Source: an uncultured delta proteobacterium (GTDB lineage: Bacteria > Desulfobacterota > Binatia > UBA9968). Taken from it: a stretch of 64,000 bases of DNA. Positions within the stretch are counted from its first letter, which is position 1; every line of letters starts with the position of its first letter. Of this stretch, positions 1-64,000 are shown in pieces. The translations under genes were made by a program, and so were the position numbers. The notes below the pieces were generated by a model that saw only the letters and a list, made by a program, of their open reading frames with translations, searched no databases and was not told the origin of the DNA. The DNA lies in the NCBI GenBank assembly GCA_963745835.1, contig CAVUZH010000015.1, positions 1-64,000 of the forward strand, read 5' to 3'.

Positions 1-106
1 CGCAATCGCGACAGCGCTGCGCCGATAGCTCGTGCGCTTTGCATCCATCCCAGAACCGCTGCGAATCGACATCTGCCACTGGGAGCGGCTTAGTGTACTC
101 TGTCAT
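1..106 (-). CDS. DUF35-type Zn-ribbon/OB-fold protein, N-terminal part (runs off window)
   Basis: Not in the ORF track. Manual translation from ATG at 106 gives MTEYTKPLPVADVDSQRFWDGCKAHELSAQRCRDC, the typical P..D...FW.G...L..QRC..C start. Begins 2 nt after the corrected thiolase stop. Confidence 0.8.
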   Translation of the reverse strand, partial: MTEYTKPLPVADVDSQRFWDGCKAHELSAQRCRDC

Positions 107-108
107 CG

Positions 109-1291
109 CTAGGCCCTCCTCAACAGCATGGCGCTTTCGCCGCATTCGCCGCACACGAGAGCGATTTCAGGATTGCGCACCTGCCGGCAGGACGGAGCGA
201 TCGTAGCTGTGCGCGCCGTTGCAGAGATCGTCGACCACGCCTTCGGGCCGCAGTTGCTGCACGGCCTCGATGACGTGATTGAGGCCGTGGATGTGCGCTT
301 CGGAAAGCAACCCGCCGTGCGTATTGACCGGCAAATCCCCGTCGAGCCGGTTGCGGCCCGCCGTCACCCAGCCGCCGATCTCGCCCTTCTTTACCAGTTC
401 GAAGCCTCCCATGTGAACCATGCACATGGCGGTAAAGGGATCGTAGATTTCGGCGATGCTGACGTCGCGCGGCGTGATCCCGGCTCCTTCGTAAAGCAGC
501 GGAGCCGAGTTGGCGCCGTTGGTTTCCCAAAGACCCGAAGTCTGACCCTGGCCGCCCATTCCCGACATGATATAGACCGGCGCGGGCTTCCTATCGCGTG
601 CCCGCTCCGCCGAGGTGATCACCAGCGCGACGCCGCCGTCGCTCTCCTGGCAGCAGTCGAGCAAACGGAAAGGATAAATGATCCAGCGCGAGTTCTGATG
701 ATCTTCGATGGTCATGGGCTTGCGCATCATCGCTTTCTGATTGAGCGCGGCGTGACTCCGTTCCGTGACGGCGAGATGAGCAAAGTCCAAAGTCGTGGTG
801 CCGTAGCGCGCCATGTGCGCGGTCGCGATGGGACCGAAGGAAGCGGCCGCATGATGGATGCCGAACGGGGTGGTAAACTGCGCGTCGCCCTTGACGTCGT
901 TGGCGCGTTCGGCGCGCGCCGCGCGTCCCTGGCTGTAGCGGTTCCGCGCTTTGAAAACCAGCACGTTCTTGCAGATCCCCGCATGCACAAGCATCGCGCC
1001 GGACAGCACGGCGCCGCAGTTCCACCCGCCGCCGCCGTCGCTGTAAAACTCGAAGTTGCACTTCTTGAGACCCAGCGCGCGCACCAGCTCGCGCACCATC
1101 TGCCCTTCCGGCTGGCGGTGGTAGAACGACACCACGCCGTCGATGTCCTGAACTTTGAAGCCGGCATCCGCGATCGCCTTGAGACTCGCTTCCGCGGCCA
1201 GGCTCAAGGTCGTTACTCCGGAGTTGCGTGAGAACGCTGTCCAGCCGATCCCAACTATGGCGGTTTTATCTTTGATCGCTTGTTCCGGCAT
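109..1291 (-). CDS. Thiolase-like (SCP-x/lipid-transfer type) protein with a +1 frameshift near the C-terminus
   Basis: AIVGIG start; DCCQESDGG, AEIYDPFT and VNTHGGLLSEAH motifs. Removing one base near 190 gives ...CRQVRNPEIALVCGECGESAMLLRRA* ending at 109. Confidence 0.85.
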
Positions 1292-1345
1292 CTGTACCTC
1301 GTCTACCCTGAATCAATCCCGCATACTTCATTCGTCAATTTTATG

Positions 1346-2425
1346 TCATTTCGACGTAGAGAGAAATCTTTCCCGACTTCTCAATTCGCAAAAATTTCCT
1401 TCAGCAGCCTTGGCGTCTTCGTCAAAGCTGTCGGCCCAGGCAGGATCGACGGGGACGATCTGCGCGCCGCGCACCCTGATGCTTTCGTCTTGTGGCAAAT
1501 CCGATCTTGCCACCAATCGTCCGGCATTTTGATAGAGTCGCTGCCCTTCTTTGGAGAATAGGAAGTCCACTAACAGTCTCGCCGCCGCCGGGTGCGGCGC
1601 TTGTGAGAGGAGACCCACTCCGACCATGAGCCCCGGCAGAGGTCCGGGCGCGACCCAATCAATCGGCGCGCCCCTTTGTTTCAGCCGGTTGACGGTTACG
1701 GCATTGGCGTTGACCTGCAAGAGTGGATTCGCCGGCCGCGACCAGTTGAGTGATGAGGGTCTGGCCGATCCGCAGCATGGGATTTTGCTTCGACAGCTCT
1801 CGCATGTATTGGATGCCCTTCTCCCTTCCCATGATGTGGAGCATGGCTGTGAACCAATCCACCTTGTCCTTCTCCAGGATCATCCTGTTCTTCCAGAAGG
1901 GAGTGAGCAGATCGTCGTAGCGCTTGGGCACGTTTGCCGCGGCGACAAGCTTGGTATTGTAGAGCACGACGTAGGGATTGTAGTAAGTCGCCGTCCAATA
2001 CTTTCTCCGCCTTGAAGCCCCGCGGGAAAGAACCGGTCCTCGTTGGAAGCGTACTCCCCCAAGAGACCTCGCTTCTTCAAGGCGTCGAGATAAAACGCCG
2101 GCGTTTGCATCACGTCGACCAGGGATTTTTTTGCGCGCGTCTCTTGCAGCACTTTGGTGGTCAGCCGTTCGCCTTCGGCCCGGGTAAAGTTCACCTCGAG
2201 AAATGGGTAGCGGGCCTTGAAGCGCGCGCTCATCGCCCCGGCTTCTTCCAGGTTGGTCGTCGTGTAAAAGACCACCTCACGCTCTTTCTTTGCCGCCTCG
2301 ATGAGATCGTCCCGTGTCGCCGCGCGGGACGTTCGAGGAAACGCGACCGCAGCAAACACGACCACCGAAACACCGAAGCAAATACACGCCTTCGTGCGCC
2401 GCGTTAGCGTTTTTCGGTCAAACAT
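1346..2425 (-). pseudogene. ABC extracellular solute-binding protein (Fe3+/family 1 type), split by frameshifts
   Basis: Consecutive pieces in different frames: signal peptide + AAKKEREVVFYTT (1880..2425), LYNTKLV..P..YDDLL (1659..1967), APHPAAARLLVDFLFSKEGQ (1346..1720). Could be assembly indels. Confidence 0.75.
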
Positions 2426-2544
2426 GTCGTTTCCTTGTTTTCTTAGCTATTGGCTCTCTCTTATTTGATCTTTCCTTTTCCTTCAACCGAAACGTTCATC
2501 GTCGCCCCGTGCACGTCGAGCTTTCCCGCATCAGTTCGGCGACC

Positions 2545-2894
2545 GGTGACACCGATGCCCTCACTTAAATTTGCCGATCTCACTTTGGTCGGGCGACCGG
2601 AATTTAAAACAGTCGCTCAGCTGCGCGGCAAAAAAGTTGCCGTCAGCAGCTTTTCCGGTGCGGTTTACAGCTCCACGCGCGCGATGCTTGCCGCCGGCGG
2701 ATTGGACCCCGATAAAGGCGATCGCCGAAAACGCCGACGCCCGCTCGATTAAATCGGTCAGTCCCGATGGGTTGGGTAAAGAGAGCGCGATCAAGACCCA
2801 ACGGTTGATCAAACAGACCACGGACAAGGATGTGAAGGTCGAAACTGTCATCGACTTCATTTTGCTACGGCAGGTGTTAACGGAAACGAAATGA
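2545..2894 (+). pseudogene. Fragments of an NMT1/THI5-like solute-binding protein
   Basis: LVGRPEFKTVAQLRGKKVAVSSFSG...GLDPDK followed by a C-terminal VKVETVIDFILLRQV piece; no N-terminus. Confidence 0.55.
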
Positions 2895-3299
2895 ACAACA
2901 CACCGCGCGGGACCTCAAGCCGGCATTCGCGGTCACTTCTCACTCACCGATCAACGCCGTAGCCCGCCGCATTGATGCGGCTGTGGAAAGTCCAAATTCA
3001 GGCCTGACCCAAGATTTCGATTCCGGCAGACAGTTCTGCAGGCTCGTTGACGGTAGCGTAGCCGATTTGATTCCCGGCAGCGCTTGACGCCTCACGTCTC
3101 ACGCCTTCCCGTGCTACCGAGAGCGACCTTCACAGCTTCGATGAGCTGCTCCTCCGCGCGGCAGCGTGAGCTGACGAACCCTGGCAGAACGACATGAGAA
3201 TAGCGACGGCCGCACTGAAAAAGATATACGAATCATGCGAACTCCCGAAGACTCAAGCAAGCTATCACAGCAGGTTTTCTGGAACAAAAAGATTCAAGG

Positions 3300-3458
3300 C
3301 GATGCGCGATCGCCGCGTCATCGTTGGAGTGGGCATATAAGGAGCATGATTATCGGCTCCACGAGATCGCGGCGTACCTAGGAGTGCATTATGCGACGGT
3401 GAGTCGACACCTCAAACGGACCGAGGAGCAAGGCGGAAATGCGTGATTGCAAGACCCC
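3300..3458 (+). pseudogene. C-terminal HTH remnant of a RAYT-like Y1 transposase with a REP-like end
   Basis: Reads HDYRLHEIAAYLGVHYATVSRHLKRTEEQGGNA* (stop 3444-3446), followed by TTGCAAGACCCC, which resembles the REP arms at 25562-25611. Confidence 0.6.
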
Positions 3459-3748
3459 GATGGTAGTGTGCAGTCCCTGCGGTGTGTCGGCGGGTCCTAT
3501 AGCTATACTGCGGGCCAGTATTTGGATACACTGCGAAAAATGGCAGCGTTTGCCCGGATTACTCTCCTGACAAGATTTTTGCAACGCGGAATATTTCAAG
3601 CAGTTTCTTCCTCGTGGAATCGAAAAGGCCATCCACGGCGGGTAACAGCAAAAGACTTAATAGTTAATATTAGATGTCATCGAAACTCACTATAAGCACG
3701 CTTCCCTCTTTATTATCTCTTGTGTCCAGCTAGGTAGTTGGGAAATCA

Positions 3749-4960
3749 ATGAGCGGAGATATTTTTTTGCTCGAACGTGACGGCGCGACGCCCATGCGGG
3801 CAGAACGGCTTGCGTTCGGAGAAACCGCCGGACGCAATGAAGCGTGGTTGCGTGACACGCTGTTCGCGCATCCAGATTTGATTCCCTTGCGCGACCTCGA
3901 TCCAACGTACGGTCCGCTCATTCCCCTGTGCACCGAACTATGTATCGACACCAGTCGTCGCCTCGACATCGCGTTCATCAGTCAATTTGGACGGCTGACG
4001 CTCGTTGAATGCAAACTGTGGCGGAATCCAGAAGCACGGAGGGAGGTTATCGCGCAAGTTCTTGACTATGCACATGCGATCAGTCGCTGGTCGTACTCGG
4101 ACCTACAGCGACAGGTAGCGGCTGCATTGAGACGACAGGGAAATGTGCCATATGAGCTAGCCCGAGAACGATACCCTGAACTACGCGAGCAGCAGTTCGT
4201 AGATGACACAGCACGCGCCATGCGAGCAGGTCGTTTTCTGCTAATCATTGCGGGCGATGGTATTCGCGAGGACGTGAGCGGCATCACGGAGCTGATAAAC
4301 CGCAACGCAGCCTCCGCGTTCTCCTTTGGGCTTATGGAGATGGCTCTGTATGGATTTGAGGACGGGAGCCTCGCCATTCAGCCGCGTGTGATCGTCAAAA
4401 CTCACGTGATCGAACGGACTATTGTGGTCGCACGAGAGTTGGGGCAAGCTGGCGTGCTAGACGTCCAAGAGGAGTCCGACACCGAAGAACCCAGCAAACT
4501 GGGCGAAAGCCCTAGAGCGGCAGCGCTCCGCGCCTGGTGGACACCCGTTCTCAATTTTCGCTTTGACGATCCCGATCAAGAGCCTCTCACGCTGTATTAT
4601 CCAAACAACGTGCGCACGCCACTTCCTTGGCCAACGAAAGTTTGGTTGGTGGGGTATCGTGCTCATGGCGACACAGGCGTCATAGGTGTGAATTTCGCCG
4701 GAAGCGGGCCGAGCTATCGCGAGTTAATGTCCATACTTGCAGAGCAGCGCGATGCAATTTGTGCCGAGTTACCAGAGGGAAGCGAAATAGGAAAATCTGC
4801 AAACGGGGATCCTGCATTTTCAATTCAGAAGCGACTATCGTCTTTCGCTAACGATGATGAGAGGCGCCACTGGGTGACGTCGACATTGAACACTTACGTT
4901 AACGTGCTGCGGCCAAGGCTCAAGGCTCTGATGCAGCAGCGCCGCGGCGAGCAGCCGTGA
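3749..4960 (+). CDS. PD-(D/E)XK endonuclease-like protein (NucS/DUF91-like N-terminus)
   Basis: E.WL...L..HP.L, RLDIAFI..GRLTLVECKLWRNPEARREVIAQVLDYA nuclease signature; 403 aa. Confidence 0.7.
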   Translation: MSGDIFLLERDGATPMRAERLAFGETAGRNEAWLRDTLFAHPDLIPLRDLDPTYGPLIPLCTELCIDTSRRLDIAFISQFGRLTLVECKLWRNPEARREVIAQVLDYAHAISRWSYSDLQRQVAAALRRQGNVPYELARERYPELREQQFVDDTARAMRAGRFLLIIAGDGIREDVSGITELINRNAASAFSFGLMEMALYGFEDGSLAIQPRVIVKTHVIERTIVVARELGQAGVLDVQEESDTEEPSKLGESPRAAALRAWWTPVLNFRFDDPDQEPLTLYYPNNVRTPLPWPTKVWLVGYRAHGDTGVIGVNFAGSGPSYRELMSILAEQRDAICAELPEGSEIGKSANGDPAFSIQKRLSSFANDDERRHWVTSTLNTYVNVLRPRLKALMQQRRGEQP

Positions 4961-5032
4961 CGCTCGTTGAGCGAGCCCTCAACACAATAGCTGCAGGGCA
5001 GCTATATTGAATTATCCGTCGCATTGAGGGAG

Positions 5033-5809
5033 TGAGAAAGGGGGACGCGAACCTTTTCCTTGACTGGGTGACGCAGATGGATGTATGCGTCGCTCATGCC
5101 TAGACGAGCACGCAGTGCTCCCGGTGAAATGATTTACCACGCTCTTAACCGCGCCAATGGGCGCACCCAACTTTTCGACAAGCCCGAAGATTTCGCCGCG
5201 TTCGAGCGGATTATGGTCGCAGCGATGCGCCGTTCTCCAATCCGGCTGCTGGTATACTATTTGATGCCCAATCACTGGCGCATGGTCCTGTGGCCGAAGA
5301 AAGACGGCGAGATGACCGAGTTTCTTCGCTGGCTCACGCTCACTCACAGCCAACGCTTACACGCCCACCGCCACACCACCGGCTACGGGCATGTTTATCA
5401 AGGGCGGTTCAAAAGTTTTCCCGTCGACCAGGATCAAGCCGCGCTCAATGTGATCCGTTATGTGGAACGCAACGCCTTGCGAGCCCGCCTCGTCGACAAG
5501 CCCAAGACTGGCGCTGGTGCAGTCCGTGGCGAAGAGTTCATGGGGATCGAGAATCGCTGCTAAGCGACTGGCCCTTCGATAGACCGGCCGACTGGGTTGA
5601 ATGGGTGAACGCGGCACAACCCGAAGCCGAAATCGAAGCGCTGCGGAAGTGCGTGAACCGCGGTACGCCCTACAGCACGGAAACTTGGAAGACACAGATC
5701 GCGGCTACGCTCGGATTGAAATCCACACTTAAGCCGCGCGGCAGACCTAGAAAGCAATTGGAGTTACGGACTACGCAACCTTAAAAAAGGTTCGCGTCCC
5801 CTTTTCTCA
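5033..5809 (+). mobile_element. RAYT-like element bounded by 25-bp inverted repeats
   Basis: 5033-5057 TGAGAAAGGGGGACGCGAACCTTTT is the reverse complement of 5785-5809 with one mismatch. An 11-bp tandem duplication CCTTTTCTCAT lies at 5800-5821. Confidence 0.8.
5096..5784 (+). pseudogene. Y1 HUH transposase (IS200/RAYT-like), frameshifted
   Basis: MPRRAR..PG.IYHALNR, YYLMPNHWRM (HUH degenerate to H-W-R), QGRFKSF, RYVERNA. Frame changes near 5500 into DWRWCS...LKPRGRPRK. Confidence 0.8.
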
Positions 5810-5856
5810 TCCTTTTCTCATCCCCCCGATCTTTTCTATGACGAATTGCACACATT

Positions 5857-7233
5857 TTGAAATTTGCCAGCAGCCAGCTCTCCACAATAGCGAGTTTTGT
5901 ATTCTACACTTACCGGAAAAAAAGAAGGACTGAAGCCGAGTTTGAAAGAAGATTATCTGAACTCGTGAGCAGGCAAAAAAGTGATTACCGATACATCACG
6001 TTCCCGCCATCATTCAATGGAATGCGGAGGCTCTTTGGAGACAAAAGATCCTGGCATGTGAAATTTGATTTCTCAAACGTGACATTCCTCGGAAAGACTG
6101 ATTTCGAAGAATTCAAATATGAAAAAGGGGCGAATTTCAGGAAGGCAATCTTTGATAACGATGCGAATTTTAGAAAGGCATCTTTTCTAGGGCCGGTCGA
6201 TTTCAGCGGAGCAACTTTCAGAGATGATGTTTTCTTCAACGAATCCACGTTTGAAGGCGGCGCTGACTTCCACGAAACTAAGTTCGAAGCAATGGCCGAC
6301 TTCGGTAAGAGTTGCTTCGCGCAAATGGCCCACTTTTCTCTGGCAGATTTCTCTGCAACAGCACGCTTCGCCTTTTGTCGTTTTGAAATGGTCGAATTTT
6401 TTGAAACGGTCTTCCATGACTACACCGATTTTACCTGCGCAGAGTTTGGCGGCAGAACGGGATTCACCTTCGTTCAGTTTCTTGCTGAGGTGAGCTTCGA
6501 ACAGGCAAAGTTCAACGAAATCGCAACATTTAGAGGGAAACCAGGAGACAGTAATTTTTTCAACGAAGGGAATTTTGAATCAGTTCTGTTGCCACGGCCT
6601 AACATACTCCGATTTATCGACGTAGATTGTTCACGGACACGCTTTCTTGGCGCTGATGTAGGATTAATGATTTTCGATGGAGTGAGATGGTGCCCGGTTA
6701 AAAATTAGGTATGGCATCTACGACGAACTCTTTCAAAGGCGCAACGAAGCATTCATTTCAATAACTGATGTTGAGCAGCTTTATAGGTCTCGAAGCAGAA
6801 CTATGAGGGGCGTCGAGACCTCTCCCGGGCGGGCGACTTCCATATCGGCGAGAAGGAAATGCGGCTAAGGAATCCACGTTCGCCAACAAGCTTACGCGCA
6901 TTACTATGGCTCTCGAAGATTTTTAGCGGATATGGTGAAAGTTATTTGCGACCGTTGCTTTGGTTTTTTGGCCTCGTGCTCGGCAGCTCAGTTCTTCTTA
7001 TGCTAAGTGGCCTTGTGTATCGAGAAACAAGACAGCAACTATCGCTATCCTCACTAATTGATTGGTCACAAGTGACCGGATTCGTTTTGACACGAGCGTT
7101 ACGCCTGGGTAGTGACGTGGCTTGGTTCGAACCGCCGATCGTGCCGAATACAGTTGCATTGTGGACAGGGGTGTTGGGACCAGTCCTTGTGACGCTGCTC
7201 GTTCTAGGAATTCGGAATCGGCTGAAGAGGTAA
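5857..7233 (+). pseudogene. Pentapeptide-repeat protein with C-terminal membrane region, disrupted
   Basis: Repeated A(N/D)F..A.F units in 5857..6708. Continues in other frames as YDE..EQLYR..KQNYE..AGDFHIGEKEMR and SGYGESYLRPLLW with TM helices (6859..7233). Visibly AT-richer than its neighbours. Confidence 0.75.
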
Positions 7234-7297
7234 TCCGAAGGGATGGAGTGCGCCGCTCCTTGAGCGTCAATAAAAAGGTTCGCGCGGAGAAGGATTT

Positions 7298-7660
7298 GGG
7301 GTCTACTTCCAAGATCGAAACGGGCATATTCTCGAACCGATCACGCGACCCTACGCAGCGGCGGCACGACGGCGGCTCGACCGCACCCGTTGCTCGCGTC
7401 AACCGGGAACCACGCGCCTGAAACCGGGCACAATGATCAGACCGTGAGAGATGACAGCATTCACCTGGCGACCGCAGAACGGCGCGATCAGTGATCCGCA
7501 TGAACGCTTCATGAGCGAAAATAACCTTCTCTCAAAGTACAACGGGTTTCTTGACGAAACTTTCGGTAACGAAAGGGAAATTGTACCAAGCGTCGATCCC
7601 GCCTTCGAGTGGGCGCACCCTGGTGATTCCTTTGGGTCGCAGCAGTAGCGCCACACGGGT
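7298..7660. repeat. Degenerate copy of about 22910-23277 (VOC gene 3' end, spacer, DedA-rhodanese 3' end)
   Basis: Colinear similarity, e.g. TCTACTTCCAAGATC, CAGACCGTGAGAGATGA, CCAAGCGTCGATCCCGCCTTCGAG, GCGCACCCTGGTGATTCCTTTGG. Confidence 0.9.
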
Positions 7661-7750
7661 AGCCGAATACACAGGCGGGAAAACGAAAACCACAACCACC
7701 GCCCACATGATGCACTCACACATGGAACACAACGGCAAGGAGGTTCTCAG

Positions 7751-7938
7751 TTTGCTGCGACTCGTTTGGGTGGTTACCTGACGGCAACCCTAAATCTTGG
7801 CGAAGCAAGGCCGCTCCCGTGGCTGGCGATCACGGCGTCGAAGTTGTCGACCGGCGTGTTCACGTCCACGGCCCGGCGCGCTGTTCAGTCGACCACCGAT
7901 CGATCGGGGACGAGCGACCGCTGGAGCCACTGTAACAT
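7751..7938. repeat. Degenerate copy of about 17871-18058 (Rieske C-terminal relic + aldolase 3' end)
   Basis: Shared GCAACCCTAAATCTTGG, CGAAGTTGTCGAC, TGTTCAGTCGACCACCGA, ACGAGCGACCGCTGGAGCCACTG. Confidence 0.9.
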
Positions 7939-8034
7939 CAGGCAAAGGCATCAGGCAAGAGGCAGCGGCTAACATCCCTAGCGGAACTTTATTAAGCCAA
8001 ATGCTTCGAGCGCGCACAATCGCCTCGAGCCTGT

Positions 8035-8106
8035 CCTCCGATGTACGCACTCCGCTGGATCGGTTGTTCGCGCGCCTTGCCTCTGGATCTTTTTGAGCAG
8101 CCTGCA
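8035..8106. repeat. Half of an intergenic REP/MITE-like element
   Basis: GCGCGCCTTGCCTCTGGATCTTTTTGAGCAGCCTG resembles GCGCGCCTCGCCTGTGAGATCTTTTGAGCAGCCTG at about 57478-57512. Confidence 0.55.
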
Positions 8107-8368
8107 AGATAAATCCATGGTACCTCGCGCAGTTCAGTCGGGTGTTTGTGTCCCGGAAATTTTAACCGGGGGCAAATCAATCAACGGGGCCTGAGTATTG
8201 ACTTAATCACTGCTGGGCGAACTTCGTCTCTTTGTTCATCTCGATGAGTCTCATACCAAGCGTAAACAGCAAAGCATCGGGTCAGTGGTTCTAAGAAACA
8301 GAAAGGAGGTCGCCTCCGGTCGCGAGGATCGGGAGCTTCCTCATGTCATCGAGTTGGTCAAAGGGCGT

Positions 8369-8797
8369 GGGGACGCTGTTGACTAACTGGACAAATGGCA
8401 TAAGGGATCGGAATCCGCGGAGAAGATATGCCGAGACATGCGAGGCTCGATAGTCCAGGGACGCTGCACCACGTGATGGTAAGAGGCATTGAACAACGGC
8501 AGATTGTCGATGATGAGGCAGACCGCGCGGATTTTGTGCGACGACTTGGAGCCTTGGCTGCCGAAACCGGGACACTGGTAAGGAAAGGCGGGACGCTGTT
8601 TCCTTGAAGGACAAACCATCACTAGAATGGGAATTTGGTCTTGCATTAAGGGGGGCTGGGCCGACTGGCGTAATAAAAATCGAGATCCGCCGAGTACTGA
8701 TAGGTGGACTAGAGGTCGTCTGCGGAAAAGACCCGAGCGGGCGGTAGCACCTCGAAAGTCGCCCGAGTAGTTTGTCCATCTAGTCAACAACGTCCCC
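8369..8797 (+). mobile_element. Internally deleted RAYT-like element with 27-bp inverted repeats
   Basis: 8369-8395 GGGGACGCTGTTGACTAACTGGACAAA versus 8771-8797 TTTGTCCATCTAGTCAACAACGTCCCC (24/27). Encloses MPRHARLDSPGTLHHVMVRGIEQRQIVDDEADRADFV from ATG 8428. Confidence 0.8.
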
Positions 8798-8919
8798 GAG
8801 TCCATAGTTGCGAATAGTTGCGTAAGACATGAGCGCGTGAGCGCGCCGGCGTCGACCCAAATTCCTTCTTCGGCAAAAAGGGGCATGCGATTTTTGATGG
8901 CGAGATCAACGATCTAAAG

Positions 8920-9906
8920 TCACTTGATGAGGCGCTGGAACTCGGCGTCGTCAAAGAGCGAGGCAAAGGACTTGTTGCGCTTTAACTGGCCCTTCTGCGC
9001 GGGGTTGGAGGCGATGGCGCGCTCGATCGCTTTCAGTGCCGCCGCCTTGTTGCCCTGGCGCAGGCTGATGTCGGCCATTGCCACCAGTGCCAGATCGTCC
9101 TCGGGCGAGGCCTTGAGTGCGCTCTCGGCGAGTGCCATGGCGCCTGTGAGATCGTTCTTCTCGATCAGCGGGCCGATCCGGCCAATCATCTCGAAGCCAC
9201 GCGTGACACCCAGGATGCGGCGCAGCTCGACGAGCGGCTGCTTGTGGTCGTCGACACGGATGTCGAGCAGCGTGTCGTCGTAGTCGGCGCGAACCAGTGG
9301 CTTGACGATCTTGAGCATCGCGCCCTGCATGCCGCGGCGGTCGCCGCCTGCAGCCTGGCCGGCATCGAGGGCAGCCAACAGGCGCTCTGCCAAGGGACCC
9401 TTCGCGGCCTCGAAGGCCTTGCCCATCTCCTCGATCACGTTGCCATTGGCCAGCGTGTTGCCCTGCACGCAGTAGATCGGCGTGCACTTGTGGCCGGTCC
9501 AGTCGGGGATCGTCTTGCTCGACCACGCGGCGCTGCGGCCCTGGATGTCAATGACGGCGACCTGGCGGCGGTCGGGCTCCTTGTCGGCACGCAGCGCGAA
9601 CTCGAGCGCCTGCTGCGGCGTCATCCCGCGCTCGATGCCGTCGATGACGAGCTTGCCGTACATCGGGTTGGAGGACGACTGATGCGCGACAATAGCAACG
9701 CCGCCTTTGCCAGTGACAACGCGGTTGCCGATCGACAGGGCCTTGGACTGCACACCGAGGCCGAGCAGGCCCGTGTCCTTCTCCACGGCGATGATTGAGA
9801 ATGTGCTGTCCGCGGGCGCGTACTGCCGGGTGGGCGTCTCTTCGGCAGTGGCAGCCGTCAGCGCCAATCCAGATGCTGCAATTGCTGCCATCGCTGTCCT
9901 TCGCAT
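8920..9906 (-). CDS. DUF1028 (Ntn-hydrolase-like) protein with signal peptide and TPR-like C-terminus
   Basis: STFSIIA, RQVAVID..G..AA, VQGNTL, LAERLLAALDAGQAAGGDRRG, DIRVDDH motifs. Start uncertain (9891-9993). Confidence 0.85.
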   Translation of the reverse strand: MRRTAMAAIAASGLALTAATAEETPTRQYAPADSTFSIIAVEKDTGLLGLGVQSKALSIGNRVVTGKGGVAIVAHQSSSNPMYGKLVIDGIERGMTPQQALEFALRADKEPDRRQVAVIDIQGRSAAWSSKTIPDWTGHKCTPIYCVQGNTLANGNVIEEMGKAFEAAKGPLAERLLAALDAGQAAGGDRRGMQGAMLKIVKPLVRADYDDTLLDIRVDDHKQPLVELRRILGVTRGFEMIGRIGPLIEKNDLTGAMALAESALKASPEDDLALVAMADISLRQGNKAAALKAIERAIASNPAQKGQLKRNKSFASLFDDAEFQRLIK

Positions 9907-10318
9907 CGGTTGCCCCCTCGCCATATTTACAGTGAGAATAAACCGCCTTTTTCTATGACCAAACTCATATCGCAGGACTGGTAGAGCGGTCAATTTCTTT
10001 CTGCTTGATGAAAAACCACGAATGGAAAGCGATGGGAAGGGTCATTTACGGCAGCAGGAAAACTGCATTCTTCGAGGAGAAAAAGGCAAATTTTGCGGCA
10101 CGATTGAACTGTACGACGCATCGAGCAAATCGCGTCTGTGTAGAGTCACTTGATTGCAAATCAAGTCGCTCGGACCTTCAGCGACCAAAGAATCCGCAAT
10201 CGAAGCCAGCGTGCTTGAAAGTAATCCGACTTTGAGCCTTCGCCGAAAGGGATGGAGTGACACAGATCGAGGTGCTAACGTGACGCCAGCACAAGTCTAG
10301 AAGCCCACGGAGGCGTAC

Positions 10319-10822
10319 ATGTCCTTCCTTACTGACGAACAGAAAGACCTTGCGAACGAGATCGCCGCCCTACTCACCGAGCGACGCGAGACGGTCTGCG
10401 TGGCGGAGTCTACCACTGGAGGCCTCGTGTCCGCGGCACTACTGTGGGTGGCCGGCGCGTCCAAGTACTACGCCGGTGGCAGCGTGCTCTACACGCTTGG
10501 CTCGCGCACGGCGCTGGCGGGTGTGCCGGCATCGATGTTTGAGAACTACCGCGGCACCACGCCGGAGATGATCGCCGCCATCGCCGACGCCATGCGCCAG
10601 CGCCTGGGCGCCACCTGGTGCATCGCCGAATCCGGCCTCGCCGGTCCCACGCGAGGCCGATCCGGCCTGCCACCCGGCCGCACGACGATCTGCGTCTGCG
10701 GCCCTGTAACGCGTGTCAACGTGCAGCAGACCGGCCTGCCGGACCGAGAGCCCAACATGATCGCCTTTACGACTCTGACGCTACGCTATCTGCGGGACGC
10801 GATTAAAGAGGCGGAGCATTAG
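10319..10822 (+). CDS. CinA-family / nicotinamide-mononucleotide deamidase-like protein
   Basis: VAESTTGGLVSA, GAS.YY.GGSVLY, AESGLAGP; GGAGG RBS upstream. Confidence 0.85.
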   Translation: MSFLTDEQKDLANEIAALLTERRETVCVAESTTGGLVSAALLWVAGASKYYAGGSVLYTLGSRTALAGVPASMFENYRGTTPEMIAAIADAMRQRLGATWCIAESGLAGPTRGRSGLPPGRTTICVCGPVTRVNVQQTGLPDREPNMIAFTTLTLRYLRDAIKEAEH

Positions 10823-10899
10823 GAGTTCGCCCCGCAGAAGCTACGGTGTTGGGCAGCCAAATTTGGCGAAATCCGAAATCAGTGTCGCTAAGAAAAAAT

Positions 10900-11180
10900 T
10901 TACCGTCGGCAGATCCACATCGGCACTTCCTGGTTCCTTTGGCGTTTCCACTCATAGAAGCCATCTGCCGGAATCAGATAACGCTGCGTTGAAACGAGCC
11001 GCTTGTACGATGGTCTTTCCCGCAGTGTCTCTGCACGGGCATTTATCAGCCGTTGCCAGATGGCCTTATCGTCGGTCCACGACGGCACGAGACCCCAGCG
11101 CATCGGCTTCAGTATGTTGCGTTCTTCATTACGCACAATCACCCGCACCTGTTGCGAAGGCGCAATGTTATAGCGCAATG
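10900..11180 (-). pseudogene. SRAP (SOS response-associated peptidase, YedK/HMCES) internal fragment
   Basis: RYNIAPSQ, MRWGLVPSW, LINARAET, LIPADGFYEW. The N-terminal MCGR and the C-terminal half are missing. Confidence 0.8.
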
Positions 11181-11319
11181 ATCCGGGCCGAGGCGCCGGG
11201 TCGCCCATTAGCAGGCAGGTCAAGAGGGCACAGACGTTCCTGTGAGAATTTTTTCTTATTCCCTTTTTCAACCCTCGCGGAATGTGTGATCGCTGATTGA
11301 CGCGCCCCTGTTTTCAATC

Positions 11320-11650
11320 AGTTGGTGTCGGATCGCATAGGTCCGCACCAGTCACCCATCAGGTTCAAGGCTTTGGAGCTGTCCCTACTGGGCAGTGATC
11401 TCCCGCCCCTGGCAATTTTCATTGCCCCAGAAAACTATCGGTACCACGCCGCGTCCAAGGTTATAGGATCACAGATCCTGTGGCTCTCCGTGTTCGGGGG
11501 CCAACCCTATTGTGGCTCACGGCGTGGGCGTACCATCGAATCACAGCACCGCCGAGTTGTCGATATGTAAAGGGACGGGATAGCCGCCAATCGGACCATG
11601 TGGTTCTAAGCCAACCCGGGTAATAGGCTCACTATCCCATCCCAACCGTT
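11320..11650 (-). ncRNA. Predicted bridge/seek RNA of the IS110 element
   Basis: Stem GGGAUGGGAUAG/CUAUCCCGUCCC (11572-11643) encloses CCGGGUU and UGGUCCGA, which match the two target flanks. AUGGGUGA (11352-11359) matches the donor end 7/8. RNA boundaries are approximate. Confidence 0.7.
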
Positions 11651-11662
11651 AAATGGATCTTG

Positions 11663-12679
11663 CTAAGCAAAGGCCTTCGTGAGATCAAACGCCACCTGAT
11701 CTTTGATAATGTAGTAACAAGCCCGGCAGAGCTTGTGCGCCACTGCTTTGATCCCCACAATCGCATTGCTCTTGGATTTCTTTTTCTGATAGAAGCTTTT
11801 GATCTTCGAATTAAACCGGATCGCGAAGTTGGCCGCCTCCACAAACGCCCAGGCCAAATACTTATTGCCGTTCTTGGTGTTGCCAGTTCCTTTACGCTTG
11901 CCGTTGCTGATCTTCTGGCTCCCCACACACCGGCAGTACGACGCGTAATTTCCGACACTGGCAAATCTCTCGATCTCTCCGGTCTCGAGCATGATAGTCA
12001 GCGCCAGGATGGGCCCGATTCCGGGTACCGTCTTTAGAAACCTGAACTGAGAGCGCAGCTTGACTCGGTCTTGGACGGTTTTTTCCAGGATCTCGATCTG
12101 GGCATCAGCGCTGTTCATCACCGCCAGATTGGCTTTGAGCGCTAGGACGAGATCCGGGTTGGGCAACACTCCATCGACGCGTTGGATATTGAGCGCTTTG
12201 ATGTACTGGGCGCTGATCGTGTTCCCCGTGGTGCGGCTTATCAGACTCTGGATACTCAGAAGATTCGCCGTCCTTTGATGCACGAGCTGGCCCCGCTTAC
12301 GCAACAAATCACGCAGCGCTCGCTCCTGCTTCGGATAGATGTAGCCCTCGGGTAAGACCCCGAGCCGGAGCAGATGGGCCAGCCACCGCGCATCGCTGTG
12401 GTCGTCGGTATACTTCAGCCCACTGTACTGCTGGATGGCCGCCGTGTTGGCGAGATGAAGTCGGTAGCCCTTCTCCATCAGTCCATCAACCAGCCAGTAC
12501 CAGTTATAGGTAGACTCCACCACGATGTCCTGAAGCGATCTCCGATAGGTTGACAGTTCCTGTGTGATCAACGAAAGATCGTTGGGCAAACGCTTCTGAT
12601 ACACCACTTGATCTTGCTCATTGATCACCACCGTCACGTTGTTGGTGGAATGCAAATCGATTGCTCCGTACAATTTCAT
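11663..12679 (-). CDS. IS110-family transposase/recombinase
   Basis: DEDD RuvC-like motifs AIDLH, VVES, KYTDDHSDA; VPGIGP and KNGNKYLAWAFVEAA in the C-terminal domain; AGGAGG RBS. Confidence 0.95.
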   Translation of the reverse strand: MKLYGAIDLHSTNNVTVVINEQDQVVYQKRLPNDLSLITQELSTYRRSLQDIVVESTYNWYWLVDGLMEKGYRLHLANTAAIQQYSGLKYTDDHSDARWLAHLLRLGVLPEGYIYPKQERALRDLLRKRGQLVHQRTANLLSIQSLISRTTGNTISAQYIKALNIQRVDGVLPNPDLVLALKANLAVMNSADAQIEILEKTVQDRVKLRSQFRFLKTVPGIGPILALTIMLETGEIERFASVGNYASYCRCVGSQKISNGKRKGTGNTKNGNKYLAWAFVEAANFAIRFNSKIKSFYQKKKSKSNAIVGIKAVAHKLCRACYYIIKDQVAFDLTKAFA

Positions 12680-12759
12680 CCCGGTTCCTCCTTTGAGTGG
12701 GTGTGGGGTTGTTTCCCCGCACGTTACGGCCTCTCGAAGGACCCTGCTAGATGATTATC

Positions 12760-13035
12760 GGACCACGCTATGTCGTTGCTTCATCAAACGATTTCTTTCC
12801 AAAGAACGTGTTTTGAGACCTTAGAGCCTCAGTTTCAGCGGCGAATTTGAGCGCGTACTCCTTCGCCATCTCCCGCAGCACGTAACTTCCATCGGATTCG
12901 ACGACATAGCGATGTGCGGCCTTGAACCAAGCTCGCTTCTTACCTCATCAATAAACGCTAAGCTTCCGACCGCGATCGATTCGGATCAACGATCATCGCG
13001 AATCGATAAGTCGTTCTCAAGCCGTCGGCATAGTG
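12760..13035 (-). pseudogene. C-terminal remnant of a RAYT-like transposase
   Basis: RDDR*SESIAVGSLAFIDEVRSELG..., YVLRE, ETEALRSQNTFF pieces running into the IS110 left junction. Confidence 0.65.
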
Positions 13036-13207
13036 TTGGCCGCCCCCCTCTTCTGAAATGAGTGCTTGCACCCGCATCGGTGAACTTAATTACGTCACGA
13101 GTACAATGAGGGTACTCGGAGCCGGCGTTGCGAATATCGTCCGCGACAATTGCATGCGGCTGTTTCATCAAGTAAAGGAAACATAAGCTGATCTAATCAC
13201 CGAGTCG

Positions 13208-14218
13208 TTGATGAAAATTTTTCACGCGCTGTTGCGCACGCAAAAGATCGCCTGTTTGTTTGCTCTCCTGCTCGCATGTCCTCCCGCGAGCGTTTTCGGA
13301 GCGGCGGCGCCGACTTCCATGCGTATCCTTTATCCCAGCTTCGCTGGATCGTGGGGAACGACGTGGATCGCCAAGGAAGCGGGCTATTTTCTCGACGAGC
13401 GTTTGGACGTCGAGCTGATTCGGGTCGGCGGTAGCTCACGGATGGTTGCCGCCATGATTGGCGGCAATGCGTCGATCATTCAAGCCGGGGCCATAGCCGC
13501 GGTGCAAGCGAACACGGCGGGCGGCGACGTCGTGATCATAGGCGCTACAGGCGCGGTATCGTCTTTTCGCTTGATGGCTCGTCCTGAGATCAAAAATGTG
13601 TCGGACCTGAAAGGAAAGAGAGCCGGCATTACTACTTTCGGTTCCACTTCCGACCAGGTGATTCGCATCGCGCTCAAGAAATCCAACCTGGAGCCGAACA
13701 AAGATGTCGCCCTGCTCAGTCTCGGCGCCCAGCCGGAAGTCTTCGCCGCGCTGCAAAGCGGTGCCGTGCAAGCGGGAGCTTTCACTTTCCCGCTCTACGC
13801 AGCCGCCGCCAAGTTGGGAATGCGCGAACTCATCAATTTTGGCGCGCTTGGGGTTGAAGACATCACGGGCACGGTGATCACCACCCGCAGCTTCATCGCC
13901 AAAGAGCGCGACACCGCGCTGCGCTTTCTCCGCGCTTTCACGCGCGGCATGCAGCGCTATCGCACCGACAAAGAATTCAGCAAGAAAGTGCTGGGCAAAT
14001 ACGGCAAGATCACCGACGACGAAGCGTTGGAAGGAACCTGGCAGGACTACGCGCCGACGTTGCAAAAGACTCCGCGGCCGTCGCTGAAAGCCATCCAGTT
14101 CATGATCGAGAATCAATACCCGGACAAGAAGCCGCTGCCGAAACCCGAGCAGTTTGTCGATCTGACGCTGGTCGATCAGCTTGAAAAGAGCGGCTTCTTC
14201 GATGCGGTCAATCGGTAG
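13208..14218 (+). CDS. NMT1/THI5-like ABC solute-binding protein
   Basis: Signal peptide, WIAKEAGYF...LDVEL, DLKGKRAGIT.FGS, C-terminal QLEKSGFF. Confidence 0.9.
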   Translation: MMKIFHALLRTQKIACLFALLLACPPASVFGAAAPTSMRILYPSFAGSWGTTWIAKEAGYFLDERLDVELIRVGGSSRMVAAMIGGNASIIQAGAIAAVQANTAGGDVVIIGATGAVSSFRLMARPEIKNVSDLKGKRAGITTFGSTSDQVIRIALKKSNLEPNKDVALLSLGAQPEVFAALQSGAVQAGAFTFPLYAAAAKLGMRELINFGALGVEDITGTVITTRSFIAKERDTALRFLRAFTRGMQRYRTDKEFSKKVLGKYGKITDDEALEGTWQDYAPTLQKTPRPSLKAIQFMIENQYPDKKPLPKPEQFVDLTLVDQLEKSGFFDAVNR

Positions 14219-14489
14219 GGACAGCGGCTCGTAAGCGTCTCGGGACTGCCCGGGCTCCTGCATTCCCCGAAGCATCAAAAGCAACACCTGGATTTTCCTC
14301 GATCAGAAAGGCAATTGACAACTCTCCGGTCCGGCGTTACTGCTCGGCCACAGCAAAGAGCTGGTTTGAATTTCTTATCCATACGCGCGATCATGCAGTG
14401 TGGCCAGTTCACTCGGGTGATCGTCCCGTCCCTCGACGCGGCGCCCCTCTCGGCATGAAATAAGAAATAGAAAGTTGAAAGGATTTCAG

Positions 14490-16022
14490 TTGCCCCAGCA
14501 GGACCGTCTCAACATCGCCGTCTTCATCGACTTCGACAACATCGAAATCGGCGTCAAATCAACCCTGGGAGAGAATTTCGACATCGGCGCTATCCTCGAC
14601 GCCTTGAAGGAGCGGGGTGAGGTGGTCACCAAGATCGCCTATGCCGACTGGACGCGCGCGGGCGAGTACAGCCGCCATCTCACGCAGCACGCCATCCGGC
14701 TGGTGCAGCGCAATCTGACGCCCGGCGGCGACAAGAACGGGGCGGACATCAATCTCGCCCTCGACGCCCTCGAAATGGCGTTCACCCACCCGCACATCAA
14801 CGCGTACGTGATCGTCGGCGGCGACAGCGACTTCCTCTCGCTGGTCGAGAAGCTGAAGCAGTACGACAAGAAAGTCTTCGTCGTGGGCGGCCGCGCTTTC
14901 ACGAGCATTATCCTGCAGCGCAACTGCCACGAGTTCATCGCGTACGAGAACCTCACAGGTAGCCGTCGCTCCGCGTTCAAGGGTGGTCGCCCGGTGGCGC
15001 CCGCAGCCTCCAGCCCGATCGCGCAGGCGTTCCCAATCGTGCGCCGCGCGCTGAAGATCCTGTCCGACCGCGAAGTGTCGCCGCAGACGGGGCTCCTGAA
15101 GAGCACCCTGCTCCAGCTCGACTCGACCTTCTCCGAACGCAACTACGGTGCGTCCTCGTTCCACGACTTCGTCGAAAAGCTGGCTCAGGCCGGACTCGCG
15201 CAATTGAAGCACACTGGCCGGAGCGTGATGGTCGAATTGAACGAGCAGTTTGAGGAAGGCGATCAGTCGGCGGCCCCGCCGGCCAAGCCCCAGGCTGCGC
15301 CGGAGACGCGGCGGGACATCCTTCGACCGCCTTCTTCCGAGGGGGAGACCGTCGAGGCACCTGTCGTCGCGGAGGCACCCGTCACGCCGGCGGGTGACCA
15401 GGCTGATGGTGTCCGGCTTGTCGGCCAAATTCTGACGGCCGCGACGACCGCGCGGTGGCCGATATACCTGCGCAACGTCAAACAGCTGTTGCGCGCAGCC
15501 GATGGTGGTTTCGACGAGCGCCGCTACGGATTCGCCGGCCTGATCGATCTGTTGCGTGCCTGTCAGCGCGAGGGCCTCGTGCGGCTCGAACGAGATCGCC
15601 GCGGCGGCCTGCTCGTCTTCAAGGGGCCGGTCCTGCAGCAGACGGGGTCGAACCGGTCTGCGGTCCCGCAACTGGGCCCGGGCGAAGCGGAGTCCGACGA
15701 CGCCGTCGAATCGATGGACGCCGGTGCGCCCGAGCAACTGGAGGAACTTAATCAAGGCGAGCCGGACAATCGGCTGGAGCCGCACGCGGAGGCCGTTGAC
15801 GACGACAAGGCGTCCGAGATCGGGCCCATTCCCATCGACACGACCGCGGAACCCCTCGGGCGCGCCAAGCCGCGCCGTCCGCGCGCCCGCCTCGGGGCCG
15901 CCACCCCGGCCGCCGCTCGTAGCACCCGAAAGACGACGGCGCCGAAAAAGCCTGCGGCCCGTCCAACCACCCGATCGCGGAAGACCACCCGCTCCGACTC
16001 CGGCGGCAAAAACGAGAGCTGA
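14490..16022 (+). CDS. NYN-domain (LabA/DUF88) protein with two OST-HTH/LOTUS-like domains
   Basis: VFIDFDN, KNGADINLALDA, GGDSDF motifs; FSERNYG..SF and FDERRYGF..L repeats; basic low-complexity tail. TTG start after GAAAGGA. Confidence 0.9.
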   Translation: MPQQDRLNIAVFIDFDNIEIGVKSTLGENFDIGAILDALKERGEVVTKIAYADWTRAGEYSRHLTQHAIRLVQRNLTPGGDKNGADINLALDALEMAFTHPHINAYVIVGGDSDFLSLVEKLKQYDKKVFVVGGRAFTSIILQRNCHEFIAYENLTGSRRSAFKGGRPVAPAASSPIAQAFPIVRRALKILSDREVSPQTGLLKSTLLQLDSTFSERNYGASSFHDFVEKLAQAGLAQLKHTGRSVMVELNEQFEEGDQSAAPPAKPQAAPETRRDILRPPSSEGETVEAPVVAEAPVTPAGDQADGVRLVGQILTAATTARWPIYLRNVKQLLRAADGGFDERRYGFAGLIDLLRACQREGLVRLERDRRGGLLVFKGPVLQQTGSNRSAVPQLGPGEAESDDAVESMDAGAPEQLEELNQGEPDNRLEPHAEAVDDDKASEIGPIPIDTTAEPLGRAKPRRPRARLGAATPAAARSTRKTTAPKKPAARPTTRSRKTTRSDSGGKNES

Positions 16023-16492
16023 CGCGCAGAGGAGACTTTTACGTATCGACGATTTGCGCAGCCGGTCTCCCGTCCTGTCGTATCATCGGCTTGCAACCGA
16101 TTGCTCGGCGGCACGAGCGCACAGGCCAGGAGGGTCTGGCCTGAGTATTGAGTTATGGTCGTCACCACCAACTTCAGGATCGGACTATGCAAATTCTCGA
16201 TTTTAAAATTTAGGCGTGTTCACTTCCATGGCGTGCACGCGATAAATGCCACCGCAAGACGCGGGAAAGGGCTCGAAGCCTGCTGGAAATCGGGCGCGCT
16301 GTTGGGTCGACCACCTAGGGATCGGGACGAGCGACGCGGATTTGGGTCGCGTCTTGAATCTTGACATTCTGCCGCAATCGATGCTCGCGATAGCGTTTCC
16401 TCGGCAAAGAATTCAGTGAATGCAATAATGACACTAAGCTCGATGGCGTATAGCTGACTAGGTTGACCAACTAGGTCCCACCGTCAAGGTCC

Positions 16493-17533
16493 TTACTTGC
16501 CTTCGTAGAGCTTCTTGATAAACCCGCTCTTGTCGAGTTCCGTGATGAAACTTGCGTCGACGAATTCCTCCGGCTTGTGGTTGCGAATGTCGGGACGGGT
16601 TTGCGCGACGTAGTCGTAGGTGGGTTCGAGACCTTTGGTGATCGGATACGGGGCAGGGATAAAGTCTTGTTTGAAGATATTGTAAGAGCCTTCGAGAAAT
16701 TCTCGATCCGCGGTCCTGACGTATTTGGTCAAGACCTTTAGCGCGAACTCTTTGTTCTGCTTGTGGAAGGCTATGCCTTCGACATGGGAGCGGACCATGC
16801 GCATGACCGTGTCACGGTCCTCCCGGATATTTCTGCGGGTCGTCACCACGGACGTCGTCGGGAAAACGATTTCTTTGCGGGCGTCGATCAAAACGCGGTA
16901 GCCTTTGCGCTCGGCTTGAATATCGGCAGGATAGGTCACGTCGGCGCCGTCAATCACGCCGGTCAATAATGCTTGCAGCCGCTCCGCGTTGGTGCCGATC
17001 GAAATCCAGGTAATCTCGCGGTCGGGATTGATGCCGTGCTTGCGTAGCGCATAGCGAAACAAGAAATCTCCTAGCGAGCCAATGCTCGAAGTCGCCACTC
17101 TTTTGCCGCGCAAATCCGCCGCGGTTTTGATTTCCGGTCGAACCAGCAATTTGCTGCTCGCCGAAGCGATCGTGTGGGCTACGTTGACCATATCGGCGCC
17201 GTTCAGGTCGGCAAGCATCAACTGCGGCAAGGCTACCGGGGCGGCAAACAAACTCCCGCTCAAGAGCGCCTGCGAGCTCTGTCCAGAGCCGCGCAGCAAG
17301 ACAATTTCAACGTCCAAGCCGTTCTTCTCGTAGATTTTCGCTTCCTTGGCGATCCAGGGAATCCACATGGCCGCCGACAAAGCGGTCTGGCCCCAGTTGA
17401 TTTTTTTGAGCGGCCGCTCCTGAGCCCAAGTCGGCATAGGTCCGAGCAGCAGGGCCGCCACGGCTGCCAAAACAAATCGACAAGATTTTCTGTGCTGCAT
17501 TCTGGCATGATTCATAGCCGTTTCCATTTTCAT
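16493..17533 (-). CDS. NMT1/THI5-like ABC solute-binding protein
   Basis: WIAKEAKIYEKNGLDVE, DLRGKRVA, ELDKSGFIKKLY. Confidence 0.9.
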   Translation of the reverse strand: MKMETAMNHARMQHRKSCRFVLAAVAALLLGPMPTWAQERPLKKINWGQTALSAAMWIPWIAKEAKIYEKNGLDVEIVLLRGSGQSSQALLSGSLFAAPVALPQLMLADLNGADMVNVAHTIASASSKLLVRPEIKTAADLRGKRVATSSIGSLGDFLFRYALRKHGINPDREITWISIGTNAERLQALLTGVIDGADVTYPADIQAERKGYRVLIDARKEIVFPTTSVVTTRRNIREDRDTVMRMVRSHVEGIAFHKQNKEFALKVLTKYVRTADREFLEGSYNIFKQDFIPAPYPITKGLEPTYDYVAQTRPDIRNHKPEEFVDASFITELDKSGFIKKLYEGK

Positions 17534-17721
17534 TTCGGTTCGTACAGCTTTTTGATAAATCCGCTTTTCTCGAGCTCGGCGATAAGGCTCGGATCGACGA
17601 ACGGGACGCAGATCAGGGAGTCGCAGAACATGGGATCTAGAAACGCCGTGGCCGCTTCTTCAAAGGATACACCGTGCTTACGCCAGTTGCTCTGGGCTTT
17701 TCGTGGATCCCAATCGAACAT
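17530..17721 (-). pseudogene. Chimera of a BrnT-toxin N-terminus and a solute-binding-protein C-terminus
   Basis: FDWDPRKAQSNWRKHGVSFEEAATAFLDP joined to FVDPSLIAELEKSGFIKKLYEPK. Confidence 0.7.
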
Positions 17722-17910
17722 GAGTTATGTATATACACTATACAACGAGTGAACGAAAATTAAGAAGCAGAAGGTCGAGAGCCGCTTCAACCCACACATG
17801 CCGCCACATAGAGCACACCGGCCAGTAGGCGATCTAAATTGCTCCAGGGCGGCCGGCCGCCACATGAACTTTTGCTGCTACTCGTTTTAGGTGATTACCT
17901 GACTGCAACC

Positions 17911-18000
17911 CTAAATCTTGGTGAGCAAGCCGCTCCCGTGGCTGGCAATCACCGCATCGAAGTTGTCGACGCCGTGTTCACGTCCATGGCCCGCACGCGC
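17911..18000 (-). pseudogene. C-terminal relic of a Rieske oxygenase paralog
   Basis: RVRAMDVNT..DNFDAVIASHGSGLLTKI* versus RVRAMDVNTAVDNFDAMIASHGKGLRAEV* of the gene ending at 19272. Confidence 0.75.
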
Positions 18001-18003
18001 TGT

Positions 18004-18792
18004 TCAGTCGACCACCGACCGATCGGGAACGAGCGACCGCTGGAGCCACTGGAACATCCGCCATCCGACGGAGTCAGCGGCGAGTGTCGACGCTGCAAGC
18101 GCAGCGGCCTCGTCGGAGATCGGTCGGCCGTTGGGCGCTTTCACGTGGACCTCGGCCACCCGTTCGGCCATCACAAACCATCCGACCGATTCCTCCACCG
18201 ACCGGCCGACCGTGAGCAGGCCGTGGTTGCGCAGGATGCAGAACTTTTTGTCGCCGAGCGCCGCGGCGATGCGCTCGCCGCCATCGATCGAAAGCACCTC
18301 CACCTCCTCATCGTCGAAGAGGGCTTGGTCGAACACGAAGGCGCACGCCTCCTGACTGAGCGCGCGAAACGGCTCGACGTTGGCCGACCATGGCGTGCCG
18401 AAGGCGGTGTGGGTGTGAGATGCGCTCACGACGTCGGGACGGGCAGCGAGCAGCGGATGGTGGATGTTGTAGCCGGCCGTGTTGACGGCACCGGTCGGAT
18501 TGCCGTCGGCGTTCTTCACTTCGCCACCGGGCCCGACCAGCACCAACTGGTGGACCGTCGCCTCGCTGAAGGGGACACCCCAGTCGAGCAGCCAGAAGTG
18601 GTCGGTAAACACAGGGTCACGGGCCGATATGTGGCCGTCGCCGAGCATGCCCCAGCGCAGCGCACCGAAGATGCGGTATCCAAGCGCACACATCCGCTTG
18701 CGATGCGCCCGCTCGTCAGCAACCGAACGGACGGTGCCGTAGGGCTCGACCTCGTTGAACGGTGGATAGGGACTCGAGATCATGTCATCCAT
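18004..18792 (-). CDS. Class II aldolase/adducin family protein
   Basis: GHISARDP, IHHPL..ARPDV..ASHTHT, ILRNHGLLTVG. Start uncertain (ORF extends to 18843). Confidence 0.9.
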   Translation of the reverse strand: MDDMISSPYPPFNEVEPYGTVRSVADERAHRKRMCALGYRIFGALRWGMLGDGHISARDPVFTDHFWLLDWGVPFSEATVHQLVLVGPGGEVKNADGNPTGAVNTAGYNIHHPLLAARPDVVSASHTHTAFGTPWSANVEPFRALSQEACAFVFDQALFDDEEVEVLSIDGGERIAAALGDKKFCILRNHGLLTVGRSVEESVGWFVMAERVAEVHVKAPNGRPISDEAAALAASTLAADSVGWRMFQWLQRSLVPDRSVVD

Positions 18793-18912
18793 GGGTACGT
18801 CACATGACAGTCGGGTGTTTCTATCGAGGAATCTCACCCGCATAATAGGAAGCTAAACGCAAAGGCTGAGAAGCGCGAAGCGGCTTTCTCAACGGCTGGT
18901 TGGAGCACCCGC

Positions 18913-19185
18913 CTACTTCGGCACATCTTCTAACCGGATACCTCGCCCAGCTCTTAAGCTCCTTCGAGCTTGTTCAACCCGCTCAAGAAAACGCGGATCG
19001 TTCTCAAGCTTGTAATCAAACCAGTCGTCCTCTGACTCGAATCCAATCAGAACACCGGCAGGCTTTCCGTCTCGAGTTATGACAATCTCCTGCTTTTCCG
19101 CCTCGCGCAGAAACCGTGAAAGATCGTCTTTGATCTCAGATAACGGGACTTCTTTTATTCGGGCTTTCCGCCCTGCTCCAGCCAT
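18913..19185 (-). CDS. Phd/YefM-family antitoxin, orphan
   Basis: VPLSEIKDDLSRFLREAEKQEIVITRDGKPAGVLI. The original start appears lost. Confidence 0.75.
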   Translation of the reverse strand: MAGAGRKARIKEVPLSEIKDDLSRFLREAEKQEIVITRDGKPAGVLIGFESEDDWFDYKLENDPRFLERVEQARRSLRAGRGIRLEDVPK

Positions 19186-19271
19186 TTTGCAGCCTCCGTT
19201 TGGGGATAATCGCCAAAACCTTGCGCCGCAGCAAAGTCAACGTGCTCTAACGCCGTAATACAATGGACTAG

Positions 19272-20543
19272 CTACACCTCGGCGCGCAAGCCTTTTCCGT
19301 GGCTGGCGATCATCGCGTCGAAGTTGTCGACCGCCGTGTTCACGTCCATGGCGCGTACGCGATAAATGTCACCGTGGGATGCGGGGAATGGCTCAATGCC
19401 CTGCTGGAGTTCACGGGCCAGATTCAGCAACCGTTTGCGCGCCGTGATGATCGCGAGGTCGCTGGTGCCGAGGTGCTCCTTGCGGCGGTCGTAGATGGGG
19501 CCCATGCTTTCCTGAATCGCACGATCCTGGTCGTTGACTCCCCAGATGCCGGTGTAGCTCACAGTGCGTTGGACCTCGCGATCGAGCAAGTAGTCGTTCT
19601 CCATGTTGCGCTTCGGGATGAACGTGCCGGGGATCAACTCGGGGGGAAACGCGCGACCTGTGCGGCGCATCGCAAGATCCTGATCGATCAGCGGCCGATC
19701 CGGGTGGTAGGAAATATAAAAGGTCATAGTGCGATTGTCGTCGACCGGAATCCACGCTCGTCCCCCGGCCGGGAAGCGGATGAAAGGGATGAGGCTATAG
19801 GTCGGGAGCAGGGCCTGGGTCACCCGCCAGTTGTAGGTTCCCTCGCCGATCGTGCGACGGGCGCCGTAGCGGAAGCCGTAGTCGGTGTCGTTCACGATGA
19901 TTTTGGGCGCCCTATCCAGCGCTTTCAGTCTTGGATCGATGGCGCTGCCGTCGTTACTCGGCGAAGCCGACGGATCCAGATAGGTGTGTAGGAACGAGGC
20001 GTGGGAGCTGTCGATGTCACCCTCGTAGCCTTGGAGATAGTTGGTCTCTTGGTACCACTTCGACACGGAGCGGTGACTATCAGGGACTCGGGTCCACTCC
20101 AATTGAGGTAGCTCTGCATGGAGATGGTTGGGCCCCATGTAAACCCAAATCAGGCCGCCGTGGATGGCTGTCGGGTAAACCGTGATGTGAATCTTGTCTT
20201 TGAAGTTGCTTTCGGCGGGTTCGGACGGCATGTCGACGCAGTTGCCGTCGACATCGAATTTCCAGCCATGATAGACACAGCGGATGCCGCACTCCTCGTT
20301 GCGCCCGAAGTAGAGCGACGCGCCACGGTGCGGGCAGTGAGCCTCGACGACGCCTATTTTGTTATTTGAGTCGCGAAATGCGACCAGATCCTCACCGAGC
20401 AGGCGCAGGCGCACGGGCGGGCAATCCGCATGGGGCAACTCGTCGGGCAGCATCGCCGGCAGCCAGAATCGCCGAAACAGCTCGCCCATGGGCGTTCCCG
20501 GCCCGACACGGCACGCGAACTCGTTGTCTTCTTTGCTTAACAC
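19272..20543 (-). CDS. Rieske non-heme iron oxygenase (phthalate 4,5-dioxygenase/LigXa-like)
   Basis: CPHRGA...CVYHGW Rieske ligands; EGDIDSSHASFLH and QDRAIQES mononuclear Fe motifs. Confidence 0.95.
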   Translation of the reverse strand: MLSKEDNEFACRVGPGTPMGELFRRFWLPAMLPDELPHADCPPVRLRLLGEDLVAFRDSNNKIGVVEAHCPHRGASLYFGRNEECGIRCVYHGWKFDVDGNCVDMPSEPAESNFKDKIHITVYPTAIHGGLIWVYMGPNHLHAELPQLEWTRVPDSHRSVSKWYQETNYLQGYEGDIDSSHASFLHTYLDPSASPSNDGSAIDPRLKALDRAPKIIVNDTDYGFRYGARRTIGEGTYNWRVTQALLPTYSLIPFIRFPAGGRAWIPVDDNRTMTFYISYHPDRPLIDQDLAMRRTGRAFPPELIPGTFIPKRNMENDYLLDREVQRTVSYTGIWGVNDQDRAIQESMGPIYDRRKEHLGTSDLAIITARKRLLNLARELQQGIEPFPASHGDIYRVRAMDVNTAVDNFDAMIASHGKGLRAEV

Positions 20544-20632
20544 AGCGGCTCCCCGGTATGGAAAATTGAAAGCACTTTATTCTCACAGTGATTTATCGCT
20601 GAACCGGCGAAGGTGTCAATCGTCGGAGAGTT

Positions 20633-20735
20633 GAGCGGGCAAACCCTGGTTATTCCTTTGGCTCGCAGCAGCAGCGCCACCCGGGCGCTGGTCGCTTCGT
20701 TGGGTCACGAACAGTAGAGAACGACGTCGCGATCC
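20633..20735 (-). repeat. Partial copy of the rhodanese UGA/SECIS segment (23226-23328)
   Basis: Near-identical. Reads DRDVVLYCS-UGA-PNEATSARVALLLRAKGITRV with UGA at 20705-20707. Confidence 0.9.
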
Positions 20736-21230
20736 GGCGCCGTCGCGCAGGTTAGCCAGTCGATTTGCAGATCGCCGGGACCACTTATGCGGTCAAGTGT
20801 TACCGGCGCTGTCGATGGCGGATTCCCTTCTCCCGCGGCTCCATCTTCGGAATGGAAAATGGCTATTTTTCGAAATGGAGAATCAATAATGGTAATGGAA
20901 AATTAAAACCTGCGTCGGAGGTTGAGTCTGCCGCATGAAGCTCACCTCGTTTTGAGTGGAGTCCTTCTTGACTCAATCTTTCTCGGTGCTATCCGTTTCC
21001 ATAAGAGCATTTGCCGCGCGGACTCGCAGAGTCTATAGGCGCCCGTGACACAGATCGTACCGTCTCGGTTGCGAGACGCTCTGTGTTTTCTCCTTTTTTT
21101 CCTCTACAGGCACGCTGGTGGGCATGGTCTTTGCGGCTCAAAGGTAGATCAGCGTGGATTACAATGTCGATTTTCGCTGTTCAGCTTCGATAACTAAATT
21201 TCCACAATTAAATAAGGAAAGGAGAACGCC

Positions 21231-21659
21231 ATGAGATTCATAGTCATTGTCAAAGCGAGCAAAGATTCTGAAGCGGGAAAAATGCCGAGCCAGGAGATGC
21301 TTGCTCAAATGGGCAAGTTCAACGAGCAGCTGGCAAACGCCGGTGTAATGTTAGCCGGCGAAGGATTGCACCCAACCTCGAACGGCAAGCGGATTAAGTT
21401 CTCGGGCGACAAACGCAAAATTACCGATGGTCCTTTTGGCAAGCCAAAGGATTTGATTGCCGGTTACTGGTTGTGGAAGTGCGAATCGTGGGAAGAGACG
21501 ATCGAATGGGCGAAACGCATACCTTTCCAGGAAGGTGAAGTGGAGATTCGCCAAATTTTCGAAGCTCAAGACTTCGGCGCTGAGTTTACACCGGAGCTAA
21601 GAGCGCAAGAGGAGCGGATACGCGCGCAAGCCGAGCAAACGGCAAAGGAACTGCATTGA
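21231..21659 (+). CDS. YciI/DGPF-family protein
   Basis: AGEGLHPTS, ITDGPF, LIAGYW, EIRQIFE; strong RBS. Confidence 0.9.
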   Translation: MRFIVIVKASKDSEAGKMPSQEMLAQMGKFNEQLANAGVMLAGEGLHPTSNGKRIKFSGDKRKITDGPFGKPKDLIAGYWLWKCESWEETIEWAKRIPFQEGEVEIRQIFEAQDFGAEFTPELRAQEERIRAQAEQTAKELH

Positions 21660-21675
21660 AGAAGCCATAATGTAT

Positions 21676-21740
21676 TCCCGCGAAGGCGCTAAGGCCCAAA
21701 GAAAAAATCCTCGTTTCCGAACTTGGCGCCTTTGCGGGAG
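21676..21740. repeat. REP-like inverted doublet
   Basis: TCCCGCGAAGGCGCTAAG ... CTTGGCGCCTTTGCGGGA imperfect palindrome between co-oriented genes. Confidence 0.6.
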
Positions 21741-21776
21741 TCATATCTTCTCACAAATTCACGAAAGGAGAATACC

Positions 21777-22211
21777 ATGCAAGTGCAGCCATATTTATTC
21801 TTCAGCGGAAACTGTGAGGAAGCGCTCGAGTTCTACAAAAAGGCTCTCGGCGCCGAAGTGCAGGTGATGATGCGCTACAAAGAAAGTCCTGAACCGCCGC
21901 CGGCAGACAAAGTACCGGCGAACTGGGGCGACAAGATCATGCACGCCAATGTTCGCATCGGCGAGACCCAGGTGATGGCCTCTGACGGCTGCCCGCAGGA
22001 GGGAGCCGGCTTTAAGAATTTTTCGCTAACCATTTTGGCAGCCAATGAAGCGGAAGCCGACCGGTTATTCAACGCCCTCGCCGATGGCGGCCAGGTGCAG
22101 ATGCCGCTTGGCAAAACGTTTTTTTCGCCGCGCTTCGGCATGGTGACCGACAAGTTTGGTCTGTGCTGGATGGTTGGCGTATTCGAACAAAGCGCGCAAG
22201 CAGCAGCGTAG
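21777..22211 (+). CDS. VOC-family PhnB-like protein
   Basis: QPYLFFSGNCEEALEFY, KIMHA, MASD, FGMVTDKFGLCWMV; AAGGAG RBS before ATG 21777. Confidence 0.9.
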   Translation: MQVQPYLFFSGNCEEALEFYKKALGAEVQVMMRYKESPEPPPADKVPANWGDKIMHANVRIGETQVMASDGCPQEGAGFKNFSLTILAANEAEADRLFNALADGGQVQMPLGKTFFSPRFGMVTDKFGLCWMVGVFEQSAQAAA

Positions 22212-22243
22212 CAACAGGTCGCGACATGCCCCATTGCCCAGCC

Positions 22244-22468
22244 ATGGATGAGTCGGAAATTTCGCCAAGAACTGGTTCGCAATTGGCCTTGGCTCGAGTA
22301 GCGACAGCGCTTGCGTTAGTGAGCGTTGCTGCTCTCGCCATCGGCGCATTGGCGATCGGAAGTTTGGCAATTAAGCGCGTTGCCATTGATCGCGCTTCGC
22401 TCAAGCGGCTCCATATCCGTGAGCTGGAATTAGATCAATTGCGGATAAGGAAGCAAGTTACGGACTGA
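22244..22468 (+). CDS. Small hypothetical membrane protein (AIGALAIG-repeat type)
   Basis: Hydrophobic ALAIGALAIGSLAI stretch followed by an LKRLHIRELELDQLRI tail; operon position. Confidence 0.55.
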   Translation: MDESEISPRTGSQLALARVATALALVSVAALAIGALAIGSLAIKRVAIDRASLKRLHIRELELDQLRIRKQVTD

Positions 22469-22582
22469 GAGGGTCACGCTTGCGGTTCTGCAGATTCTAA
22501 ATCTCGTTGAGACGAGAAGTCGACAAAGCAAAGCGAACACAACACCAGTCAAGATTGATGATGCCAAGAAAGGAGCGTGATC

Positions 22583-23035
22583 ATGGCCGTTCGTCTGAAT
22601 CACACAATTGTCGCCGCGCATGACCACGAAGCGTCGAGCAAATTCTTAGCCGAGATACTCGGTCTGCCGCCTCCGCTGCGGTTAGGGCCGTTTGCGATAG
22701 TATCGGTAGGTGACACCTCGCTGGATTATATGAATGTGAAAGAGTACCGAGGCGCCGACGGCGAGATCGTTTCTCAGCATTACGCCTTTCTGGTAACCGA
22801 GGCCGAATTCGACGAGATCTTCGCGCGCATTCGGGAACGGCACCTGACCTATTGGGCCGATCCGCGTCTCAGCCAGCGGGACCAGATCAACGAGTGGGAT
22901 GGTGGCCGCGGGATCTACTTCCAAGATCCCAACGGTCATATTCTCGAAGCGATCACGCGACCCTACGGCAGCGGCGGCACGAGGGCGCCACGACCGCATC
23001 CGTTGCTCGCGTCAAACGGGGAACCGCGCACCTGA
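22583..23035 (+). CDS. VOC/glyoxalase-family protein
   Basis: LNHTIV, QHYAFLV, GGRGIYFQDPNGHILE; AAGGAG RBS. Confidence 0.9.
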   Translation: MAVRLNHTIVAAHDHEASSKFLAEILGLPPPLRLGPFAIVSVGDTSLDYMNVKEYRGADGEIVSQHYAFLVTEAEFDEIFARIRERHLTYWADPRLSQRDQINEWDGGRGIYFQDPNGHILEAITRPYGSGGTRAPRPHPLLASNGEPRT

Positions 23036-23144
23036 AAACCGCACAATAACCAGACCGTGAGAGATGAAGGCGCTCATCCGGCGACCACGGAACGGCCCGA
23101 TCGGTGAGTCGCATGAAAGACTTCATGAGCGAAAATAGTTTCTC

Positions 23145-24494
23145 TCAAAGTTCAACGGGTTTCTTGACAAGGCTTTCGGTAACGAAAGGGAAATTGTCCG
23201 CGAGCCAAGCGTCGATCCCGCCTTCGAGCGGGCGCACCCTGGTGATTCCTTTGGCTCGCAGCAGCAGCGCCACCCGGGCGCTGGTCGCTTCGTTGGGTCA
23301 CGAGCAGTAGAGAACGACATCGCGATCCCGGGGAATCTCTCTGTGGCGCTCTTCGATCTCTTCCATAGCTATTCGAAGCGCGCCCGGGATCATCTGCGGA
23401 AACGCCTCGATATCCATGGGCTGGCGCAAGTCCACGATTGAAATGTTTTCTTTGGCCGTGAGTTTGTCCATCAGCTCTTTCGGCGTGATGCGCGCAATTC
23501 GCAGCCGGCGCAGAAAGCGTCGGCGCTGGATGAACTTCCACAAAACATAAGCTGCCAAACCTCCGGCCAGGACTGCGACCAGCCAACCGCCCCAGCGCAG
23601 CGCGATCTGTTCGAGTTGATCGCCGAGAATCAATCCCAAGCCCGTGACGGTGACGACCCAGAGGAGTCCGCCCAGGGAGTCGAAGATAAGGAAACGTCGC
23701 ACCGGCATGCGAAAGATTCCCGCCAGAGACGGTGCCGCGGTATTCAGGCCGGGTATGAATTTGGCAACGAGCAAAGAACGAACGCCGTGCCGGCTGAAAA
23801 GGTTCTCAGTCCGCCGCACGCATGAGTCCGGTTCGAGAGAAATGCGGCACAATAGCTTCAGTATGCGGCCGCCGCGGTAACGGCCCAGAAAGTACCAGAA
23901 CAGGTCAGCCAAAATAACCGCGATGAACGCCAAGGCCAGCGCGAGCGTCAAATTCATTTTGCCGGCACGGGCGAGCGCCCCGGCCGCGATCAACAGAGGA
24001 GCAGCCGGGATAGGCAGACCCAGCTGTTCGAGCAGCACCCACCCGAACAGTACTGCGTAGCCGTGCCTAATCAGGAAGTCGGCCGCTTGTTCCAGGCTCA
24101 AATCCCGGGTCGCCCCGGGCAACACGCTCGCAAAAAAGAAGCTAAGGACAGTCAATATCAGCGCCGCAATCGCCGATTCGACATAGATCCAACGAGCCTG
24201 GGAACGGAGTCGTTTGTCGACACTTTCATCTCCGACCGGCTCTACGGTGCCGTTCATCTTGCGCGCGCCGCGCGCCGCAAAAGCGACTCAGGTTTTTTTG
24301 CGAGCCTGGGAAAGAGCGAGGGTTCCCATCCAGAACGGCAGAAATAGCGCCGCGTACCATCCGCGGCTTACATCTGCATGCGCGAAAATAACAGCCAGGA
24401 CGACGCCCAGGGCGAGCATGGCGACACCCATGAGCAGGCGCTTACGGATCTCCTTCGGCCCGATATTGGCGAGCTCTGCTTTTGCGCCGTTCAT
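23145..24494 (-). CDS. Candidate double selenoprotein: membrane domain (KKT-U-V) + DedA/VTT + rhodanese (C-S-U-P-N-E), 449 aa
   Basis: One frame: 68 aa, UGA 24288-24290, VAFAARGARK, 319 aa, UGA 23298-23300, then 50 aa PNEATSARVALLL...RPLEGGIDAW..., stop 23145-23147. DedA motifs EQLGLPIP and AKFIPG. DedA-rhodanese identity is secure; Sec decoding is inferred. Confidence 0.8.
23260..23289 (-). promoter_or_regulatory. SECIS-like hairpin after UGA 23298-23300
   Basis: Upper stem CAGCGCC/GGCGCUG with loop CGGGU after a 21-nt spacer from UGA; lower stem AGCG/UGCU. Confidence 0.7.
24257..24282 (-). promoter_or_regulatory. SECIS-like hairpin after UGA 24288-24290
   Basis: UUUUGCG-G-CGCG / loop CGG / CGCG-CGCAAGA; loop follows a 17-nt spacer from UGA and has G at its second position. 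Confidence 0.6.
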
Positions 24495-24589
24495 CGAAAA
24501 GCACCGGTACTTTTGTTCATTGTTTCGATCTCCGCTCAGGTTTCACCCTTAATAGCCGACATTCGTACATCCGGCTAGAGTGTGCTGAT

Positions 24590-24705
24590 GCCGTGGCGCG
24601 TTCTGGGAGGACCAATATCACCCTACGGCTATCGAAGCCGATGATCATCTGCATCAGTGCGTTGTCTATGTCGTTTTGCACATGGCGCCCGCCGGAGTGA
24701 TCGAG
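24590..24705 (+). pseudogene. Internal fragment of a RAYT-like transposase
   Basis: RGAFWEDQYHPTAIEADDHLHQCVVYVVLHMAPAGVIE. Confidence 0.65.
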
Positions 24706-25094
24706 CCCTCGCGCCGATGGAAACATAGCGGGCATCATGAGACTCAGAAGCCGCAGAGCCGCTATGGGATCATCGATTTGCTGGAGTCAAATGCGTCTTT
24801 GGCTTTTGCCGATGCAGCGCAATTTCAGAAAACCCATGGGAGCGTTTGGCCACCAATCATTTTTCATGCTTCGTGGAATTCCCTCATCCAGGGAGTATTC
24901 GACCAATCAACCAAAGAGACTTCAATATGGCTTGGTGAATCCGGCATTGTGGTCGCCCTGGTTAACCTTGTTCTGACTGTTTGCCTGGTGCGTGGCAGAT
25001 GGTCGATCAAACATACGCCAAGTGAAGAGACGGCGAATCAAGTAAGTGCAATGACTGTATAGACATCGAGGTCCGGAATAGTGTTGGATGTGCC

Positions 25095-25475
25095 TAACTC
25101 ATTTCCCTTTATGCTTTTCAGAAAGCCGCTTTGCTCGAGCTCTCTGACGAACTGCAGGTCCACCGCAGAGCTCGTGTCGAAATCGCGTAGCTTTGGATTG
25201 CGCTGGGCGAGTTCCCTGGCAACGAGTTCGAACCCTTCGGTCGTGGGCGCAGGAATCTCGTTGTAGAGACGTCGAGCAGAATCGAAAGCGGCTCCCATCA
25301 CCTCGGGATTCAAGGAGCGCGCGTAGCGGGATATGATGGCGATAGAGCCTTCTCTATTTGTCTTCAAATACTGCAGGGCTTGCGCCAGCGCTTTCACGTA
25401 GCGCAGCACGACGTCACGCTTCTCCCGCACGTAGCGCTGAGTTGTCACCGCGCCGCCCATCGGGAAGAGGGGTTT
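25095..25475 (-). pseudogene. C-terminal remnant of an NMT1-like solute-binding protein
   Basis: TTQRYVREKRDVVLRYVKAL...VDLQFVRELEQSGFL; the N-terminal two-thirds is absent. Confidence 0.7.
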
Positions 25476-25561
25476 TGGCGGCCACGTAATCCACAAGAAC
25501 CTTAAAACGAGGCGCTTGGCCTGCTGAACTTCCAGATCTTGACCAACCAAAGGGCTGCTTG

Positions 25562-25611
25562 GGGGCCAGGTCTTGCAATCACACATTTGTCGCAATGCAA
25601 GACGCGACCCC
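25562..25611. repeat. REP/REPIN-like inverted doublet
   Basis: GGGGCCAGGTCTTGCA ... TGCAAGACGCGACCCC. Related single arms near 3000, 3450, 16345 and 40925. Confidence 0.7.
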
Positions 25612-25655
25612 ATCAATTCCGACGACCCCATTTCCGGTCCCCGGGCGCTGCGCTT

Positions 25656-26450
25656 TTAGAGCTCCTCAATGATTCGCTTGATTCTCTGCCCGACCTCACC
25701 GCCCTTTGTGTTCATAAGATCAATATACTTGCGGTTTTCCCATTGTCCGATTGCACCGCCATAGCTGGGCCGCGCGCGTATCCGTTCGTACCAGTTCGCG
25801 AGTCGCGGGCGTTTTTCGATCCAGCCGAGGAGATTCAGATGATCGAGACGGGTGAGATAGGGCGTGTAAGCCGCGTCCGCGAGCGAGTATTCGTCATCCG
25901 CTAGCCAACGGCTGCCGTCTAGTGCTTTTTCCATATCGGTAAGCAGCGCTTCCCACATGCGTACGGCGGTTTTGAATTCTTTGGCCTCGACACCGTTGTA
26001 AATCACGTCGCGCCGCCGCTCGCGTCTGAGCGGATCCGGTATTCTGTTTATCAGAGCGTCGCACGCGTCCCGTCCCTTCTCGAGATACTGGAAACGAAAG
26101 GCGATACCCATGCTAAGGGTGGCGGTTGCGATATCATGATGGCCCTCGTCGAGCCGTTTGGTCCATAAGCGCATCTGCGCTCGCGCATGTGAATTCGATG
26201 GACGGAGAGACGGGTTCGGGTACTCATCATCGAGGTATTCCATGATTACCGTAGATTCCCGCACCACTTTGCCGTTATCGACGATGGTGGGCACGACACC
26301 TCTGGGATTGAGCTTCAAATACTCGGGTTTTTGCTGATCGCCTGCCCTGAGATCGAGGTGGCGGCTCTCCCACGCTAGCCCTTTTTCCGCGAGCGTGAGA
26401 CGGACTTTTTGCGCGCATGTCGACATATCATTGTGATAAAGCTCCAACAT
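25656..26450 (-). CDS. Glutathione S-transferase family protein
   Basis: STCAQKVR..LAEK, LNPRGVVPT, ESTVIMEYLD, YSLAD. Confidence 0.9.
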   Translation of the reverse strand: MLELYHNDMSTCAQKVRLTLAEKGLAWESRHLDLRAGDQQKPEYLKLNPRGVVPTIVDNGKVVRESTVIMEYLDDEYPNPSLRPSNSHARAQMRLWTKRLDEGHHDIATATLSMGIAFRFQYLEKGRDACDALINRIPDPLRRERRRDVIYNGVEAKEFKTAVRMWEALLTDMEKALDGSRWLADDEYSLADAAYTPYLTRLDHLNLLGWIEKRPRLANWYERIRARPSYGGAIGQWENRKYIDLMNTKGGEVGQRIKRIIEEL

Positions 26451-26481
26451 AAGTTTCGTTCTTTGCTAGCCCGCGCGGCGA

Positions 26482-27450
26482 TTAAAGATAGCCTTTCTCC
26501 CGGTAATACTGTTTCGCTCCAGGATGGAGCGGAATTCCCAAAGGAGACGCATCCAATGAACGGCAGAGCTTTCTCATATCCAGGGGATGGTCGTCGTCTA
26601 TGGGAATGACGTTCCGTCGGGCATCGATAGCTTCGCAGATGGCATAGGCCAACTCGTTCGGCAGCCAACGATGGGTAATCAATGGCCAGCCGCTAAAATC
26701 GATGGTTTGAATATCTCCGCCTAACTTCGGGAATCTACCTTGTGGGAGCACGGCTCTTTGGAATCCCAGTCGCTCGAGCTGCCGTAAAATCTTCGGTTCC
26801 AGAGGCAGCACCTCGAACCCGTGATTGAGAGCGGTTGGCAGCCAGGTATGTAGACCCTCGTCGAAAACCGCATTGATCTTGCCTGTTTTGATGCTCTCGA
26901 TCCGCTGGTCGGACGTCGGCCGGGGGCACTCTTCGACTTTTCCTCCGCGTTGCTTGATGCTTGCGAACGAGAGGCCGTATAGCGAAAGAATTTCGTCGAT
27001 GGCGTAACGAGTCGTGTTGCCGACTCCCGACGATCTCGTGGAAACGTTCAACGGAAGTTTTCGTTCGGCTATTTCGAACAGCGACTCTAGCTTCAATTCC
27101 TTGGAAACGGCGAAAGCAATCCTGTCCCACGAAGGAAATGATGCCAAAGCCCGCAGCGGCAATTTCTGCTTGTAGAACCCTTTGCCGCGGTAGGCCATGG
27201 TGACGATGGCGGATGGGTTTACGAAACCGACGTCCACGCGTTTCTTCGCGACTTCGATAGGCGCTTGCAACCCTCCCATGACATCCCCGTTGATCCCCAA
27301 ACAGATCGGAGGAAATTGCTCTTCCTTTGAGCTCGGCTTGATGGACACGGTTACGACGTTACCCAGCGAGAACATGTGCCTGCTGTAGATCTCTGCCGCC
27401 ACCTCGAGCGCCATCTTGCCGCGCATCATTCGTGCATTCATTCTCGCCAT
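26482..27450 (-). CDS. TAXI-family TRAP-type solute-binding protein (divergent)
   Basis: LRALA.FP, C-terminal GIPLHPGAKQYYREKG. No obvious signal peptide. Confidence 0.75.
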   Translation of the reverse strand: MARMNARMMRGKMALEVAAEIYSRHMFSLGNVVTVSIKPSSKEEQFPPICLGINGDVMGGLQAPIEVAKKRVDVGFVNPSAIVTMAYRGKGFYKQKLPLRALASFPSWDRIAFAVSKELKLESLFEIAERKLPLNVSTRSSGVGNTTRYAIDEILSLYGLSFASIKQRGGKVEECPRPTSDQRIESIKTGKINAVFDEGLHTWLPTALNHGFEVLPLEPKILRQLERLGFQRAVLPQGRFPKLGGDIQTIDFSGWPLITHRWLPNELAYAICEAIDARRNVIPIDDDHPLDMRKLCRSLDASPLGIPLHPGAKQYYREKGYL

Positions 27451-27459
27451 GGAATTCCT

Positions 27460-28554
27460 CTAACGCGAGCCTCGCCGTTGAACAATCGACGGCAGTATCT
27501 CCTCTGCCAATAGGGTGATCGCTTGTCCGTAATCCGGTCCGAGCTTTGCCAGGCAGATTTGATCAAAGCCGTAGTCCTGCGCATAGGAACACATCTCTTC
27601 GAGCTTTTCGATGCAGTCGCGCGGTCTGCCGGCGATGAAACCGGCATCCACCATTGCGTCGGTGATGATCGTCGCCACATCCTCGATGGTACCGCCTGCG
27701 GTAAACGCCGCTTTAATGGTTTTTACGGCTTCAGGCTCGACGTTGAGCGCGCGAAACTCGGCGTCGGAAAATCCCAACGCGTCGAGAACGAGAAGCATGT
27801 GGGCGATGTAGCGCTTGGGGAAAATCCTCGCTCGTTCATAATCATCGGAAACCGATATATTGATCTCGCAGACTTTTCTTAGACTCGTTTGCCGGTTGAA
27901 TTCCGTCCTGCCGACTTCTGCTGCGGCAAGGAGTTCCCGCAGCTTCCCGCTCCGCACCAGCGGTATAAAGAATCCGCCGATCAAAACTCCGTCCATGAGC
28001 TGCCCGGCGATTCTCATAATCTTCGGGCCGTTGCCGCCGCTATAAAAGCGAATGGGCGCTTTGGGCGAGAAGCGAAGGTGGATGCTCGAGTCTTTTTTGA
28101 GCTGGTAGAAGGACGAAAGGACCGGGTAGTCCCGGTACCCAACGGTATCTCCTTCAAATAAGCGCTTCATGCACTGGACGGTTTCTTTCACGAAGCTGAT
28201 CGGTTTCACAAGATTGATCTGGTTGCCGGCCTGCGCATAATCTCCGCGCGCTATTCCCACGCTAATCTCCCGGCCGTCGATGAGCTCCGAGAGGGCTGCA
28301 AATGCATCCGCGGCATCGACGGGGTTCCTGAAGTAGGGAACGAAGATCGCGGTTCCGAGCTTGATCGGCACTCGCGACGCGATGGCAGTCAAGATGACGA
28401 AGACGTTCCTGTAGCCCAGGTTGTCGTTGACCCATACCTGATCGAAGTTGTTGTTGTGCGCCAGTTGCGCGAGTTCGACCCACTGGGGCACGGTATAGTG
28501 GTTGGCGATATGCGTTGTGAACTGTAAACCCACCTCGCCGGTAAAGACCGTCAT
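27460..28554 (-). CDS. LLM-class flavin/F420-dependent oxidoreductase
   Basis: FDQVWVND, IKLGTAI..PY.RNP, GIARG, GPKIMRIAGQLMDGV. Confidence 0.85.
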   Translation of the reverse strand: MTVFTGEVGLQFTTHIANHYTVPQWVELAQLAHNNNFDQVWVNDNLGYRNVFVILTAIASRVPIKLGTAIFVPYFRNPVDAADAFAALSELIDGREISVGIARGDYAQAGNQINLVKPISFVKETVQCMKRLFEGDTVGYRDYPVLSSFYQLKKDSSIHLRFSPKAPIRFYSGGNGPKIMRIAGQLMDGVLIGGFFIPLVRSGKLRELLAAAEVGRTEFNRQTSLRKVCEINISVSDDYERARIFPKRYIAHMLLVLDALGFSDAEFRALNVEPEAVKTIKAAFTAGGTIEDVATIITDAMVDAGFIAGRPRDCIEKLEEMCSYAQDYGFDQICLAKLGPDYGQAITLLAEEILPSIVQRRGSR

Positions 28555-28723
28555 TAGGAACCTCAGTTTGATTTGGATTGAAACAGAAAGTTTTCTTATT
28601 TCATCTTTCAAACGCGAAAAAAAGAGGATTGTTTAGATCTCGCCGATTAATTTGCACGGTTGCACTCTTAACCTCGGGACGATAACACTTGAGCAGAATT
28701 TTCGTTTCGGGAGAGCTGCTTTG

Positions 28724-29833
28724 ATGACGTTCGATGCGGATTCCCACGTAGAAGAGTCGCCGCAAACGTGGAAACATCTGGAGGAAAAATTTGCCCGGCG
28801 GCGACCGATTCCCATCACACTCGAAGATCAACCCGCTCTTTTGGGACAAAATTCTTTCTGGCTCATCGACGGCGCCGTGGTGCCGCGCACGAGCGGCAAA
28901 GGATTGTCGCTGTTCGGCACACCGACCACGTCTCGCCACGCCCGGGAAAAACCCTTTTCTGTCGGTAGCCAGGAATTGACCGATGTGGAGGCGAGAATCC
29001 GGGATCTCGATAGATTCGGCATCGACACGCAGACCATCAATTCCACGCTGCTGAACGCCACTCTCTCGCCCGACATCGAATTTGAGTATGCCCTGTGCCG
29101 CGCCTACAACACCTGGATTCATGAAATCTGCGAGCAAAGCTCCGGCCGGCTCAGGTGGAACGCCATGCTCCGGCTGACGCAGATCGATAAAGCTTTGGAC
29201 GAGCTGCGTCGCGTGGAAGCGCTCGGCGCGGCAGCGGCCGAGATTCATGGCATGGCGGGCGACAAGCTCCTCGATAGCCGCGAGTTCGACCCGTTTTGGG
29301 CGGAAGCGGAGCGATTGAAAATGCCCGTGTATGTTCACATAGGTTTTGAAAGCCCCACGTTCACCGGACTGTTCCAAAATCTTTTCATGTCGATTGCGTT
29401 CTCGAACCGGGCATCGCTGTTGATGGGATTTCTCGCCATCGTGGGCACAGGAGTCGCCGAGCGCTTTCCGCGCCTGCGCTTCGCTTTTGCCGAAGCAGGC
29501 ATCGAATGGCTGCCGTGGCTCACACACGTCATGGACTCTTATTGGCGCATGGGGCAGGGCATCTTTAAAAACGATCCCGGCTTCGGCCACTCGCAAACCA
29601 AACCCAGCGAGATCCTCCGCGGCGGCAACATTTACGTCATCTGCGAAGAAGACGAGGACCTGCGCGAGCCGCTCAAGTTGATCAGTGAAGACCGGATCAT
29701 GCTCGGTTCCGACATGCCGCATTCGGAAAGTCACCCCAACTCATTGCAAAAATTCCAGGAACGAAGCGACTTGGGCGCCGTGAGCAAAGCCAAGATTCTA
29801 AACGACAATGCCCAGCGGTTTTTTTCACGCTGA
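28724..29833 (+). CDS. Amidohydrolase_2 family protein
   Basis: DADSHVEE, RAYNTW, VYVH, AEAG..W, GSDMPH. Confidence 0.9.
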   Translation: MTFDADSHVEESPQTWKHLEEKFARRRPIPITLEDQPALLGQNSFWLIDGAVVPRTSGKGLSLFGTPTTSRHAREKPFSVGSQELTDVEARIRDLDRFGIDTQTINSTLLNATLSPDIEFEYALCRAYNTWIHEICEQSSGRLRWNAMLRLTQIDKALDELRRVEALGAAAAEIHGMAGDKLLDSREFDPFWAEAERLKMPVYVHIGFESPTFTGLFQNLFMSIAFSNRASLLMGFLAIVGTGVAERFPRLRFAFAEAGIEWLPWLTHVMDSYWRMGQGIFKNDPGFGHSQTKPSEILRGGNIYVICEEDEDLREPLKLISEDRIMLGSDMPHSESHPNSLQKFQERSDLGAVSKAKILNDNAQRFFSR

Positions 29834-29838
29834 TCCCG

Positions 29839-30630
29839 ATGCAGCTAGACGGAAAACTGGCCCTCATCACGGGCGCCGGCCGCGGCATCGGCAAAGCGAT
29901 TGCGATCGGCTTCGCTCATCAGGGCGCCAACATTATCGCGGTCTCGCGGACCTCCGCTCAAGTCGAAGAAACCGCGCGCGAAGTGCAGGCGTTGGGTAGG
30001 CGAGCGCTCGCGATGGAAGCCGATGTCTCTCGGTTGGATGACGTTCGATCGATGGCTGAACAGGTGCAGCATAACTTCGGCGGTTTGGATATGCTGGTGA
30101 ACAATGCCGCGTTGCGTATGAACCAGTTGGGGAAGAAAGACAGTTACACCATTCCGTTTACCGAGCTGACGATTGAGGATTGGGACAGCGCGATCAATGT
30201 CAATCTGCGCGGGCCGTTTCTGTGCATTCGAGAGCTTCTGCCGCTTATTCGTAAACGCGGCGGCGGCAGCATCATCAATATCTCCGCCGGCGGCGGCAAA
30301 AGAGGAATGGCGGGACGATCGCCGTATTGCGCTTCGAAATTCGCGCTTGAAGGATTGACCCAGACGCTGGCGTTGGAGTTTCAATCCTTGAACATAGCCG
30401 TCAACTCATTGTCGCCTGGAAAGCATTCGATTTTCACCGACGAAGAGAAGCGGGAACAACTGAAGGCCGACCCGCAGCGTGTGTTCATGAGGCCGGAGAT
30501 GATGGTGCCGCCAGCGGTTTTTCTGGCGCTGCAGAACGGCTCCGGTGTCACCGGACAGCATGTCGAGGCATTAGAGTGGGTCGCGCAAAACGGTTTCGGC
30601 CGAATGGAAGATTGGAAATTCGAAGTTTGA
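29839..30630 (+). CDS. Short-chain dehydrogenase/reductase
   Basis: TGAGRGIG, NNAA, YCASK. Confidence 0.95.
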   Translation: MQLDGKLALITGAGRGIGKAIAIGFAHQGANIIAVSRTSAQVEETAREVQALGRRALAMEADVSRLDDVRSMAEQVQHNFGGLDMLVNNAALRMNQLGKKDSYTIPFTELTIEDWDSAINVNLRGPFLCIRELLPLIRKRGGGSIINISAGGGKRGMAGRSPYCASKFALEGLTQTLALEFQSLNIAVNSLSPGKHSIFTDEEKREQLKADPQRVFMRPEMMVPPAVFLALQNGSGVTGQHVEALEWVAQNGFGRMEDWKFEV

Positions 30631-30651
30631 AGTTTTGCCGAGGGAGGACAA

Positions 30652-31224
30652 ATGCCGATCAAAATTTACAAAGAAAAAATGGAATATCTGGATAAGGCGC
30701 TGGCGGAGCTGCCGCAAAAATCGGATCCCAAGGATTATCGCTCGACACCTAATGTGACCATTACCTGGGTGGAGAACTGCTCGGGAAAAACCAAGATCAG
30801 GGATCAGGAGCTGATTTCCGACGAGAACGCGCACAGCACGGGTTTCGGCAAAGGAGTGAGCCCGGGGCATACGTTTTTGGCCGGGTTCGGCTTCAGCCAT
30901 TTTACGCAGTGGGGGCGGGCGGCCGGAGTGCTCGATCTCGAGATCGATTCTCTGGAAGAGCAGGTGCGGGGCTGGTTCGACCGGCGCGGCGAATATCTTT
31001 ACGACTTGGGGTACGAGCACAAGGGATTCGAGGAAATTACCTTCGAGGTGAGGATCCAGAGCAAAGAGAGCGCAGAGAAGATTCGCGAATTCATCAAGTG
31101 GGCCGATCGCTCACCGCCGCACGCGACGCTGCGCCGGGCGGTGCGCTTGATCGGCATCTTTCATCTCAATGGAAAACGTCTTACCACCGCCGTGTATCAC
31201 CCGGATCGCACGGAGTGGCGATAA
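30652..31224 (+). CDS. OsmC-like protein lacking the catalytic cysteines
   Basis: LISDE..G.G.GVSP...LAG.GFS..TQ, EIDSLE..V.G.FD, FEEI.F.V.I.S, RSP..ATL. Ser at both usual Cys sites. Confidence 0.7.
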   Translation: MPIKIYKEKMEYLDKALAELPQKSDPKDYRSTPNVTITWVENCSGKTKIRDQELISDENAHSTGFGKGVSPGHTFLAGFGFSHFTQWGRAAGVLDLEIDSLEEQVRGWFDRRGEYLYDLGYEHKGFEEITFEVRIQSKESAEKIREFIKWADRSPPHATLRRAVRLIGIFHLNGKRLTTAVYHPDRTEWR

Positions 31225-31227
31225 TAG

Positions 31228-31322
31228 CCGTTCAACAGTTCGAACGTTCAATGGTTCAACGATTGCTGGCTCCTCGGATTGAACGTTTGGAACGATTGGA
31301 GTCGCTGGAACGTTTGGAACCG
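31228..31322. repeat. Periodic GTTC(A/G)A / (T/G)GAAC inverted repeat cluster
   Basis: GTTCAACAGTTCGAACGTTCAATGGTTCAA ... TTGAACGTTTGGAACGATTGGAGTCGCTGGAACGTTTGGAAC. Similar units near 48300, 50105 and 60647. Confidence 0.65.
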
Positions 31323-31710
31323 AGATCATCTTCCGGCCGTGATTGATATCCGAGGTCAAAATCAAGCGTCAAGTGTTTACCTTTGACATTGCTCCAGGTG
31401 CTTCCTGCAGGAGGGATCAGGCACAGACTTTTACTTCTAGACTTTTTGCTTTTTGTTTCGTTCATCCCTCACAGAGACATTTGAATTCAACTCCACAACT
31501 TCTTGCTGGGGATCGCCGCGTCCTACGTCGAATTAAAAGCAAAACTAAAGCTGCCCGGCTCTGACGGACACCATCAAAGGGCTTAAACAATCCGGGAGAG
31601 GCGTTCGATAGGAGAGCAGAGGCAATTTAGCACTGAGTTTAAACGCCCAGCCGTGCGACAAAAATAGAACGTTTATCGGTTGGGCTGAAAAGCTGCCTCT
31701 GAGGAAAACG

Positions 31711-31830
31711 ATGCCGAGAGCTAGCCGTCATTTTCTCGCTGGGTGTATTTGGCATATCACTCACCGCTGCCACCAAAAGCAATTCCTACTGAAGTTCCCT
31801 CGAATCGTCGCCGATATTTACAATGCTTCC
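31711..31830 (+). pseudogene. N-terminal fragment of a RAYT-like transposase
   Basis: MPRASRHFLAGCIWHITHRCHQKQFLLKF. Confidence 0.7.
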
Positions 31831-31906
31831 TAATTAGGTCTCAGATTCGTGTCACGACGATTGCTGTCAATTGTCAAGGACAATAACGGAGCCTTCTCTC
31901 AGACGA

Positions 31907-32124
31907 CAACGGTTTCTTGACAAGGCTTTCGGTAATGAAAGGGAAATTGTCGGCGAGCAAGCGTCGATCCCGCCGTCGAGCGGGCGCACCCTGGTGATTC
32001 CTTTGGCTCGCAGCAGCAGCACCACCCGGGCGCTGGTCGCTTCGTTGGGTCACGAGCAGTAGAGAACGACGTGGCGCTCTTCGATCTCTTCCATGGCTAT
32101 ACGAAGCGCACCTGGAATCATCTG
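31907..32124 (-). repeat. Diverged partial copy of the DedA-rhodanese 3' end
   Basis: Colinear with about 23153-23396, with an internal deletion. UGA retained at 32050-32052; several synonymous differences. Confidence 0.9.
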
Positions 32125-32194
32125 AGCAGATGTTTGCCGATCGGCGCCACTCCGTTCGTTCAGATCATTCGGAAGTCATGCGCGATGGCTCGCG

Positions 32195-33217
32195 TCACTT
32201 GCGCACGCGCATGCCGAGCGTGGCGTCCCATTGAAGAATCTTGTCACTCCTGGGCAGCGGCGCTTCGGCAACTTCGCCGACTGACACGCCGTATTTCCAG
32301 TCCGCCGGGCAGATGGCGACGTAGCGCGCGTAGCCGCCCAGGCCGGCGGCGAATTTCGGATAGCCGATCGTAATTAAACAACCCTTCTCGGGGACTTTGT
32401 CCAAGTTCGCCACCCCTTCCGCCTGAGCGTAGCCGTTGTGCATCAGCCAAGCCTCTCCTTCGAGGGTGGGAGTGGTGTCGGTGTCGAGCGGCTCGTGGCC
32501 GTGAAATAGGATGTGACGTTCCTCGTGGAGAAATTGCAGCGCTTCCAACGAGACGCCGGGAAAAACGGTCTGGTTTGCCAGCGCCGGATCGGGCCAGCGC
32601 TTCGACCAATCCGAGCGCACCATCACCACCGAACCGGCCGGAATCTTGCCATTCCCTTTCTCCCAGCTTTCGATATCAGAGCGCTGGAGATGATAACCGG
32701 GATCTTTGGCCACCTGAGCGACGATGGAAATTACCGCCAGCGGGCGCACGGCATAGGTCGCCGGCAGCTCGTCAATGGCGGGAAACTCCGGCGCCCAGTG
32801 CGCCGGCGGATCGAGCTGGGTGCCGAATTGGTCGGTGGGCAAATTGTAGTGCGTCGCCTCGAAGCCGTCCTTTTCGTAAGTGTAAGGCTGTTTGGTTTCA
32901 GGATTGATCGTCGGAGCGAATTTCGCCGGCGCAAAGCCCTTCCACACCGGGATCGATGGCGTAAGGGTGTGTGTCAGATCGATGTACTTGGCTCCTTTAA
33001 GGGACCGATCGTAGACACGCCAAAGGTCGGACCGCGCTGAACCCCGCGATTCGTTTTTTTGGGCCGACGAAGCTTCACGTCCACAACCGGTCGTGAAGAC
33101 CATCGGACCCAAGACGAGAAACAAGAGAAACGACCTAAATGCCATAAGTGCACCCATAAAAACTCTCCGCTGCATATTGTTGTTTTGTCTCGGCAGAAAC
33201 AGTTCGCGATTGCGCAT
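32195..33217 (-). CDS. Cyclase/kynurenine-formamidase-like family lipoprotein
   Basis: YIDLTH, QFGTQLDPPAHW, RSDWS, GHEPLDTD, EGVANL; FTTGC lipobox-like motif. True start probably about 33146-33158. Confidence 0.85.
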   Translation of the reverse strand: MRNRELFLPRQNNNMQRRVFMGALMAFRSFLLFLVLGPMVFTTGCGREASSAQKNESRGSARSDLWRVYDRSLKGAKYIDLTHTLTPSIPVWKGFAPAKFAPTINPETKQPYTYEKDGFEATHYNLPTDQFGTQLDPPAHWAPEFPAIDELPATYAVRPLAVISIVAQVAKDPGYHLQRSDIESWEKGNGKIPAGSVVMVRSDWSKRWPDPALANQTVFPGVSLEALQFLHEERHILFHGHEPLDTDTTPTLEGEAWLMHNGYAQAEGVANLDKVPEKGCLITIGYPKFAAGLGGYARYVAICPADWKYGVSVGEVAEAPLPRSDKILQWDATLGMRVRK

Positions 33218-33321
33218 TGATGGCTCGTCCTAGGAGTCTCGACTATCGCCGTTTTTAGGCTGAATAGTACAGCCATGAATTGCAAATAATCTTTTGATTC
33301 GCAATGGACGCGAACGCGATT

Positions 33322-33358
33322 GAAAAAACGAAAAGGGCGGGTTAACGATCCGCCCTTT
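33322..33358 (-). terminator. Intrinsic terminator downstream of the cupin gene
   Basis: AAAGGGCGG-loop-CCGCCCTTT hairpin followed by a U-rich tail on the minus strand. Confidence 0.6.
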
Positions 33359-33430
33359 CATTTAGAAAGAGAAAGAGGAGCAAAAAAGGATTCAAATCTT
33401 CGTCCTTCTGCGGAGACGGCAGAAATAGTG

Positions 33431-33769
33431 TTACCCCCTCTCGTGGACGGTATTGTGGCCCGGCGTAATCGCAATCAGCACGGATGTTTCGTGCACGATC
33501 AGGCGATGCCAGAGTCCGGCCGGAACGATAAGTGCCGATCGCAACGGCAAAGGCGCGGTCCGTTCAAAGCCTTCCTTTCGAAACTCCACAGTGAGGGAGC
33601 CAGAAGACAAAATGAGGAGTTCGTCTCCCTCCGGATGCATTTCCCAATCCGGATAGTGCACATCCCGCGGCGTGCTCACCTCGTGAAGTGTCAGGATGAG
33701 TCCATCTATCAGATCGGGATTTGTCCCGGCGTTCCTGAAGAATTCAGCCGTTTTCGCATGAGGCCGCAT
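33431..33769 (-). CDS. Cupin-domain protein
   Basis: WEMHPEGDELL and IVPAGLWHR cupin motifs; 5' end uncertain. Confidence 0.8.
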   Translation of the reverse strand: MRPHAKTAEFFRNAGTNPDLIDGLILTLHEVSTPRDVHYPDWEMHPEGDELLILSSGSLTVEFRKEGFERTAPLPLRSALIVPAGLWHRLIVHETSVLIAITPGHNTVHERG

Positions 33770-33903
33770 GGACCCGTCCCGTGCCAGATAAATGCAACTG
33801 CCCGCCAGGCTGATGGAGGTCGGGGTTTAAGAGTGCAGTTCCGATATCATGTGTTTGGTTTCTTTTTTTTCGACAAATGCTTACGCGGAGCGAACACCCC
33901 GTT

Positions 33904-34332
33904 TCAGGTCGCCGTTTCGAGAAAGTCGGTCATCCGGTCGTCATTGGGTGCGATACCGTTCTTCTGGAGAACGATGCCCGCATTGCCCCGGTGATAGGTG
34001 CCGTGTAGACACACATGCAGAATGATCTCGCCGCGCTGCATGCGGGCCGGGCTTCCGTTGGTGAAGACGAAATCGATGGGTTGTTCAAAATCCTGTTCCG
34101 GCAAATTGCCGACATAGAAAGTGTACCAGTCGTCCACTTCCTTCACTCCGGTCGCTAGGGTCTGGAAATCCGGCATTTCTTCCGAGCGCGGCGCATGAAA
34201 CGCGTGCGGCAAGCCCTGCAGGTGATGCTGAAACACCTTGTCGACGACATGGATGTGGTCGAGGAGAATCGCCACATCCTGGGCATCTAGCCGATCAAGG
34301 TTCTCGGCAACCACATCGTAAAGGCCGCCCAT
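33904..34332 (-). CDS. DinB-family protein, N-terminus apparently degraded
   Basis: LDHIHVVD, F.FTNG....M...EIILHVCLHGTYHRGN. Confidence 0.75.
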   Translation of the reverse strand: MGGLYDVVAENLDRLDAQDVAILLDHIHVVDKVFQHHLQGLPHAFHAPRSEEMPDFQTLATGVKEVDDWYTFYVGNLPEQDFEQPIDFVFTNGSPARMQRGEIILHVCLHGTYHRGNAGIVLQKNGIAPNDDRMTDFLETAT

Positions 34333-34441
34333 TGTTTGTAACGAACGAGCTGCGAAAAGGGATGAGACGTCATGAGGGCCGCCTTTCCGTAATGGCGGCG
34401 TCGCGACACGCGCAGCAACGCCTCTTAAATACACCCTAGAA

Positions 34442-34495
34442 CCATGAGCAGGCAGGTCAAGAGGCACAGACGTTCCTATGAGAATTCTTCTTATT
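34442..34495 (-). mobile_element. Orphan right end of an IS110 element related to 11201..12759
   Basis: CCATGAGCAGGCAGGTCAAGAGGCACAGACGTTCCTATGAGAATTCTTCTTATT is near-identical to 11205-11260. Confidence 0.75.
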
Positions 34496-34937
34496 TCTGC
34501 AGCGCCGGTGTTAGCTCCGTATCTTCGGCGCTAATGAAAGTTCATGACGTATCTGCGTTAGTCAATAAGCCGGAGAATGAAAGAGCCGATTGTATTACTC
34601 CTGTTGCCGATCGACAGTTTGTGGAACTTAATCCTTTGAACCTCGTCAGCCGCTTTCATTGTCACCGCTTCATCGCAAATGACCAACCCTTTTCCGCTGT
34701 TGACATCCTTCGCGTTCCAGGACTAGAGTAGGTTCTCTTCGCTAGTTGCATTTTGACCAACCGGGTCAGTCAGGGCCGGACCTCCGAGCTAGAGGAGTGT
34801 TCCAATGGCATCTACATACGACTTCGTCTCATCGTTTACATCAGTTCATCGCTGCTTCGTTTGCTTCTCGTAGTTACGGCCAAGTGGGTTAATCTCAGTT
34901 CTGTCACAGTAATACTGGCCTGATAATGAGTTAGGAG

Positions 34938-35204
34938 GTGAGTATGAGAGCGGAAATTATCTTGAAGCGCGAGGAGAAGGAACGCCTACTTGCCTGGACT
35001 TCCAGCAAATCACCGGCACGTTCGGTTCTTAGCAAAGCTGAGCCGAAACGTAATCAACGACAACTCGTCACGATAAGCTGCGATGAGCAAGCGGCTGCCG
35101 ACATCTTAAGAGTTGCCAAACGGCATCATGGCACTACTTGGAGAGTGATGTACAGTCAGATGAAGAGGCTTGGTCTACTGAAATCGACGCTTAACGAGAG
35201 ATAA
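34938..35204 (+). CDS. Hypothetical protein
   Basis: 88-aa ORF with AGGAGG RBS; no family recognised. Confidence 0.45.
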   Translation: MSMRAEIILKREEKERLLAWTSSKSPARSVLSKAEPKRNQRQLVTISCDEQAAADILRVAKRHHGTTWRVMYSQMKRLGLLKSTLNER

Positions 35205-35420
35205 GGCTAGTATGACGATCGAGTACGACCCGCCCTTAGACAGTGTTGAATATGGACAGAACAGCGGCGTCGTAGCCAACATCGATAGACAGCTCCAAAC
35301 AAGGCACCTATCTCCACGTTATCAGAAGCAAACCATAGGCGAGCAGAATCTGATGCCGAAAGCGAAGCTGATGATGTACGTCTATACAGGTAGTGCTGAG
35401 CGGGGAGGCCGAAGGGAGGA

Positions 35421-35639
35421 ATGTTGCCGCCGATGATTGCTTCAGAATACCAAGCCAATATCATACTTCATAAAGCAGTCCTTCATACAACAAGCGTTGG
35501 TTACGAGCTGAGAAAAACACTGAACGAAAGTCGCAAAAATGTCGAACACAGTCGGCGACTGATCGAAGAGACAGGAGTTATCTTGGATCAGTCGAGATTG
35601 CTTATCCTTGCTAGTCAACGGCTGACGTTGAAGGGTTAG
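35421..35639 (+). CDS. Hypothetical helical protein resembling the C-terminus of 37842..38249
   Basis: GGAGG RBS; shared N.ILH.A...LR....S....E.SR........L(D/E)QSR pattern. Confidence 0.45.
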   Translation: MLPPMIASEYQANIILHKAVLHTTSVGYELRKTLNESRKNVEHSRRLIEETGVILDQSRLLILASQRLTLKG

Positions 35640-36185
35640 CGCCCAGTGACTCACCGTGATCATTGAAGTTTGCAACCGGCTTACTTGTGAGAAATTGCCG
35701 CTTCATCTGCCAATCCACAACTCCTCACGGCGGGTGCTACTCATGAGTTTTGCTGATAGTAGCCGGTAGCCAATCAAGTTTTTTCTTTCTTGTCGGTCCT
35801 CGCTTACTGCTAACCTCTCGCGCAAGCGGTTCAGATGGCGGTGTGCCTGCTGAAAATTCTGCAACTTCACTAAAGGCAAAGAACGAAGCTCAACATCGCG
35901 TCGCAACATACTACAAGACTACTTTCTGTCGTAAAATTGTAATAAGCCCTTTTTGTAGCAACTTTTTGAGTTAGCAATCTGTCGCGAGATTCTTCTGGTT
36001 CATACTTCAGATTCCCTTTCAATCTGGCATACTTTAATAACAGTCGGAAAAATTTCGGCACGACTGTCCTAAAAGCGCTCGCTCATTCGTCGCGCTATTG
36101 AGTGAGGCATTCGGTGTCTGGCGGGGGAATGCAGCAGCAATGTCTCCAAAACTATTTTGGCGCAAAGCTTAAGGAGGTATGAACC

Positions 36186-36920
36186 ATGGCACAGGAGAAA
36201 ATCAATGCGACACGTCGACAAACCAATTTGCCGAACGAATCCGACGAATATCTGTCCAAGCGAGAAGAACTTCGACTGGCGGAAATTGAGCTGATGCGCC
36301 AGCGAGAGCGAGTAGCAGAACTTCGCCGGGGACTTCCGCAAGGCGCGGCGCTTCAGGATTATGCATTCGAAGAGGGTCCGGCGGACCTCGATGCCGGCGA
36401 CACGCCGATCCGCACCGTCCGCCTGAGCGAACTGTTCAGCGCGCCTCATCGTTCCTTGGTCCTCTATCAGTTTATGTTCGGCAAGAAGAACACCACCCCG
36501 TGCCCAATGTGCACGCTCTGGATCGATGGTTGGAATGGTGTCGCTCATCATCTGGCTCAGAACGTCGACGTCGCGATCGTGGCCGCGGCCGATCCGATGG
36601 CGTTGCGAGCACATGCACGCGCGCGCGGGTGGCACAAGCTTAGGCTACTGAGTTGCGGCGCCAATACGTTCAAATACGATCTCGGCAGCGAAGACCGCGA
36701 GGGGAATCAGGATTCGACCATTTCCGTTTTCACTCGAGATACGGACGGAACCCTGCGCCACTTCTACTCGGTTCATCCGTCTCTCGCGGGCGACATCGAG
36801 GAGCGCGGTATCGATCTTTACTCTCCCGTGTGGCATGTTTTGGATCTCACTCCACAGGGGCGCGGTGACTGGATGGCAGACCTTGGTTACGGCACTAACG
36901 TAAGCGCACCGCGTCGTTGA
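36186..36920 (+). CDS. DUF899 thioredoxin-like protein
   Basis: VAELRRGLP, LSELF, CPMC, ISVF.RD, LDLTPQGR; AGGAGG RBS. Confidence 0.9.
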   Translation: MAQEKINATRRQTNLPNESDEYLSKREELRLAEIELMRQRERVAELRRGLPQGAALQDYAFEEGPADLDAGDTPIRTVRLSELFSAPHRSLVLYQFMFGKKNTTPCPMCTLWIDGWNGVAHHLAQNVDVAIVAAADPMALRAHARARGWHKLRLLSCGANTFKYDLGSEDREGNQDSTISVFTRDTDGTLRHFYSVHPSLAGDIEERGIDLYSPVWHVLDLTPQGRGDWMADLGYGTNVSAPRR

Positions 36921-37014
36921 GTTTTCGTCAAGCCCGTCCTCTCTTGGTCAAAGACACAGGCGGGGGATGTCATGGCCCAGTGCATCCCAGTAATCGCCGC
37001 GCGGACGGCGCAAG

Positions 37015-37195
37015 AATAAATCGGCGCAAGAACCGCCACGGCACGTTCTGGGAGGACGGCTATCCAAGCCGATTATCATTGCATCAGTGCGTTGTCTATA
37101 TCGATTTGAACATGGTGCGCGCCGGAATGGTCAAGCATCCGCGCGCACGGGAACACAGCGGGTATCGCGAGATTCACAAGCCGCCTAGCCGCTAT
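37015..37195 (+). pseudogene. Internal fragment of a RAYT-like transposase
   Basis: NRRKNRHGTFWEDGY..LHQCVVYIDLNMVRAGMVKHP...HSGYREI. Confidence 0.75.
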
Positions 37196-37250
37196 CTATC
37201 CGATACGTTTGCTGCCCATTGCCGGTCTCTATCGAATCACATCAGGTGTC

Positions 37251-37532
37251 TCAAAATTCGATCTTCAAGGGCTGATGCACTAGCCAAGCAAGAATCTTCT
37301 GATCTTTTAAACTCCACGTACCCGACTTGAAGATCAGCATCACCAGATAATCGTCAGGGTCAGTTTGAGCTTTAAGCTTCTGCCAGACGTCTCTCGCCGG
37401 CTCATCTGCAGTGATCGCGTAATTTGATCCGTATAGCTTCACCCACTGATAGCTTCCGAGGACTTTGTAAAAAGCCTTATCTGCTTTGGACGTTTCCGCG
37501 TTACATTTGTAGGTGATGAGCAGAACAGCCAT
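37251..37532 (-). CDS. Small hypothetical protein, possibly ferredoxin-like fold
   Basis: MAVLLITY...Y..L......KL..S.Y.I......V...LK...D.DD.LV pattern. Confidence 0.5.
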   Translation of the reverse strand: MAVLLITYKCNAETSKADKAFYKVLGSYQWVKLYGSNYAITADEPARDVWQKLKAQTDPDDYLVMLIFKSGTWSLKDQKILAWLVHQPLKIEF

Positions 37533-37841
37533 TGGCGCATACCATAGCACACGACGCATAGACGGTGGGGAAAAAAAATTGCGGCCATGCTGAGGCGCTA
37601 CTCGGTTACTTCGTCATCGCTGCAGGTGCGGGTACTGTCGCTTCGGCCTTCGTCGGGTTTGTCCCCGCCAACTTACTGATCGCTCATAGGGCTTCTCTTG
37701 ATAACTCGCAGGGTGTAGAGGATTTTTGCGTCAGCCCGAGAAATCGACTTTAGCAGGGGCTTAGGAGGTTTATGAGGGTAAGTTGTTTAGGTATCAGTTT
37801 TTTGCAGAGCGTAGTTCCGATACTACAGCTACGAACCCGCC

Positions 37842-38249
37842 TCATCCGTTCCGTTTACGTTCCCTGGCAAGGAGCGCCCGCCTTGATTGTTCCAACACCC
37901 GGTCCATCTCCGCACGCAGCACTCGACTGCGCTCCATTGTGTGACAACTTCGCTCAAAGGCAGTTCTTAGCTGATCGAGAACCCGTTCGGATTTAAAGAT
38001 TGCCTGATGAAGGATGGTGTTGACCGCAGGTTTGCCGTCGTCTATCCACTTTCTGACGATTGCAATGCCCTCCATCCGGGCTTCTTGGGGAGTCATGAAA
38101 GTGCGGTTACAAGTGTATCTGGTAAATTCTTCTTTGTTACGTTCGACCCAATGTATATCAGAGAAAAACGTGCAGGCGTGGCCGGGATGAACCGGCTGAG
38201 TGGTGATGCTAAACTGATGACCTTTGTACCGATAGTATCTTGCGTCCAT
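37842..38249 (-). CDS. Hypothetical protein
   Basis: 135 aa, GAGGA RBS; YKGH.. start, F.T..EA...G....RKWID, helical tail. Confidence 0.6.
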   Translation of the reverse strand: MDARYYRYKGHQFSITTQPVHPGHACTFFSDIHWVERNKEEFTRYTCNRTFMTPQEARMEGIAIVRKWIDDGKPAVNTILHQAIFKSERVLDQLRTAFERSCHTMERSRVLRAEMDRVLEQSRRALLARERKRNG

Positions 38250-38927
38250 CCGTCCTCGGCAAAAGCCGTCCGTTACCGTGTAGTTGTTGCGGCCTTCGAT
38301 GATTGCACGATCAGCGGAGACTTTCCATGAAAATGTGGATAACCCTGTGGATAGACTTCGCCTATTAAGCCTCAGAGCCTAAGTAGAAGCGGCGCTGACC
38401 AAATTGCCTAAAAATTCAACTAAATTTCCGGTGATCGTACAGACAGTTTCTCTCCTTCCACTCTGTCATACGCTTTACCCTGTAAGTTCTCAGCTTTCGC
38501 AAAACGGTTCCGCATTTTCTGAAAATGCACTGTACGGGCTCCCGGAGCACTGGCAGTCCTTTACTATCTTTGTCATTTTTCCACCCTCCAGCCAACCAGT
38601 AGATGTCAGTTATCAACAGCTCTTTTTTGTCATCCCGGGCCTACCCTACGTTGCGAGACGTTGTGCGTGAAGCCCGAATGGAACCGCGTTGCTTTCTTTT
38701 GTGAACTCTTAGCCCGTGTGCGCTACGTTCTTTTCCTAAGGCGTAGACTCAGCAGCAGCCTGGCAAAGTCGGAACTTGAGTTTTCCAGCCTGCCTGCCAT
38801 AGGAAAAAAGAGATCGCTGGGATGATGTAGAAGCCAAAATAAACACAAATAAAGAAAATAGGTACGCCATTCCGCTATACGTGAAGACTTAACGAACGGA
38901 GCGAGGAGCCGAGTCTTCAGCGGCCTG

Positions 38928-39476
38928 CTAGCGGACGCTCGCTGGATCCTTGGCCTCGCGCGGGAACCAGCCGCCAAGGCGGTGATAGGCTTTCAGATAA
39001 CTGATCTGCCCCTCGTTGGTCATGGCATTCTCCAAGACGCTGACCAAGCGCACAGCTACCGTTGGCCGCGGGTCATATCGGGGTTCATCGAGCTCTCGTG
39101 CGAGCTCGTCGGCCGCGACTGAGCTAAGGTAGGTTTTCATCCGCTCAAACGTCGTATCGTGGTAGTCGAGGAGTTGCTGGGCGGAAGCGCGGAAAGAGTT
39201 GACTTGTTCGCGCGTGTGTCTGGCCGATCGCCCATAATCCGCCGGTTCGGGCGGCATACCGAACCGGACAGCCCATCCTGCGCCGATCCACAGCTGCTCG
39301 CGGCCGGAAAGTCCGGAGACATTGCTGTCCATGACTCGACTGATGCGCCAGGCAAGCCACCCGATCGACGGATGCGGCTCTTTAACCAGTTCCTCCGGCG
39401 TAATGTCACCCAACGTGCGGTGCAGCGACTCGTGGACCCGTGTAAACGCGTCAAGCAAGATATCGTTCGCGATCAT
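38928..39476 (-). CDS. DinB_2-family protein
   Basis: SIGWLAW, EQLW...GW..RFG, TVAVRLVSV......GQISYL. Usual metal-binding His residues are replaced. Confidence 0.8.
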   Translation of the reverse strand: MIANDILLDAFTRVHESLHRTLGDITPEELVKEPHPSIGWLAWRISRVMDSNVSGLSGREQLWIGAGWAVRFGMPPEPADYGRSARHTREQVNSFRASAQQLLDYHDTTFERMKTYLSSVAADELARELDEPRYDPRPTVAVRLVSVLENAMTNEGQISYLKAYHRLGGWFPREAKDPASVR

Positions 39477-39619
39477 GAAGGTGTCCTCCGTAGCTTGCGC
39501 TTACTACTGACCTGTCAAACAATCAACATTCAAAAGATCAGGTAAAGGGCATGCGCCACGATGTCAGGCTTTGATTGTTTGCTTAGAAGAGCAAGGCGTG
39601 CAGGGTCCTTGATGAATGT

Positions 39620-39832
39620 CTAACGCGCTTTCTCCAACTCCGCCAAACGAGTCTTCGCCTGATTCGCGTAGGGCGAGTCGGGATATTCTTCTACGATCTG
39701 CCGGTAAAGTTTCGTCGCATGCGGCTTGTTGTTCTGTTTCTCTTCGAGCTGCGCGGTATCGTATAGATCCTTCGCTTTATCACCGCAGCCCGCGAGCAGC
39801 AGGAGCAGGCAACCGGCAAGAAATCTTCGCAT
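39620..39832 (-). CDS. Small TPR-like lipoprotein
   Basis: LAGC lipobox; LYRQIVEEYPDSPYANQAK.RL; AGGAG RBS. Confidence 0.8.
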   Translation of the reverse strand: MRRFLAGCLLLLLAGCGDKAKDLYDTAQLEEKQNNKPHATKLYRQIVEEYPDSPYANQAKTRLAELEKAR

Positions 39833-39919
39833 GAAAATTCTCCTAAATTGCTGGTGTCAGGCTCTGACGAGCGAGGTTGGGTAGCTCACACCCTGAAGGT
39901 CCGCTGCGTGCTCTCTGTA

Positions 39920-40782
39920 TTCAGGGCGCCCCCAGGTGCTGGACAAAAAATCTACTACAGTTCGACGCGAGTCCTCCGCTACTTCGCGATTGGGAGTCAT
40001 GCGAACCTTGCCTCCTATACCGAGCGCAGCCGAGTCGTCATTGAACACTCTAGCTCGCTCTTGAGAGTCCCAACCGTGAGTAGCTTTCGGATAGTATTTG
40101 AGCGAAACATGATTCCGCGCCGCTTCGGGTAGCGAAGCAACGAATTTCTGGCAACTGTCCGGCTCGTCATAATCGTCCTCACCGCCCGCGAATATTAGGA
40201 CGGGAGCACCCGTGAGTGTTTTGTACCTCCCATAGCCTGATGCTTTGGGCTCAGACGTTACCCTTAGGTGGGACCAGCAGACGGGATAGAACGGTGCGTG
40301 AGCGGCGAAGCGGACCTGCCCTTCCGTGAACAGCTGAGTAAACTATCCGAGGCTGCAGCGAGAGAGAGCCCGCCTCCCCACGAAAAACCCATTACGCCAA
40401 TGCGCCGTGGCTCGATTTCCGGTCGGCTTGCCAGATACTTCAACGCGCCATACATGTGGGTAAAGTTCTCGCGGGTACCGGCACGGGGTCGGTTGCTGCG
40501 GGAAAACATGAAGATTTCCAACGTACCAATCCCTGCCGCATTGAGTGTCTTTCTATGAAACTCGCCGCGGCCATCAATGCCGCCGCTCCCATGTAGAACT
40601 AGCACAACCGGGAGCTTGCCTCTCACCTTTGCTTCGGCAAGCTCGAGATCTCCCTTCACCTCTGAAACCGCCGAATAGCCCTTCGCCACAGCCCCAGGAA
40701 AAGTGACTACATCTGCGGGAGTCTTAGCAGGGCCAATCAACAAACAGGCCAAGGCCAGTAGATAACGCATCCTGATTGACAA
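39920..40782 (-). pseudogene. Dienelactone-hydrolase-like alpha/beta hydrolase, frameshifted
   Basis: LHGSGG and RIGVMGFSWGG, then in other frames TGAPVLIFAGGEDDYD and EDSRRTVVDF. Confidence 0.75.
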
Positions 40783-41058
40783 TCCTCAAAGTGTGGGGTT
40801 TTGAGGCGTAGGTTCACTGTCGCATAACGCACTCACAGATAAGCCACGATCTCGTAGAATCGATAGCCATGCTGCCGATAGCAACGTGTTCTGACAGCGG
40901 TTAATGGCAACGGGAGGGGGCTCGGGGTAAGGTCTTGAATCTTAATGTTTCTGTTCTAGCTTTGTTCCCCAAAAAGCACAGCAAGAAACCTCGCTCGTCA
41001 GTAACTGACTCCGTAGGGTTCGATGAGACTTCCATCGATACCCCATAAGCATTCTGCT

Positions 41059-42141
41059 TTACGACAAGCCGTAAAATTTCCGCGGGTTGTCCTCGACTAT
41101 TTTTCGGTGCATCTCGGCACTGATGCCGCCGCTCTCCTTCAATGTCGAAAGCGCCGATAGCTCGGTAGAAGAATCGGCATGGCCATAGTCCGTGCCGATC
41201 ATCAGGGTATTCTCGCCCATGCAGCTTTTGATCAGATAGGGCACGTCGTCACCGATCTGACAGGTTACGAAGATGCCGGAGCGTTCCAAAATATCATCCG
41301 GCAACTTGCTATTCCGTGTATCGAGACGGCGGCGCAACTCATAAATTACCCAGGGCACCCATGACGCCGCGGTCTCGATGAAGCCGAAACGAAGCTCAGG
41401 AAAAGTTTTTGGGATACCCGCGTTCATGATGCGAAATAATGCGCCGACATTAAAAATTCGGTACTGATTGAAAAAGTCACGGCTGCCGTCAGGATTGACC
41501 ATCATGTCCACGGCCGCCGCGCTGCCATTGGCTTGGTGCAGTCCAATGCAGAAATCGATCTTCTGTGCCTGTTCATACAAAGGGAAGAAATACGGGTCGG
41601 TGATCTGGCGTGTCCCCTCAAGCGGTCGCATGAAAATTCCGCACGCGCCGTTCTCCTTGGCAAATTTCAATTGATCGAGCGCGTCGGGCATGCTCAGCAG
41701 CGGCAGGGTGCACATCCATCGCAAACGCCCTTCGCTTTGCTTCCAGACATCCGCCAACCAACGATTGTAAGCGCCGCATAAAGCGACGTCGGTATCCGGT
41801 CTTTCCGTGCACTGATCAAGAAAGATGCTCGGGTAAAGAACCTGCACGTCGATACCAAGCTCATTCATGTGCTTTAGCCGCGCCGAGACATCGGCGAGAT
41901 CACGGGTCGCCATTGTGGTAGCCATATCGCGGCCGATTTCGGCGGATTTTCTCTCCAGATCTTCTTTGCTGAACGTGAAGCGAAACAAGCCGCGAATTTT
42001 ACCGTCAATCACCCAGTGAGCTCTTTGCGTGTCGCCCTCGGGTTTAAACAACATCGGGCGATATCTACTTTCCGAAGGAGTGAGATAATCCCACGTATGG
42101 GGACTTTCGACCACATGAGCATCTGCGTCTATCCATCCCAT
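41059..42141 (-). CDS. Amidohydrolase_2 family protein
   Basis: IDADAHVVE, AYNRWLA, IGLH, FIE..ASW, GTDYGH. Confidence 0.9.
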   Translation of the reverse strand: MGWIDADAHVVESPHTWDYLTPSESRYRPMLFKPEGDTQRAHWVIDGKIRGLFRFTFSKEDLERKSAEIGRDMATTMATRDLADVSARLKHMNELGIDVQVLYPSIFLDQCTERPDTDVALCGAYNRWLADVWKQSEGRLRWMCTLPLLSMPDALDQLKFAKENGACGIFMRPLEGTRQITDPYFFPLYEQAQKIDFCIGLHQANGSAAAVDMMVNPDGSRDFFNQYRIFNVGALFRIMNAGIPKTFPELRFGFIETAASWVPWVIYELRRRLDTRNSKLPDDILERSGIFVTCQIGDDVPYLIKSCMGENTLMIGTDYGHADSSTELSALSTLKESGGISAEMHRKIVEDNPRKFYGLS

Positions 42142-42264
42142 AAGGCAACTCCTTAAAGCAATTTTTTGGATTTTCGATTTTGGATTTTAGATTGAAACTC
42201 AACCCGCGATGCCCGGCTTTCGAATTGTATCTTCTTGCTCGCGCCACGCGTCAAGCCACTCGCC

Positions 42265-43029
42265 TCAATGAAGCACCGCCCCGCCGTTTACCAGTATCGT
42301 TTGTCCGGTCACAAACGTGCTTAAGTCCGATAATAGATAAAGAGCGGTGCCAACCAGGTCTTCCGGCTGCTCGATCCGTTTGAGAATCCTCGTCGATGCC
42401 GAGCGCTGGTAATTCTTCAACGCCTCATCGCTGGCTCTTTCCTCGCTCATGGTGGCGCCGGGCGCCAGAGTATTGACGCGAATATTGTCAGCGCCGAGCT
42501 CGCGCGCCAGCACCCGGCTGAAACCAACCACCGCCGCTTTCGAGGTGACATAATGCATCATCGTAAGTCCGCCGTTGAACGCCATGTTCGAGGAAATATT
42601 GACGATGCTTCCCTGCTTTCGCTGCTGCATAGCTGGCACCACCGCGCGGCTGGTTAACCACAACCCTTTGACATTGACGGCCATGACCCGGTCCCATTCG
42701 CATTCGTCGATGTCTTGCCAGCCGCCTTTGGTTACTGGCACACTCATGAAAATCGCGGCATTGTTGATCAGTCCATCGATTTTACCGAAGCTCTCCAGCG
42801 CTATCTTCACCATCTCCGAGCAGCTTGCCGAATTTGCCACATCGACTTGCACGCTTAGGGCTTTACCGCCGCTATCCGCAATTGCCTTTGCAACGCCTTC
42901 GGCGGCAGCACCATTGATATCAGCTACAACGACTGCCCCGCCTTCTTTAGCGATGCTCTGACAGTAAGCCCGGCCGATGCCATTGCCGCCGCCCGTGACC
43001 ACAACAACCTTTTCGTCCATTAAACCCAT
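42265..43029 (-). CDS. Short-chain dehydrogenase/reductase
   Basis: TGGGNGIG, NNAA, YVTSK. Confidence 0.95.
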   Translation of the reverse strand: MGLMDEKVVVVTGGGNGIGRAYCQSIAKEGGAVVVADINGAAAEGVAKAIADSGGKALSVQVDVANSASCSEMVKIALESFGKIDGLINNAAIFMSVPVTKGGWQDIDECEWDRVMAVNVKGLWLTSRAVVPAMQQRKQGSIVNISSNMAFNGGLTMMHYVTSKAAVVGFSRVLARELGADNIRVNTLAPGATMSEERASDEALKNYQRSASTRILKRIEQPEDLVGTALYLLSDLSTFVTGQTILVNGGAVLH

Positions 43030-43298
43030 ATTCTTGACCTCTGGTGATCCAGAACTCTCGCTATCATCGCATCATGACAACTGTCAACAACGGCTGGCAC
43101 AAGGATCACCTGGAATGAAGATCCTCGTCTGTCGCGAGCCGTAAGCGTAAACTAAACAACCATATAGACAGCAAAAGCGGATTTGCGATAATCACGCAGG
43201 AAAACACGGTCGTTAGCGAATGACTGCCGGAAACATCACTATGTAGCCGTGTTCTGTGGTATGAACAACAGGAAGACAACGGACCAGGAGGTTCCCTG

Positions 43299-44294
43299 AT
43301 GAACAGCCGTTTAATTCATCTCCTATCATTCGGTTTGATTAGTTTTATTCTCGCCATGCCGCAACATCTTCAGGCAAAAAGCTACATCGCCTACATCTCC
43401 GACTCGACGAATTCTTCTGTAATTTACTGGATCGCCAAAGAGGCGGGTATCTTGAAAAAACATGGGCTTGATCTCGACCTGATTTTCATCAACGGCAGCG
43501 TCCGCGGTATCCAAAGCTTGATCGCCGGCGATTTAAGTTATAGCGGCGCCGTCGGCACCGCAGTGATCAACGCCAAACTGGCGGGAGCAGATATCGCAAT
43601 TATCCAGAGCCAGATGAATACGTTGCCTTACTTCATCATCGGCAATGCCAACATCAAGTCGCCTGAAGGTTTAAAAGGACGATCGGCGGCAGTGCACATT
43701 CCCGGAACCTCGGCGGATTTCGCCATGCGACTTGCCCTGTCTAAGGTCGGCATCCCCTACTCGGATATCAAAGCCGTTACGGTTGGCGGCGCACCGGCCC
43801 GGCTGGCCGCGGTCACGAACGGGCAGATGGATTTCACGGTCGTCACCGATGGCGAACGGATTCAAGGAGAAAAAATGGGGCTGAAAGTCATCATCGACAT
43901 GGCGAAGCTAAACGTGCCTTTTCAGTTTAACTGCAGCGTGACCACCCGTACAAAGATTCGCGACAATCCCGACGAAGTGCGGCGAGTCGTCTGGTCGATG
44001 GCGGAATCGATCCATTTTTTTAAGACTCGTAAAGAAGAGTCGATCAAGATCATGCAGAAGTACACACGCGGGTTACCTCGCCATGTCTTGGAAGGAGCTC
44101 ATGCGGCAAATTCCGAGCTGCTCGTCGAAGATACCTATCCGACTATCGATGGACTCAAAAATACCTTGGAGGTTCAGGCGGCGACCGATGCGCGCGCCGC
44201 CAAATTCAAGGCTGAAGATATGGTCGAGCTGCGTTTCGTTGACGAAATGAGAAAAAGCGGCTTTATCGATAAGCTCTACGGCCGAAAAAAGTAA
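43299..44294 (+). CDS. NMT1/THI5-like ABC solute-binding protein
   Basis: WIAKEAG..KKHGLD, C-terminal EMRKSGFIDKLY. Confidence 0.9.
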   Translation: MNSRLIHLLSFGLISFILAMPQHLQAKSYIAYISDSTNSSVIYWIAKEAGILKKHGLDLDLIFINGSVRGIQSLIAGDLSYSGAVGTAVINAKLAGADIAIIQSQMNTLPYFIIGNANIKSPEGLKGRSAAVHIPGTSADFAMRLALSKVGIPYSDIKAVTVGGAPARLAAVTNGQMDFTVVTDGERIQGEKMGLKVIIDMAKLNVPFQFNCSVTTRTKIRDNPDEVRRVVWSMAESIHFFKTRKEESIKIMQKYTRGLPRHVLEGAHAANSELLVEDTYPTIDGLKNTLEVQAATDARAAKFKAEDMVELRFVDEMRKSGFIDKLYGRKK

Positions 44295-44312
44295 CTTAGG
44301 TTACGTCACAGG

Positions 44313-45176
44313 ATGATCTTTCCTCAGGTCTCGGCCGCGGACGTTGCGGCGGTCGCCGCCCACTATGACGATCTCGATCTCTTCTATCGCACCATCTGGG
44401 GCACCCATGTTCATCATGGCTATTGGCGGACTGGAAAAGAAAGCACTGAAGAAGCGGTCGAGAATCTGACCCATCTCGTCGCCGATCGCGCCGGCATTAA
44501 ATCCGGGACTTGTGTTTGCGATATCGGCTGTGGCTATGGCGGATCGGCGAAAATTTTCGCCGAGGATTACGGCGCCCGGGTCATCGGAATTACTGTTTCA
44601 AAAAAACAATACGAGCTCGCCCAAGTATTCCATGCCGGTTTAGCCGATGTCGATTTCATGAATTGTGACGGGCTTGCTAACGGCTTGCCAGCCGGGGCCT
44701 TTGACGCAGTGGTTTCTGTGGAAAGTTCTGAGCACATGCAGGATAAAGCGGCATTTTTCGCCGAAGTCAGCCGCTTATTGCGTCCGGGCGGGCGATTTGT
44801 CGTAGTAGCCTGGTTAGCACGAGAGCAACCTGGCGCAGCCGAGACGAAGTATTTGCTGGAGCCCATCTGCGCCGAAGGAAGGCTCCCGAGTATGGCTTCG
44901 GCACGGGAATATGAGCACATGCTTGTCGCTGCCGGTTTTCAAGATCTTGGATTCGAAGACTTAACTCGCAAAGTGAAAAAAACCTGGCGCATCTGCGCGC
45001 TACGCTGCTTGACGAGAGTCAGCAGTCATCAATTTTTGCGGCAACGCTTTCTTGATTCGACGTTTCCCAATCGAGTGTTCGCAAAAACCGTATTGCGCAT
45101 CTGGCTGGCCTATACCGTGGGCAGTATGCGTTATGGGCTTTTCTCCGGACGTAAACCCTGGGTCGATAAGTTATAA
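44313..45176 (+). CDS. SAM-dependent methyltransferase (gamma-tocopherol/sterol MT-like)
   Basis: HYD, WG.HVHHGYW, DIGCGYGG, ESSEHM.DK, LRPGG. Confidence 0.9.
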   Translation: MIFPQVSAADVAAVAAHYDDLDLFYRTIWGTHVHHGYWRTGKESTEEAVENLTHLVADRAGIKSGTCVCDIGCGYGGSAKIFAEDYGARVIGITVSKKQYELAQVFHAGLADVDFMNCDGLANGLPAGAFDAVVSVESSEHMQDKAAFFAEVSRLLRPGGRFVVVAWLAREQPGAAETKYLLEPICAEGRLPSMASAREYEHMLVAAGFQDLGFEDLTRKVKKTWRICALRCLTRVSSHQFLRQRFLDSTFPNRVFAKTVLRIWLAYTVGSMRYGLFSGRKPWVDKL

Positions 45177-45244
45177 CTTGTGATCTCCAGCAAAGCGAAG
45201 CTAACCGTCAATCAAACGAACCATTGAATTTTTAAAGGAACTTT

Positions 45245-45787
45245 ATGGCGCGGGTACGCTTAATCGATGAAAGGGATGCGACCGAGCATTCCGACTTAAT
45301 CCGCAAAATCAAGGGAGCGCGCGGCGGCCGGCTCATCAACATCTATCGTCTGATGATGCATAGTCCATCGCTCGCCAGCGCCTGGTTCGATCTAAATCAG
45401 GCGGTACGCTATGGCACGGAGATCGACGGACAAAGCCGCGAAATCGCGGTAATCCGGGTTGCCGTTCTGAACGATGTCGAGTATGTGTTGCGTGCCCACG
45501 GGCCGGCTTATGCATTGAAGGAAGGGCTCACACCGTCGCAGGTGGAGGCCTTGGCTGATTGGCAGAAATCGGATCTATTCAGTGGCAAACAACGCGCCCT
45601 GCTCGCTTATACGGATGCGATCACCCGTGATATCGATGTGCCTGACGCAGTGTTCGATGAAGTAAGGACTCATTTCACAGAACGTCAGACGGTCGAGCTG
45701 ACGTTGCTGATCAGCGCATATAACATGTTGACCCGATTTCTTAAAGCGCTGAAGGTCGATCCGGAACCTGCTTCCGAAACAAGCTAA
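45245..45787 (+). CDS. Carboxymuconolactone decarboxylase/AhpD-family protein
   Basis: NIYR.MMHSP, REIAVIRVA.LN..EY...H, VELTL.I..YN. Confidence 0.85.
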   Translation: MARVRLIDERDATEHSDLIRKIKGARGGRLINIYRLMMHSPSLASAWFDLNQAVRYGTEIDGQSREIAVIRVAVLNDVEYVLRAHGPAYALKEGLTPSQVEALADWQKSDLFSGKQRALLAYTDAITRDIDVPDAVFDEVRTHFTERQTVELTLLISAYNMLTRFLKALKVDPEPASETS

Positions 45788-45792
45788 GCTCG

Positions 45793-46884
45793 ATGGCGTC
45801 TCCTCGTCCGATTATTGTTGTCGAAGATGATCGTTTTCTCCGGCTGGTTCAGATCATCCTCGATCCAGCGACCCCCACCGAACGACTCTCGGCTTTCACT
45901 CACTTCATGGCGCACGACGAACCGGATTTTAAAGGTTGGTGTCAACGCCTGCGGACACGGCTCGGCAAACTTTATCCGGCCGAGGTTCGCCTGGTGGCGG
46001 ATCAAGGCGATCTCCATTCAAATCTTTTAGGCGCCAATGTCGCAATCGTCGAGAGTTTTCCAATGGCGGAGAAAGAAATTCTGGCTGCAGGTGGCTCGGT
46101 TCAAATCGTTCAAAAGTACGGCACCATTGCGACTCGCATCGACGTGGCTACCTGCCAACGATTGGGCGTACGCTTGCTTACAATCAGACGCCGGGCAAAT
46201 ATCGCCACCGCGGAACAAGCCTTCGCTTTGATTCTCGCCCTCGCTCGGAGGATAACCGACACGGCCAACCTGATCAGCGTGACCCAGTTGCGCAGCGCCG
46301 GTTATTCACCGACGCACTTCGATAGAAGCCAAACTCCAAATGGAAATTGGGCGCGCATCAATCGCTTGCGAACTCTCTACCAACAACAGTTGGGAGTGGT
46401 GGGTTTTGGTGAAATCGGTAGAGAAGTCGCGCAGCGAGCCGCCGCTTTCGGCATGCGCGTTGTTTACTGGCAGCGCCACCGGTTGGATAGAGCCGAGGAG
46501 GATCGATATCAGGTTAACTATTGCAGCCTGGACGAGCTGCTTGCGACTTCAGATTGCATCAGCCTGCATATGCCCGGTGGAGAAGGAACACGAGGCATTA
46601 TCAGCCGGCGCGAGCTAGGCATGATCAAGCCCGGAGCTTTGCTGATCAACGTTTCGCAACCTCAGCTGATCGATCGTGCGGCGCTGATCCAAGCTCTCGC
46701 CGCAGGACGGCTAAGTGGTTTCGGCCTGGATACTTTTTACGATGAGCCCGGCCAAGCGCACGACCCGCTTCTCGGCTTCCGCAATGTGCTCATCACCCCG
46801 CATCTCGCCGGCTCGCCGCGGTTCAACGCTCTCCGAGATTTTGAAGAGATGCTCATTAATATCGATCAGGTGCTGAGGCTATAG
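45793..46884 (+). CDS. D-isomer-specific 2-hydroxyacid dehydrogenase family
   Basis: GVVGFGEIG, SLHMP, GLDTF..EP, TPHLAG. Confidence 0.9.
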   Translation: MASPRPIIVVEDDRFLRLVQIILDPATPTERLSAFTHFMAHDEPDFKGWCQRLRTRLGKLYPAEVRLVADQGDLHSNLLGANVAIVESFPMAEKEILAAGGSVQIVQKYGTIATRIDVATCQRLGVRLLTIRRRANIATAEQAFALILALARRITDTANLISVTQLRSAGYSPTHFDRSQTPNGNWARINRLRTLYQQQLGVVGFGEIGREVAQRAAAFGMRVVYWQRHRLDRAEEDRYQVNYCSLDELLATSDCISLHMPGGEGTRGIISRRELGMIKPGALLINVSQPQLIDRAALIQALAAGRLSGFGLDTFYDEPGQAHDPLLGFRNVLITPHLAGSPRFNALRDFEEMLINIDQVLRL

Positions 46885-47277
46885 GATAGGGCACCAGCCA
46901 TCCTGCTGATCCGATTTTGGGCAAAGATGCGCTGTGATAAGAAATACTGCGGAGCCGAATTATTCGAGCGATACTATACGCATTGAATGAGTTGACCTGA
47001 TGGCATTCTGTTTAATAGTTGCAACGTTTTTTGCTTGCCATGCCGCAAGGTTGGTTCCATCTAAAATAAGATTGTTCACGGTGCGCAGCGCTAAACATAT
47101 GATCATCTCATTTGCCGATTGGCAAATCTTTAGAAGGCAAACGTGCTGTGCAGGCCACATTGGATCACGCCGCGCAGCAACCCAAACGATAATAGAAGTT
47201 TCGTTTCACAATTTATTGCACGACACGGAGGCTTTTCGATGGCAATCTCGCTCGTTAATTGCAGGTCAGAGTTTTCC

Positions 47278-48291
47278 ATGACTCACTGGAACAGGTTTCA
47301 TCACGCCTGGATGTTCGCGCTGGGGCTCGTCCTTTCAACTCTTTGTGTTAACCCTCCCTCTCACGCTCAGGAGGGACGACGGCTTCGCGCCGGCTACACG
47401 TCGCTTTCGGGAAATATGTTGCCGCTGTGGGCTGCGCGGGAGGGCGGCTATTTCAAAAAACACGGGCTCGAATTCGATCTGATTTCAATGCCGAGCGGCA
47501 ACGAGGGAATGAGCGCATTGATCGCCGGTGAATTGGAATTCCTGGCCATCGCTGGAAGCACGACCGCATCGGCCGCCATCGGCGGCGCCGATGTCGTCGC
47601 CCTTGGCACAACGGTCGAGCGTCTGGTTGCGTTTCTTGTTGCCGCGCCGTCGATACAGAAGCCGGAAGATCTCAAAGGAAAGTCGGTGGGTATCAGCCGC
47701 TTCGGCACCTCCATCGATACCGGCGCGCGGTTGGCGATTCAGCACTATGGCCTTGAACCGATCAAGGATGTCTCGATTGTGCAAATCGGCGCTGTCGCAT
47801 CGATTCTGAGCGCCATGCGCGGCGGCCGTATTCAAGCGGCGATTCTAACTTACCCTTCGATCATACAAGCCCGGCGCGAAGGTTATCGTGAATTACTGGA
47901 CATCGCCTCGCTCGGGATGCCCTATGCCTCCACTGGAATTACCGTCCGGCGCAGTTACATGCAACAGCGCCGGGATCTGGTGACTAACTATGTCAGAGCG
48001 ATCGTCGAATCCATCGCGCGCGTGAAAAAAGACAAAGCGTTTGCTGTCGATGTCATGAGCAAGTACCTGCGCACCACCGACAAGGAGGTGCTGGAAGGAA
48101 CCTACGACATTTCTGTGACGAAGTATCTCAAGCGGGTTCCTTTACCGACACTCGAAGCTTTCCGTTCCGTGGTGGACGAGCTGGCGCAGGTCAACCCCAA
48201 GGCAAAGGGACAAGACCCGAAAAAATTCTACGATGACAGCATCCTAAGAGAACTAGAAAAGAGCGGGTTCATCAGCGCGCTGGGTAGTTGA
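47278..48291 (+). CDS. NMT1/THI5-like ABC solute-binding protein
   Basis: GYFKKHGLE, DLKGKSVGISRFG, ELEKSGFI. Start uncertain. Confidence 0.9.
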   Translation: MTHWNRFHHAWMFALGLVLSTLCVNPPSHAQEGRRLRAGYTSLSGNMLPLWAAREGGYFKKHGLEFDLISMPSGNEGMSALIAGELEFLAIAGSTTASAAIGGADVVALGTTVERLVAFLVAAPSIQKPEDLKGKSVGISRFGTSIDTGARLAIQHYGLEPIKDVSIVQIGAVASILSAMRGGRIQAAILTYPSIIQARREGYRELLDIASLGMPYASTGITVRRSYMQQRRDLVTNYVRAIVESIARVKKDKAFAVDVMSKYLRTTDKEVLEGTYDISVTKYLKRVPLPTLEAFRSVVDELAQVNPKAKGQDPKKFYDDSILRELEKSGFISALGS

Positions 48292-48459
48292 TAGCAACCG
48301 TTCAATGTTCAAGGGTTCAAACGTTCAAGGTCAAATAACGGAGTAGCCGCGTTCTTTGTGTCGCTATGGCGCGAGGTATGCATATGGGGAGCCGAACCCA
48401 GATAAGTTTCCACAGCCCAACCTTTCACTCCAACTTTCCGCTTTGATATTTGTCCCAGG

Positions 48460-49278
48460 TTAGAAGTACATCCCGGGGTCGCCACTGGCGCGCGGAAGCG
48501 GCGAGACGATTGCGAAGAGAAATTTCAATGTCCAGTTTGCGATTGCGGCGAGGATGAAGATGAATAGCAATAACGAATACATATCGGCGATACGGAATTG
48601 GCCGTAATACTCGACGATCATGAAACCCAATCCCGCTTTGGCGATCTTGGTTTCCGCCAGGAGCGCGCCGGTCACCGCCGCCCCCATGCCAAGTCTTATG
48701 CCGGTAAAGACCTGACCGGCGATGGCGGGTAAATAAACGTGGGTTGCGATTTGCAGCGCGCTTGCGCCCGCGGTGCGCGCAACGTCAACGTAAACTTTCT
48801 TGACTTCGCGCATACCGGCAATCGTCAGCAGCGAAATCGGAAAGAACGCCGCGATAGCGCCCACCGCAAGCTTGGAGTGAACGTCAATTCCCAGAAACAA
48901 AATGAAAACGGGAAAGATCACGATCTTGGGGACCACCGCGGCATAAAGGATCAACGGTTCGACGATTTCCAGCCAACTGCGCCGGCTACCCCAAACAATC
49001 CCGAGTGGGATGGCGGTAAGCATCGCCAATGCGAGCGCGCCGCCGACTTCATAAAAACTGGCTTTGAGGTGCGGCAACAGCAGCGGTGTGGTGACGAATC
49101 GCCAGAGAGATTGCAGAATTTCGAGCATAGGCGGGAACAGTTCGTCAAAGAGGATGCCGGTGCGGCCGATGAATTCCCAAATCGCGATGACGACGACGAG
49201 GGTCAGCGCTTGAACGCTAAATGGCGTTTGGATCTGCGCTGCGAACAAAGTGCTGTTTGGCCGCCGGTTCATCATCAT
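48460..49278 (-). CDS. ABC transporter permease (TauC/SsuC type)
   Basis: VPKIVIFP, VARTAGAS EAA-like loop, LLAE...GLG. Confidence 0.9.
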   Translation of the reverse strand: MMMNRRPNSTLFAAQIQTPFSVQALTLVVVIAIWEFIGRTGILFDELFPPMLEILQSLWRFVTTPLLLPHLKASFYEVGGALALAMLTAIPLGIVWGSRRSWLEIVEPLILYAAVVPKIVIFPVFILFLGIDVHSKLAVGAIAAFFPISLLTIAGMREVKKVYVDVARTAGASALQIATHVYLPAIAGQVFTGIRLGMGAAVTGALLAETKIAKAGLGFMIVEYYGQFRIADMYSLLLFIFILAAIANWTLKFLFAIVSPLPRASGDPGMYF

Positions 49279-49347
49279 TCTTGATTGAAAATCGTCCGAA
49301 TTCGCGACGTCAACTCCTAGCCCTGAGATTCCGCGAGGTGTCTATGG

Positions 49348-50061
49348 CTATTTCCGAATGAAAACCTCAAGACGATTGATCGCATAAAGAAATACAATTG
49401 AGAGCACGATCGTCCCCAACAACCCCGCATACACCTCTTCAACTTCGAATTTGAAAGCCGCGTCGGACAGCCACATGCCGACGCCGCCAACCTGCGCAAC
49501 GTATTCGAGACCGAGAACGGATTTTAGAATGTAAGTGAGCGCCAGTCTAAAGCCACTGAAAATTGCCGGCGCAACGGCGGGAACGAGAATATACCGAAAC
49601 ATCTGCTTGCGATTCAGGTTCATGCTGGCGCCGACCTGAAGCAAGATCGGATTGACGTTCTGGAAGGCTCCTTTGGTGTTGATTATGATCGGAATCAACC
49701 CGAAAATCGAAGAAAGCGCGACCACTGCTGCGCTGGTCCGGCCGAAGGTGACGAGAAATATCGGATAGGCAAGAATCACCGGCGAAGAGAACAGCGCGGC
49801 GAGAAACATCTCGTAACTATTGCCGATCAGTTTGTATCGCCAGAGTAAGAACCCGGCGAAGACTCCAACCATCGTCGCGATACACAAGCACGCGGCGATC
49901 TCGAAGATAGTAATGCCGGTCAGCCGGAGCGCATTGCCGTGGGCGATCTGCTCCCACAGCACGATCAATGCCCGCGTGGGAGCGGCGAGAAAGAAACTGC
50001 TGATCCATCCCAGTCGCACCGCGGACTCGGCGATGACGACCACACCTAAGATAATCCCCAA
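49348..50061 (-). CDS. ABC transporter permease (TauC/SsuC type)
   Basis: Multiple TM segments, LAYPIF, VGASM EAA-like loop. 5' end uncertain. Confidence 0.85.
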   Translation of the reverse strand: MGIILGVVVIAESAVRLGWISSFFLAAPTRALIVLWEQIAHGNALRLTGITIFEIAACLCIATMVGVFAGFLLWRYKLIGNSYEMFLAALFSSPVILAYPIFLVTFGRTSAAVVALSSIFGLIPIIINTKGAFQNVNPILLQVGASMNLNRKQMFRYILVPAVAPAIFSGFRLALTYILKSVLGLEYVAQVGGVGMWLSDAAFKFEVEEVYAGLLGTIVLSIVFLYAINRLEVFIRK

Positions 50062-50269
50062 ACGCCAAGCGTTCAGTCTCGTGCTTTCGGGCGTAAGAAA
50101 CTCCGTTCGTTCAAGCTAAAACGTTCAAGCCGTTCTATCGCGAGCAGAACCCCGCCACAGATCTGCAAGGAACGGGATTGCTCCAACAACTCAGCTTGAA
50201 CGGAAAATAGTCGATCTTTCGACCTCCAAACATTGTCCTGAGCTTAGTCGAGGGAGTCATCTGCGAACT

Positions 50270-51280
50270 CTAAGGCAAGAAGCTCAAGTCAATCAGGCTC
50301 TTGATCTCCGCTTCGGTCAGCGGCTGCGTCAAAAATTTGTTCCTGATGCCATCTTCGATGGTGGCCTGCAGGCCGCGAATCGGTTTCAGTGTCATAGCCG
50401 CACGATTGTAATAGTCCCAGGTTTTGAGCACGGCGGCCTCCGGATATTTCATCTCGGCGCGACGTATCCAGATCTTCGCCGTGTCCTCTTTGTGTTCGAA
50501 CATATAATCGAGGGCGCGTTGTTGGGCTCGAAAAAAGCCGCGAACGGCGTCAGGATTTTTCGCGGCAAAATCGTTATTGAGGAAATGCACCCGGGGAGTG
50601 ATTTCTCTCATCGCCGTGATTTCGTCGCCTTTTACAACGACGCGCAGCACGCCTTTCTCCACGAGGTCCAATTGAAACGGCGCCACCGACCACCCGGCGT
50701 CGGTTTGCCCGGTGCGCACGGCGGTATAAACCTCGGGTATGCCGCCTAGTGAAACCGGTTCGGCCGGTTTGAGTCCTTTGGCCTTGATCTGATCCGCAAT
50801 GGCGAGCACCGCCATGTGGCTCGACGCGCCGGGACGGCTGTAGGCAATTTTCTTACCGGCAAGATCTTCCATCTTGCGGATCGCAGTATTGCTCTGTACG
50901 TACCAAAAGGCGTCCATGCCGGTGATCTCAGCGGCGGCGATCGTGATCGGGGCTTTCTTCACGAAAGCGCTGATCACGGCTAGCGTCCCCGTGCCCAATC
51001 CTATCTGAGCATCGCCTGAGACGACTGCTTGGACGTTCTCACCGCCGCCGCGCGTGAAAACAGCATCGACGTCGATATTGTTTTCTTTGTAGAAACCTTT
51101 TTCTTGAGCGACGTAAATCGGCAGCGCGACCGTAAACAGTATCCGATGAGGAACCACGACGATGATTTTGGTGCGCGCCGCGGCGGCCCATGAAGAAGAA
51201 GTCACTCCGAAAAGAATGAGCAGGACCAATAAACCTAAGAAGACATTTTGTCTTACAACTGACAGTCGCTTCTTCATCAC
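50270..51280 (-). CDS. ABC solute-binding protein (NMT1/SsuA type)
   Basis: YVAQEKGFY, DLAGKKIA..RPG; lies within the transporter operon. Confidence 0.9.
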   Translation of the reverse strand: MMKKRLSVVRQNVFLGLLVLLILFGVTSSSWAAAARTKIIVVVPHRILFTVALPIYVAQEKGFYKENNIDVDAVFTRGGGENVQAVVSGDAQIGLGTGTLAVISAFVKKAPITIAAAEITGMDAFWYVQSNTAIRKMEDLAGKKIAYSRPGASSHMAVLAIADQIKAKGLKPAEPVSLGGIPEVYTAVRTGQTDAGWSVAPFQLDLVEKGVLRVVVKGDEITAMREITPRVHFLNNDFAAKNPDAVRGFFRAQQRALDYMFEHKEDTAKIWIRRAEMKYPEAAVLKTWDYYNRAAMTLKPIRGLQATIEDGIRNKFLTQPLTEAEIKSLIDLSFLP

Positions 51281-51289
51281 TTGACCTCC

Positions 51290-52084
51290 TCAGTGTAGTT
51301 GTTCTGTCTGTTTGAAGCTCTTGATCGATTCCTCTCTGAGCGCGCTCCAAACTAGCGCAACCAACCGGCCGAATCTTTCCGACGTGATTATTGAGGAATC
51401 TCGAGGATGAGGCAAGTCGATGTCGACGATTGTTTTGACCTGTCCCGGACGGGCGGTCATCACCATCACTCGATCCGAGAGCTGCACCGATTCGTTTATG
51501 TTATGCGTCACTAGGACGATGGTCTGCCGGAGCTGATCACGGATTTTGAGAAGTTCCTCGCCGAGGATGATTCTTGTTTGTTCGTCCAGCGCACCGAAGG
51601 GCTCGTCCATAAGGAGGATCTTAGGCTCCAAGACTAGGGCTCTTGCAATGGCTACACGCTGCTTCATGCCGCCGGACAGCTCCGAGGGGTAGCGCTGCTC
51701 GAACCCGCCAAGGCCGACAAGACCGATCATATCGAGCGCTGTCTTGCGGCGTCGTTGTTCGGGGACCCCGCGCATTTGTAGACCGAACTCAACGTTGGCC
51801 AGGGTTGTCCTCCAGGGAAAGGTGGATTCCTCTTGAAATACCATGGCGATCGACGGATGAGGCCCGCTAACAAGTTCTCCAGCAACAGTAAGTTCGCCGC
51901 TGGAAGCGCGCAGTAATCCGGCGATGATTCTCAACAGCGTCGACTTGCCGCATCCGGATGGACCGATGATCGAGAAGAATTCGCCCTCGCGAACTTCGAA
52001 CGATACCGCGTCGACCGCCGGAACTGCAGTAGATCCGTCATCCACGCCGCCAAAGATTTTGCTGACTTTTTGAAGGCTCAGCAT
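51290..52084 (-). CDS. ABC transporter ATP-binding protein (TauB/SsuB type)
   Basis: GPSGCGKST, LSGGMKQR, LLMDEPFGALD. Confidence 0.95.
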   Translation of the reverse strand: MLSLQKVSKIFGGVDDGSTAVPAVDAVSFEVREGEFFSIIGPSGCGKSTLLRIIAGLLRASSGELTVAGELVSGPHPSIAMVFQEESTFPWRTTLANVEFGLQMRGVPEQRRRKTALDMIGLVGLGGFEQRYPSELSGGMKQRVAIARALVLEPKILLMDEPFGALDEQTRIILGEELLKIRDQLRQTIVLVTHNINESVQLSDRVMVMTARPGQVKTIVDIDLPHPRDSSIITSERFGRLVALVWSALREESIKSFKQTEQLH

Positions 52085-52587
52085 CTAAGGAGGCAGTTAT
52101 CCCAGATCAATGTTGGGGGTCAAGGGCTGTCCCCTGATCTGGCCGGATCGTCAATTAGCGCGTCGCCGATACAGCACGCGTAAGTTTCAAAGACAGACAG
52201 GCTAGGAAGGAAACTGCGGGAATTGTTATTGGAAGATCCGTCGGCGCTAGGAGCCCGATGAGTTTAAAAAGCTTGTCGATAATCGTTTTAACTCTAAGCT
52301 GATTGTCGCGGCACTGAACTAGTGATGTGTTGAGCTGGGCGTTGCGCCAATCGAAACTCTGCAAGCTGAACGAAAAGCGTCGTCAAGTTCGACCGCGGGA
52401 AAGATGTGGAAAAAAGAGGTTGAGCGATACTTAATCGAACATTTTTGCGCTCTCCAACGACCGTTCTTGCGCATTCTCTCGCCACCAGGCGTCAGAAATA
52501 CCTGGTATAGGTTTTGCCAATTTTTTACCTAAATTCTAAAGTCGTAATCGGGACAATAATCGATTTACCCGGTAGAGGAGATCGCCC

Positions 52588-52986
52588 ATGCTTCAAGAGA
52601 CAATGAAAGAGAAGGATACCGGAGCGATCTTTCGCATCAAAGAGCATAAGGGGTGCGGTATTCGAGCCGCCTCATATCAGATCAAGCCCGGCAAATGGGT
52701 ACCGGAGGCTTGCTTTTCAGTCTACACGGAAGCCGGTTGGCGGCAGCTGTGGCTTCAGAGCTTTGCGCATTGCTTTTCGATGCCCGATCTTACCTGCAGC
52801 AATAAGATCGAGGCCGACAACTGGGCTTTCCGCATGGCTCGAACCGTTATCGATAAAACCTTACCCGAGTTCGATAAACATGAACCACCCGCCGCCGCCA
52901 AGTCCCACCTGCTCACCTGCTTCAGCAAAATTTGGGGCATCGCTCGCCGCCCGTTTTCGACGCGGGATATTTATAGGGAACATTAA
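52588..52986 (+). CDS. Hypothetical protein
   Basis: 132 aa, GAGGAG RBS; HKG..I.A.SYQ....WVP...EAD..A...AR..ID pattern loosely like 37842..38249. Confidence 0.55.
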   Translation: MLQETMKEKDTGAIFRIKEHKGCGIRAASYQIKPGKWVPEACFSVYTEAGWRQLWLQSFAHCFSMPDLTCSNKIEADNWAFRMARTVIDKTLPEFDKHEPPAAAKSHLLTCFSKIWGIARRPFSTRDIYREH

Positions 52987-53039
52987 GCCGCTCATCTATT
53001 CGGTCCCCGCATCCTCGCCTCGGTCGCACTAACCAGACA

Positions 53040-55577
53040 TCAAGCTTCCAGTCTAAAAGCCTCTAGAGTAGAGCGCCCAAACATGCCCCAGCATCCGATT
53101 ACACCTGCAAGCACCGTTGCCCCTGTAACTATTATGCCGATAACAATGATAGGCGTCCACGAGACGCTAGCGATGGTGCCAAGGAAATAAAAGCTCAGGC
53201 CCCAGGTTGCCAGGGTTGCTAAGATCGCGGCGGTGCCGCACGAGATCGCTCCCAGAAACAGATACTCGGCGACTATCGCAGTGATTATCTGACGTCGCGG
53301 CGCGCCCAGTGTCTTCATTAAAATACTCTCCTTCAGCCGCTGACTACGGCTGCTCAACACCGCGCTGATCAATACCGCGACACCCGTGAGAATCGTAAAC
53401 ATCGCGACGAAGCGAATCGCGCTTGCCACCCGACCCAAAATGGAATCCAGCGTGTTGAGCACCAGGGTGAGATCAATCATCGAGACGTTTGGAAAGCGTT
53501 CCACCACCGCCCGCTGCAAGGCGGCGGAAACTTCACTTGAATCGGTGCGGGTCACCACCGCATAAAATTGCGGCGCGGTTTCCAGCACCCCCTCGGGAAA
53601 AACCGCGAAAAAGTTGGGTTGGATTCGTTGCCAGTCGACCTCGCGAATGCTCGCGATTTGAGTCGGCAAAGAAACGCCTTGCAACTCAAATTCGAGATTA
53701 TCGCCCAAGCCGACTCCGAGGTTTTCGGCGATGCTTTTTTCCAAAGAAATCGGGATCGGCTGAGTGTCGGCAGAAACTTTCCCGCGCCAGGTTCCTGCGA
53801 TCATCTTTTCCGTATCGGCCAAATGACTCCGATACGTCGACCGATACTCCCGTCGCAACGCCCACCGGGGAATTCTCGAAGTTGTGTCGGCGCGAATCTC
53901 TTCCACCGGCCGATTTTTGATGGCGGCGAGTCGCATGGTGACAATCGGCACTTCTTCATGGCTACCGAGTTTGAAGGACCGCAACAGTGCGGCGAGGTCC
54001 TGACGTTGATCCTTTTGCACATCGAACAACACCAAGTTGGCGTCACCCCGGCCACCCCGTTGCACGACTTGGTTAACCAGCATGTTGCGAACGCTATAAA
54101 GGGTAATCAACAGGAATGCGCCGAGACCAATGGAGAGCATGACGGCAGTGGTTTGATTATTGGGCCGGTGCAGACTGGAAAGGCCTTGGCGCCACGGAAA
54201 CGGTAAAGAGTAAGGCATAAATTTCTTCAACAGCATCGAGACGCTGCGAGAGATTAAGGCGAGTAAACCAAAAGCCGCAAGAATCGCTGCGGTGAAACTC
54301 AACCCGTGCAACCACTGCCGGGTCGTGGTCAATGCAAAAGCAAAAATAGCGAGAAGAATAGTCAGATAAATCGCCCAAAGAACGCGGTCATGAGAGCGAT
54401 CAGTGCGTTCATAGGAGGCCCGCAATGCAAAAAGCGGCGAGATTTTTCTTAGCGATACAATCGGAATCAAGGCAAACAGGAGCGTGGTCCCAAGACCGGT
54501 GCCTATGCCAGCCAAAATGCCGCTGATGCTGTACGAGATCACCGCGTCGACCGGCAAAAAATCCTTCAGGACAACCGGCAGCAGAGTTTGGGCGCCGGCG
54601 CCCAGCGCTGCTCCGAGCATGGAACCGGCGAGCGCAATCAGCACTGCTTGAACCAGGTAGACGTAGACGGTTTCCATCGGCGTGGCGCCGATGCATCGCA
54701 GCACGGCCACCGATGCGGTCTTTTCTTTGACGTAAACATGAATGGCGCTGGCGACACCGACACCGGCAAGAAGAACGGCGATAAATACTGCGAGCTGCAA
54801 GTAGCGCGATAGATTGTCGGTAAATCTCGAGATGGTCGCCATCCGTCGGGTTACGGTATCGGTTTCAAGACGCAGGCGCGTGAGCTCCGGACCAAGACGT
54901 TGTGCGATCTCATCCGGATTGACTTCCGGGGGCAGTTTAAAAAAGACCCGATAGAGAACCCGGCTACCTTTTTGAATCAATTGTGTTTGCTGAAAATGAT
55001 CGAGGGGCACATAGATGCGCGGATTGAGCAGCGAGAAAGCCAGCGTTTCGCCGGGAATTTTTAACAGCTTCGCAGCGATGCGAAACTCCTGCTCGCCGAT
55101 GCGCAGCCGATCGCCGATGCGCGCGTTGAACTGCAGCATAACCGTTTCATCGACGAAGGCATTGGCGCCGCTTTGAAAGTCCTGGCGTGCTGACATCGGA
55201 TCGGTCTCCAGAGCGCCATAGTAGGGAAAATCGCCGCGAACCGCACGCACTTCGACTAGCCGCGATCTTCCGCTTCCAAGAAAAAAGGCCATCGAGGAAA
55301 ACCCAATTTGGCGCGACTGCTCGCCGCCGATCGATTTCAGCAAGTCCTCGGCTTCGGGTGAGAACGGTTCGCGGCTTTGAATCACCAGATCTGCGCCGAG
55401 CAAACTCTTGGCACGGGCACTTACGCTGGTCTGAAGATTGTCACGGAATGAAAATGACGCGACGATCGCGGCGACTCCCAGAACAACGCACGACATCGCC
55501 AGCAACATCGGTTTGATGCGACGGCGCGCGTCCCTGAAAGCCATCTTCCAAATCCACCCTCTAAGCATTGGCGACAT
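53040..55577 (-). CDS. ybbP: FtsX-like ABC permease (YbbP type)
   Basis: LLGADL, FPYYG, AVLRCIGA, IREVDW..PNFF; overlaps the ATPase gene. Confidence 0.85.
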   Translation of the reverse strand: MSPMLRGWIWKMAFRDARRRIKPMLLAMSCVVLGVAAIVASFSFRDNLQTSVSARAKSLLGADLVIQSREPFSPEAEDLLKSIGGEQSRQIGFSSMAFFLGSGRSRLVEVRAVRGDFPYYGALETDPMSARQDFQSGANAFVDETVMLQFNARIGDRLRIGEQEFRIAAKLLKIPGETLAFSLLNPRIYVPLDHFQQTQLIQKGSRVLYRVFFKLPPEVNPDEIAQRLGPELTRLRLETDTVTRRMATISRFTDNLSRYLQLAVFIAVLLAGVGVASAIHVYVKEKTASVAVLRCIGATPMETVYVYLVQAVLIALAGSMLGAALGAGAQTLLPVVLKDFLPVDAVISYSISGILAGIGTGLGTTLLFALIPIVSLRKISPLFALRASYERTDRSHDRVLWAIYLTILLAIFAFALTTTRQWLHGLSFTAAILAAFGLLALISRSVSMLLKKFMPYSLPFPWRQGLSSLHRPNNQTTAVMLSIGLGAFLLITLYSVRNMLVNQVVQRGGRGDANLVLFDVQKDQRQDLAALLRSFKLGSHEEVPIVTMRLAAIKNRPVEEIRADTTSRIPRWALRREYRSTYRSHLADTEKMIAGTWRGKVSADTQPIPISLEKSIAENLGVGLGDNLEFELQGVSLPTQIASIREVDWQRIQPNFFAVFPEGVLETAPQFYAVVTRTDSSEVSAALQRAVVERFPNVSMIDLTLVLNTLDSILGRVASAIRFVAMFTILTGVAVLISAVLSSRSQRLKESILMKTLGAPRRQIITAIVAEYLFLGAISCGTAAILATLATWGLSFYFLGTIASVSWTPIIVIGIIVTGATVLAGVIGCWGMFGRSTLEAFRLEA

Positions 55578-56274
55578 GGGACGCCCCGGTCTCCTTTCGC
55601 GTATCCGAGAGGACTCGGCCGCCTTTAAGGCTGATGACCCGATTGGCTTGCTCGGTCAACTCCCGGTCGTGCGTCACCAGTACCAGGGTTGTTCCGGCTT
55701 GGGCGTTGAGCTGAAAAATCAACCGAACGATCTCCCTGGCGGTTTCGCTGTCGAGATTGCCAGTGGGTTCGTCGGCAAAGAGAATTCTCGGACGGTTCAT
55801 AAATGCGCGTGCGATGGCCACGCGCTGCTGTTCGCCGCCGGAAAGCTGAATTGGATAGTGATGCGTTCGCGCGGCGAGCCCAACCTGCCGCAGTAAATCT
55901 TCGGCGCGGCTGCGCGCGTGGTTTTCGCCGCGGATTTCAGCCGGCACCATGACGTTTTCCAGCGCGGTGAGCGAAGGAAGCAGCTGAAAGCTTTGAAAAA
56001 CAAAACCGACCAACTGGTTTCGCACGCGGGAAAGCTCTTCTTCGCTGGCTGAATGCATGGCAGTGCCGTTTAGAAGCACAGCTCCATCGCTAGGCCTTTC
56101 AAGGCCGGCGCAAATTGCGATCAAGGTCGTCTTGCCGCTGCCGGAAGGACCGACGATAGCGCAGGCGCTGCCCTCTTCGATTGCCAACGAGATATCGTGA
56201 AGAATGGTTACGGATTGATCACCGCTCTTAAAAAGCTTGTTTAAATGCTCTACGCTTAAAATAATCTTTTCCAT
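55561..56274 (-). CDS. ybbA: ABC ATP-binding protein (YbbA type)
   Basis: [26 protein letters not shown]; divergent from tesA as in the conserved tesA-ybbAP locus. Confidence 0.9.
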
Positions 56275-56294
56275 GGGCCAATGTTTCGTAATCA

Positions 56295-57044
56295 GTGGTC
56301 GAGGTAAGGAACGGCGGGATGAATCGTGACAGCATTTATCGATCAGTCAGGTCTCACTTTAGAATTTTAGAGCGCTTAACACAACGCGCCTCGGCTAGCC
56401 GCGGGCTGTGGCTGGCGTGCCTGGGAGGTGTGCTGCTGTTCGGGATCGCCGCCGCGGCGCCTTCTCCGCAGACCGTTTTGTTCCTCGGCGACAGCATCAC
56501 TGCCGGCTACGGCCTCGAATTGTCGCAAGCCTACCCCGCGCTTATTCAGCAACGGATCAAGAAAGAAGGGTTAAATTTCAAGGTCATCAACGCGGGTCAA
56601 AGCGGCGATACCAGCGCCGGCGGTTTAGCCAGGATGGACTGGTTGCTGAAGAACAAAATCGATGTCCTGGTGCTTGAGCTCGGCGGCAATGATGGATTGC
56701 GAGGCTTACCTGTGGAAGTCATCCGCAAGAATCTCCAGGCGATTATCGATCGCGCGAGAAAACAGTATCCTCAGATCAAAATCGTCGTTGCGGGCATGAA
56801 GATGCCGCCCAATATGGGCGGCCAGTACAGCCGTGAGTTCGAGGCAATGTTTGCCGCGCTGGCAAAGAAGAATAACGCCACACTTATTCCGTTCATTTTA
56901 GAAGGCGTCGGCGGCGTGCGCCAGATGAATCTGCCAGACGGTATTCATCCCACTGCCGGCGGGCATGAAATTGTCGCGGAGAATGTTTGGACGGTGTTGG
57001 CGCCGGTGCTGCGCTCGCTCCAATCGCCGACGATCCGCAGCTAA
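56295..57044 (+). CDS. tesA: SGNH arylesterase/acyl-CoA thioesterase I
   Basis: GDSITAGYG, NAG.SGDT, ELGGNDGLRG, DGIHP. Start probably further downstream. Confidence 0.9.
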   Translation: MVEVRNGGMNRDSIYRSVRSHFRILERLTQRASASRGLWLACLGGVLLFGIAAAAPSPQTVLFLGDSITAGYGLELSQAYPALIQQRIKKEGLNFKVINAGQSGDTSAGGLARMDWLLKNKIDVLVLELGGNDGLRGLPVEVIRKNLQAIIDRARKQYPQIKIVVAGMKMPPNMGGQYSREFEAMFAALAKKNNATLIPFILEGVGGVRQMNLPDGIHPTAGGHEIVAENVWTVLAPVLRSLQSPTIRS

Positions 57045-57095
57045 GAGGTTGATTGACGACAGTTCGTTGTAGTTATACCGATCAAGGAGGCCCTT

Positions 57096-57380
57096 ATGCT
57101 ATCCGCAATAGTTTTGCTAACCACCGAAAGAGACAAAACCAAGAGAGTTGCGGAAGCGCTGGCCGACACCGAGGGCGTCAGTGAAGTTTACTCGGTGGCC
57201 GGCCGCTATGATCTTGCCGCAATCGTCCGCGCTTCAGACAATGATCAGCTCGCCGACATTGTCACCGAACATATTCGCGCATTGCCGGGTATCACCAGCT
57301 CCGAGACTCTGATCGCTTTCCGCGTTTATTCACGACATGATCTCGAGCGCATGTTTTCCATCGGCCTGGAGAAAGCGTAG
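57096..57380 (+). CDS. Stand-alone Lrp/AsnC ligand-binding domain protein
   Basis: GVSEVYSVAG.YDL, I..LPGI..SETLIAF; AAGGAGG RBS. Confidence 0.9.
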   Translation: MLSAIVLLTTERDKTKRVAEALADTEGVSEVYSVAGRYDLAAIVRASDNDQLADIVTEHIRALPGITSSETLIAFRVYSRHDLERMFSIGLEKA

Positions 57381-57512
57381 CAGGCTGCTGAAAGACTCAT
57401 ATACTTTCGAAAGATGAATTATGAAAGCTGAAAACTGAATTCCGCTTTCAGATTTCCGCTTTCATCCTTCGTAATTCGCGCGCCTCGCCTGTGAGATCTT
57501 TTGAGCAGCCTG
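57380..57512. repeat. REP/MITE-like palindromic element
   Basis: CAGGCTGCTGAAAGA ... TCTTTTGAGCAGCCTG inverted ends between convergent genes. Confidence 0.6.
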
Positions 57513-57584
57513 ACAGAACCACTTTTCCGCAAGCTGATCTAAGTTCTTCAGCAATTTACCAGAACGGAAATTGTGGCGAGGGAT

Positions 57585-59081
57585 TTACAGCGATCTGTTG
57601 CGCTGCGCAACCCTGACAACGACCGGGACAATCAGCAGCAGCAAAGAAACACCCAAGATTGCTGCTGAAATGGGCTGGGTGAGAAATACCATCGAATCAC
57701 CCTGGCTGATGGCCAGCGCGCGCCGCGCCTGCGTTTCAGCCAGTGGGCCAAGGATCAGTCCGATCACTGCCGGTGCAACCGGAATGTTCCAGCGGCGCAT
57801 CACAAAGCCGAGCAGTCCAAAGATATAAAGAATCACCAGATCGACCACCGACTGGTGCAAACTATAAGCTCCCAGGGTAGCGAAAACCAGGATTCCGCCA
57901 TAAAGCAAGGGCCGTGGAATCGCCAGCACCTTTACCCAAATACCCACCAGCGGAAGATTGAGGATCAGCAAAAGAACATTGCCGACATAGAGACTTGCGA
58001 GTAATCCCCACACGAGATCAGGCTGGCTTTGAAAAAGCAGCGGACCTGGCTGGATGCCGTAGTTCTGAAACGCGCTGAGCAAGATTGCCGCGGTGGCCGA
58101 GGTCGGAATGCCCAACGTGAGCAGCGGCACCAACGCGCCGGTTACCGACGCGTTGTTTGCGGCCTCGGGACCGGCGACACCCTCGATGGCGCCCTTGCCG
58201 AATTCGCCGGGATGCTTGCTCAATTTTTTTTCGGTTGCATACGATAAGAATGTTGGAATCTCGGCGCCGCCTGCCGGTATGGAGCCGAACGGAAAGCCGA
58301 TAGCGGTCGCCCGCAGCCATGCCGGCACCGATCTTTTCCAGTCCTCTTTGGACATCCACAGCGAACCTTTCAATTGTTCCAGCTTTTCTTCCAACCGGCT
58401 GGTGTATGCGGCAACGTAGAGCGCTTCGCCCACCGCGAACAATCCGACTGCGAGCACGACGACGTCGATACCATCGAGCAATTCGGGTACGCCGAAGGCA
58501 AATCGGGACCTGCCGGTCTGGCTGTCGATGCCAATGACGCCGAGCAGCAGCCCGAGAAACAAACTGGTCAAGCCGCGCACCGTCGAACTGCCGATCACCG
58601 CCGCTACCGTGGTGAACGCAAAGATCATCAATGCAAAATACTCGGCAGGCCCAAACTTCAGAGCGACCTCGACAACCAAGGGAGCGAGCAAGGTCACCAG
58701 CACGGTCGCAATAGTGCCGGCGACGAATGAGCCGATGGCAGCGGTGGCAAGCGCGGGTCCGGCGCGGCCCTTTTTCGCCATCAAATTGCCCTCCAGAGCC
58801 GTGGCGATGGAGGCCGATTCTCCGGGGGTATTTAGTAAAATCGTAGTGGTCGATCCGCCGTACATAGCGCCGTAATAGATGCCTGCAAACATGATCAGCG
58901 CGCCGGTGGGATCGAGTCTGACGGTCAGCGGCATGAGCATCGCGACGGTGAGAGCGGGGCCGACTCCCGGCAGCACGCCGATAAACGTCCCGAGCATCAC
59001 CCCGATGAATCCCCATAAGAGATTGAGCGGCGTCAGTGCGACACTGAAACCCTGGAGAAGTGAGCTGAAGGTTTCAGCCAT
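57585..59081 (-). CDS. tctA: Tripartite tricarboxylate transporter large subunit
   Basis: [30 protein letters not shown]. Confidence 0.95.
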
Positions 59082-59087
59082 CGGAGG

Positions 59088-59589
59088 CTAAATCCCCGCG
59101 CCGCGCATAATCGGAGCCAACCAACCCGGCGGCAGGTTCACGTTTAGGAATTTCACGAAGAAAAGAAAGACTGCAAGGCCAAGTGCCAGGCCGATGGCGA
59201 AATCTCGCGGGTATCGCCTGCTGCCGAAGCCTCGGGCAACGCAAGTGAACAGAGTCGCCTGCGCCAGCACGAAGCCTGCGCGGTGAATCAACAGCATCTG
59301 CGCGATCAGGCCGATGCTGACCCAGATGAAAGCGGAGGGAGAAAAGTCGTGCTCGCCGCGGGCGTCAGGGCTGTCCGGCACGGCGTTGCGCCAGCCGCCA
59401 AAGACAGCCTCATAGAGCAGCCACAATCCCAGGACAATAAGTCCCCCGGCAATCACGGCGGGGGCGACGTTTGGTCCGATCCGCGCGTAGCCGCCCGCCC
59501 CTGACAGGCCTGGCAGTGCCAATGGCCACCGCAATCCCCAACGACAAGATGGCCAGAGATAGCACCAGCTCGGCCGGTTTGGCTTTCAT
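59088..59589 (-). CDS. tctB: Tripartite tricarboxylate transporter small subunit, +1 frameshift near 59510
   Basis: MKAKPAELVLSLAILSLGIAVAIGTAR then frame change to LSGAGGYARIGPNVAP...FVKFLNVNLPPG. Confidence 0.85.
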
Positions 59590-59601
59590 GGGTCGAGCCG
59601 G

Positions 59602-60552
59602 CTACTTATTCTTGATGCCCAGCGAATCGATGATCCCACCGATGCGTTTGGTGTCCTCATCGATGAATTTTTTATACTCTTCGCCGCTTAAGAAAATCGG
59701 CGACCAGCCGAGTTTCTCCAGGGTCGTTTTCCACGTTGCCGATTCGGTGGCGCCGCGAACGATCTTGATCAGAGCATCGCGTTGGGCCGCGGTGATCGCC
59801 GGCGCGCCGAAGACGCCGCGCCAGTTGGTAAGTTCGACAGCCAAGCCCTGTTCCTTGAGTGTTGGGACGTTATCTATCGGCGATGCGCTCGATACCGCCA
59901 GAGCGCGCATGCGGCCGCCCTTTACGTGTTCGGCAAATTCGCCGATCCCTGACACACCGGCGGTCACATGCCCGCCGACGATGGCGGCGATCGCCTCGCC
60001 GCCGCCTTTGAACGGCACGTAATTTATTTTGGCTGGGTCGACGCCGGCGGCTTTGGCGATCAAACCGACGAGTATGTGATCAGTGCCACCCGCAGAGCCG
60101 CCGCCCCAAGAGACGCCGCCTGGATTAGCTTTGAAAGTTTTGACCAGATCGCCCATAGTTTTGTGCGGCGATTTTGCCGGCACGACAATCATTTCATATT
60201 CACCGGTAAGGCGCGCCACGGGTGTCACCTTGGTCAAATCCACTGGCGCATTCTCAAGATATATGGCGCCGACCATCACCATCCCGCCGATCATGACGGC
60301 ATTCGGATCGCCTTTTGATGAGTTGATAAATTGCGCGAGGCCGATTGTCCCGCCGGCGCCGCCCTTATTCTCAAATTGCACGGACGAAACCAGTTTCGCG
60401 CTCTGCATCGCCGCCGCTAAATGACGGCCGGTCTGATCCCAACCGCCGCCGGGATTGGCGGGAATCATCATTTTCAGCGCTGGCTGGGCGTGTGCCGCCG
60501 TCGAAATCGTTACGATTGCGAAGGCGAGAAAGTTGAAGAGCCATTTACGCAT
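59602..60552 (-). CDS. tctC: Tripartite tricarboxylate transporter solute-binding protein
   Basis: PANPGGGWDQTGR, N.GGAGGTIG, GGSAGGTDH, NWRGVF; GGAGG RBS before ATG 60552. Confidence 0.95.
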   Translation of the reverse strand: MRKWLFNFLAFAIVTISTAAHAQPALKMMIPANPGGGWDQTGRHLAAAMQSAKLVSSVQFENKGGAGGTIGLAQFINSSKGDPNAVMIGGMVMVGAIYLENAPVDLTKVTPVARLTGEYEMIVVPAKSPHKTMGDLVKTFKANPGGVSWGGGSAGGTDHILVGLIAKAAGVDPAKINYVPFKGGGEAIAAIVGGHVTAGVSGIGEFAEHVKGGRMRALAVSSASPIDNVPTLKEQGLAVELTNWRGVFGAPAITAAQRDALIKIVRGATESATWKTTLEKLGWSPIFLSGEEYKKFIDEDTKRIGGIIDSLGIKNK

Positions 60553-60804
60553 AATGCCTCCTTGATTTCCGGCTGCGGGAGCCGTGTTCACGATCTATAG
60601 TAAAGGATGGGTAAATTGACAAGCTGAAACCCCCGAGCAATAGAATCGTTCAAAAGGTTCAAGCGATTTAGACGGTCAAATCGTCAGAAGCAATGCGGCG
60701 TCCGTCACCTGGATGAAACGGATCCATTCGGAGCCTTCACTGCGGTATGATGCTGGTTGTGGCGGAACTTGCTGCGTAAAAAGTTATTCCCAGACTTTTA
60801 GAAT

Positions 60805-60882
60805 CCGTCATTCGCCAATGCTTCTATCGGGAATCCAGGCAGACTGGAACTAGAACCCCGATTAAAACGTTCGGGGTAACGC
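60805..60882. repeat. REP-like hairpin element
   Basis: CGTCATTCGCCAATGCTTCTATCGGGAATCCAG ... CCCCGATTAAAACGTTCGGGGTAACG. Confidence 0.45.
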
Positions 60883-60985
60883 CTTCTAAATTCTCATCGC
60901 TATGTTCTGATAACGCAGCAGGTTGCTGGGAATTAAGTCAATTCGTCCGTTACTGATTCGGCACCTCGGAATTTTAATTATTACA

Positions 60986-61843
60986 TTACCCATCTGGATT
61001 CTTTTTCAGCCGCCTCGGCTTCGATCCTTTATAATTCCACAACAAGTGTCGTGGAATCGGGCCTTTGTTGCGCTCGCCCGATTGGCTTTCTTCCCAGGCG
61101 TGTGCCAGAGCGCCGACGGAGCGCGATAATACAAACAGACCACGGCAAAGCGGCGGTGGAAATCCGAGCTCCGCGAAAACGACGCCTGTGGCGCCGTCGA
61201 TGTTCATCGGAATTTTTCGTCCCTGGCGCTTGGCTAGCAGGTTTTCGACGCCACGGCCGATCATTGCAAAAATTCCAGAGACATGGCCAGCACGGGTTGC
61301 ATCATCGACGAGTTTAAGTAATTTCGGCGCGCGGGGATCGATGGGATGAAAGCGATGACCGAAGCCGGGAATGTGCTGAATCCCTTTGTTGGCCAGGATA
61401 TCCATCTCCTTTTCGATAGCCGTCTCGAGCGCATGTCGATCTTTTGCAGCTCCGGGCTCACCATTCAAACGGCTGGCGATGGCATTGTAAAACTGCACGC
61501 ACTGTTCGCCGGCGCCGCCGTGAATATCGCCCAGGACATTGATCGCGGATGCCATGGCGTTGTTGATATGAACGCCGCAGGTCACGGCCATGCGCGCGAT
61601 CGCGATGGACGGCGCCTGGGGACCGTGATCGACCGCGGCCACGAGAGCCGCTTCAAGAAGCTTAGCTTGGACGGGTTGCGGCAAATCGCCGCGCGTCAGT
61701 AGCCATATCATATTGACGAATCCTACGCCTCCGATCAGGTCCTCGATCGCGTACCCACAATAACGAATGACACCCGGTTCCATTTCGATGATCGAGGTCG
61801 ACCACCACTCTTCCGGTGTTACGTGCTTCTTGCTTTTAGCCAT
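60986..61843 (-). CDS. Citryl-CoA lyase / citrate-synthase-like protein
   Basis: W.T.I....PG.I.Y.GY.IEDLIG, VDHG, GDIHGGA, PGFGHRFH.DPR, MNIDG, LSRSVG.LAH.WE. Confidence 0.9.
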   Translation of the reverse strand: MAKSKKHVTPEEWWSTSIIEMEPGVIRYCGYAIEDLIGGVGFVNMIWLLTRGDLPQPVQAKLLEAALVAAVDHGPQAPSIAIARMAVTCGVHINNAMASAINVLGDIHGGAGEQCVQFYNAIASRLNGEPGAAKDRHALETAIEKEMDILANKGIQHIPGFGHRFHPIDPRAPKLLKLVDDATRAGHVSGIFAMIGRGVENLLAKRQGRKIPMNIDGATGVVFAELGFPPPLCRGLFVLSRSVGALAHAWEESQSGERNKGPIPRHLLWNYKGSKPRRLKKNPDG

Positions 61844-61959
61844 GTTCGCCTCGAATCCTGCTTCGGGCAATGCGAAAAAGCCCAGATCCAACAACATCAT
61901 TGCAAGTTATCATCCCGCAGGCATGCAGCACATCCGCCGCCAGCAAAATGGTTTCTATT

Positions 61960-62066
61960 CACCACGAAAGCGCACGAAGGACACGAAGAACGGACAATCG
62001 AGCTAGAACACGACCGGACTTCAATATGTTTTCTCTTACTTCGTGCACTTTGTGTCCGCCGTGGTG
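61960..62066. repeat. REP-like periodic inverted doublet
   Basis: CACCACGAAAGCGCACGAAGGACACGAAG ... CTTCGTGCACTTTGTGTCCGCCGTGGTG. Confidence 0.65.
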
Positions 62067-62129
62067 GCATACTGCGGATAAACTACCAACACAGGAGACA
62101 CTGCACTAGATCGGGCGCGACTCTTCGCC

Positions 62130-63329
62130 TCATAGAGCGCCGCTCTGCTTAAGCTCATGGATCGCGTCCTGATCGTAACCAAGCTCGATGAGAATTTTTT
62201 CTGTGTCGGCGCCGAGAACCGGCGGAGGCGTGACTGCTTGCGGATCTCCGCTGGCCAAGCGAAATCCTGATCGCAGGACGGCGATGTCTCTGTCGATTCC
62301 GGGGGTTGCCCCGAATCGCTGGATCAGATCACGTTCGATCGTCTGTGGATGTTGTAACACTTGAGGGATGGAGAGGACCTCGCCGCTTGGAACTCCGTTC
62401 TTATTGAAAAGCTCGGACCATTCCTTGGCGGATTTCGCCGCCAGGGCCACCTCGATCTCGCGATTAAGCTCGTGGCGTCGTATCTTGCGGTCTTCACGGT
62501 TGACGAAGCGAGGATCATTGGCGAGCTCTTTGCGGCCGATGATCTCACAGAGCCTGTTGAACTGCTCTTGTTGGTTGGCGGCAATGTTAAGAAGTCCGTC
62601 TCCGGTCTTGAAAGTTCCCGACGGGCTGGCCGTCACGTTTTCATTGCCCATCGGTTCCGGCGTTATGCCGGCGATCAGCCAATTTGAAACTGCCCAGCCC
62701 ATGGTCACGAGGGTAGCCTCGAGCATCGACACGTCGATGAGTTCACCTTCCCTATTACGCTGGCGCCGAAAAAGCGCCGCTGCCACCGCGAACGCGGCGG
62801 TGATGCCGCCAACGGTGTCGGCGATTGGATAACCGACGCGCAGCGGCGCGGAGTTTTTGTCCCCGGTTACGCTCATCACGCCTGATAGACCTTGAACAAT
62901 CTGATCGTAAGCTGGGTTATCTTTCAACGGTCCGGTTTGGCCGAAGCCCGAAATCGCGCAATAGATCAGATCACGCTTAGACTTCTTGAGCGCCTCGTAA
63001 CTGAGCTCGAGGTGATCCATGACCCCGGGGCGGAAATTTTCCACGATCACATCGGCGGTAGCCACGAGGCGACGGAAAACTTCTTTTCCCGCCGGATTCT
63101 TGAGATTGATCGTCAACGATCGCTTGCCGGCATTCTGAGCCAGGAAGGAGGCGCCCATCAGATGTTTGTTGAGCTCCGGATCGGCGCCCAATTGTCGCGC
63201 CAGATCTCCCGATTTGGGCACCTCGATTTTGATGACGTCGGCGCCAAGCTGCGCGAGCTGGTAACAGCAAAAAGGGCCGGCGAGCACATTTGTCAAATCC
63301 AGAACTCGTACGCCTTCGAGAAGCTTCAT
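62130..63329 (-). CDS. CoA transferase family III (CaiB/BaiF)
   Basis: VLDLT.VLAGP, LGADVIKIE, ENFRPG, ISGFGQTGP, PIAD catalytic Asp. Confidence 0.95.
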   Translation of the reverse strand: MKLLEGVRVLDLTNVLAGPFCCYQLAQLGADVIKIEVPKSGDLARQLGADPELNKHLMGASFLAQNAGKRSLTINLKNPAGKEVFRRLVATADVIVENFRPGVMDHLELSYEALKKSKRDLIYCAISGFGQTGPLKDNPAYDQIVQGLSGVMSVTGDKNSAPLRVGYPIADTVGGITAAFAVAAALFRRQRNREGELIDVSMLEATLVTMGWAVSNWLIAGITPEPMGNENVTASPSGTFKTGDGLLNIAANQQEQFNRLCEIIGRKELANDPRFVNREDRKIRRHELNREIEVALAAKSAKEWSELFNKNGVPSGEVLSIPQVLQHPQTIERDLIQRFGATPGIDRDIAVLRSGFRLASGDPQAVTPPPVLGADTEKILIELGYDQDAIHELKQSGAL

Positions 63330-64000
63330 ATAAAACTGGAGTCAAAGAACTGCTGATTTGTGATTGACCGATTAGGAGTCCGCGCCGTTTCTTCAAACTT
63401 CGACAGGTATCCCTCGAAGAACGAGTCTACAAAGTTAAGGCCGATCGATCGGCCGTTCTGACAAGTTATGATTTGCGCCTGTGAAAGCACCCGCCGGAAG
63501 AGTTCCGTGCGAAACCGTTTGTTCTCGATCAATCCGTGTTTAGTCCAAAAATACATGCGGCCGGATTCGGCAAATTCTCTGAGTAGCTCAAAGCCGATTT
63601 CTATTCTGGGTGTGAAACTTCGCTGCTTCATCAAGGTTTCGAAATCCATGGAAGTCTGAAGCGGCAAGCCCTTGAGAAAATTCACAATCCGGGTTGTGAC
63701 AAAAAGCGTGTAGATTTCATCTCGGCAAAAACCTTCGGTTTCGATTGCCATTGCCGTCAGGCGCGCTCGAACGTAGTCTGTCTCGGTGAGCTCGAGGCCG
63801 CGCGCAATCGGCGCATCGGGAGTTCGATAAAAAGGCGATGCGCCGAGCAGGACCGGCAGCTGTGCGTTGAACGCAAGAGTTTGGATCATGCTGTCCAGGC
63901 TTTCATTGGGCAGGCCGAGAATCTGATAGGAGACCACTTTAAAGCCGAGCGCATGCGCTTGGCGAACGATCTTCAAATAAGCTTCCAAGGTGTGCGGCCG
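63326..64000 (-). CDS. C-terminal part of a radical SAM protein (truncated by window edge)
   Basis: RPH....Y..IV..AH.LG..V.SYQILGLPNE..DSM..T...F...P pattern; the CxxxCxxC motif lies outside the window. Confidence 0.6.
   Translation of the reverse strand, partial: RPHTLEAYLKIVRQAHALGFKVVSYQILGLPNESLDSMIQTLAFNAQLPVLLGASPFYRTPDAPIARGLELTETDYVRARLTAMAIETEGFCRDEIYTLFVTTRIVNFLKGLPLQTSMDFETLMKQRSFTPRIEIGFELLREFAESGRMYFWTKHGLIENKRFRTELFRRVLSQAQIITCQNGRSIGLNFVDSFFEGYLSKFEETARTPNRSITNQQFFDSSFI

What the first reader, a model, noticed from the sequence alone, without database searches (positions are those of the whole stretch)
11196..12765. IS110 element whose 3' non-coding RNA visibly encodes its target and donor guides
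Seen: removing 11201..12759 with one GA core kept gives the minus-strand target GTGGTCC-GA-CCCGG. The stem-loop at 11572-11643 contains TCGGACCA (11591-11598), identical to 12758-12765, and in the RNA sense CCGGGUU (11613-11619), matching the opposite strand of the other flank (CCGGGTC, 11196-11202; 6/7). A second region has GTCACCCAT (11351-11359) versus donor end GTCGCCCAT (11200-11208). Both GA-ending guides are followed by (U/C)UGG. Known: IS110/IS1111 recombinases use bridge/seek RNAs with opposite-strand guides. Inference: an intact, programmable system with a GA core and an RNA of about 330 nt. I could not locate the second donor guide, and saw no subterminal inverted repeats.
Basis: partly seen in the sequence, partly recalled or inferred. 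Interest (0 to 1): 0.8.

Follow-up and report, generated by a model that had tools for sequence, protein, structure and literature searches.

The report
RNA-guided IS1111-type insertion sequence
This is an apparently intact jumping gene of the IS110/IS1111 family that carries its own guide RNA spelling out where it inserts; the mechanism has been known since 2024, so this is a clear new example, not a new principle.

Summary
Window 11201-12760 (minus strand) is a 1557-bp IS110-family element of the IS1111 type. It has a 338-aa DEDD transposase (11663-12679), a short left end and a 462-nt 3' non-coding region. A second copy (C5) shares only about 11 and 8 flank bases with it. An empty paralogous site and an empty-site contig fix the boundaries to within a 3-nt repeat.

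The hairpin at 11572-11643 is a target-binding loop. Across 65 of 80 relatives it is found by one covariance model, and its two guide strands track the left and right flanks (0 of 10,000 shuffles each).

AUGGGUGA (11351-11359) matches the right end. Three relatives carry the same substitution in both guide and end.

First, subterminal inverted repeats exist (TAGCAGG, 11209-11215 / 12743-12749) and covary. Second, the shared core is better read as YG (CG here) than GA: 14 of 61 relatives lack GA at the right junction.

The second donor guide was not found. The RNA is a covariation-supported structure of about 345 nt that includes a second target-loop-like domain of unknown role.

Verdict: a new member of a known kind, of moderate interest.

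The parts
11201..12760 (-). Whole insertion sequence with both copies of the 3-nt repeat (CGA in element sense). Net inserted length is 1557 bp.
   Evidence: The second copy at C5 matches window 11192-12764. Empty paralogous site at C5:167113. An X1 contig joins 11200 to 12758, skipping 1557 with 3 ambiguous letters.
11663..12679 (-). Transposase gene, 338 aa, DEDD/RuvC-like N-terminal domain plus Tnp C-terminal domain.
   Evidence: ORF. Pfam PF01548 E 1.2e-14 and PF02371 E 3.9e-18. NCBIfam NF033542 'IS110 family RNA-guided transposase', 178 bits against a cut-off of 140. D8, E55, D93, D96 and S258 are invariant in 17 sequences.
12680..12760 (-). Left end (78-81 nt). It holds the conserved terminal motif GATAATCATCTAGC, the left subterminal repeat and the ribosome-binding site.
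   Evidence: The motif is conserved at a fixed distance upstream of the start codon in the relatives.
11572..11643 (-). Target-binding stem-loop (seekRNA-like hairpin). It has a 13-bp outer stem, an internal loop with the two guides, and a distal UGG/CCA hairpin.
   Evidence: Fold. RNAalifold gives 18 pairs, 11 of them with compensatory changes. Covariance model R1 gives its only window hit at 11565-11640, 61.7 bits, E 5.7e-12, and hits 65 of 80 relatives' loci.
11613..11620 (-). Right target guide (RNA CCCGGGUU). [quoted passage not shown]
   Evidence: Direct reading. Covariation at positions +1 to +8 in 30 distinct guides, with 0 of 10,000 shuffles reaching the observed score.
11591..11598 (-). 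Left target guide (RNA UGGUCCGA). It is identical to the top strand of the left flank plus core, TGGTCC-G-A (12765-12758), so it pairs with the bottom strand.
   Evidence: Direct reading. Covariation at positions -1 to -6 in 42 distinct guides, with 0 of 10,000 shuffles. These are the top hits of an unbiased column scan.
11444..11527 (-). Second domain ('L2'). It has a closing stem (11514-11527 / 11444-11456) around an internal loop built like the target loop: GAGCC-ACAAUAGGG-UUGG ... CCA-CAGGAUCUG-UGAUCC. Role unknown.
   Evidence: The closing stem has many compensatory changes. The loop strands do not follow the flanks: where the two loops differ, the flank agrees with the target loop 49 times, with L2 4 times and with neither 5 times.
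11338..11536 (-). Long-range stem (11528-11536 with 11338-11346). It encloses L2, two small hairpins (11411-11441), a variable hairpin, and the single-stranded donor-guide segment.
   Evidence: RNAalifold on 34 sequences. For example, the pair at columns 117/367 is changed on both sides in 17 sequences.
11351..11359 (-). Left donor guide (RNA AUGGGUGAC). It matches the right-end terminus ATGGGCGAC (11208-11200), with a U opposite the core pyrimidine.
   Evidence: Direct reading. Of 58 elements, 43 have ATGGGTG in both places. Three (L021, L061, L037) carry the same internal substitution in guide and end. In 8 others the end has C at -1 while the guide keeps U (L061 has C there too); in L034 and L077 the end has G.
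11209..11215 (.). Right subterminal inverted repeat (TAGCAGG on the + strand).
   Evidence: The arms covary across 39 distinct left arms, with 0 of 3000 shuffles reaching the observed score.
12743..12749 (.). Left subterminal inverted repeat (CCTGCTA on the + strand).
11218..11223 (-). TTGACC, a -35-like hexamer in the right end. In a circle it would lie 15 nt before GATAAT of the left end (12759-12754), forming a candidate junction promoter.
   Evidence: Direct reading. TTGAC is kept near the right end in the relatives, at 15 nt in this clade and 17 nt in L016, L021 and L028. No sigma-70-like promoter is found in the linear element.
12761..12765 (-). Left half of the target that is not part of the element (TGGTC; the core CG follows at 12760-12759).
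   Evidence: Shared with the C5 copy over GGTC. Matches the left target guide.
11192..11201 (-). Right half of the target (ACCCGGCGCC in element sense).
   Evidence: Identical in the C5 copy and 9 of 10 in the empty C5 site. The first 6 nt pair with the right target guide.

Best explanation
An apparently intact copy of an IS1111-type member of the IS110 family, whose DEDD transposase is guided by an RNA made from the element's own 3' non-coding region.

Shown:
- The first hairpin after the stop codon carries two short guides. One is identical to the left flank plus core and pairs with the bottom strand. The other is complementary to the core plus right flank and pairs with the top strand.
- These guides change together with the insertion site in relatives.
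- A third segment, about 240 nt downstream and held in a long-range structure, repeats the last 7-8 nt of the right end.
- The ends carry covarying subterminal inverted repeats.

Inferred from the known family mechanism (IS621, ISEc11):
- The element excises as a circle that joins the right and left ends.
- The junction brings TTGACC and GATAAT together as a promoter.
- The RNA-transposase complex pairs the target TGGTC-CG-ACCCGG with the donor junction ATGGG-YG-ATAATCAT.
- Strands are exchanged at the YG core. U and G residues opposite the core (UUG in the right target guide, U in the donor guide) tolerate either pyrimidine.
For: Protein family: (distant match to the solved ISCro4 and IS621 recombinases, E 7.9e-9 and 9.2e-7).

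Boundaries and site specificity.

Hairpin structure: 11 of 18 pairs have compensatory changes. A model built from it finds exactly one place in the window and 65 of 80 relatives' loci.

Left guide against left flank: 5.83 of 8 identical, against 3.60 when flanks are shuffled (sd 0.18, max 4.36), 0 of 10,000.

Right guide against right flank: 6.73 of 9 against 5.21 (max 6.13), 0 of 10,000.

Long matches in retargeted relatives: L058 10 nt, L061 9 nt, L047 9 nt, L053 8 nt.

Guide order: the top-strand match lies 5' of the bottom-strand match, as reported for IS1111 seekRNAs (PMC11187229 section 9).

Donor guide. Inverted repeats.

Whole-RNA structure: 36 of 46 pairs have compensatory changes.
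Against: - No direct evidence of transcription, RNA ends, circle formation or transposition. No circle-junction joint appeared in the four runs laid.
- No Rfam family matches.
- The right donor guide was not found, either by inspection of the loop 5' side across left-end variants or by an unbiased column scan.
- The other genomic copy has a frameshift in the transposase gene and a 1-nt deletion in the right target guide. Both are homopolymer differences and may be assembly errors.
- The C-terminal motif reads RCVGSQKISNG. It is not the GL-P----S(t)G pattern that PMC11187229 gives for IS1111 transposases.
- Shuffle tests ignore relatedness of the elements. I dereplicated by guide sequence only.
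Confidence: 0.85

Rival explanations
1. seekRNA-only model. Only the roughly 75-nt hairpin after the stop codon is the functional guide. It reads the target, and also the target-derived flanks of the donor during excision. The ends are recognised by the protein through the subterminal repeats. The conserved 270 nt downstream, including AUGGGUGA and L2, serve processing, stability or protein binding and not donor pairing.
For: Short seekRNAs of 82-96 nt suffice for ISEc11 transposition, and donor flanks must match the target (PMC11187229 sections 7, 10). No right donor guide was found. The donor-guide string is nearly invariant, at 43 of 58, so the covariation evidence is thin.
Against: Three relatives carry the same substitution in the guide and in the right end (L021 G to C; L061 and L037 G to A). 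The segment is followed by CUGG, just as the left target guide is followed by UUGG. It sits single-stranded inside a stem with strong compensatory support. Durrant et al. report target- and donor-complementary loops in IS1111 elements (PMC11208160 passages).
Confidence: 0.25
2. The window copy is a recently dead relic. Its sequence features are real, but it no longer moves.
For: Only two full copies exist in a 7.3-Mb genome, plus several decayed fragments. The C5 copy is frameshifted. No circle junction was seen. There is no promoter-like site in the linear form.
Against: The 338-aa frame is open and is 95% identical to the nearest metagenomic relatives, with all invariant residues kept. Both guides match both flanks. 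An empty-site contig exists in a DNA run. Three unoccupied sites carrying the full 12-nt target remain in the genome.
Confidence: 0.15
3. The matches are chance, and the hairpin is an ordinary 3' UTR structure or terminator.
For: The 8-mer occurs 4 times in the window against 1.9 expected. The fold z-scores are modest, at -2.4 and -2.5.
Against: Guide-flank covariation on both sides. No run of T follows the hairpin, and no terminator-like site was called on the minus strand.
Confidence: 0.02

Closest known systems
IS1111-family elements with seekRNA (ISEc11, ISPa11, ISKpn4; Siddiquee et al. 2024, PMC11187229)
   Same: DEDD transposase of about 339 aa. Long non-coding region downstream of the gene. 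Subterminal inverted repeats. A hairpin RNA with the top-strand match 5' of the bottom-strand match, and the two matches overlapping at the insertion point. A -35 in the right end and a -10 in the left end of a circle junction. Each clade has its own target.
   Different: Other target (TGGTC-CG-ACCCGG). The conserved structured RNA is about 345 nt, against reported long forms of 148-172 nt (Table 1 of PMC13604230). It has an extra target-loop-like domain. The catalytic-loop motif is SNG in RCVGSQKISNG, not GL-P----S(t)G. Sequence relatedness to these named elements was not measured here, as no reference sequences were at hand.
IS621 / ISCro4 bridge recombinases and bridge RNA (Durrant et al. 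2024, PMC11208160; Hiraizumi et al. 2024, PMC11208158)
   Same: Four-guide logic. The left guides pair with the bottom strand and the right guides with the top strand, all overlapping a 2-nt core. Bases next to the core match the non-cognate partner: the base after the left target guide equals the first left-end base. The base after the donor guide equals the first right-flank base in 8 of the 12 relatives with a donor guide on record whose right junction is not GA. This resembles handshake guides.
   Different: The RNA lies at the 3' end, not the 5' end. The core is YG, not CT. The protein matches only weakly (E 7.9e-9 and 9.2e-7, C-terminal half). The donor guide is not in a hairpin loop of the same build as the target loop. 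The right donor guide was not found.
'IS110-like element ISGsu4 family transposase' (annotation label on Paraburkholderia plasmid records)
   Same: The best named relative in the plasmid collection: 51.6% identity over 99% of the protein (H11 and H14).
   Different: This is only an annotation label. I did not examine that element's ends or RNA.
ISPpu9 and its solo Ssr9/MITEPpu9 modules (PMC12288879)
   Same: The genome holds solo pieces of the element's non-coding end apart from any transposase gene, as P. putida holds solo ssr9 modules.
   Different: ISPpu9 belongs to the IS110 group and has no junction promoter. The pieces here look like truncated remnants that begin at the right-end terminus. 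They were not shown to be mobile.

Membership tests
IS110 family (RNA-guided DEDD transposases) | N-terminal DEDD/RuvC-like domain plus C-terminal Tnp domain | tested here: met
   PF01548 and PF02371 are above their cut-offs. NF033542 scores 178 bits against a cut-off of 140.
IS110 family (RNA-guided DEDD transposases) | Catalytic D-E-D-D and serine present | tested here: inconclusive
   D8, E55, D93, D96 and S258 are invariant in 17 sequences of 77-100% identity. Their assignment as the catalytic residues rests on analogy with IS621 (D11, E60, D102, D105, S241 in the PMC11208158 passage). It does not rest on a residue-level alignment over the N-terminal domain.
IS110 family (RNA-guided DEDD transposases) | Site-specific insertion, no terminal inverted repeats, only a short core repeated at the two junctions | tested here: met
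   Two copies share the flanks GGTCCG and ACCCGGCGCC. Empty sites hold a single CGA.
IS110 family (RNA-guided DEDD transposases) | Non-coding RNA with guides for both strands of the target | tested here: met
   Covariation of both guides with the flanks. That the RNA is made and bound was not testable.
IS1111 group | Longer non-coding region downstream of the transposase gene | tested here: met
   462 nt downstream against 78-81 nt upstream.
IS1111 group | Subterminal inverted repeats (7-17 bp per the PMC11208160 passage) | tested here: met
   7 bp perfect, or 10 with a 3-nt bulge, lying 10 and 7 nt inside the junction G. The arms covary, with 0 of 3000 shuffles.
IS1111 group | seekRNA order: top-strand match 5' of bottom-strand match | tested here: met
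   The right target guide (11620-11613) precedes the left target guide (11598-11591) in the RNA (PMC11187229 section 9).
IS1111 group | Transposase 330-350 aa | tested here: met
   338 aa (range from PMC11187229 section 6).
IS1111 group | C-terminal GL-P----S(t)G consensus (described as typical, not used as a criterion) | tested here: not met
   The protein has YCRCVGSQKISNGKRKG and no string fits G..P....[ST]G. I take this as a clade peculiarity. It lowers the certainty of the 'IS1111' label somewhat, but not that of the mechanism.
IS1111 group | Transposase clusters with IS1111 in a phylogeny | not tested

The most novel reading that the evidence does not exclude
The guide RNA of this clade is a three-domain molecule of about 345 nt. 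Its middle domain (L2, 11444-11527) is built like a second target-binding loop, yet it does not read the current insertion site. L2 may be a functional third programmable loop. For example, it could give a second, ancestral specificity: its strands read like the clade's commonest target, ...GATCTG / ACCC(C/T)... It could also guide excision or end synapsis. That would be an architecture beyond the two-loop bridge RNA. The tandem pair of target hairpins with different guides in relative L056 points to the same modularity.
Probability: 0.2. Interest if true: 0.6.

Novelty: new member of a known kind. Interest (0 to 1): 0.35.

Why it matters
This is a clean natural example of RNA-guided recombination in a very large clade. 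More than 8000 protein clusters were within reach of one search, mostly from metagenomes.

The guide code can be read straight off the DNA:
- 6 nt plus core on the left side;
- about 8 nt on the right side;
- a YG core read through wobble-capable U and G residues.

For people who mine bridge or seek recombinases, it offers a compact 338-aa enzyme, a well-defined 72-nt target hairpin and dozens of naturally retargeted relatives.

For genome annotation, it explains a 462-nt 'non-coding' tail and several orphan fragments.

It does not change what is known about the mechanism.

Tried and rejected
Rfam. No family matched 10800-13200 at E up to 1.

Right donor guide.
- I lined up the 14 nt before the UGGGG hairpin for all relatives, sorted by left-end variant (GATAAT, GAAAAT, GATGAT, GATAAA and others). 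Only the final UC, opposite G-A, is constant. The rest does not follow the left end.
- I then scanned every RNA alignment column against every junction position in 40 left and 38 right junctions. This returned the left target guide as the top hits and otherwise only clade-marker noise. One search failed on an N in one sequence and was rerun.

L2 as a reader of the flanks. The effects are weak: 3.66 against 3.20 (11 of 5000 shuffles) and 3.91 against 3.61 (76 of 5000). Where L2 and the target loop differ, the flank follows the target loop 49 to 4. By eye I found no complementarity of L2 to either end.

Promoter scan. None was found in the linear element. The two terminator-like sites are both on the + strand, and that number is what shuffles give.

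Sequencing runs.
- All runs are Logan contigs. RNA-library contigs at 90-95% likeness cover 11218-11571 more deeply than the gene. That region is conserved among many relatives and DNA can be present in such libraries, so I draw no conclusion on expression or RNA ends.
- No circle-junction joint was seen there. This is not evidence of absence.

Regex for the target loop. It was replaced by the covariance model.

Right-end location. This was corrected.

Rows dropped before the counts:
- 15 of 80 loci had no model hit.
- Loci whose contig ends before 12 nt of flank were dropped.
- L035 was dropped because its left end was mislocated.
- The C5 copy was dropped as a duplicate of the window copy.
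- L021's right end was set by hand.

Papers.
- PMC11187229: outline and sections 6, 7, 9, 10 and 13 read.
- PMC11208160, PMC11208158, PMC12288879, PMC13604230 and PMC13626964: passages from the find mode only.
- All others: search listing only.
- Supplements are closed. The seekRNA folds in the supplementary figures of PMC11187229, and Extended Data Fig. 10 and Supplementary Table 5 of PMC11208160, may already show this clade or a multi-domain RNA. I do not claim that L2 is undescribed; I only searched 'IS1111' with 'donor-binding loop'.
Full report
OBSERVATION.

The minus strand of 11663-12679 encodes a 338-aa protein. It carries the two Pfam domains of IS110-family transposases. It passes NCBI's model 'IS110 family RNA-guided transposase' at 178 bits against a cut-off of 140. 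Its only solved relatives are the ISCro4 and IS621 bridge recombinases, and the match is distant (E 7.9e-9 and 9.2e-7). The gene is followed by 462 non-coding nt and preceded by about 80, which is the layout described for the IS1111 type (PMC11187229 section 6).

BOUNDARIES.

The window's genome holds a second copy on contig C5. It aligns to window 11192-12764 and is unlike the window beyond that. The two copies therefore share the element plus GGCGCCGGG-TC on one side and TC-GGACC on the other.

About 1.6 kb from the C5 copy lies a paralogous stretch with the same flanks and no element, holding one TCG where the occupied sites hold two. A contig of DNA run X1 joins window 11200 to 12758, skipping 1557 nt with 3 ambiguous letters. 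Its depth is 3 and only 27 letters lie on the shorter side. X1 may also be the source sample, so this is supporting evidence only.

The element is thus 1557 bp, and its ends are fixed only to within a 3-nt repeat (CGA in element sense). Three further unoccupied places in the genome carry the full 12-nt site.

RELATIVES.

One protein search reached its ceiling of 8000 hits, with the best at 95% identity. A scan of one genome per species found 592 encoding stretches among 600 candidates. The best 80 were kept, at 53-94% identity. Nearly all show the same left terminus, GATAATCATCTAGC, at a fixed distance before the start codon, preceded by different flanks.

THE TARGET LOOP.

Directly after the stop codon the relatives share a hairpin with three parts:
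- an outer stem that keeps pairing through changes on both sides (11 of 18 pairs);
- an internal loop;
- a distal UGG...CCA hairpin.

A covariance model built from 35 of these hairpins finds one place in the window (11565-11640, E 5.7e-12). It also finds one in the C5 copy, one in a decayed remnant on C22, and hits in 65 of the 80 loci.

On the 3' side of the loop, the six bases before an invariant G are identical to the six bases of the left flank before the junction G. Identity at positions -1 to -6 is 1.00, 0.98, 0.69, 0.90, 0.88 and 0.79, against 0.82-0.40 for mismatched pairs. There is no signal at -7 and beyond. For 42 distinct guides the mean is 5.83 of 8 against 3.60 after shuffling, with 0 of 10,000 shuffles reaching it.

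On the 5' side, the loop is complementary to the right flank at +1 to +8. For 30 distinct guides the mean is 6.73 of 9 against 5.21, again 0 of 10,000. The better of two registers was taken for real and shuffled pairs alike.

In the window the two strands read UGGUCCG(A) and CCCGGGUU. They fit TGGTC-CG and G-ACCCGG. The order, top-strand match first, is the one reported for IS1111 seekRNAs. Retargeted relatives give long matches: 10 nt in L058, 9 in L061 and L047, and 8 in L053.

THE CORE.

In the relatives the left junction reads G-A in 68 of 69. The right junction reads G-A in 47, G-G in 8, G-T in 5 and G-C in 1 of 61. That variable base is paired by the right target guide (L047, L058 and L084). 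The base before G is the same pyrimidine at both junctions in 43 of 47.

The left target guide spells that pyrimidine exactly. The donor guide always has U there, even where the right end has C. That is so in 9 elements, counting L061 and the window copy. The right target guide offers U, U and G opposite A, G and Y.

I therefore read the core as YG (CG here), read through wobble-capable bases, with A as the first base of both the left end and, usually, the right flank. This is inference from junction statistics, not a mapped cleavage site.

THE DONOR SIDE.

AUGGGUGA (11351-11359) repeats the right-end terminus. It is nearly invariant: 43 of 58 elements have ATGGGTG in both places. Even so, L021, L061 and L037 each carry the same internal substitution in the guide and in the end. 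It is followed by CUGG, as the left target guide is followed by UUGG.

The base after this guide equals the first base of the right flank in 8 of the 12 relatives with a donor guide on record whose right junction is not GA. L044 and L058 have no donor guide on record. This count was made by eye. It recalls the handshake guides of IS621.

TAGCAGG lies at 11209-11215 and its complement at 12743-12749. The arms covary across the clade: 9.10 of 14 against 7.36, with 0 of 3000 shuffles.

A right donor guide was not found.

TTGACC in the right end would lie 15 nt before GATAAT in a circle. The spacing is 17 nt in more distant relatives. Junction promoters are known for the family (passages).

THE WHOLE RNA.

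An alignment of 34 non-coding regions gives a consensus structure of 46 pairs, 36 of them with compensatory changes. Its parts are:
- the target hairpin;
- a long-range stem (11528-11536 with 11338-11346);
- inside that stem, a second domain, two small hairpins and a variable hairpin;
- the single-stranded donor-guide segment.

Conservation runs on to about 11300.

The second domain (L2) has the same build as the target loop. It does not follow the flanks, and I found no partner for it.

ACTIVITY.

This is not shown. In favour: an open frame with all invariant residues, guides that fit both flanks, and an empty-site contig. Against: the C5 copy differs by one extra A in the gene, which breaks the frame at residue 279, and by one missing G in the right target guide. 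Both lie in homopolymer runs and could be assembly errors. RNA-library contigs allow no conclusion.

COMPARISON AND VERDICT.

The element works like the IS1111 seekRNA elements and the IS621 bridge system. It meets the organisational criteria of the IS1111 type. It departs from the published C-terminal consensus (SNG in RCVGSQKISNG). Its place in a transposase tree was not tested.

Guide RNAs were predicted for 93% of IS1111 elements in 2024. This is therefore a new member of a known kind.

The open points are the role of L2, the missing right donor guide, and the exact core.

Noticed in passing
G000 contig C5:168783-170341 (locus L002): The second full copy differs from the window copy by two single-base homopolymer changes. 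One G is missing in the right target guide (CCCGGG to CCCGG). One extra A in the transposase gene splits the frame at residue 279. This is either a dead copy or assembly error.
   Followed up: partly
G000 contig C22:96724-97206 (loci L003, L007): A decayed, rearranged remnant. It holds a 40-nt left-end piece flanked by the same GGACCAC half-site and, about 200 nt away on the other strand, a target hairpin with the same left guide but a broken distal hairpin (model score 44 bits).
   Followed up: partly
window 34442-34495; also C5:21658-21873, C13:691428-691572, C13:679740-679765: Orphan pieces (26-216 nt, 82-100% identical) that all begin at the right-end terminus of this or a sister element and stop at different internal points. 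No transposase gene lies nearby, and each has a different flank.
   Followed up: partly
window 10900-11271 (-) and 12767-12940 (-): The element sits between gene fragments. Downstream is an SRAP (SOS-response-associated peptidase) piece covering only profile positions 30-123 of 214, with no N-terminal Met-Cys. Upstream is a 58-codon open stretch without a start that ends 7 nt before the insertion point. The neighbourhood looks degraded.
   Followed up: partly
locus L056:1020-1093 and 1138-1209: A relative (56% identity) carries two target hairpins in tandem with different guide strings on both sides of the loop. Both are found by the covariance model (36 and 43 bits). It may be a natural two-target element.
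   Followed up: no
locus L073, from about 60 nt after the transposase stop codon: The non-coding RNA region of this relative is interrupted, shortly after the target hairpin's distal CCA, by at least 1.4 kb of unrelated coding sequence. By eye it looks like another transposase; this resemblance is recalled, not tested.
   Followed up: no
window 11229-11254 (+): A terminator-like hairpin plus T-run on the + strand, inside the right end. It points against the element and is conserved in the closest relatives. It could block antisense read-through from the flank. The count of such sites is no higher than in shuffles.
   Followed up: no
G000 C5:167115, C15:208316 (-), C18:211987 (-): Three unoccupied places carry the complete 12-nt target (left half, core, right half).
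   Followed up: partly
loci L067, L071, L078, L080, L084, L085 and others: Many contigs of relatives stop at or within a few bases of an element end. That is expected when an element is multi-copy and breaks short-read assemblies.
   Followed up: no

Follow-up and report, generated by a model that had tools for sequence, protein, structure and literature searches.

Rhodanese selenoproteins with a C-x-U motif are a catalogued type (NF041203; rhodanese-like selenoprotein 'form 3' in Table 1 of PMC13188914), and proteins in which a rhodanese follows a DedA domain form a branch of COG0586 represented by PA1209 of P. aeruginosa (PMC10127716, PMC12893004). The passages of these two papers that deal with such fusions describe Cys proteins and term their link to undecaprenyl phosphate 'unclear'. 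TsoB (NF045694), as entered in Table 1 of PMC13188914, likewise joins a rhodanese to a membrane part that handles thiols and holds two Sec residues. A rhodanese tethered to the inner membrane beside a small helical domain with a conserved Cys is found in E. coli YgaP.

The gene described here lies in a 64,000-nucleotide stretch of DNA (the window) and has traits of all of these (Table 1). We consider, with a probability of roughly 0.85, that it is a single gene and encodes an inner-membrane protein of 449 residues, both internal UGA codons being decoded as Sec under the direction of RNA hairpins. Like the NF041203 type, the predicted protein has an L-Y-C-x-U loop, a single rhodanese domain and a Sec position paired with Cys in homologues; unlike that type, it is a polytopic membrane protein whose rhodanese lies at the C-terminus and whose second predicted Sec lies elsewhere. 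With 78 Cys-form DedA-rhodanese homologues it shares 47-59% identity and the motifs Y-C-S-C-P-N-E and C-R-I-S-L-E-P-D-S-C, but from the fusions as those papers present them it differs in having Sec as the second loop Cys and in carrying an extra N-terminal domain. The resemblance to TsoB is one in kind only, as the catalogue entry gives that protein a UxxxxU motif in one loop and a DsbD-like rather than a DedA membrane part; NF045694 was not among the NCBIfam families matched at E<=1. In YgaP the domain order is reversed, and its helical domain has two helices where the present N-terminal domain has three. The preliminary description knew of no account of this architecture. As far as searched, that stands for the N-terminal three-helix domain, for the Sec version of it and for the three-part fusion, which are new; it does not stand for the rhodanese half, since C-x-U rhodanese selenoproteins are already catalogued. 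Site 2 is this known C-x-U type, fused to DedA. The best NCBIfam match of the whole protein is indeed NF041203 (rhodanese_LYCAU, E 2.8e-23), at a score of 82 bits that falls below the curated cut-off of 115; the protein has the C-x-U motif but is not a member by NCBI's rule.

Table 1. Features of the double-UGA gene and its leader, in positions of the window; Sec assignments and hairpins are predictions.
Feature	Position	Strand	Description
Conserved leader	24495..24600	-	about 90 nt upstream of the ATG; inverted repeat AGCCGG...TCGGCT
Whole gene	23145..24494	-	449 codons and TGA stop; N-terminal three-helix membrane domain, then DedA/VTT, then rhodanese
N-terminal domain, residues 1-125	24120..24494	-	unnamed family of ~120-aa stand-alone membrane proteins
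UGA 1, predicted Sec69	24288..24290	-	TGA in 80/80 metagenome loci and 45/45 complete genes; Cys in 124/129 homologues
SECIS-like hairpin 1	24261..24275	-	+16..+20 pairs with +26..+30; loop with invariant G22 G23
DedA/VTT domain (PF09335), residues 162-287	23634..24011	-	Pfam match over cut-off
Cys pair C216...C225 (C-R-I-S-L-E-P-D-S-C)	23820..23849	-	specific to DedA-rhodanese fusions
Rhodanese domain (PF00581), residues 337-432	23199..23486	-	active-site loop Y-C397-S-U399-P-N-E-A-T-S
UGA 2, predicted Sec399	23298..23300	-	TGA in 45/45 complete genes; Cys in 77/78 homologues
SECIS-like hairpin 2	23266..23282	-	+19..+24 pairs with +30..+35; loop C-G-(G/U)-G-U
True stop, TGA	23145..23147	-	nucleotide identity collapses 3' of this codon

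The 449-codon frame contains only two internal stops, both TGA, at codons 69 (QARKKT-U-VAFAARG) and 399 (VVLYCS-U-PNEATSA). The earlier proposal that three apparent pieces form a single frame broken by UGA alone was borne out, and the positions of both TGAs were confirmed. Its companion claim, that the 50 residues 3' of the second UGA complete the rhodanese, also proved right: read through UGA2, the protein matches Pfam profile positions 1-101 of 102 (52.2 bits, cut-off 22.2), while the 319-aa piece alone covers the profile only to position 69. Public data hold the gene in fragments. The best 120 matches to the whole protein are 318-333-aa pieces between the two UGAs, and 117 of the best 120 matches to the N-terminal domain are ORFs of exactly 68 aa. 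An AlphaFold2 single-chain model of the whole protein has a mean pLDDT of 88.8 and a pTM of 0.71.

Full-length orthologues with both TGAs are present in four related genomes (G005, G010, G018 and G024) at 80-90% identity. Among 85 sequences, 54 have both TGAs in frame, 29 stand on contigs that end too early and 2 are frame-broken. Codon 69 is TGA in all 80 metagenome loci, and all 45 complete orthologues have TGA at codons 69 and 399, with no other stop and no sense codon at these places, while about 20% of their synonymous sites differ. The conservation of TGA at both codons is far beyond chance. Over the 45 genes, dN/dS is 0.43 for residues 1-68, 0.31 for 70-125, 0.23 for 126-330, 0.13 for 331-398 and 0.26 for 400-449, values that point to purifying selection on every segment flanking each TGA. 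Nucleotide identity, as a pairwise mean, is 0.93 over the 120 nt behind UGA2 and 0.32 over the 120 nt behind the terminal stop, which is TGA in 44 of the complete genes and TAG in one; conservation continues past both internal UGAs and collapses only after the third TGA. Contigs of metatranscriptome-labelled libraries cross UGA2 (223 nt, 0 differences) and UGA1 (204 nt, 17 differences), these coming from four such runs, covering parts of the gene only and possibly reflecting DNA carry-over.

At both sites homologues have Cys and not Trp. In the 130-row alignment of the N-terminal domain (A1), site 1 is paired with Cys in 124 of 129 homologues, and 5 lack Cys there; a 92-aa database ORF from one 760-nt contig (P0002) has Leu there. 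Site 2 is paired with Cys in 77 of 78 full-length DedA-rhodanese homologues (one lacks it), and Cys397 is present in 78/78, so the C-x-C-P-N-E motif that had been ascribed to these fusions is correct. When 80 species-representative loci were compared, the codon at site 2 was TGA in 49 and TGC or TGT in 28, and in 3 the motif was not found.

The genome has the means to insert Sec. A tRNA-Sec scores 74.2 bits, with ARAGORN in agreement (SeC(tca)), and selA (609 bits), selB (394 bits) and selD (383 bits; the gene itself contains an in-frame TGA) complete the set, in a genome bin with an estimated contamination of 9.33%. Among the relatives, selA is above its cut-off in 39 of 41, including every genome with the TGA form. 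None of the outcomes that the preliminary description had named as refuting its reading was thus seen, be it a lack of Sec machinery, Trp or another non-Cys residue as the rule in homologues, or an end of conservation at the UGA.

A GC hairpin with a CGG loop after a spacer of 17 or 21 nt had been described behind each UGA, and both hairpins were recovered. With the U of UGA as position 1, hairpin 1 is predicted to pair G16-G20 with C26-C30 around the loop C21 G22 G23 C24 G25, which follows the 17-nt spacer, and hairpin 2 to pair A19-C24 with G30-U35 around C25 G26 G27 G28 U29, after the spacer of 21 nt. The five pairs of hairpin 1 can form in all 41 distinct sequences, two stand-alone Sec forms included, and its arms are invariant over these sequences while flanking third-codon positions vary. 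Residues 74-82, the hairpin 1 region, are the lowest of about 450 nine-codon windows in synonymous variation gene-wide (observed/expected 0.10), so that the strongest trough of the gene coincides with the hairpin. A register that pairs 13-14 with 29-30 and 16-20 with 24-28 and leaves position 15 bulged was given up for 16-20/26-30; the (GC)n run permits both, and the latter also fits the two stand-alone Sec forms. For hairpin 2, all six pairs form in 47 of 49 UGA genes, which belong to several phyla, against 4 of 28 Cys genes, and there are 6 distinct 17-mers among the UGA genes against 28 among the Cys genes. This hairpin is tied to UGA and not to Cys codons.

Other tests of the hairpins were neutral. 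Covariation amounts to one compensatory U-A pair in hairpin 2, matched by 141 of 500 shuffles, and the helix of hairpin 1 never varies. Single-sequence folding energies of the two regions are no better than those of shuffles (z 0.57 and -0.18), a measure that is uninformative here because the gene is G+C-rich. RNAalifold gave no added support around either UGA site, and Rfam returned no relevant family for the hairpins. The standards for comparison are the fdhF-type bacterial SECIS and the bSECISearch consensus of Zhang and Gladyshev. Both UGAs have a hairpin close behind them, with a G early in its apical loop; as in the fdhF type, the hairpins begin 13-16 nt past the UGA within coding sequence and would place a G in the first two loop positions, and G22 G23 of hairpin 1 presumably take the place of the essential loop G of fdhF. 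They are unlike known bacterial SECIS in that their stems are short (5-7 bp) and have no Rfam covariance model, and they are best regarded as predicted elements.

Both C-terminal domains score over their Pfam cut-offs. The VTT_dom profile gives 63.5 bits with the whole protein and 70.6 bits with the 319-aa piece (cut-off 33.9). The DedA part belongs to the rhodanese-fused subtype: the C216/C225 pair is invariant in the 79 rows of alignment A2 and missing from canonical DedA paralogues, and K245 and N251 (A-K-F-I-P-G-L-N) occupy positions of Arg in those paralogues (R...R in 5 of them). From the account of DedA in PMC10127716 we infer that these two columns map to Arg130 and Arg136 of E. coli YghB. 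The arginine pair R-F-x-P-x-x-R of the second re-entrant segment, characteristic of the UptA type (canonical COG0586), is thus lacking, and the corresponding NCBIfam equivalogs reach 65.8 and 49.5 bits where 250 and 300 are required. In the passages of PMC10127716 concerned, the canonical DedA arginines are called essential and likely phosphate-binding. For the rhodanese, Foldseek gave 15 matches to rhodanese structures at E<=0.001, the YgaP rhodanese (5hbo, 2mrm) included. An ungapped alignment to 6mxv places position 399 on the catalytic Cys, and alignments to 3tp9 and 5ve3 place Cys397 there, with a 2-residue gap. The whole protein has five Cys/Sec positions only (69, 216, 225, 397 and 399), and by the positive-inside rule all five would lie at the cytoplasmic face.

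The N-terminal domain consists of the motif N-I-G-P-K-E-x-R-K-R, two helices, the segment Q-A-R-K-K-T-U-V-x-x-A-A-R-G, a short beta hairpin and a long third helix, the secondary structure being taken from the AlphaFold2 model, in which position 69 directly follows the second helix. The family has 595 representatives at E<=0.001. Its Sec form is common in soil and rhizosphere data, with 663 clusters formed at 90% identity, almost every one of them annotated as a 68-residue fragment. Two stand-alone members (L032, L202) have the same TGA and the same hairpin and run for about 50 more codons to a stop of their own, and in 78 of 129 homologues a second Cys stands 1-4 residues before the N-I-G motif. 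Pfam and NCBIfam held no family for the query, ten homologues were named 'hypothetical protein' or not at all, the Atlas neighbours of P0254, a query used in looking for this family, were unannotated clusters, and a profile search of solved structures returned nothing significant, YgaP included. The YgaP-like_TM family (PF11127) was matched weakly by 13 of 130 relatives (best E 0.0011), and at E<=1 neither by the query nor by L202 and L203. A selenoprotein family with this domain also seems to be missing from the 119 families in Table 1 of PMC13188914, in a comparison that takes in that table, Pfam and NCBIfam.

In its distribution the domain is patchy. It was found in none of 400 further genomes from the phylum of the window and, in Cys form, in 1 of 301 genomes of a second phylum; a search of the genome contigs with P0254 gave no match. 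Only 1 of 10 other genomes holding a DedA-rhodanese gene has it, and one genome (G011) has the domain without a DedA-rhodanese orthologue. It is fused in 6 of 80 DedA-rhodanese loci, the other 74 having no gene for it within 4 kb, and all occurrences of the three-part fusion were in relatives that bear the label Candidatus Binatia or a similar one.

Upstream of the gene, the leader is conserved in an alignment of 68 distinct upstream regions and has no match in Rfam. A short uORF overlapping the ATG in the window was dropped, as it is absent from the orthologue consensus, and a promoter and terminator scan gave nothing above shuffles. No conserved partner gene emerged from 20 ORFs in the window and 48 in 18 orthologous loci; TauE adjoins the gene in one scanned locus (L102) and DoxX in two (L108, L113). 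The same genome also contains four degenerate partial copies of the gene's 3' end.

Several other explanations of the two UGAs have to be weighed. Were the TGAs real stops, in a decayed gene or in three small genes as in the public annotation, the way in which gene callers split the locus everywhere would be correct, and the degenerate 3'-end copies could be counted in favour of decay; the invariance of TGA at both sites in 45/45 genes, dN/dS values under 0.45 everywhere, the Cys of homologues and a collapse of conservation only past the third TGA make this hardly credible. We also find it very improbable that one or both UGAs are decoded in another way, for example by near-cognate insertion of Trp or Cys, since TGA terminates 44 of the 45 genes and so does not serve as a sense codon in general, the genome encodes the complete Sec machinery, the hairpins stand at bacterial SECIS spacing, and the second of them goes with UGA as against Cys codons. 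Somewhat more can be said for Sec insertion at UGA2 only; UGA1 would then close a membrane peptide of 68 residues, and a DedA-rhodanese selenoprotein of its own would start at Met80, so that two genes would share one frame. An ATG at codon 80 (24255-24257) does yield the 319-aa ORF reported by gene callers, most lineages have a DedA-rhodanese protein without the N-terminal domain, and termination always competes with Sec insertion in bacterial decoding, so that some 68-aa product is likely in any case. Residues 70-125, however, correspond by homology to the C-terminal half of the stand-alone proteins, third helix included, which means that the domain is complete only when UGA1 is read. In none of the 45 complete genes does a stop separate codon 69 from the DedA domain, the two stand-alone forms with the same TGA and hairpin continue for their further 50 codons or so, synonymous sites are nowhere in the gene more constrained than along hairpin 1, and inspection of the sequence upstream of Met80 revealed no Shine-Dalgarno-like purine run. 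A separate start at Met80 therefore seems quite unlikely, and the identity of the product as a double selenoprotein, judged from sequence comparison, is well supported.

What such a protein would do is a separate matter. In the mechanism we propose, SelA, SelB, SelD and tRNA-Sec of the organism would decode both internal UGAs as selenocysteine, each directed by its short G+C hairpin beginning 13-16 nt downstream. The resulting protein would have three parts: a three-helix membrane domain of the unnamed Cys-containing family, bearing Sec69; a DedA/VTT transporter-like domain of the rhodanese-fused subtype, without the two canonical arginines and with its own pair C216/C225; and a rhodanese with Sec399 in the active-site loop C397-S-U399. 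We hypothesize that these relay sulfur/selenium or soft metals at the cytoplasmic side of the membrane; the preliminary description had suggested a membrane Se/S-transferase or redox relay. At the membrane, the DedA part may pass or hold a species of sulfur, selenium or a soft metal(loid), Sec399/Cys397 of the rhodanese might take up or hand on the species as a selenosulfide- or persulfide-type adduct, and the C216/C225 loop and the membrane-tethered Sec69 could provide further relay or resolving positions. Against a relay we count that the N-terminal domain is fused in no more than 6/80 DedA-rhodanese loci, that G011 has it alone and 9 of 10 other genomes have DedA-rhodanese alone, and that flanking genes are unconserved.

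The five Cys/Sec positions of the read-through protein might instead form a site for soft metals or metalloids (stress of the Hg, As, Te or chromate type), serving uptake, export or sensing and not a transfer relay. The second Cys in 78/129 homologues of the N-terminal domain would give a Cys pair at the cytoplasmic face, which we take to resemble that of small mercury transporters. Metal-binding proteins, cation ATPases and a putative mercuric transport protein have Sec forms in the 2026 catalogue, and DedA proteins have been linked to selenite resistance (in the reference list of PMC10127716) and to indium extrusion (in the title of PMC8679861). The rhodanese domain also matches NF033833, a rhodanese-family chromate-resistance family, at 45.9 bits, but this is far under the cut-off of 120, and no metal-resistance genes adjoin the gene in the window or in the 18 orthologous loci. 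We regard a metal site as possible and rather doubtful. Also tentative, with the odds clearly against it, is the fuller form of the relay reading, in which the N-terminal domain would be a new family of small three-helix membrane proteins with one invariant Cys (here Sec) at the cytoplasmic membrane surface, captured in this lineage by a Sec-bearing DedA-rhodanese and coupled to a DedA-type transporter without lipid-phosphate-binding arginines in a relay of five chalcogens (2 Sec and 3 Cys). By the same uncertain token, this could be the first DedA-family protein with a sulfur, selenium or metalloid substrate in place of a lipid, and the connection of DedA with selenite, noted long ago, would gain a molecular handle.

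To our knowledge, polytopic membrane selenoproteins are few, and two Sec residues in separate domains are rarer still. If the double-selenoprotein reading is true, a selenoprotein family built on the N-terminal domain seems to be absent from the catalogues named above; as its Sec forms are called as 68-residue fragments, selenoproteome counts for such bacteria would be too low and hundreds of database entries truncated. The fusion would mark the N-terminal domain and DedA-rhodanese as functional partners in this lineage. For DedA-rhodanese fusions, which are known but unexplained, the reactive Sec residues, the family-specific Cys pair and the lost canonical arginines would speak against flipping of a lipid carrier and for a chemistry of chalcogens or soft metals.

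The gene comprises 449 sense positions in one frame, broken internally by just two stops, both TGA; ordinary ORF listing splits it into pieces of 68, 319 and 42 residues. Pfam places a VTT/DedA domain at residues 162–287 and a rhodanese domain at residues 337–432 of the read-through protein, and the full rhodanese profile (positions 1–101 of 102) is matched only if the second UGA (UGA2) is read through. With the frame re-derived and this match across UGA2, the preliminary description, which had read the gene as a hidden double selenoprotein, proved correct in every detail of frame, TGAs and domains. What is established is that the reading frame is single and conserved, that two UGAs in it are recoded and accompanied by signals, and which domains it encodes.

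Coordinates of the gene and of associated features (window positions unless a genome, G, or locus, L, is named)
Feature	Position	Strand	Remark
Whole frame	24494..23145	-	449 sense positions
UGA1	24288-24290	-	codon 69, in-frame TGA
UGA2	23298-23300	-	codon 399, in-frame TGA
Terminal stop TGA	23145-23147	-	end of frame
Leader	~24495-24600	-	~90 nt upstream of ATG
Upstream synonymous trough	~23331-23360		codons 379-388
Partial 3' copy	7438-7659	-	
Partial 3' copy	20633-20735	-	
Partial 3' copy	31894-32124	-	
Partial 3' copy	G000:C20:52933-53165		same genome as the window
selD	G000:C22:69235-70161		in-frame TGA
Single-domain rhodanese match	G000:C4:25649-25942		one in-frame TGA
Integrase-like ORF	L202 449-1400	+	adjoins stand-alone Sec N-domain gene
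TauE/SafE-family gene	L102 4044-4778		adjoins orthologue
DoxX-family gene	L108 and L113 (1759-2258)		adjoins orthologue

Full-length orthologues with both TGAs occur in 4 of 41 related genomes (G005, 90%; G010, 87%; G018, 87%; G024, 80%), and pieces of the gene lie at contig ends in two more; nothing concluded here rests on G018, whose genome is unpublished. A metagenome scan with residues 1–125 returned 80 loci of 79–90% identity, all 80 with TGA at codon 69. When these were compared together with five genome orthologues, 54 of the 85 sequences had both TGAs in frame with the motif Y-C-[SAT]-U-P-N-E; in the remainder the contig stops too early (29) or the frame breaks (2). Codons 69 and 399 are both TGA in 45/45 complete genes, of which 44 terminate in TGA and one in TAG. 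In these 45 genes dN/dS is 0.43 for residues 1–68, 0.31 for 70–125, 0.23 for 126–330, 0.13 for 331–398 and 0.26 for 400–449, with similar dS in all segments. Mean pairwise nucleotide identity is 0.93 over the 120 nt 3' of UGA2 versus 0.32 over the 120 nt 3' of the third TGA. Conservation therefore continues past each internal TGA and ends at the true stop.

Each UGA is followed by a conserved SECIS-like hairpin (numbered with the U of UGA as 1). The arms of hairpin 1, G16–G20 and C26–C30, are invariant and complementary in 41/41 distinct sequences, which include two stand-alone forms of ~42% protein identity; in its loop G22 and G23 never change, unlike positions 21, 24 and 25, and the third-codon positions 12 and 15 just 5' of it vary freely. 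Of ~450 overlapping nine-codon windows in the 45 genes, the minimum of synonymous variation (observed/expected 0.10) falls at residues 74–82, coinciding exactly with hairpin 1, and the window at residues 398–406, past UGA2, is among the six lowest (0.23). In hairpin 2, A19–C24 pairs with G30–U35 around the loop C-G-(G/U)-G-U. Among species representatives all six pairs are present in 47/49 UGA genes (6 distinct 17-mers, with nearby third positions varying) but in just 4/28 Cys genes (28 distinct 17-mers), counts that overstate independence because the genes are related; the residues encoded at the loop also differ in Cys genes (Val to Thr, Met or Leu). Folding energies against shuffles, covariation counts and Rfam added nothing for either hairpin. 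A second synonymous trough (I-E-E-R-H-x-E-I-P; observed/expected 0.20) lies 11–20 codons upstream of UGA2, with no explanatory structure so far. The leader, conserved in 68 distinct orthologous loci, contains the inverted repeat AGCCGG-N11-TCGGCT; it has no Rfam match and no clear Shine-Dalgarno sequence by the ATG, and may serve as operator or leader RNA.

The organism is equipped for selenoprotein synthesis. Its assembly (25 contigs, 97.1% complete, 9.33% contamination) holds a tRNA-Sec (74.2 bits; SeC(tca) by ARAGORN) and, adjoining one another on contig 22, selA (609 bits), selB (394 bits) and selD (383 bits), so that all four Sec genes sought are present. selA scored above cut-off in 39/41 relatives, including every genome with the TGA form of the gene; the Sec trait is therefore a property of the lineage and not of a contaminant contig. 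Immediately following selA and selB, selD contains an in-frame TGA of its own and thus encodes the Sec-containing selenophosphate synthetase. Across related genomes, single-domain rhodaneses interrupted by one in-frame TGA are also numerous, which suggests a lineage with many rhodanese-type selenoproteins.

At site 1, cysteine is the counterpart of the UGA. Among the best 120 of 663 database matches to residues 1–125, 117 are ORFs that the UGA truncates to exactly 68 residues; two share this end point with longer N-termini, and one, on a single 760-nt contig, has Leu at the site. Cluster representatives, searched exhaustively, include 595 relatives of this N-domain. We aligned 129 of the 150 listed, excluding 21 (68-residue-type stubs, pieces beginning past the UGA, other partial matches and one multi-repeat protein of 1184 residues), and the Sec69 column holds Cys in 124/129 (otherwise G, G, D, S and W). 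Family members stand alone (median 123 residues) and share the consensus N-I-G-P-x-x-R-R-x-R, two helices, F-Q-A-R-x-x-T-C-V-x-L-A-A-R-G-x-R-N-x-D-x-G-x-E and a third helix; an extra Cys 1–4 residues before N-I-G, present in 78/129 homologues, is absent from the fused protein. Neither the N-domain of the query nor those of two further members match any model in Pfam or NCBIfam, and 13/130 members gave weak matches to the YgaP-like transmembrane family. Ten member names gave nothing beyond "hypothetical protein", the Atlas neighbours are without annotation, and no solved structure matches in sequence. Stand-alone Sec forms were found at loci L032 (117 residues) and L202 (123 residues), the latter in a genome that carries a DedA-rhodanese gene at another place. 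The L202 gene is flanked by a PLD/HKD-like ORF and by an ORF resembling, by motifs, a tyrosine recombinase (phage-type integrase), and this copy may therefore sit in mobile DNA.

The best 120 database matches to the whole protein cover the stretch from one UGA to the other, as pieces of 318–333 residues that carry the name "DedA" or "VTT domain-containing protein". Residues 390–449 alone retrieved full-length DedA-rhodanese fusions of ~320 residues in MAGs labelled Nitrospirota, Acidobacteria, Verrucomicrobia and Binatia. From the 120 matches listed, 78 were chosen blind to site 2; in these, Cys397, C216 and C225 are invariant and position 399 is Cys in 77 and Ser in one, which extends the Cys/UGA pairing to this site. 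Species-representative genomes hold at least 596 DedA-rhodanese loci; in the best 80 the codon at site 399 is TGA in 49 and TGC/TGT in 28, with the motif not found in 3, a rough share, since a bias towards Cys forms was built into one of the two search patterns. DedA-rhodanese genes with Sec thus have a wide distribution. Four degenerate partial copies of the gene's last 100–230 nt (85–95% identity, with internal deletions and frame breaks) lie in the genome, intergenic and on the same strand as the gene. Three retain the TGA and hairpin 2 and one extends ~100 nt beyond the stop; duplication, or recombination recurring at the 3' end, may have left them as relics.

An AlphaFold2 model from 150 aligned sequences is confident (mean pLDDT 88.8, pTM 0.71) and predicts helices at 13–40, 44–66, 70–74 (short, right past Sec69) and 90–128 (long), a β hairpin at 77–86, and then the DedA helices and rhodanese fold. 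Solved structures match the rhodanese part only. The catalytic Cys of 6mxv aligns without gaps to position 399 of the protein, and those of 3tp9 and 5ve3 align to its Cys397 with a two-residue gap; the ungapped spacing to the next helix and the G-G motif favour Sec399 as the putative nucleophile. The protein has only five Cys/Sec residues (69, 216, 225, 397 and 399), all at conserved positions. Judging from loop Lys/Arg distribution, the N-terminus, loops 63–102 and 204–237 and the rhodanese domain should be cytoplasmic, which would place all five at the cytoplasmic surface of the membrane. DedA-rhodanese proteins read A-K-F-x-P-G-L-(N/S) versus R-F-x-P-x-x-R in five canonical DedA paralogues from related genomes, which also lack the insert C-R-I-S-L-E-P-D-S-C and whose best NCBIfam matches are DedA/UptA models, below cut-offs. 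Published work describes two arginines in the second re-entrant helix of DedA as essential and as probable ligands of the phosphate group in undecaprenyl phosphate, and calls the significance of rhodanese fusions unclear (PMC10127716); PA1209 is a named example of such a fusion (PMC12893004).

The preliminary description knew of no account of this architecture, and this holds in part. A 2026 review lists 119 prokaryotic selenoprotein families, among them the C-x-U rhodanese (NF041203) and TsoB, a rhodanese/DsbD-like double selenoprotein; it has no DedA/VTT entry and nothing like the N-domain (PMC13188914, Table 1). The portion seen of a 2022 review has no DedA entry (PMC9312934). Full-text searches found no paper linking selenoproteins to DedA plus rhodanese or to "VTT domain", none linking selenocysteine to Binatia, and, among the titles listed for selenocysteine and DedA, none on a DedA selenoprotein; supplementary survey tables may hold the N-domain or the DedA-rhodanese family. 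The rhodanese Sec is a known type; novelty, within the reach of our literature search, lies in the Sec family of the N-domain and in the triple fusion with its two Sec residues.

An obligatory partnership of N-domain and DedA-rhodanese is weakened by their distribution. The fusion occurs in 6 of the best 80 of at least 596 DedA-rhodanese loci, all close relatives of the gene studied here; the other 74 have no N-domain gene within 4 kb, 9/10 other DedA-rhodanese genomes have no family member, and G011, a related genome, has the N-domain without the partner. The window and orthologous loci show no conserved neighbouring partner. Genes of the TauE/SafE sulfite-exporter and DoxX families, both linked to sulfur chemistry, adjoin some orthologues (at L105 a TauE/SafE neighbour is suggested by ORF coordinates alone) and are not conserved across loci. 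Contigs of four metatranscriptomic-labelled runs cover parts of the gene, one spanning UGA2 (223 nt, identical) and one UGA1 (204 nt, 17 differences); they are compatible with transcription, with DNA carry-over as an alternative source, and do not address translation.

Our tentative proposal for the mechanism, with a probability of about 0.3 in this form, is a relay of reactive chalcogens at the membrane face, in which the rhodanese loop Cys397/Sec399 would hold a sulfane-sulfur or selenium adduct that the DedA loop (C216/C225) and Sec69 would receive or resolve. In it the DedA part, lacking the phosphate-binding arginines, would act on another kind of substrate, probably a small anion or a soft metal. 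A variant of the mechanism that handles metals or metalloids is only slightly less probable.
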